DNA of 34,622 bases from Octopus bimaculoides (GCF_001194135.2 NC_068981.1:185452382-185487003), one strand, 5' to 3'; shown: positions 1 through 34,622, numbered from the stretch's first letter. Program-made: numbers and translations. Notes: generated by a model not told the origin, from the sequence alone.

Positions 1-12
1 TATATATATATA

Positions 13-401
13 TACTCTTTTATTCTTTTACTTGTTTCAGTCATTTGACTGCGGACATGCTGGAGCACCGCCTTTAGTCAAGCAAATCGACCCCAGAAAT
101 TATTCTTTGTAAGCCTAGTACTTATTTTATCAGTCAGTTGTGTCGAACCGCTAATTTACGGGGACGTAAACACACTAGCATCAATTGTCAAGCGATGTTG
201 GACACATACACATACATATATATATATACATATACATATATACGACAGGCTTCTTTCAGTTTCCGTCTACTAAATCCACCCACATGGCTTTAGTCGGCTC
301 GAGGCTATAGTAGAAGACACTTGCCCAAGGTGCCACGCAGTGGGACTGAACCCGGAACGATATAGTTGGTAAGCAAACTACTTACCACACAGTCACTCCT
401 G
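13..401 (-). mobile_element. SINE family A, full length (tRNA-derived head, CORE-like central motif, stem-loop 3' tail)
   Basis: Minus strand: head GGAGTGACTGTGTGGTAAG, B-box-like CCGGGTTCAGTCCC, CORE-like GGCACCTTGGGCAAGTGTCTT, tail GGCGGTGCTCCAGCATGTCCGCAGTCAAATGACTGAAACAAGTAAAAG. Homologous copies at 8303-8706 and 17381-17682. Confidence 0.88.
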
Positions 402-439
402 TATATATATGTATATGTGTGCTTCTTTTCTGTCTGTGT

Positions 440-585
440 TTGACAACCAGTGTTTTACAACCGTTTGACAACCGCTGGTGGTGTGTTTATGTCACCGTAA
501 GTTAGCGGTCGGCAAAAGACATTGATAGAATAAGTACAAAGATTTACAAAAAAATATAAATAAAAAAACTGATAATAATAATAAT

Positions 586-650
<65 letters not shown>

Positions 651-738
651 GCATTGCCGTCGATTCGCTCGAATAAATCTCTTCAAGGCCATACCTCCAG
701 TATGGCCGCAGTTTAATGACTTAAAGAAGCAAAAGATA
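440..738 (+). mobile_element. SINE family A, headless 3' half interrupted by (AAT)n
   Basis: TTTGACAACCG..GTGTTTATGTCACCGTAAGTTAGCGG and tail CTCCAGTATGGCCGCAGTTTAATGAC match family A; (AAT)n at 572-650 lies inside. Confidence 0.75.
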
Positions 739-751
739 ACATGTAGAGGAC

Positions 752-850
752 ATAGGCGCAGACCTGGCACTGTAGTTAAGAAGCTTGCTTTGCAACCATG
801 TGGCTTTGGTTTCAGTCCCACGACGCAGTACTTTGAGCAAGTCAAGAACT
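752..850 (+). mobile_element. SINE family A head fragment
   Basis: ATAGGCGCAG..AAGCTTGCTTTGCAACCATGTGG..GGTTTCAGTCCCAC..TTTGAGCAAGT is a diverged match to the family A head. Confidence 0.6.
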
Positions 851-1580
851 ATGACCCGATCTTGATTAATGTTTAGTGAATTAATTTGAAAGAAGTACTC
901 CTTTCTGTATATTCGCATTCAATTTATAATTATTTCTGATTTCGCAATATCTTCCCTTATCCCTGTCGACCATTGTTAACCAATAAGACAATAAAATTCT
1001 TCTTCACATAATAGTTTCAGCTCAATGAATTAAATATTTTCCATCACTGCCTTAAATAAGTTAAACACCGCCGAAGTATAACAGTTCAGCAGATAACCGT
1101 TCAATTGTACACAAAACTGTATAATCATCATATCGCATCTATCTAAACAAACATCCTTTTACAAAAGAGAACAACAAATTTCATTTCGCTTATTTTACGA
1201 AAGAAGCAAGGGATTATGTTACTTATCGGCAATCCAAATTTGCTCACCAGCCAATATGTCGTCATTCATTTACAATATTGGGAAACGTAAATGTGACAGT
1301 ATTCTATTTTGCTCTTCCAAAAATCAAACAAAGCTATACGCATGTATACGGAAACAATGGAACAGAATTCTAGTCTTATATATTTTTTTTCTATCTAAAT
1401 CATTCTCTTAATCTAATCTTTTATATGCCCCCGCAAACCCGCAAGTTATAGATTCTCCTCTACTCACAAAGACTACATTTCGTTGTTCCCTTCTTTGTTT
1501 CTTATGCTCTATTGAATTCTTCCCTGTGGTTTTGCTTTCTACGCATTTATTCTGTTCTCGTACGCTCTATTCACGATTGC

Positions 1581-1590
1581 TATATATAAT

Positions 1591-1662
<72 letters not shown>

Positions 1663-1876
1663 TGTGTGTATATATATATATATTTATAATATATACATAG
1701 ATATATATATATATACATATATATATACACATACATAAATACATATATATATATATATGCATGTACTTGCTTACATATATATACACATATACATATATAC
1801 ATATATATATACACACATGCATATATATATATACATATACACACATACATACATATATACATATATATACATAAAT

Positions 1877-1923
<47 letters not shown>
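1581..1923. repeat. Compound (TA)n/(TG)n/(TACA)n microsatellite running into a gap
   Basis: Direct reading. Similar compound tracts at 2455-2570, 3955-4200, 4600-5040, 10790-10880, 11440-11630, 23020-23390, 24900-25220, 27510-27640, 28300-28970 and 32820-33015. Confidence 0.97.
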
Positions 1924-2267
1924 NNNNNNNNNNNNNNNNNNNNNNNNNNNNNNNNNNNNNNNNNNNNNNNNNNNNNNNNNNNNNNNNNNNNNNNNNNNNN
2001 NNNNNNNNNNNNNNNNNNNNNNNNNNNNNNNNNNNNNNNNNNNNNNNNNNNNNNNNNNNNNNNNNNNNNNNNNNNNNNNNNNNNNNNNNNNNNNNNNNNN
2101 NNNNNNNNNNNNNNNNNNNNNNNNNNNNNNNNNNNNNNNNNNNNNNNNNNNNNNNNNNNNNNNNNNNNNNNNNNNNNNNNNNNNNNNNNNNNNNNNNNNN
2201 NNNNNNNNNNNNNNNNNNNNNNNNNNNNNNNNNNNNNNNNNNNNNNNNNNNNNNNNNNNNNNNNNNN
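1924..2267. other. Assembly gap (others: 4065-4150, 6808-7382, 9214-9223, 12033-12481, 13952-14437, 16859-16868, 27300-27509, 28394-28505, 33216-33700)
   Basis: Runs of N, mostly flanked by (TA)n or other simple repeats. Confidence 0.99.
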
Positions 2268-2503
2268 TATATACATATACTATTTATGATCTATTAGAAT
2301 TTATGAACAATGCTATCATCGGTTTTATGTTTTTAATAGATTAATCCCCTTCTTACTGTCTCTCTGATAGCAACAATGACAGAAAAACATCTGTAACTCA
2401 TTGAGCTTCATTTTTAAACTCTGGATTTTCCCGATACAGGGCGAACTATATAAAGACACACACATGCAAGTACACAGGCACAAGTACACACAGACATACA
2501 TAC

Positions 2504-2551
<48 letters not shown>

Positions 2552-2987
2552 GCATGCACACGCACACAACCACGGTCGGAGGGACACACACATTAATATG
2601 ATGAGTAAGAATACATCAAAAAGGTGCATAATATATACAGAGTTTGTATTTTCCAGTTACATACTTATCTATGAAGAGCCATTACGAAGCGCTATTCGGT
2701 CCTTCTCTTTTATCCGTAACATTACAGTATGAGCTTTCAAGCTATACTCCTATCTACAAAAAACGGTTATGAACTCCTGCTTTTCTGATTTCCTTGTGCC
2801 TGCTTAGTTATATTTATACCCACACTTCGCTATAGCTTCGATGCATTTAACAACTACTGAACCAACTTAGATTTTAGTGTAGTTGAACCTACGACTGATC
2901 GGTGAAACTAGTCTAGTCCAGTGAACATTGAGTGGCTCATGGGGCGGTTATCTCCGCTGTTAGTATATGTATATATATATATATATA

Positions 2988-3160
2988 TCAAAATAAGCAA
3001 CAAGGATATTCAAAGTTAATGCAGTACTATCTTTTCATGCGACTCCATTTATTTAAGCAATGTGAACATTACATTAAATATAACACATATTTTCGTTAGA
3101 TACAAGATTACCACCACACTACTCAGTCCCAGATCTGAAGATTTTTGCAGGTGCGAATAC
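2988..3160. mobile_element. Unclassified dispersed repeat (family E) abutting (TA)n; host of the CR1-group insertion, resumes at ~3571-3620; second copy at 6636-6700
   Basis: ATCAAAATAAGCAACAAGGATATTCAAAGTTAATGCAGTAC (from 2987) resembles ATCAAGATAAGCAACACGATATCAAGAAGTGATGCAGTAC (from 6639). Complementary segments 3119-3128/3607-3616 and 3130-3134/3597-3601 bracket the LINE. Confidence 0.5.
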
Positions 3161-3162
3161 AT

Positions 3163-3570
3163 ATTTCTATTTTTATTTATTTTATTTTATCTCGTTTCAG
3201 CTCACGTGCTGTGGCCATGCTGGAGCACCACCATTTGGTGTTGCTACATAATTTTACTTCACGAATGCTTTTTAGGAATTGACATTTGGTGCATGAGAGA
3301 GTTTGATGCAGCTGCCTTCATCTGCCGCGATGTTGGTTCATCTGGGACACGTGACAGGAAGAGATCCAGCTTTATGCGGGTCTCTCAGGTCCTTCGGGAG
3401 GATATTGGAGAGCTGTGGACCTCTGAAGCCCAGGCTATTGCAGTATCTTGTCCTACATCTTGATGGCAAATTTGTAGTCCTGGGCACTATGCAGTGGCGC
3501 CCAGTTCTAGTATTTGTGTAACTCTCGATGCCAAAGTTTGGGACAAGTCGTTCCAGGATCTTCCACATGG
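3163..3570 (-). mobile_element. 5'-truncated CR1-group LINE: ORF2 C-terminus (frameshifted), 3' UTR and A-rich tail
   Basis: MWKILERLVPNFGI..NSLGFRGPQLSNILPKDLRD, then after an internal deletion/frameshift KLDLFLSRVPDEPTSRQMKAAASNSLMHQMSIPKKHS* (stop 3259-3261). The N.LP..L...K LD..L pattern resembles CR1/L2-group ORF2 ends. (TAAAA)n tail at 3163-3190. Confidence 0.75.
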
Positions 3571-3989
3571 ACAGGTTTCTTCAAACAAGCGGACACATCT
3601 GCTCCAGATTGAGTAGCTGTCTTGTAGAATTTCGTATCCTTTCTGTTTTATTCTTCGGCACTAGTTACATCAATTACGGTTTCTATAATAAAAGAGGAAG
3701 AAAATCTTGATTGCCTTTTCTTTTCGTGTCTTTCGTTCCAATTTTTGCATCAACCCTTTTCGCGTTTTATTCCTCGCTCTTAGTTTTCTCACTTTCTCAG
3801 AGCCCAGCGTCCTGATTTTTAAACTATATTTAACGCATGAGACAGTGACTGAAAGACGGCTTGAAGATACATAACCTATTCTATAAATCTGCGAATTTAA
3901 AGTGTCGTAAGGGCATGAAACTATTAGCAACTCATCTGTAATTATACATTAAGTCGATATATATATATATAATATAGAATATATATACA

Positions 3990-4064
<75 letters not shown>

Positions 4065-4150
4065 NNNNNNNNNNNNNNNNNNNNNNNNNNNNNNNNNNNN
4101 NNNNNNNNNNNNNNNNNNNNNNNNNNNNNNNNNNNNNNNNNNNNNNNNNN

Positions 4151-4192
<42 letters not shown>

Positions 4193-4642
4193 ATATATAC
4201 ATCTATGAATATATAATATATATCTATATATTGATACTTACGTTTGACATATGTTTGTGTACATACACATACACGCACACATGCACATAAACACACACAC
4301 GCACACATATACACATATATACACGTACTTTTATGTCCTTTATTTTTCTCGCCGTCTTGCCCAATCTTCTCGTTACTTCGGTTAGTAATTCGTTTATGGA
4401 AAGAGAAGAAATCTATGATTCAAAAACGGTTATGACATAAGCAGAGAGAATGCGTTTCTACTAAAGAAAATAGAATCGTCTCATTAGTTGTATTCTTTTC
4501 GCTACACGTCTTCCAATTAGGTCTCAAAATACAGACATGTGCGCGCACGCGCGGATGAGTGTGTGTGCGGCGTGCGCATGTTCGTGCGATGAATGTACAT
4601 GTTTATGCATGTATTTCTATATATGTACGTATGTGCACATGA

Positions 4643-4678
<36 letters not shown>

Positions 4679-5254
4679 TTATACATTTTTATATATATAT
4701 CCATAATTTTCTCTTAGAATTAATAGAATACAAACATATTATATGGATATATATACGTATCACTATCTATATACATGCATGCATGCATACACAAACACAC
4801 ACACACACACACACATATATATGTGTGTATATGTGTGTGCATGTGTGTGCATGTGTGTGTCTGTGTGTATGTGTGTGCACGTCTGTATGGGTATATACAT
4901 AAGCATTCTTATTTGTCTAAGTGGATGTGTGTATATATACATGTGTGTGTTATTGTGTGTATGTTAGTGTTTGTGAGTCAGTGTGCATGTGTGTGTGTGT
5001 GTGCGCATGTTTGTGTGTGTGTGCGCATGTTTGTGTGTGTCTATGCGCTTTTCATATATGTCTGTTTGAATAGTTTTCTGTCTGGAAGCGGTACGCTCAT
5101 TAAATTAAGGTGTCAAAAAAGTATGAACAAAAGGCGACAAAATGTTGAGAAATTCAATTTTATAGTATCATTAACGACACACATATTGGCGGCGAGAATA
5201 AATTATGAGCGCAGAAGGCAGATGCAAGGAATTGAGAAGGAGTATGTTACTACT

Positions 5255-5660
5255 GACATATATGAAAGAGGAAAGGGGAGGGGAAGATGCAGTGATATGC
5301 AGTCTCAATTGCAGGGGAGAGCACACAGGGAGAAGGAGTAAGAGGAGTAGGAGGAGAAGGAGGAGAAGGAACAGGAAGATGGAAATGTGAGGGAAGCTGC
5401 AGCAGAGAATCAGGAAATATCTGAGTAGAACGTTAGAAAGTGGTGGAATGCAATTTGTAAGGTGCAATATAGGATTTTAGGAGTTGTGACTTAGGAGCAG
5501 ATCGAAATAATGTTAGAGGGGATGGAAGGAATATAAAGAAATAAAAAATCAAAAGAAAGAAGAAATAGCGGAAAATGAGAGAAGAGAAAGAATGTATTGG
5601 AGAGGAAATAGAACCAGGGTTGAAGATTATGGTGGAATGGGGAAATTGGAACAAGATTGG
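5255..5660. repeat. Purine-rich (GA/GGA) low-complexity region
   Basis: AGGAGTAGGAGGAGAAGGAGGAGAAGG etc.; explains ORFs 5171-5467 and 5205-5390. Confidence 0.7.
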
Positions 5661-5678
5661 AGGACATTCCAAATAGGT

Positions 5679-5704
<26 letters not shown>

Positions 5705-5709
<5 letters not shown>

Positions 5710-6075
5710 AAAGGTACTGTACCTTTGTAAATTTATTAAATTATTTTTCTCGTAAATTCGGCAACGAGATTATTTTGCATTGGGAAGCTGCTGTGATTTC
5801 GGCGCGAAACGAATCAGTAGCGGCAGAGATTTCGGAAGGATAGGTTGGGAATTGCTTTTGTGGTAACGCGTGCTGAGGAAGCTAAGGCATATCATGCCAA
5901 TGCAGAAACTAGTCCACGTAGATCCATATACTTAAATGTATGTAAGTCGATTGTCTCAACCAAATTTGCCTTCATTTGATTTCTGCAGTAATCACCAGTG
6001 TATATTTTGGCGATTTAACAACGAGTTTTGACTGTTATTTCAAGCAGGTTGACATACTTAGTAAGTCCTTTGATT
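5705..6075 (+). mobile_element. ~370-bp non-coding element between two (TA)n tracts carrying a hammerhead ribozyme (Penelope-like pLTR or retrozyme-like)
   Basis: (TA)n at 5681-5704 and ~6075-6093; 14-bp perfect palindrome at 5704-5732; hammerhead at 5868-5919; no RT ORF. Boundaries are inferred. Confidence 0.5.
5868..5919 (+). ncRNA. Minimal type I hammerhead ribozyme, canonical core
   Basis: Helix I GCGUG(5868-72)/CACGU(5915-19); CUGAGGA(5873-79); helix II with GGCAU-AUC-AUGCC; GAAA(5905-08); helix III AC-UA-GU (palindrome ACUAGU); GUC site, cut after 5914. Confidence 0.75.
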
Positions 6076-7789
6076 ATATATATATATATATATATCTATA
6101 TCCTGGAAGACATCGCGGGAAGTTTGTAGCTCATTTCCCCTTCCTATACATAAGTCATTTTAATAAGTTATACTTCTCTCACACCCTCATGTCTGCTTCT
6201 ATTCTTTTTCTGCCCTTTTTAATAATGACAAATACACTGTACCTATTGTTAACTGTTTATTATATGTATTAGCTCCCCTAAACACTTTGGCCCTCTGCAG
6301 AAGCCTAGAGGCACACTCAGCATCCAAACTTTATCTGCCCATCCCTACAGAACACTGAAGAGACGGAGATAGCATGGAGGATTCGTTGCCTCTTGGCAGA
6401 AACGGCCCTAAGGGACTGATCTTTTGCTCTTTTCTGTAATATTGATACATGTGTGTATAACACATAGTTACTACATGTGTATGTTTTCTTTTAATACTTT
6501 CTAATGCTTTGGGATACATAGACACACTGGAATGTCTACCGGATGATATATATATATGTTTAAACATATTATTTTCACCAAATTTTTTCACCAAGTCAGT
6601 CCGGTGTCATCTGCACAGCTTGATGTAAGGTGAATAAAATCAAGATAAGCAACACGATATCAAGAAGTGATGCAGTACGACCGTTTCAAGTGGCAAAAGA
6701 ATATAGTATCTGTTAACATAGGTCAATTTCATTATTATTATTATTATTGCTGTTGTAATAAAGTATTTTCAACGGATCAGTTTTGAGCTCTATTTAAAAT
6801 TGATATANNNNNNNNNNNNNNNNNNNNNNNNNNNNNNNNNNNNNNNNNNNNNNNNNNNNNNNNNNNNNNNNNNNNNNNNNNNNNNNNNNNNNNNNNNNNN
6901 NNNNNNNNNNNNNNNNNNNNNNNNNNNNNNNNNNNNNNNNNNNNNNNNNNNNNNNNNNNNNNNNNNNNNNNNNNNNNNNNNNNNNNNNNNNNNNNNNNNN
7001 NNNNNNNNNNNNNNNNNNNNNNNNNNNNNNNNNNNNNNNNNNNNNNNNNNNNNNNNNNNNNNNNNNNNNNNNNNNNNNNNNNNNNNNNNNNNNNNNNNNN
7101 NNNNNNNNNNNNNNNNNNNNNNNNNNNNNNNNNNNNNNNNNNNNNNNNNNNNNNNNNNNNNNNNNNNNNNNNNNNNNNNNNNNNNNNNNNNNNNNNNNNN
7201 NNNNNNNNNNNNNNNNNNNNNNNNNNNNNNNNNNNNNNNNNNNNNNNNNNNNNNNNNNNNNNNNNNNNNNNNNNNNNNNNNNNNNNNNNNNNNNNNNNNN
7301 NNNNNNNNNNNNNNNNNNNNNNNNNNNNNNNNNNNNNNNNNNNNNNNNNNNNNNNNNNNNNNNNNNNNNNNNNNNNNNNNNNTATATATATATATATATC
7401 GGCTTTTTCCCTGTTAAGTAAAGTTCCTGTAGTTTGTATCAGACACAAGAAACGCTATCCTATACAATATACTGTTCACAACACTCTTTTTATAATTTCA
7501 ACAACTTTCACTCGTTAATGCCTACGAGCACCATTGTCGCATTGACAATCTATTACTGACCTTCACTCATATCTCGGACATCACTAATCTCTCGTTGTCG
7601 AGGAATTTTGCGGAAAGAGTCCTGTTGCTCCCCGTATAAGCAAACTGTTTCATAGTGCTTGGCATGTGACTTTCTCTTTTACCAACTCATCCATCATGAT
7701 TCGGAGGCCTTTTGTCAGTTCACACTACACTGCGTTTTATAATGACAATGCTTTGGATAGAATTACATACTTGCATTAACACTCCGCTC

Positions 7790-8050
7790 TCTATGGAATA
7801 TAGATAATCTCCAACTTTTCTCCATTCTCGAATCTTGGTTGTCCCTTCTGGTTGTCTCCAGTTGAATCCTAGACTTTTCAATTCGCCTTAGTATCCCGCT
7901 TACATCTATGTTTAGATTGTCCTCTCTTTCATCTCATCTTTGGGTTCACATGTTTCATTTATGGAAAGCCTCCCTCTCCTGTCTTGTTGGTTTGAATCAA
8001 TAGTTATGTAACTTACCTGTCACCTAGGTACTGTTGTCGCTATATGCAAC
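7790..8050 (-). pseudogene. Possible highly decayed RTE-clade LINE ORF C-terminus
   Basis: Broken minus-strand frames give ..QYLGD.., ..NQQDRRGRLS.. and GELKSLGFNWRQPEGTTKIREWRKVGDYLYS, loosely like the RTE ending P.GKR.RGRP..W..ELK..G..W..R..WR..V..L. Many stops. Confidence 0.3.
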
Positions 8051-8302
8051 CCATATTTACCTTTGGAACGAGATTGATCATATTAATACGTCCAGCTTCA
8101 GAGGCCTACCAGGCGCTTCCGTTCCATTGATACAGCTCTCTTAACTGAGGTACAGAACCTCAATTAAGCTGAGAGGACTGGGTCAGCAACAAAGACTGAA
8201 CCTTGTTGTGCTTTAATATTTAATAATATGAAATTCAGAAACAAAGGTCGATGTCAAATTATTGAAAACTGAACAAATATCTGTAGACACGTTTTGCATC
8301 AT

Positions 8303-8706
8303 CTCTTTACTCCTTTACATGTTTCCGTCAGTTGACTTCGGCCATTCTGGAGCACCGCCTTTAGTTGAGCAAATCGACCTCAGGACTTATTCTTTGGAAG
8401 CCTAGTACTTATTCTATCAGCCACTTTTGCCGAACCGCTAAGTTACGGGGACGTAAACACACCAGCATCGGTTGTCAAGCGATGTTGGGGGGAAAAACAC
8501 AAACACACAAACATATGCACACACATACATATAAATATATACATATATACGACGGGCTTCTTTCAGTTTCCGTCTACCAAATCCACTCACAAGGCTTTGG
8601 TCGGCCCGAGGCTATCGTAGAAGACACTTGCCCAAGGTGCCACGCAGTGGGAATGAACCCGGAACCATGTCGCTGGTAAGCAAGCTATTTGCCACACAGC
8701 CACTCC
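8303..8706 (-). mobile_element. SINE family A, full length
   Basis: Colinear with 13-401 from head (GGAGTGGCTGTGTGGC) through GGCACCTTGGGCAAGTGTCTT to tail GGCGGTGCTCCAGAATGGCC. Confidence 0.9.
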
Positions 8707-8856
8707 ATCGATCATTTTTATTTCATTTTGCCTGCAAACCATTTCAATATGAAATGAAAATACTTCATAGTATTTTATTCCGCGATGCCGTTTTATTTTA
8801 TCGCAACACAATGATCAGAAATTTATAAGACGCCTTAATTACAAATATAATATGTT

Positions 8857-9045
8857 TATTCTTTTATTCTTTTATTCGTTTCAGTCATTTAAATGCGGCC
8901 ATGCTGGGGCATCGCCTTTATCGAACAAATCGATCCCACTAATTATTACTTAAGGCTACAAATTACTCTATCAGTATCTTTTACCAAACTACCAAGTCAC
9001 GGGGACGTAAACAAGTCAACAGTGGTTGCCATGAAAGACGAACAC
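8857..9045 (-). mobile_element. SINE family A 3' half, truncated at (CA)n
   Basis: Plus strand GTTTCAGTCATTTAAATGCGGCCATGCTGGGGCATCGCC..CACGGGGACGTAAAC. Confidence 0.8.
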
Positions 9046-9053
9046 ACACACAC

Positions 9054-9100
<47 letters not shown>

Positions 9101-9101
9101 A

Positions 9102-9341
9102 GTGTAAGCACATAAATGCGAAACAAGGTGAAGAAAATAGTACTTGAATACGAGAGGTAGAGCAATATACTTTATCAAAAAGCAGCAAAAATATCACAAA
9201 AACTGTTATTGAGNNNNNNNNNNAGTACTTGAATACGAGAGGTAGAGCAATATACTTTATCAAAAAGCAGCAAAAATATCACAAAAACTGTTATTGAGAG
9301 TTTAACGTTCCTCTTCGCGATATTTCTGGTGTTTTTGATAA

Positions 9342-9345
<4 letters not shown>
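9102..9345 (-). mobile_element. Penelope-like pLTR remnant (same family as 12500-12680) with degraded hammerhead
   Basis: ATATACTTTATCAAAAAGCAGCAAAAATATCACAAAAACTGTTA matches 12507-12550; 9107-9162 is the reverse complement of 12617-12673. Bounded by (CA)n and (TA)n. Confidence 0.6.
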
Positions 9346-9372
<27 letters not shown>

Positions 9373-10023
9373 TCTCCAGAGGTACGTATATACATACATA
9401 AGTACCTCAAGGGAATACAAATACGCACGGACAAATAACCGGGCAAAACAGTAGGGGATAAAAAGCCTGAATTGTTTGACTAATATGAACATTATGCAAA
9501 GGAAAGAATGATAAACATGTAAGGTTGTTTAATGACTGGGGAAATGGATGAAGAAGTTAGCATCTCTTATACATCCCCTACGACCATTCTTGGCTTGTGG
9601 TGGCAATTTTTTAAACTTTTAATGAAACCATTTATTTGCATCGATTTTGTCATCAATTACAAGCATTTCTGAGATATGTCCTAAAAGATGCCATAAACAA
9701 TTTCTTTTCAGATGAATCTTCGAAGTGAAGCTTCGATTGAATGATAATTATATGTAACTTAGTAATCACGCATTTTATACGTTTAATATTTTGAGCACAG
9801 TTACACTCCAAGTACTGCCTTTGTCATCAAGATGGTAATCCAACTGTATCGAAAGTATAATATAATCCGAGAATGAAGGTAATCTTAAGTATTGGTCGTG
9901 TAAACGTAGAAGGTCCTAATCACAATCTCTCTCACACCCCAACAAACACCTCGTATCTCCTCTCATACATACCTATACATACACAAGCACTTTCTTCCTT
10001 CTCTTCCTATCCCTCTGACTTCC

Positions 10024-10098
10024 CGTTAGTATGCGATGAAGGACCTGTGCCCGAAACGTTATACCTTTACCCTTCCTTACTTCAGCGTCACACTAATG
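10024..10098 (+). ncRNA. Type I hammerhead ribozyme fold, core mutated (C3G, U4C); probable Penelope-like 3' remnant (~9930-10135)
   Basis: Helix I CGUUAGUAU/ACACUAAUG (8 of 9 paired); GCGAUGA(10033-39) plus extra A; helix II GGAC-CUGU-GCCC; GAAA(10053-56); helix III ACGUU/AGCGU; GUC site at 10087-10089. Confidence 0.65.
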
Positions 10099-10806
10099 CT
10101 ATGAACTGCAAATGTCGCTTTAACTTTTGTTTTTCTTTTTTAATTGAAGATCCTCAATGTCCACAGGCTTGTATATTATGAAACATTTTCCTAGTTATTA
10201 AATTATAATTGAAAGGTAGATTTAAAGGTGTATAGGCTGCTATTTCTAGCAAGACGTGACCGCATAAGTTTGGACTCCTCCGTTGTCTCGTTATAGTCAA
10301 TGCCTCTGTTAGTGGTGGCAACTTCTGGAAAATATATTTAATTACATTTGTAACGAGTTCAAAAGACGATTTGACTGAGTGCCAAAGGGTAAAAGAGAAA
10401 TAAAAACAATTTGTAAAAATGAGAAAAACAAAACAAAACAAAAAAAAAAGAAACAATATTGCATCTACAATCTACAATAGGTATAATGAAGAATGAGGGG
10501 AATAAGTAAAAAAAAGAATTTTGAAAACACATTTACCCAAAAAATATAACACCAAAAAAACAAAACAGCATGTCCCACATTATTTAGTACTACTATCTCA
10601 CATACATACTCACAGCCGTATTCGTACTTTAAAACACATATACACAAATTTAAAGGCAAATATATAGACATATAAACACATTCACACATATCCACATACC
10701 TCACATACATACTTATTTAAAGAGAAACAAAGACATGCACGTATATAGGCAAACGCACATGTTCAAACACAAACATGTATAGACGAAACACATGTATACA
10801 TGCATA

Positions 10807-10879
<73 letters not shown>

Positions 10880-11578
10880 TAAGTTTCACATTCAAGGGTA
10901 ACAGAAAATACGTTTATATGCAGGCATACACACACAAAAACATGTATAGAGGAGAACAAACATGGATGCAGACAGACGCTCATACAGTCTGATTCACACA
11001 CGCACATAAACATGATAAAAGACTAACAGAAAACATGTTCCTAAAAGGGATACATACACACTTACTCAAACAGGAACATGCACACAAGCACACACATACA
11101 CAGATACGCATGAAGACACACACACACGTCACGCGCTCGAATACTCACAAACATACACACACAGATATTCACAAACACGCATGCACTCACATGGTCGTAC
11201 AGTCAAACGTGCTCACACACAACAGAACGTGCCAGGAATAATTATAGTATTTTAGTATATTTTCGACATCTGTTTTGTCTGTTTACAACAAACATAGCGA
11301 ATATTCACTAGCCATAGATTTAGTTTAATTACAAGTTTCTGTATAATTGATAACATATACAATCTCAAATAACTAGTTCCGTCATTTGAACATATATATA
11401 TATTCGTTGGTATATGACGCTTGACATACATATATACCAATACATACATGTATATATAAATATATATGTGTATATACGTACATGCACATATATATCAATG
11501 TGTGTGTATATATTAATATATATATTCATATATATACATATGTGTGAGTGTCTATGTCTATAAACTCATATATGTATG

Positions 11579-11612
<34 letters not shown>

Positions 11613-11799
11613 TGTATGTATGTATGTGTTGTGTGGTCGTCGTCTTATATTTTATACACTAGAATGACCTGTCATTTATTGATCATATTACAGTGAACTG
11701 TTATGATACGCCAAAATTTACAACCTCTATAATCTAAATTATATTTATGTACGTCGTCTTTTTCCTGACTTTCTTTTTGCGTGTGTAAATGCCATATGC

Positions 11800-12010
11800 A
11801 TATTACACACATATATACAAAGACATATACACACACAAAACCAAACACATGTACAAGCGTATCATGCACTGAAATGCGCACACTTATAGGGTGTGTGTGT
11901 GTGTATTTGTGTGAACGGAAAATATATCAATTGTATGCAATATGTAACACAAATATGGCTAGTTTAATATATAACATCGTTTTGTTTCCAACTGTCTCTT
12001 CGTTATATAT
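11800..12010. repeat. Left arm of a diverged inverted repeat (right arm 12690-12960)
   Basis: GTGAACGGAAAATATATCAATTGTA..TAACATCGTTTTGTTTCCAACTGTCTCTTCGTTATATA vs the reverse complement of 12690-12810; ACACACACAAAACCAAACACATG is also in both arms. Confidence 0.85.
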
Positions 12011-12499
12011 ATATATATATATATATATATATNNNNNNNNNNNNNNNNNNNNNNNNNNNNNNNNNNNNNNNNNNNNNNNNNNNNNNNNNNNNNNNNNNNN
12101 NNNNNNNNNNNNNNNNNNNNNNNNNNNNNNNNNNNNNNNNNNNNNNNNNNNNNNNNNNNNNNNNNNNNNNNNNNNNNNNNNNNNNNNNNNNNNNNNNNNN
12201 NNNNNNNNNNNNNNNNNNNNNNNNNNNNNNNNNNNNNNNNNNNNNNNNNNNNNNNNNNNNNNNNNNNNNNNNNNNNNNNNNNNNNNNNNNNNNNNNNNNN
12301 NNNNNNNNNNNNNNNNNNNNNNNNNNNNNNNNNNNNNNNNNNNNNNNNNNNNNNNNNNNNNNNNNNNNNNNNNNNNNNNNNNNNNNNNNNNNNNNNNNNN
12401 NNNNNNNNNNNNNNNNNNNNNNNNNNNNNNNNNNNNNNNNNNNNNNNNNNNNNNNNNNNNNNNNNNNNNNNNNNNNNNNNNTATATATATATATATATA

Positions 12500-12680
12500 T
12501 ATGACGATATACTTTATTGAAAAACAGCAGAAATATCACAAAAACTGTTACTAAGAGTTTCACGCTTCCGTTCGTCTGACAGTTTTGTTCTGCTGTTTTC
12601 CATGAATCACATACTACTCTACCTCTGATATTCGAGTACTATTTTTCTCCATCTTGTTTCACATTTATGTGCTTACTCAA
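12500..12680 (-). mobile_element. Penelope-like pLTR remnant with hammerhead
   Basis: Homology to 9102-9345; hammerhead fold; AATAAA downstream of the ribozyme on the minus strand (12513-12518); abuts (TA)n. Confidence 0.6.
12541..12588 (-). ncRNA. Minimal type I hammerhead ribozyme with U4A variant
   Basis: Minus strand: AAAACUGU-CAGACGA-ACG GAAG CGU-GAAA-C UCUUA G-UA-ACAGUUUU. Perfect 8-bp helix I, 3-bp helix II, GUA site; further 12-bp pairing of 12521-12532 with 12588-12599. Confidence 0.72.
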
Positions 12681-13821
12681 GAATATATAACGATATGTAT
12701 ATATAACGAAGAAACAGTTGATAACAAAACGATGTTACTTATTAAAGTGGCCAGATTCATGTTGCTTATATTAGTACAATTGATATCTTTTCCGTTCGCA
12801 CAAGCACACACACACACACACACACACACGTATATGTGCGCGCGTTTTATTGCATAAATAGAGAAATAGATAGATATACCAGTGTGCATCTATATGATAC
12901 GTGTCTGCATGTGTTTGGTTTTGTGTGTGTCTGTGTCTGTGTACATGTGTGTGTGTATATATATACATATGTGTGTGTTTGTATATATCTATATATCTAT
13001 ATATATATATATATATATGCGCACATCATTTAATATACAAAATATTTAAATCGAGATATTATTAACCTCATGCTGTGAAAACACGATGGTCGGACAAGCT
13101 TGTATAGCACGCCATGTCTTTCCAAAAATTTAAGAGACTCAAATATACGGTATCGTTGGTCCTTGAGAGAACAAAAGCAAAAAAAAAAGAACAGAGTCAT
13201 GAAAAGAACGGGAAGGAGTCGAATGAAAAAAGTGGAAAGAGACAAAAAGAGCAAAAAATTAAGGGAGCATCCCTTTGGCCCCTTGGAAAATTAAGCGTGC
13301 ATCATAATTGATATAGTTAATATATATTAACCTAGAATTAATATCGTATATGATGTAAATTAATTAAACGGAAAGTCAAAGTTTATACATTAATATATAA
13401 AAACATACAAGAATATATGCTCTCTTACAAACATACATACATGCTGCTATCATTCGAGTGTTGACTTTAAGAACAAATAATGAGCGAGCTCTCTGCTAAA
13501 GACGATGACATCAATATTTTTATTGCAATATTTCGTTTATATTTCTAACGTTCGCATAAGTACAGGATTTCTGTACAAATACAGAATTATAAACAACATA
13601 TCAGAATATCACATTGACAACGGTACTTGACTGTTACTTGACTGTTATAGCACGACATGAAAACAATTTTACATTAAACTAAATGATTACTTAATACCCT
13701 TTGCAGATATTTAATATTCTTTTAAGATAATAGTATTGAGTGTGACTTCGAAGTCGTGGCCTAGGCTTAGCTGGCCGAAACTTCGAAGTCAATGTCAACC
13801 ACTATACTTGTAACCGATTTT

Positions 13822-13874
<53 letters not shown>

Positions 13875-15353
13875 TGTACATTTAAACACATAAGAGGTAT
13901 CCATCATAGAATTCCCTCACACTAGAAAGAACATCTAAGTTCAAAACCACTNNNNNNNNNNNNNNNNNNNNNNNNNNNNNNNNNNNNNNNNNNNNNNNNN
14001 NNNNNNNNNNNNNNNNNNNNNNNNNNNNNNNNNNNNNNNNNNNNNNNNNNNNNNNNNNNNNNNNNNNNNNNNNNNNNNNNNNNNNNNNNNNNNNNNNNNN
14101 NNNNNNNNNNNNNNNNNNNNNNNNNNNNNNNNNNNNNNNNNNNNNNNNNNNNNNNNNNNNNNNNNNNNNNNNNNNNNNNNNNNNNNNNNNNNNNNNNNNN
14201 NNNNNNNNNNNNNNNNNNNNNNNNNNNNNNNNNNNNNNNNNNNNNNNNNNNNNNNNNNNNNNNNNNNNNNNNNNNNNNNNNNNNNNNNNNNNNNNNNNNN
14301 NNNNNNNNNNNNNNNNNNNNNNNNNNNNNNNNNNNNNNNNNNNNNNNNNNNNNNNNNNNNNNNNNNNNNNNNNNNNNNNNNNNNNNNNNNNNNNNNNNNN
14401 NNNNNNNNNNNNNNNNNNNNNNNNNNNNNNNNNNNNNTATATATATATATGTATATACATATACATACATATGTATACGCATAGATAATTATAAGTGTGA
14501 GTGTGCGTGTTTGTGTGAGTGTTTTTGTGTGTGTATACGAAAAATCTTGAAATGCATTAAACTTATATTCATCCAATCAATATCAATATTATAGAGCATT
14601 ATCTATGCAACAACTGTCACATCAAACATTAATCATAATAATATACATAGCATTGGATTAACAACAAATCAATTTCTAATAGATTCTATCAACATAAGTA
14701 TAATACCAAAATATTTTGATACTGGCCTAGCGATACATAAGTGATGTTTGAACACTTTTTGGCATTACTATGTCAGCTCTTTCAGACGAAAATACTACAT
14801 TATTACACAATCTAGCCCATTCAGTTGATATTATGCTATTGATAAACTCGTAAATCTTGAATATAGTACTAAAATATTAAGTATGTTTCACCAACTGATA
14901 TCTTCGCGCTCACATATGCGGAAATAACTTGCGTTTCTCACCAATTGTATGTTGAAATTTCGATGGAAGGAGACATCTTTGTTTCTTTTCAAAACTATTT
15001 AACTCCTTAGTGTAACACTTTTGTGACGTTCTCTTAACAATAATTCTTCTAAAGCCGTCAGAATAATGGATCTTTGTATAGGGACTGGATTTTCTCCCTA
15101 TGTATATCTCTTTTCATGAAATAACACCACAAGGTTTTATGAATTCGATTATATGTTAGCACTAGTTATTTTGCTTCACACACACACAACTTGAAACATG
15201 CACACACGTACATGCTGCATATATTCATATAATTCCAATGGACATCGACTATCTTTATCACCCATTGATAACGCCCTTATACTCAAACGTCCCTGTGTGT
15301 GCGTGCGTGCGTGTGCTGCAATATAAACTATCCTGATTTTATCTCTATGTTCG

Positions 15354-15551
15354 GTAGGTTCACGGTCATCGTTTCACCGCTGGGTAAGTTCAACGTAAAA
15401 CAGGTTCACTGCGAGGGAAGTTAACCGGAAGGAAAGTTAACCGGAAGGAAAGTTTATGGAGAGATAACTTCATAGTAATATGAAAATATAAAGAAAAAAA
15501 CATTATTTTCGAAGTAGAAAGTTCACGGTGAATTGATGGCGGTGAACTTAC
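15354..15551. mobile_element. MITE-like non-autonomous DNA transposon remnant
   Basis: 26-bp inverted repeats 15354-15379 and 15526-15551 (21/26 match); internal AAGTTCACCG-like subrepeats and a 15-bp tandem AAGTTAACCGGAAGG x2. Confidence 0.55.
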
Positions 15552-16789
15552 TTGTAATCGTTCATGGCAATGTGACGGTCATTATCAATAAAACAGGCAT
15601 GGCTGTGCGGTTCGGAATTTAAGCTTACAAACAAGAGGGCCCAGTATCAAAACCGACGCGCTATTGTTTACAAAATGTATAAAATATATTATGATAAACA
15701 CCTGATGCAGTTAACATCATTTTGAAGTATTATTCATGAGTGCTCCTACATTGTTCTGTATATCGTAGCAAAGTACAATACTAAGTGCAATACGAAGCCA
15801 TACAACTCTACGCGAGTATAATAGATGATGCTACTCTACATGGAACTCCAAACTCAACAGTAGCAGTCGTGTATCTAACTCTATACACAAGATATATAAA
15901 AATATATTAGTAAAGTAAAATTTACTAGTGTTTGTTGCCACATCCCTAAACAGACATTTTAGTTGGCGACTCCTCTCTTTGAAATTGTAATCCTAATTTA
16001 CTTTGTTGTATTTTTACGCGTTGGATATTAAGCTTGATTGCACGGTTAGTCTGTTTGCTTTCGTGATTCATACAACTGTTTGCTTCGAGTACTTTCACTA
16101 GAACAACACAATTGCTGAAAGATGAAAGTAGTCTCTTCCTTATTGAGATTTGAACTCGAGACAAAGGGAGTTAGAAACTATTGTCTCCGACACATTTTAT
16201 CTGATACTTAATACCTTTCACTTCTTGTATATTATAGACATTTTATTTTATAACAATTTCTGTCCTACTGATAAACATGTTGAAAAAAATATGGTTTAGA
16301 TAGACAACAATTAATGATGGCGATAAAGATAAATGAACTTGCTGTGATAATTATCCTTCTGAAAATCTACCATATGTATCTCTGATTATTATTATTATTA
16401 TTTTTTGTTTTGGTTATATGTGGTAGCGATATTTGTAATTATTAAAAATGTTCTTTCAATTAAGTGAATAGTTATAATTAGCTAATATTTACGTGACCAT
16501 AATTTATAACTAAAATTCCTTATGGCTCTAGTTGTTTAAGTACCTGGCAATTAATTAAAAGGTCAAATATTAATATCGTGTAAATGGTAATAAAACGCTT
16601 AAAATGTAATTAACAGAACATGTAAAGAAGGGCCATGGGGAGATAAGCTATCATTCTACAGTAGATTACAGTGCTAATACAAATCTAATATGTTAAATCA
16701 ATGCCTAATACGGGTTTTGTATAATCTTGAATCTTGAATATAGTGTCGAATTACTTACTGTCTAAGGCTAGGGTTTCCCACCCTCAGAT

Positions 16790-16887
16790 AGACAGGCAGA
16801 TAGATAGATGGAGAGAGAGAGAGGGGGATAGAGAGAGAGAGAGAGAGAGGGAGAGAGANNNNNNNNNNAGATAGATGGAGAGAGAGA

Positions 16888-16922
<35 letters not shown>
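16790..16922. repeat. (GA)n/(GATA)n tract, apparently duplicated across a 10-N gap
   Basis: AGATAGATGGAGAGAGAG occurs on both sides of the gap at 16859-16868. Confidence 0.85.
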
Positions 16923-16925
<3 letters not shown>

Positions 16926-17380
16926 AGCATCAGATTGTTCAAGTTCATCTCTTTCTTGGGAAAGCGTTTCAACTAGAAATCGAAACTGTAACTAAATGAT
17001 CATCAGTCCGGAATGTTATCGCTAGACTGTGGAGTTCTCAAAAGTTTTGTAAACAAGAGGGTTAGTAGATTAGATTTTAGTCACTTAAATCCGTGAAAGT
17101 TATAAACTTCAGAGCATTTACAATAATGTGATAAACCACAGAACAATTAAGGAGAATCGTTCTCGAGGTCACGTGTCATATACAAATGTTTGTTTAACGA
17201 GACGGCTTGAAATTAAATTCAATCATGAATATCGATCCAATTACTCAAGCACATCCATGGCTGATCAATAACCACAAAAATTAACCAACTTAATGATATG
17301 TATATTGAATCAGGAAACTTGAATATTAAATGCTACAATTATGAAATGTAACAAGGGAAATCTTGAATTATTTTTTATCA

Positions 17381-17682
17381 AGGAGCAGGCATGGCTGTGT
17401 GGTAAGATGTTTGCCTCCCAGCCACACGGTTTCGGGTTCAAGTATCTTCTAGTATAGCCTCAGACACACTAATACCTCGTGAATAGATCTGTTCGACGGA
17501 AACCAAAAGAAGCCGGTCGTATAGGCATGCTTGGTGTTGCTTTGCTTACGTTTCCGTTACCTAGCTGTTCAGCAAAAGAGATCGATAAATAAGCATCGGG
17601 GCGATTTATTCGGCTAAAAGACTTCAACGCTGTACCGTAGCTTGGCCGCAGTTCAGTGAATGAAACTAGTAAAAGATAAAAG
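17381..17682 (+). mobile_element. SINE family A, diverged, with internal deletions
   Basis: Head GCAGGCATGGCTGTGTGGTAAG..GGGTTCA joined directly to AGTATCTTCTAG (CORE-like segment lost); tail TTGGCCGCAGTTCAGTGAATGAAACTAGTAAAAG. Confidence 0.75.
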
Positions 17683-17819
17683 CTGTTATTTATTCCATCA
17701 CCATTTCTTACAGATTAGAACTACAATCGAAAGATTTCCATCCTAGACCATGCTGTTTTAATTTCAGTCGTGCATTCATTGCAAAATCATTTAGCGCATC
17801 TTCGTTTAAATAGATGTTA

Positions 17820-17880
17820 GGTAATGACTGGAGAGAAATTTGGCTGCTATTTCCAGCAGGTCAAATGATGACATGTAGAC
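17820..17880 (+). mobile_element. Short dispersed repeat fragment (second copy ~10230-10285)
   Basis: GGCTGCTATTTCCAGCA (17842-58) vs GGCTGCTATTTCTAGCA (10235-51). Confidence 0.35.
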
Positions 17881-18057
17881 TTCTTCGGTGGATTTTACAA
17901 AGTTGTGTTCTTTTTTTTAACCTGTTGCGAGTAATTTAACAGTGCATCATGTTAGAGACTGTGTTTCGATTCCTCTAAGAACCATTTCTCCCATTCCTAA
18001 CATACGTAGCATTCCACATTTTATGTTACTTGAAGTTTATCTATGAATACACATGGA

Positions 18058-18220
18058 TTTCAAATTTTAGCACAGGGCCAGCAATTTCAAGGGCGGGGCT
18101 AAGTCGCCTATATCGACCCCAGAACTCAACTGATACTCATTTTATCGAAGCCGAATTCGACCTCAGCAGAATTTGAACTCAGAACATAAAGACGGACAAA
18201 ATGCTGCTAAGAATTTTTAT
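18058..18220 (-). mobile_element. SINE family B, partial
   Basis: Minus strand TCTGAGTTCAAATTCTGCTGAGGTCGA..GGGGTCGATATAGGCGACT..TGCTGGCCCTGTGCTAAAATTTG. Confidence 0.75.
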
Positions 18221-18250
18221 TTCCACCTCCCAGCCTTGTTAATGAATATG

Positions 18251-18660
18251 CAGGGTGTTCAAAACGTCTCTCAGCAGTAAGTATTTTATTGCAAAATGAA
18301 TATTTATAAGTTGGTATAAGACTATAAAAGAATATATTAGACTTTATAAGACGTTAAAAAACTTTATAAAATGTATTGAAAGTGTCGTACTTCATTTTCA
18401 ATACGTAAGTTGACTCTTCTACACACGTTTTGAAACACGACTTGGAGAGTCTGACGCGGTATGGACCGTGTAAAGGTTATGATTGTGTCTTTTAGCTCAT
18501 TAATGGTTCTTTGGGCGATTCTTGTACACTGATCCTTTACTTGCTACCCAGAAAAAGTGTCTGACAGTGTTAAATCAGGTGATCTTGGTGACCTTCGAAA
18601 TAATCCGTTCACCGAAAAATTCACTGCGGAGAGACTTTTTCAACACACTGTATATCGATT
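18251..18660 (-). mobile_element. Tc1/mariner-superfamily transposon remnant: 3' TIR and transposase C-terminus (frameshifted)
   Basis: Minus-strand translation FFGERIISK..PRSPDLT..(frameshifts)..RTINELKDTIITFTRSIPRQTLQVVFQNVCRRVNLRIENEVRHFQYIL* (stop 18364-18366) fits the mariner-like WPPRSPDL..ELK..I..RR..C..G.HF..L ending. Terminus CAGGGTGTTCAAAA at 18251. Confidence 0.82.
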
Positions 18661-18833
18661 TTTCAATGTTGGTACAGGGCCAGAAAATTTTGGAGAGTTG
18701 ACTTCAGTCGATTATATCGACGTCAGTGATCAATCTCTTTATGCTATCGATTCTGAAAGAATGAAAGGTATTTGACGAAATGCCACTAATTGTTTTGCCC
18801 GTCATGATAACGATTCTACCAAATCGCTGCCTT
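18661..18833 (-). mobile_element. SINE family B, internally deleted
   Basis: Head AAGGCAGCGATTTGGTAGAATCGTTATC; B-box segment missing; tail TTCTGGCCCTGTACCAACATTGAAA. Confidence 0.7.
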
Positions 18834-18850
18834 ATTGGTGAGAACATATT

Positions 18851-19020
18851 CTTTTCTACTCTAGGCACAAGGTCCAAAAATTTTGAGGAGGGGGCCAGTC
18901 GATTCAATCGACCCCAGTACGCAACTGATACTTAATTTATCGACCCCAAAAGGATAGAAGACGAAATGCCGCTAAGCATTTCGCCCGGCGTACTAACTTT
19001 TCTGCCAGCTCGCTCCCTTT
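18851..19020 (-). mobile_element. SINE family B, internally deleted, with 16-bp target-site duplication
   Basis: Head AGGGAGCGAGCTGGCAGAAAAGTTAGTACGCCGGGCGAAATGCTTAGCGG; flanks TTGGTGAGAACATATT (18835-50) and TTGGTGAGAACTTATT (19021-36). Confidence 0.85.
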
Positions 19021-19103
19021 TTGGTGAGAACTTATTACGATAACAAAGTACTAATATTATTTTAAATTCTCATCAAGGAATGAAATCATAGTGTAGTTAT
19101 ATT

Positions 19104-19314
19104 GGTTTCAAATTTTGACACAAGGCCAGCAATTTGGGGTCGGGGTTAAGTTGATTACATCAACCCAGTGCTCAACAGATAATTATTTTATCGACCACGA
19201 AAATATAAAATGAAAATTCGACCTCCGTCGAATTTGAACTCAGAACGGGAAGAGAGACGAACTGTGGTTAAAATTTTTGCCACCGTGCTAACGATTCTGC
19301 CAGCTCGCTGCCTT
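19104..19314 (-). mobile_element. SINE family B, full length
   Basis: AAGGCAGCGAGCTGGCAGAATCGTTAGCACGG..TCTGAGTTCAAATTCGAC..TTGCTGGCCTTGTGTCAAAATTTGAAACC. Confidence 0.85.
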
Positions 19315-19924
19315 TGATAGGTTAGTTATATTAGTATTATTTCCGTAAACGCTGTTTATATCTCATTATTTAATCTCTCGGATTGAGACAATTGTGTAAG
19401 TGTTTGGAGGTTGGCGATATGTAAGACTGACTGGAGATTTAGCCTGTTTTGGCAACAATAATTTACACACATAAACACACACACACACACACACATACAC
19501 AAATATACGCACAGAGGAAGGAGGGTGAATGAAAGAAACATTAAAACGACTAACGTCAAATAAGTCAGCGTCGAATCAGTGAAAATAGGGAGGTGGCACC
19601 AAGCTACTATGTCAAACCGACCCATACCCTTATTCTCTATACTCTGTGTTCAAATTCAACATCAGCTTTACTTTTCATAAATTCGAGGTTAATATAACAA
19701 ACACCAGTAATCTGCACCATTTGATCCCATTTATTGACGGATTACTGCCTGCAGAACCTTGAAGCATTTCACCCCTATTGGTTTTGGCAGTGGTGGTAGT
19801 TGTAGTAGTGGTGGTAGTTGTCTACTGATTGAACTGAGGGAGTTTATATTTCCATTGTTATTTCACATTGCTGATACTACCTGTGAGCTGCTACTCCTGC
19901 CCAACCTAAAGGAGGTACTCCAGT

Positions 19925-20156
19925 CCTGGGTCTCAAAGGGCCGGTTACCTGGTTTCCAAGCTGTATAAATGACCAAGATCACAATAAACCAACCCGAAAG
20001 GGACGCAAATCCATCACAATGCAGCTCCTTTGCAACAGATTATGTGAAATAAAAAGTTTTGGTCAAGAACACAACGCTCATACCAGTGAGGGAATCGAAA
20101 CCATGATCTTGCGATAATCAGTGTAACAGTCTAACCACCAGGCTGCATGCCTTCAC
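19925..20156 (-). mobile_element. SINE family C (tRNA-derived head), diverged
   Basis: Minus strand GTGAAGGCATGCAGCCTGGTGGTTAG (A box) ..TGGTTTCGATTCCC (B box) ..GTTGTGTTCTTGACCAAAAC. The 3' boundary is uncertain. Confidence 0.65.
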
Positions 20157-20269
20157 ATATTTCTGACATAAATGTCACCATTTTTCAGTCTCAGAGCAGA
20201 ACATCATTTCAGAATGTGAGGAGCTGAAATAGACACTGCAAGACATCGAGTACAACGCTCAAATCATTT

Positions 20270-20416
20270 CAGAAGTTCACTGCCCTTGACAGTTACTTAT
20301 TTTGTCGACCTGGAAAGATGTATAGCAATGTTGACTGCTACGCGATTTGAACACATGCCGCAGAGTACTAGAACAAGTACCACAAATATTCTGTCCAACG
20401 CTCTAAAGATTCAGCC
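20270..20416 (-). mobile_element. Degenerate SINE B-like copy
   Basis: GGCTGAATCTTTAGAGCGTTGGACAGAAT..GTGTTCAAATCGCG..CTTTCCAGGTCGACAAAATAAGTAAC. Confidence 0.45.
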
Positions 20417-20434
20417 AATATTAGACAGCTAAGT

Positions 20435-20641
20435 AAGGCAGGGAGCTAGCTGAGTCGTTGGCAGCCGGGCGAAATGCTTAGCAGCATTTCGTCCGGTATT
20501 TACGTTCTGAGTTTAAAACCAGCCGAGGTCGAGTTTGCCTTTCACCCTTTCGGGAAAAAATAAGTACCAGTTGAGCACTAGGATCGATGTAATAGACCAA
20601 CCCCCTCTCGAAATTGTGGCCTCGTGCCAAAATTTGAAACC
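20435..20641 (+). mobile_element. SINE family B, full length
   Basis: AAGGCAGGGAGCTAGC..CCGGGCGAAATGCTTAGC..TCTGAGTTTAAAACC..GTGGCCTCGTGCCAAAATTTGAAACC. Confidence 0.85.
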
Positions 20642-20662
20642 AGTATTGGAAAGCTAAGAAAA

Positions 20663-21090
20663 TGTGGTGTAGCAGCAGAATCGGTAGCACGCCGGACAAA
20701 ATGATTAGCGGTAATCCGTCCGGTCTTTACGTTATCAGTTGAAATTCTTCCGAAGTCGACTTTACCCTTCATCCTTTCAGTGTGTATAAAGTACGCACAA
20801 GTGAATCACTTGGGGTTCAATTTAATTGACTATCCCTCTGTCCACAAATTTATAGTAGAAAGGCATTCAGAAAGTTAAGTAGTTATTGAATTGATAGGTT
20901 CAGTGCAACAACTTTAGATACAGTCTTGCAATATCTTGTTTCAAGTCTTTACTTTCTGAGTTCAAATCCACCTGAGGTCAATTTTGCATTTCTTTATCCC
21001 AGGACAAATAAATAAAATACCAGACAAGAACTGGGATTGATATAATCAACAAACTCTCTCCTCCAAATTTCAGTTCATTTCCTGAGTAAG
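20663..21090 (+). mobile_element. Two further diverged SINE B copies (20663-20860, ~20880-21090)
   Basis: GCAGAATCGGTAGCACGCCGGACAAAATGATTAGCGG.. and TTCTGAGTTCAAATCCACCTGAGGTCAATTTTGC.. Confidence 0.65.
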
Positions 21091-22148
21091 AAATCTCTCC
21101 AAGAAAGCTAACAGGGATATGAAGCTAACGGAAAACATTAAACTCTCAACCACATACTTAACATATTCAGTCGGAGTTTTACGGTCCTGGGATCGAAGCC
21201 TTTCATATCAGCTGCACCATTCATCGTTTGTGGTCGAGGCCGTTCACAGTAGTTCTTTACTAAAATTTGCACAAATTACTACAGAAGGATTTAGTAATGG
21301 CACTAATACTTTATGTACCAAATACATTTTGAAAATGTTTTTTTCCCATTTCTCGCTGTCGTTCTACTAGCAACCCTGACCAATAGGAAAATGTTTTCTC
21401 GAATACTATACACTCTGCCTGAAAGTGACTCGCACATACCAATACACAAATGCATTCAAATGCACACCAACACACAAAATAGCAACACATGCACGCATAT
21501 ATTTACACGCATGAAAAGCACATATACGCATATATAGACCCACACTCATATATATATACACAGACACACACGTAGTCGCACACTCACAGAAATACTTTAA
21601 AGTAGTTGTGCTAATTAGCCGCAATTCGGAATAGTTATCGTCTCTTGTCATGCTGTCCTCATCAACATAATAGTTTCTTTGCAAATTCATCGTGACTTTT
21701 GCAACTTAAAAATAAACAAGAAAAAAAAGACAAGCAAAAATGCATAACAGAGAATAAACAAAAAAAAACAAAACAAAAAAAATAGAGGAATGTATGTTAG
21801 TTCGATTTCTCTAACAATGATGAAACGCTAAGCCACAACAGTGTATAGCTTCAGGCTAAATAAATATCAACATGAATAGGTCGAACAGAAGAGACAGTAA
21901 CGTCTGGTACAATAAGAATGTGCGCGCAGCATGTTTTCCTAACCTTTTACTAACCACACAGAAGTCTATTATGCTTTTTCTTCGATTGCAGTTGTATTAA
22001 ATTTCTTCTTTTTTTTAATATTTATTTTCAGTGCAGTTTAATGTGTTAAATTCGAAACGTTTGTGTAACAAGTCTTTTTTTTTCATCTTTCAAAGACTAT
22101 ATTTTTGTGTTTTATAAATAGACTTTATTTTTTTTGTCGAAATCTCTC

Positions 22149-22183
<35 letters not shown>

Positions 22184-23084
22184 TAATAATGATGTTGATG
22201 ATGATAATTTTTGAGTATGGTACATCGCATTTGTAACTTGTTTTGACATTTAAAAAAATGGTAAATTGTCATGCAACGGTGAAGCTGTCGAAGACCATAT
22301 TATATCATCATCCTCACTGAAGACAAAGAGAGAGAGAGAGAGAGAGGAAGAAAGGGAGAGAGAGAATGAGGAAGAAAAAAGACATGAAACGATAAACTCG
22401 TGATGGTCTACGTCAGTGTGAATTAGATTAGAAAATATAAACGAAACTGATATATAATGGCCGTTCCTAAAAAAAAAAAAAGAAGCGAAATGATCGAATA
22501 ATTTGTACAAGGGGGTGAGGGGAGAGATATAATTTAGGTAAAAAGTTTATAACGATGGAAATTGTGAAAAAAGAACAAAATTTAAAAAGCGCTGCCCAAG
22601 CAGAAAAAAGTGATGAATAGCATTAGAATATAGGGTAAGAAAAAAATCGAAGAAAGGAAAATAACCAAGCAGCAAAAGGAGTTCGTAGTGCTGTAGGAGA
22701 GTATTAGAGGGGGAAAATTATGATAAATGAATGGGAAGAATCGCGACGATAATGGGATTTTTTTTTTGTTAGACATACAGAAATATATAGGTTGCTCGAA
22801 AGTTTTTTGAAGAAGAAAAAAAGCCCTGCATATACATACATTGGAAATATGTTTACATACATATATAGACTTAAGAGCATTAAGCCTAAAGCAGTTAGAG
22901 ATGTACACTCAAGTACACGCAAGGGTATCCAAAAGAAAACGATTTGCTGAGAGATTAACCGCGAAGTTAAAGTTGAGAGACAATATGTGTACGTAATGAG
23001 TTTGTAAATACACACATACACACACACACGCACAGATATATGTATATATATATGCATACATATACGTATATATGTATACATACG

Positions 23085-23140
<56 letters not shown>

Positions 23141-23222
23141 AATATATTTATATATTCAGATATATGTATGTATATATATACATATATATATACATATATA
23201 TATGTATACATACACACACGTA

Positions 23223-23253
<31 letters not shown>

Positions 23254-23320
23254 ACACACACACGCACACACCCACAGACACACACACACATATATATACA
23301 GATACTTGAATGTATATATT

Positions 23321-23371
<51 letters not shown>

Positions 23372-24972
23372 TGTTGGATGGTATATATACGTGAAGTAGT
23401 TTATGTTCTCAGGTTACGAATATAAGTCACGGTTTGCTTTCTAAACCGGGTGGTGTGCACTGTCCGTGATCAAGGCGCAGAACCTCTGAACCATATTTAA
23501 TGTAAAACGAGGTGAAAGACCATCTGCGCTTGATGAAATAAGTGAGCAATGATATTTGCTTGAATCTGACATTATTTGTGAATACTTATTGTATTCTCTA
23601 AAACACTGAGCAATTACTTTTCCTGTTACTCTATTTTAACAACTTTACGTCATAGCAATCAGCCCTTACCTATATCAACATCTGAAGAATTCACCAAACA
23701 ATTAATATTAACCTAGAATTTAGTCTGCTGTCTAATATGGCGGTAAGCGTTTCATAGAGAAGTAATTTTGTTTCAAATAAAAAATATAGGGAGAGATGAA
23801 TATCAATTTTTTTGTATTTGAAGAAATACGAATATAATCTCAAGAGACTTTAACTTTTAGAAAATAGTTTAATGTGAATGTTTCTAGTATCAGCTTGAGC
23901 AGAAATTGTAGAAAACTTTATGGTCAGTGTGTTAATTATCTCAAGTTTAGCTCCAAGGAAACTTCTCTTATCTCGTAACAAAGACTCACTGCTTTTTGAC
24001 AACTATTGTTTGGTATAGTTAGTACTGAGTAATATTTACCAATAGATGTAGTAAAGCAATCTTGTGCAAATGACTGATTAATAGAACTTTCTGGACAGTT
24101 TGATAACAATGGTTTTAGATATCTTCTTACTTCTTATTTGTATAATCCCATCTCAAGATTAAGATAATAAATCTTCCTTTAAAAAGAATAAAGAAAGAAT
24201 TTTAATTTCGTCAGACGTTTTCTAAATTTACGATTATTGAATTATAATTCATTTTGGAATATTTGTTTTCTTTTCTGTAAACAAGTTCTGAACTAATGGT
24301 TGTGTATCAACTTCCGGTATCTCGAAACACGCGATATATAAATAAATTTCCAGTTGCTTTCGAAAACTATTAGTTCTTTAAACAGATGTATATCGCTGCC
24401 TGTTTCAGTCAGAATCACACTTTCCTATACCGAGTTAATGTTGTAGACAAATACCGATAAATACACCGTAATGTACGTCAAACCCGATACGAAACTAAAT
24501 GATTGTTAAACAATTTCATACATCAACTGCGATCTTTATTTGCAAGCAAAATACGGCAAAGTTAATTAATTTAGAACCGATATATCTTTCGAGTTATCTG
24601 CACCTTATAACTGCCCCGAGATACCATTGAAGTATACGGTCACAGATATAGAGATTAATGGGCATTTGCCGTGTATGAACAGTCATGTTCAAACGTATTA
24701 TGTATATCTATGCGGAATTCAAAAAATCTGTGTCTGTGTACATTTAAATGAAAACAAGGTATGTGTACGAGAATAAACGTAGATGGATTTTTAAAGCCAC
24801 ATATTATCTAATTAGGTAACGTGAATATGTTGTGGATGACAGGTCAAAGATGCGTACATCAATGTGTTCCCTGCCTCAGTGTGTGAGCGAAACTGAATAA
24901 TAGTACATACATACGTACATACAAATATACATACATACATACATATATGTATATATATATACACATACATGC

Positions 24973-25082
<110 letters not shown>

Positions 25083-25126
25083 ATATATATGCATATATAC
25101 TTCTCTCTCTCTCGTTCTGTCTGTCG

Positions 25127-25210
<84 letters not shown>

Positions 25211-26130
25211 TGAGAGAGAGAGGGCGGGAGTGCAAGCGGGAATTAGAACTGGTTTTCTGAGACATTTGTGACAAGGGTGAATGTCTTTTTGCCAATGTAT
25301 TGTGTGTATGAAATATTGGACAGTAAAGAATTAACCTCGTTGCTCAAGCATCAGGCTTTTCTGACGTCTCCCTTTCTAATTGATTTATAGAAGATTCCAT
25401 TTCTTTCTTTCAAAGATTCTTCTGTAATTCATAGCGTTAACTTAACAAATTGAGAATGGCAAAGGCTACCATTGAGTTGATTATAACATAAAGACTATGT
25501 TAATGGATGCCAACGGCTCCTCATAAAAAAAAAAAAATAATTTTCAAAAAAACTTAACAATCTTCCACTATTGAAATTCTTTCAATATTATTCTTTAATG
25601 AAAGTGATGGACGTCATTTGTACGCTAAAGAGATCTCAAGCAACAATAGATCATTTGAAGTCGCCCGAGTCTCTGATTTTATTTCCAGCTGTGTTTACAA
25701 TCAAGGCATCAATGTCGACCAGTTACAGGTCCCCTCTCTTTAATTTAGTCTTCACATCCGTAGAGAAACTTCGCACGTCACTGTACTAACCCCTATTAGT
25801 CTTTGTTCCTTCCGAGGGAGTTTCCTGTCAAATTGCTTCTTATTTATTTATTTTTTTTTGTTATCAAGTGTAATATATTAATTTTCGCATATTTCCCGTC
25901 GTTCTTTTAAAATTATTTTTTGAAGGAATCTGAAACAACATAGTTAGCAACAGAAGAGTGAATGATAGCAGTTGCAAACTAGATTTGCGTTTTAAAAAAT
26001 TAGATTCATTACTTTAAACGTCATATCGTTTAAACTCCACATTACAAGGAAAAAAGTAATGCATATATAGCGACAAGAAACCAGATTATAAAATTTCTGG
26101 CATATATCCATCAATAGTATAAACTGCATA

Positions 26131-26780
26131 AGGCGGCGAGCTGGCAGAAACGTTAGCACGCCGGGCGAAATGCTTAACGGTATTTCGTCTGCCGCTACGT
26201 TCTGAGTTCAAGTTCCGCCGAGGTCGACTTTGCTCTTCGTCTTTCGGGGTCGATTAAATAAGTACCAGTTACGCACTGGGTACGATATAATCGACTTAAT
26301 CCGCTTGTCTGTCCTTGTTTGTCCCCTGTACGTTTATCCACTTGGGGTCAATAAAGAATTAAGAATCTTTAGCACGCCGGGCGAAATGCTTAGCGGTATT
26401 TCATCTGCCGCTACGTTCTGAGTTCAAATTCCGCCGAGGTTGACTTTGCCTTTCATCCTATCGGGGTCGATTAAATAAGTACCAGTTACGCATTGGGGTC
26501 GATATAATCGACTTAATCGGTTTGTCTGTCCTTGTTTGTCCCCTCTGTGTGTAGCTTCTTGTGGGCAGTTAAGAAATAAGAAACGTTAGTACGCCGGGTG
26601 AAATGTTTCGCGGTATTTCGTCTGCTGCTACGTTCTGAGTTCAAATTGCGCCGATGTCGATTTTGCCTTTCATCCTCTCATGGTCGATAAATTAATTACC
26701 AGTCGCGTACTGTGGCCAATCTAATTGACTGCCTCCCCTCTCCCAAAATTTCGAGCCTTTTGACTAGAGCAGAAAAGAAT
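26131..26780 (+). mobile_element. Head-to-tail trimer of SINE family B (period 216-217 bp)
   Basis: TTAG(C/T)ACGCCGGG at 26153, 26369 and 26586; A-box-like TGGCAGAAACGTTAG complete only in unit 1; B-box-like GAGTTCAA(G/A)TT in all units. Confidence 0.92.
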
Positions 26781-26794
26781 TTTATATACTGTAT

Positions 26795-26985
26795 AAGGAG
26801 GGGGCTTGGTAGACTCGTTAGTACGCCAGTATTCCGTACGTCTTCACGGTCTGAGTTCAAATTCCGCCAAGGTCGACTTTGGGTTTCATCGTTTTCGGCT
26901 CGGTAAAACAAGTACGAGTTGAGTACTTGGGGGGGGGGGTTATGTAATCGACTGGCCCCTTCTCCCCAAAATTGCTGCTGTCCAA
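26795..26985 (+). mobile_element. SINE family B, separate fourth copy with its own head and an internal deletion
   Basis: AAGGAGGGGGCTTGGTAGACTCGTTAGTACGCC..TCTGAGTTCAAATTCCGCC..CCCCAAAATTGCTG. Confidence 0.8.
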
Positions 26986-27509
26986 AGGAATGTGTATAAA
27001 AGACAAAACGACAGCCAGTCAACTGCTATGAAGCAGGAAAGTCTACTAGCCCCTACCTCTCTATATATTTAATACTCAATATTTCATATATTCAATAAGA
27101 CATTCAATACTTCATTTCATTTTACTATTTAGATTATATATTCCATATTCTATATCCCACATTAATTTTATAAGAATATAAATAAAACATAAAAAACAGA
27201 CAAATTTGGAATTATTTTAAATAATATATTCCTCTATACACTATCATACAAACCCCATTTTCTATTTTTTATTTCTATTTATATATTTATATATATGTAN
27301 NNNNNNNNNNNNNNNNNNNNNNNNNNNNNNNNNNNNNNNNNNNNNNNNNNNNNNNNNNNNNNNNNNNNNNNNNNNNNNNNNNNNNNNNNNNNNNNNNNNN
27401 NNNNNNNNNNNNNNNNNNNNNNNNNNNNNNNNNNNNNNNNNNNNNNNNNNNNNNNNNNNNNNNNNNNNNNNNNNNNNNNNNNNNNNNNNNNNNNNNNNNN
27501 NNNNNNNNN

Positions 27510-27556
<47 letters not shown>

Positions 27557-27659
27557 CTATGCATGTATACATATATGTATATATGTGCGTGTGTGTGTGT
27601 CTGGGTTTGTACCTCACACACACACACACACACAAACTTGTGTGTGGGGTACAAACACA

Positions 27660-27838
27660 CGAATGTTTGACAACCGATGTTGCTGCGTTTACGTCCTCGT
27701 AGGAGCCGTTTGGCAAAACACACCGATATAATACGTGCTACGCTTACAAAGAATAAATCCTGGAATCGATTTCTTCGACTAAATGCGATGCTCCATCATG
27801 TCCGTAATGACATGACCGAAACAAGGAAAACAACATAA
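27660..27838 (+). mobile_element. SINE family A 3' half
   Basis: TTTGACAACCGATGTTGCTGCGTTTACGTCC..GCTTACAAAGAATAAATCCTGG..GCGATGCTCCATCATGTCCG. Confidence 0.75.
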
Positions 27839-27878
27839 AACTATGCCATTTTTATTCCGAGCTAGTATATATATGCAA

Positions 27879-28194
27879 ATATTATATTATAAAATAAAAT
27901 CAGGAAAATTACATCAAAAAAATCACCACAGAAGATAAACGTGAAAATATTGTATTAATAGATAGATTTATAAATATATAAAGTATGATTATTTAAGAAG
28001 TTTAAGACTTTCAAATATTTTACTAGTAAGTTTAAAATAGCTTACTAGTAAGGTATTTTAAACTTTTAAACTTTTTAAATAATTATACTTTATATATTTA
28101 TACATCTATATATTAATACAATATTATTTTGACGTTTATCTCCTGTGATGATTTTTTGATGTAATTTTCGTACAATTATTTTATAATATAATAT
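27879..28194. repeat. ~316-bp imperfect palindrome (foldback)
   Basis: Arms 27904-28030 and 28041-28169 are reverse complements with scattered mismatches and a 10-nt loop; outer 19-bp exact pair 27879-27897/28176-28194. Confidence 0.93.
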
Positions 28195-28505
28195 ATAATC
28201 GCTGTTTTTAAATGTCTAAATACCTTTAAATTTTTAGACATTTTCCTACCAAGAGCACTTATTAGAAATTCAGTATATTGTATTCTCATTGAATATATTT
28301 GATTAACGATATATATACATATATACATCCACACACACAAACACAAACACACAAACACACACACACACACAGACACAGACACACACACGCATANNNNNNN
28401 NNNNNNNNNNNNNNNNNNNNNNNNNNNNNNNNNNNNNNNNNNNNNNNNNNNNNNNNNNNNNNNNNNNNNNNNNNNNNNNNNNNNNNNNNNNNNNNNNNNN
28501 NNNNN

Positions 28506-28542
<37 letters not shown>

Positions 28543-29744
28543 GGGTGTCAAGTATGACTGTTTGTCCATGGATTTGCAAGAATACGAGACGAACATGAAA
28601 TGTTATTTTTTTTTTAGAAATATAGAATCCAGTGTTCTGTAGTTATATCAATCAGCAATATATATTTGTATATGCATGTATTTGTCTGCATGTGTGTATG
28701 CGTATATATACACACTTTTGGATGTTGTGATACGTTTTTATATACTCACACACACCCACATACATACATATGCGTACGTACATGCATTTATAAGCATACA
28801 TATCGACATATATATATATATATATATGTGTGTGTATATGTACAGGTATGTATACATATATATATATATACACACGTGCATATATATATGAGCGTATACA
28901 TACATACACCCACACACATATGTATGTTTGTGTGTATATATGTATATATATGCATATAAAAATATATACCTTAGTATTTTGTCGTTTATATATTTGTGCT
29001 TTATACAGAAAGACGATAAATAGCGTGTCATATGTTGACACTATGAGCCAAGAATGTCTAAAATACAAGCGGAAAATAGTCTAAAATGCAGGAAGAATAA
29101 TAATATCAGCAGCAACGATAACAGAAGCTCTAACAGGAACAACAATAGCGACTACAACAAGAGTAACATTAACAGTAATAATAGAATCATCGCTAACAAC
29201 AAGAAAACAGTAGCAAGAGCAAAATATCAATTAGAAATGATCACGATTAATAATATCGATACAAGAGACAAGAAGTAAAAAAAAAAATATTGCAGTCGAA
29301 CGAATAAAATCCTATAGAAGCATGAAAAATAATGAAACAATTAATGGTGATATCAGTATGTTTTCTGGTTTTCTTTTTTATCTTTTCTTTTTAACCTCAA
29401 TAACAATAACAGCGCAAATCGGAGCCAGAGTGGTCGTCAATGTAAGCAGGACTGTTTCACTATTATGAAACAATAATACAGATAAACGTTCTCTGAAAAG
29501 ACATTGAATAAGGGTATAGTGGGTTAATGGAAAACTTTAAATAATATTTAGATGCTGCTGCTACGCTTTTATTTATTCAGTAACTTAACGATGTGCGTTC
29601 ACCTTAAACAATAAACAACATAAGTGCGAGCTCTGGCTATGAAGATAACATATGATTCTCGATGTGATAGTATATAGTATAAATGTGATAAAGTCTAATA
29701 GCAAATTAAAGAAAAAATAAAAGATATTTATTATAACTGTATAG

Positions 29745-29962
29745 CACCTTTGTTACAATATTTCTCTTGAAATACAATGGCTTTGTATCAATTAATATTC
29801 AATATCATGAAGAATATGGCAAAATAATTTTGCTGATATTAAGCTGGTGTTTCGAACGAAAATTAACATGAAATTATGATTGAAGTTTTTAATTTAGATT
29901 ATTTTAAAGCTTCTGTCATAAAACCACGGGCGGCCAAAGCAGAATGGCATCAAAAAGGTTAA
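29745..29962. mobile_element. Possible TTAA-type (piggyBac-like) MITE, decayed
   Basis: Right end ..ATCAAAAAGGTTAA; left end ..CACCTTTGTTAC is weakly complementary; AT-rich non-coding interior. Confidence 0.3.
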
Positions 29963-30529
29963 TATTGCTACGTTAGAAAGATCTCAATATTACAATAGAA
30001 AGATGGGATTAAGATTGTGTGACACCTTTGTCTTTACAAAACAGTCGATATATAAAATCAAATAATGAGAAGGAAACTCCCGTCTTTCAGTTCGAGCCAC
30101 ACTGTGAAGTTAACTATCAATCTGTGGAATACACTGCCTTCAGTTGTTTCCAGATAGCTGTTGTTTCAACGCAGGTCATGCTTCGTCCAGTAGACATAAT
30201 CTCAAGGCGATCTAGTCGAGATATTTGTCTGAAAATTTCATTTCCCAACAATCTGGGCCAGCGTTCCATCAACTCGATTTGTTAAGTCTCTATCTTTCAT
30301 TGAATAAAACAGAACTGACCGAAATACATATTAAGCGCTATTAATTGCTAGCTTGACAAACACATATACACTCACGCGTATATATACACACATTCTACAT
30401 AATCCGCTAAGTTATATGTAAGTAAACAAACCATCACTGGTTATCAAACGGTAGTAGACGAAAAATACGCTACACACATGCACAGACGCATACACAAACA
30501 TATACACATCTATATTGGTGTATACATGG

Positions 30530-30531
<2 letters not shown>

Positions 30532-30604
<73 letters not shown>

Positions 30605-30684
30605 CATCTCTCTCTCTCTTTGTCTGTCTGTTTGTCTGTCTGTTTGTCTGTCTGTTTGTCTGTCTGTCTACCTGTCTGTCTATC
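30532..30684. repeat. (TATC)n then (TGTC)n tetranucleotide microsatellite
   Basis: Direct reading; other (TATC)n at 23221-23252, 32738-32820 and 34563-34600. Confidence 0.97.
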
Positions 30685-30837
30685 GAACAACAACAATAGC
30701 ACACACAACACTAACGACAACACCTCAAAAACAAACACACCCACAATGCTCACTGACCTCAACACGAAAAATACGGAGTTGATGGAATACATCAACACAT
30801 AAACAAACTTAGCATACGAAAACATAGAAACCTCGAA

Positions 30838-32734
30838 ACTTGAAGGCCATCGTCATAGCGGCTGGTTTCCGTCCCGTCTTCCGTGGCTGGATAGCTGCCT
30901 TGTACAGAGGCATCCGTTCGGTAATTCGCCTGAATGGGCATCTATCGAGACCTTTCGACATTGCACGTTCGGTCCGCTCTCGTCGCTTCTGTACGTATTG
31001 ACTCTCGAGCTAGTACTGCGGAAGCTGGCGTCACTGAGGGGCATCCGGCGAGAATTGGGATGCGGGACGAGCGTGTCCGCATACGCGGACGACGTCGCCG
31101 TCATCGTGCCTAGCCAGGAGCATATCGAGCTGGTCGGCGATGCACTGAAAGACTACGAAGCGGTAACAGAAGCGAAAATCAACTGGGAAAAGTCAGTGGG
31201 ATTGCTGCTCGGCACCTGGAGAAGCAAGCCCATGTTGTTTACCTGCGCCTCTGTCGTGGGACGCTGGACCGACGGCTCGGTCGAGTTGCTCGGGGTCTGG
31301 TTGGTCCGGACCTCCAAAAGGAGAACTGGAACGAGGTAACGAGTAAGGTGGCCACTCTCGCCCGGCAATAGTTCGAGAGGAAGCTGTCCTTAAAAGGTCG
31401 GGCTGAGGTGGTGCACATGTCCATCGCGTCCGTCATCTACTACCGCCTGACCGTCGTGCCTTGTCCCAGCTCTAACATCACCAAATTGGAACGCATTCTC
31501 TTCTGCTTCTTGTGGAAATGAAGCGTTCCGACGGTCAGGTGATCCATTTGCTGCCAACATCCGTTAAAAGGCGGGCTGGGCATGCTGTGGTTGATGATGC
31601 GCAGACATGATGCGCAGACACGCGCTGAGACTGCCACATCTCCGGCTCTACGTAGGCAACAGTGAACAGTGAACAGGTGTGCTCGCCGTTTGTGACCGAA
31701 CTGCAGTCATGGATCAAAAAGAGGCCGACGAAGGGCGTTTGGCACCGCGAATGTCGAGTTGCTCTCAAGCAACTATGCCGTCCCGGGTCGACCTCGAGCG
31801 ACTGCAACACAACCAAAGCATTCTATGGAGGATTAGTGTGGAGGGGAGGTACGACGACGATCTCGGGGCGAACCTGGGCGTTGACGAGGAATACTTGACC
31901 CACCTGTTCAAGAAGGCCTAGCAGTGCTAACGAAAAGCTCCACCCGTTCGGGATAAGCTCTACAGGCATGGGTCAAGAAACACGGGGCCCAACTTGCTCG
32001 AGATGCGGTCAGAACAACGAAACTGTTTTGCATGCACTCGTACAGTGTCCAACCATTTCCGACTTGTGGGCCTATGTTGAACGACTGCTATCACGCCTGG
32101 GACGAGTCAGTTTATCAACCGAGTCTATCGTGAATATTGTCGCGCCTCCTTTCTTGAAACGGGAAGGAAGAGCCATTTTCATCGTACTTGTGGCTATGGC
32201 GAAAGAATGTGTATGGTGGATGCGTCTGAAACGTCTAGAGTAAACACTTTCCTCTCTAATGAATCTCTCATCAACTTCTTCAAGTATCATTTGAAAAGGA
32301 AGGTGAGAGTAGAGAGGGAAGTTTTGTCTAGTGAATGTTTCAATAAAAGATGGGTGAATGTAGCAAGAATGGCATGTGTGAATGACAGAGACACATAGAA
32401 CATTATAATCGTATGAACCAGAAAAAGAAAGGAAAAATGAGTCAGTTACTGTAATGTGCTTTTTGCATGACGTTATTGCCTGAGGTTACCGTGGTCTTTT
32501 CCGTAGGTTTTTCTTTCCAGAGATAAACTTAATCTGTTTTCCCTTTTACATTATGACATTTCTGTGATACACGATCCCTATTAATCGGCTTTCTCCTTTT
32601 CTTTTTCCTTCTTTCCATGATCCCTTTTGATCGAAATTCTACCCCTATTATTTTTCTTCTCTTCCCAAAAAGAAAAGCTCTACTTTGTATTTTGTCCCCT
32701 CTGTGTTCAGCCATGTGTGGCTGACAAAGAAACA
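30838..32734 (+). mobile_element. Tx1/L1-clade non-LTR retrotransposon, ORF2 3' half (inactive) plus 3' UTR
   Basis: LKAIVIAAGF..WIAALY..IRLNGHLSRPFDIARSVR[QGCP lost at 30976/7]LSSLLYVLTLE; YADD at 31082-31093; KINWEKS; LLGVW; HPLKGGLG; C-x2-C-x8-H-x4-C at 31995-32048; ORF ends 32398; several stops and frameshifts. Confidence 0.92.
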
Positions 32735-32761
32735 TATATATCTATCTATCTATCTATCTAC

Positions 32762-32798
<37 letters not shown>

Positions 32799-33699
32799 CA
32801 TCTATCTATCTATCTATCTACACACATATACATATTTACAGGCATATGTATGCGTATATGTATGTTTATACGTGCGTTTATATATGTACACATACATATG
32901 TGTGTGTGTGTGCGTGCGTATGATTGTATGTGTATATGTCTTTGTACGTATGTGTGTGTAGGTATATTTGTGTTTGCACGAGTGCCAGTATGTATATGTG
33001 CGTCCGTGTGTGTAAGTTGAAAATTTGATTTCAAGACGTGTTTCATTATTATAAAAGTACAATAACAAAAAAGAATCTCACTTTATTTTTTTATTTTTCG
33101 CTGAAGTCGTCGCAATTACCGCTTCACACTCGTCAACTTTGTTATTAGCATGAACATCATCCATTAATCCAACTCTACTCTCAACCTTCTATCCTCCTCC
33201 TCCTCCTCCTCCTCCNNNNNNNNNNNNNNNNNNNNNNNNNNNNNNNNNNNNNNNNNNNNNNNNNNNNNNNNNNNNNNNNNNNNNNNNNNNNNNNNNNNNN
33301 NNNNNNNNNNNNNNNNNNNNNNNNNNNNNNNNNNNNNNNNNNNNNNNNNNNNNNNNNNNNNNNNNNNNNNNNNNNNNNNNNNNNNNNNNNNNNNNNNNNN
33401 NNNNNNNNNNNNNNNNNNNNNNNNNNNNNNNNNNNNNNNNNNNNNNNNNNNNNNNNNNNNNNNNNNNNNNNNNNNNNNNNNNNNNNNNNNNNNNNNNNNN
33501 NNNNNNNNNNNNNNNNNNNNNNNNNNNNNNNNNNNNNNNNNNNNNNNNNNNNNNNNNNNNNNNNNNNNNNNNNNNNNNNNNNNNNNNNNNNNNNNNNNNN
33601 NNNNNNNNNNNNNNNNNNNNNNNNNNNNNNNNNNNNNNNNNNNNNNNNNNNNNNNNNNNNNNNNNNNNNNNNNNNNNNNNNNNNNNNNNNNNNNNNNNN

Positions 33700-33737
<38 letters not shown>

Positions 33738-33791
33738 TACAGAGCCAGCGATAGCATGGAGTAATCGTATTTTAATTCAGCTTACAGTTAA

Positions 33792-33949
33792 GTGACACTA
33801 TCCCATCTTTCCTTTCTTTTCTTCCCTTTACTTTCAATTCTCTTCTCTTCCTCATCCATTTGCTCTTCCACTTCTCTGTTTAGTTTCTCTACCCTCATTT
33901 CCCTTTTCTCCCACCTTCCATATAACGTCTCCCACTTTCTCTCTTACTG

Positions 33950-34016
<67 letters not shown>

Positions 34017-34070
34017 TTCTCTTTCTTTCTCGCATACGTACATGCTTCCTCGTTTTCTCCCGCTCTCTCT
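33792..34070. repeat. Pyrimidine-rich low complexity with (CT)n core at 33954-34010
   Basis: Direct reading. Confidence 0.9.
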
Positions 34071-34562
34071 ATTGAAATTCTTTTCGTCTTTTACGAACAG
34101 GTAAATGTTTTCAGATAAACTAACTGTAAACATTGCGTACAGCAGCTTTCATATGAAAGATTCTATTAAAAGTAATCAAGTACAGACAAGTCACTGGGGG
34201 AGCAATACTTCTGCCTCTATAATCTAGTTATCATATAATGTCTTCAACAATGGCGGCATTCGAAATTTATTGGTGGCCGTACAGCAATCTCTCTAGAGTC
34301 AACGATACTATTAAACAAGTGACGTGAGATCTAACAATATCTTGCCTTTAGCTTCCTTATTTTTCTTCTTTTCTTGCTATATAATTTACGTTTTATTTTA
34401 TTATACTTTAAATTATGTTCTTTTATTTTTGTAGTTTTGCATTTGTTTTGCATTTTATGATTAACAATGTGAAAGCTAAGTCACATTATACCTATGTATA
34501 TAAGTACGTACGTTTGCAAGCGTGTATACATATGTGTGTATGTATGTATGTATGTATGTATG

Positions 34563-34596
<34 letters not shown>

Positions 34597-34622
34597 CCTA
34601 TATATGTATATATATATATATA

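Follow-up and report, generated by a model that had tools for sequence, protein, structure and literature searches.

The window, by which we mean the whole stretch of 34,622 nucleotides of Octopus bimaculoides DNA analysed here, is AT-rich, filled with microsatellites and interrupted by N gaps. Its minus strand carries the 3' end of a LINE (Table 1): a remnant of ORF2, reading ...WKILERLVPNFGIESYTNTRTGRHCIVP...YCNSLGFRGPQLSNILPKDLRD / KLDLFLSRVPDEPTSRQMKAAASNSLMHQMSIPKKHS*, is followed by a stop codon, a short spacer, a tail and an A-rich repeat. The remnant is 5'-truncated and contains one frameshift, or a deletion of about 24 nt, near position 3372; weaker DNA similarity may extend it to about 3620. 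It corresponds to residues 866-973 of P0121, an endonuclease and reverse transcriptase (RT) protein of 984 amino acids that is the closest to the window element of six full-length relatives. The last ~110 codons of related ORF2 proteins fall on 3574-3268 in tblastn searches, and DNA homology with seven other LINE copies spans 3569-3269. This copy is a dead fragment. Downstream of the spacer, from 3232 to about 3163, the sequence is GGTGGTGCTCCAGCATGGCC A CAGCACGTGAGCTG AAAC GAGATAAAATAAAATAAATAAAAATAG, and homology with other LINE tails extends to about 3155-3161. With ORF2 closed by the TGA codon, the interval 3163-3260 covers the 3' UTR of this 5'-truncated copy in full.

Table 1. Position of the LINE fragment, its tail and the SINE A copies in the window, and of the tails of other LINE copies
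Feature	Sequence	Position	Strand	Basis or remarks
LINE ORF2 remnant, last ~110 codons	window	3574-3262	minus	tblastn with P0001, P0002, P0004, P0005, P0006 (57-71% identity)
ORF2 stop codon TGA	window	3261-3259	minus	direct sequence reading; in frame with ...SNSLMHQMSIPKKHS
3' UTR spacer, 26 nt, non-conserved	window	3258-3233	minus	aligns with no other LINE copy
LINE tail, 56 nt	window	3232-3177	minus	matches 3' end of SINE A
Tail hairpin HP1 (predicted), GGU-G-GUGC-UCCA-GCAU-G-GCC	window	3232-3213	minus	RNAfold, RNAalifold, pair counts
Tail hairpin HP2 (predicted), CAGC-ACGUGA-GCUG	window	3211-3198	minus	RNAfold, RNAalifold, pair counts
AAAC, then A-rich short-unit repeat GAGATAAAATAAAATAAATAAAAATAG; 3' end of element	window	3197-3163	minus	direct sequence reading
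Full-length SINE A	window	17-400	minus	tail 72-17; covariance model 83 bits
Second full-length SINE A	window	8304-8706	minus	tail 8359-8304; BLAST, covariance model
5'-truncated SINE A	window	8861-9013	minus	tail 8916-8861 kept, with three RRTAAAAG units
5'-truncated SINE A	window	27667-27839	plus	tail 27784-27839 kept
SINE A-related copy	window	462-743	plus	second body, (AAT)n expansion, variant tail 687-743, extra ATCTCTTCA before HP1
Diverged, internally deleted SINE A	window	17386-17683	plus	weak tail match 17628-17683 (26 bits, E = 0.0012)
LINE copy L001	NCBI GCA_024449705.1			stop, 1 nt, then GGCGGTGCCCCAGCATGGCCACAGCCCGTAAACTAGGGCTGAAAC CAGTAAAAGAATAAAAGAATA
LINE copy L002	ENA			stop, 54 nt, then GGTGGTGCTCCAGCATGACCACAGCCATATGGCTGAAAC...
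LINE copy L004	Octopus vulgaris OX597818.1	tail start 10477
LINE copy L005	Octopus vulgaris OX597824.1	~10334		degenerate tail
LINE copies L006, L007	ENA			tail found after ORF2
LINE copy L248	Logan			tail found after ORF2

The SINE family that concerns us, here called SINE A, was found by BLAST at least 12 times in about 75 kb of octopus sequence, made up of the window and two O. vulgaris loci. The element is about 370-400 nt long and consists, from 5' to 3', of a head, a CORE-like segment, an internal (TG/TA)n stretch, a second body, a hairpin GTCGA/TCGAC and the LINE-type tail; the copy at 17-400 ends in GGCGGTGCTCCAGCATGTCCGCAGTCAAATGACTGAAAC AAGTAAAAGAATAAAAG. Copies that are 5'-truncated keep their tail, as expected because target-primed reverse transcription starts at the 3' end. 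The head contains a box A-like motif, TGGCTGTGTGG, identified by inspection, and a box B-like motif, GGTTCAGTCCC; neither ARAGORN nor Rfam, at its gathering and E-value thresholds, calls a tRNA there. The segment starting with CCTTGGGCAAGT aligns locally with the MIR core with a score of 33, against 17.4 +/- 3.0 in shuffled sequences (1 in 1000 reaches it), the MIR reference being approximate and the match serving as a lead only. SINE A is probably of the tRNA-Core, or CORE-SINE, kind known from octopus. Octopus SINEs have been reported to be mainly tRNA-Core and tRNA-Deu elements (PMC8967140), and published lists of CORE-SINEs include octopus OR1 or OR2 (PMC4824008, PMC4758252).

Some copies form a subfamily in which about 9-10 additional nucleotides (AATTCTTCA / ATCTCTTCA) separate the GTCGA/TCGAC hairpin from the first hairpin of the tail, often with GCAG...CUGC instead of GCGG...CCGC at that place. 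Its members are the plus-strand copy at 462-743, whose (AAT)n expansion lies at about 575-650, and three copies of the O. vulgaris locus L005, at about 2944-3000, 15643-15699 and 15980-16035. Directly downstream of the tail at 687-743 lies an isolated fragment resembling a SINE head (770-850, plus strand; SINE A positions 22-87, 73%), the copies being nested or adjacent.

The tails of the LINE and of SINE A are homologous. An earlier note on this DNA had proposed that the LINE 3' UTR and SINE A have a common tail, and the two sequences that it quoted are exact in the window: the LINE tail corresponds to 3232-3194 and the SINE tail to 72-34, both read as reverse complements. Aligned without gaps, they agree at 28 of 39 positions and both contain the exact 14-mer GGTGCTCCAGCATG, which occurs five times in the window with at most two mismatches, against 0.07 expected (none of 100 shuffles reaches five). 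The stems CAGC/GCTG (3211-3198) in the LINE and CAGTC/GACTG in the SINE, followed by (G)AAAC and an A-rich end, are also as the note described them. When the whole SINE is compared by BLAST with the window, the LINE is matched only at SINE positions 331-383 (E = 5e-5); other LINE copies are matched with E = 1e-12 to 3e-14, again only at positions ~330-405, so that the homology is confined to the tail. The consensus tails of LINE and SINE agree at 48 of 56 positions (86%), and the five differences that fall in the structured part are all wobble-compatible, compensatory or unpaired. One covariance model built from the tails detects both kinds: the tails on which it was trained score 53-83 bits, no spurious match appears in 103 kb, and the seven tails that it finds in the window are six of SINEs and one of the LINE (3177-3232). 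A search of metagenome_contigs and genome_contigs with the pattern GGYGGTGCYCCAGCATGRC returned only chance matches in GC-rich prokaryotic DNA, none of them with a downstream hairpin and GAAAC.

The next question is whether the tail belongs to the LINE. Contigs with relatives were found by protein search with the ORF2 remnant of the window, and then with a small alignment of that remnant. The tail follows the ORF2 stop codon in all eight independent LINE 3' ends collected in this way (the window, L001, L002, L004, L005, L006, L007 and L248), which come from at least six sources and are a small sample rather than a genome-wide census. Two contigs were left out of this count: L003, chimeric or 3'-truncated, in which the LINE ORF runs into unrelated GC-rich sequence, and L250, whose gene translation does not match the query and whose locus has no tail. 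The length of the spacer between stop and tail varies from 1 to about 130 nt among the other LINE copies and is not conserved. The window copy aligns with these copies in two DNA blocks, the ORF (3569-3269, 68-72% identity) and the tail (3235-3155, 77-85%), and the spacer between the blocks aligns in none of them; conservation is thus higher in the tail than in the coding sequence. LINE tails have their own C-G pair in the second hairpin, where SINEs have U-A, and the motif GGGGTCGATTTGCTCGACTAAA, found just before the tail in SINEs, is missing from them. The tail belongs to the LINE as an integral component, conserved by selection. The note had also stated that the tail is physically attached to ORF2, with which the tblastn matches and the stop codon agree, and had given as the finding that would speak against its reading a majority of LINE copies without the tail: what was found is the tail in every one of the eight.

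The common tail is predicted to fold into two hairpins, not one. The first, HP1, has the consensus GGY-G-GUGC-NCCA-GCAU-G-RCC: an outer stem of 3 bp, a 1x1 internal loop, an inner stem of 4 bp and an NCCA tetraloop. The second, HP2, has the consensus CAGYC-loop-GRCUG and is followed by AAAC and the A-rich short-unit repeat. The single hairpin described in the earlier note is HP2, which stands; the upstream part, which the note had treated as plain shared sequence, is itself the predicted hairpin HP1 (3232-3213). RNAfold gives the HP1 fold of the window tail an ensemble frequency of 95%, and predicts the same two hairpins in every LINE tail and in the consensus sequences of both SINE subfamilies, with ensemble frequencies mostly of 0.6-0.95 and z-scores of -2.5 to -4 for most tails. 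RNAalifold, applied to seven LINE tails and the two SINE consensus sequences, independently predicts this fold. Another register for HP1, pairing GYGG with CCRC, was dropped, the RNAfold register being the one that pairs in every LINE copy.

Counts of base pairs point the same way. On 18 tails, 91.1% of the cells are paired (94% for HP1), against 20-39% when the partners are slid by one to three columns; the sample is small (8 LINE tails and 10-11 SINE tails), and the neutral decay of SINE copies blurs such counts. The covariation score of the same 18 tails is 0.284, against 0.185 +/- 0.018 in shuffles, none of 500 reaching it, although related sequences can beat shuffles in a count of this kind. 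Six of the 12 pairs are changed on both sides. Pair 3-19 of HP1 is C-G in nine sequences, U-A in three and U-G in three; at the fourth pair of HP2, ten SINE tails have U-A, seven LINE tails have C-G and one tail has U-G, and in none is it unpaired. The control with slid partners and this compensatory pair between LINE and SINE are stronger evidence of covariation than the shuffles. The covariation of the stem, which the note had proposed as a check, is thus found in both stems. The HP2 loop, of 3-8 nt, has no conserved sequence although its stem is kept, and the HP1 loop keeps NCCA.

To what clade does this LINE belong? A profile of its C-terminal module, of about 220 amino acids, retrieves 29,057 proteins at E <= 0.001, and in long proteins (about 960-1085 aa) the module is the extreme C-terminus. 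Full-length relatives measure about 970-1020 aa. P0121, P0125, P0135, P0137, P0139 and P0143 contain the domains Exo_endo_phos and RVT_1 and nothing else, so the window remnant comes from the ORF2 of a non-LTR retrotransposon of the endonuclease type that lacks RNase H; this architecture fits the CR1 group but is not exclusive to it. The nearest annotated relatives of the window element are hypothetical proteins of Octopus vulgaris, and the database names of ten full-length relatives offer none that is informative for the clade. The C-terminal pattern LDYCSQLWSP...YWERL..L.LYSLERRRERY.IIY.WKILEG...F.G..LFN.LP..LR......FK..LD..L resembles the C-terminus of CR1/L2 elements. The 3' end has hairpins and, in place of poly(A), a microsatellite of short units. 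The copies are strongly 5'-truncated. A 3' end with a hairpin and short units is also found in the related L2 clade and does not separate CR1 from L2. The window LINE probably belongs to the CR1/L2 group. The narrower label of CR1 group is plausible, given the C-terminal motif, the design of the 3' end, the strong 5' truncation and the recent activity of CR1 in O. vulgaris, with CR1, CR1-Zenon and L2 inseparable here.

Three more distant elements of the same protein superfamily, L249, L251 and L252, have a similar plan, with hairpins and an A-rich short-unit repeat, and a different tail sequence; the covariance model of the tail detects none of them. It follows that only the octopus-type subgroup of these LINEs has this particular module. 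L249 keeps an HP1-like GUAC-CCCA-GUAC, that is, a covarying HP1 stem with a CCCA loop. The terminal repeats also differ between copies: it is (ATAAA)n in the window LINE and (RRTAAAAG)n in SINE A, of which two or three units end both SINE A and other LINE copies. L001, L004 and L007 have the terminal repeat of SINE A and match the SINE better than the window copy does.

The partly A-rich composition might suggest that the likeness of the tails is due to chance or low complexity. The common part is not of low complexity; with the excess of the 14-mer, BLAST values down to 3e-14 and a covariance model at 53-83 bits without spurious matches in 103 kb, the probability of this reading is negligible. 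Another reading, in which 3163-3232 stems from a separate SINE whose end landed beside a LINE fragment, draws on the density of SINE A, with six tails in 34.6 kb, and on the flanks: no target-site duplication brackets the fragment and its tail as one unit, the best flank match, AAT(A)AAA[C/T]AGAAA, being no better than in shuffles (285 of 500 reach its score). We reject it, since in all eight of the independent LINE 3' ends the tail comes directly after ORF2, the LINE tails have their diagnostic C-G pair in HP2 in place of the U-A of SINEs, and none of them is preceded by GGGGTCGATTTGCTCGACTAAA; an insertion of this kind is extremely improbable.

The explanation that we prefer, and consider quite likely, is that an octopus LINE with endonuclease and RT has a 3' end with a two-hairpin module, and that SINE A carries a copy of it in a partnership of the stringent type. 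The ORF2 protein of the LINE would recognise the hairpin module on its own RNA, to which it presumably binds, and prime reverse transcription on the terminal repeat at the nicked target; the RNA of SINE A, presenting the same module, would be copied in trans by the same machinery. By analogy with known pairs, SINE A may thus be mobilised by this LINE family. The module would have moved from the LINE to the SINE, a direction supported by its presence across divergent LINE subfamilies. Because the window copy is dead and has a different terminal repeat, and because L001, L004 and L007 match the SINE better, what is found here is a candidate driver family and not the driver copy.

It is also conceivable that a sibling subfamily, or a LINE of another clade such as RTE or Dong-R4, mobilises SINE A or did so in the past, and that the lineage seen here is only a relative of the true partner. 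The better match of the SINE to L001, L004 and L007 than to the window repeat would agree with this; taking a relative for the partner is an error of which students of bivalves have been warned (PMC11481361), and octopus has large, active populations of RTE and Dong-R4 (PMC13282606, PMC8967140, PMC9115989). We consider it unlikely on the tails compared, which are those of LINEs of this protein superfamily: the module is common to all sampled subfamilies of the LINE lineage, so a sibling partner would still belong to the same LINE family, and L249, L251 and L252, which are more distant within the superfamily, have different tail sequences. Similarity by itself gives no direction, and the LINE lineage could have received its 3' module from the SINE. 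This reversal is very unlikely, as the module occurs in LINE copies whose proteins are only 54-73% identical to P0121, in several assemblies, the distant L249 keeps the plan with its covarying HP1 stem and CCCA loop, and selection maintains the module in the LINE, where it is more conserved than the ORF DNA.

The preferred account, a stringent-type partnership of the LINE and SINE A, has counterparts in several known systems. In the eel, UnaL2 ends in one stem-loop with a conserved loop, followed by (TGTAA)n, whereas the octopus tail has two predicted hairpins, a conserved NCCA loop in HP1, a variable loop in HP2 and an A-rich unit of about 8 nt. In UnaL2/UnaSINE1 as in the octopus pair, the LINE and its SINE, a tRNA-derived CORE-SINE in the eel and a probable CORE-SINE in octopus, have in common a 3' stem-loop with a short-unit repeat behind it, in keeping with the stringent recognition model. 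The common 3' tail of UnaL2, of the L2 clade, and UnaSINE1 is required for mobilisation (Kajikawa & Okada 2002, summarised in PMC3747384). That partnership was functionally tested; the octopus pair is proposed here from sequence comparison.

Amniote CR1 elements have a repeat unit ATTCTRTG, against RRTAAAAG in octopus, and the turtle CR1 is partnered by the tortoise Pol III SINE. The pattern F..R...L(W/F)N.LP......FK..LD..L at the C-terminus is common to amniote CR1 and the octopus ORF2. Amniote CR1 and the octopus LINE are alike in their heavy 5' truncation, a conserved hairpin in the 3' UTR, two or three repeats of a unit of about 8 nt, an ORF2 with endonuclease and RT, and a 3' UTR proposed as the recognition site of the RT, but the tail sequences have no similarity. 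A hairpin and an octamer microsatellite have been described in the 3' UTR of amniote CR1 (PMC4316615). CR1 and RTE predominate among partner LINEs (PMC3747384), and the CORE, V, Meta and Deu SINEs of bivalves have CR1, CR1-Zenon, L2 or Nimb as partners (PMC4758252, PMC11481361). Bivalve pairs, CORE-type SINEs with CR1 among them, have 35-61 bp in common at 72-95% identity (PMC11481361), figures with which the 56 nt at 86% of the octopus consensus sequences compare well; the studies of bivalves and gastropods report no cephalopod pair and no two-hairpin structure supported by covariation (PMC4758252, PMC11481361). With MIR/L2, MIR being a mammalian CORE-SINE, SINE A would have in common a tRNA-type head, a CORE segment, whose stretch CCTTGGGCAAGT... 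aligns with the approximate MIR reference, and a LINE-derived tail; unlike MIR, it has another tail and partner, an internal microsatellite and a second body.

The stringent LINE-SINE mechanism has been established since 1996-2002, and the octopus tails are a well-supported, ordinary example of a known relationship, a further example that leaves the understanding of such partnerships unchanged. About 12% of the O. vulgaris genome consists of SINEs. Common LINE-SINE tails are a textbook relationship (PMC3747384). SINEs are the largest class of retroelements in octopus genomes, through an expansion specific to octopus (PMC8967140, PMC13282606), and both CR1 LINEs and SINEs are reported to have been recently active in O. 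vulgaris (PMC13282606). The octopus-repeat literature that we examined names no autonomous partner for these SINEs, although Repbase entries or supplements may already note the pair; the list of pairs in PMC3747384 has no mollusc entry, and PMC4758252 and PMC11481361 cover only bivalves and gastropods. The LINE family that bears the tail is a concrete candidate for the driver of octopus SINEs, and its two-hairpin module is a small, structurally defined RNA element open to deletion and compensatory-mutation tests. One may go further and conjecture that the octopus-specific expansion of SINEs is powered by this CR1-like lineage rather than by the RTE elements so far highlighted in the octopus brain. 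The module of about 40 nt, HP1 with its NCCA loop and HP2, would then serve as a small, portable signal for retrotransposition, with stems that co-evolve in LINE and SINE; we see the chances of this wider proposal as evenly balanced.

Several other features were noted along the way. The longer N gaps of the window lie at 1924-2267, 4065-4150, 6808-7382, 12033-12481, 13952-14437, 27300-27509, 28394-28505 and 33216-33699; most of them have (TA)n or (TG)n microsatellites on their flanks, so that the assembly breaks at simple repeats, and the largest 'families' returned by the repeat finder are artefacts of Ns and microsatellites. Contig L003, from a metagenome, is probably an assembly chimera: in its interval 940-1600 the end of ORF2 abuts GC-rich sequence with a long ORF on the minus strand. 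On the plus strand of the window, within the GC-rich interval 31001-32000 (GC 0.57), an ORF at 30998-31339 contains a YADD RT motif, with a match to RVT_1 (E = 2e-5) below the Pfam cut-off; the full-length relatives of the LINE studied here do not match it, which points to a fragment of a different retroelement. Two tandem arrays, at 26146-26930 and 20501-21036, have a period of 216-227 bp (86% matches and 2.6 units according to TRF). Their unit, repeated head to tail, has a Pol III-type head of its own (…TTAGCACGCCGGGCGAAATGCTTAGCGGTATTTCGTCTGCCGCTACGTTCTGAGTTCAAATTCCGCCGAGGTCGAC…) and represents a second SINE-like family; the covariance model finds no LINE tail in either array. Finally, P0012, a 94-aa fragment of an octopus-type LINE ORF2, comes from a contig of 563 bp and is recorded at NCBI as 'hypothetical protein, partial [Escherichia coli]'; it is almost certainly a eukaryotic contamination of a bacterial assembly.
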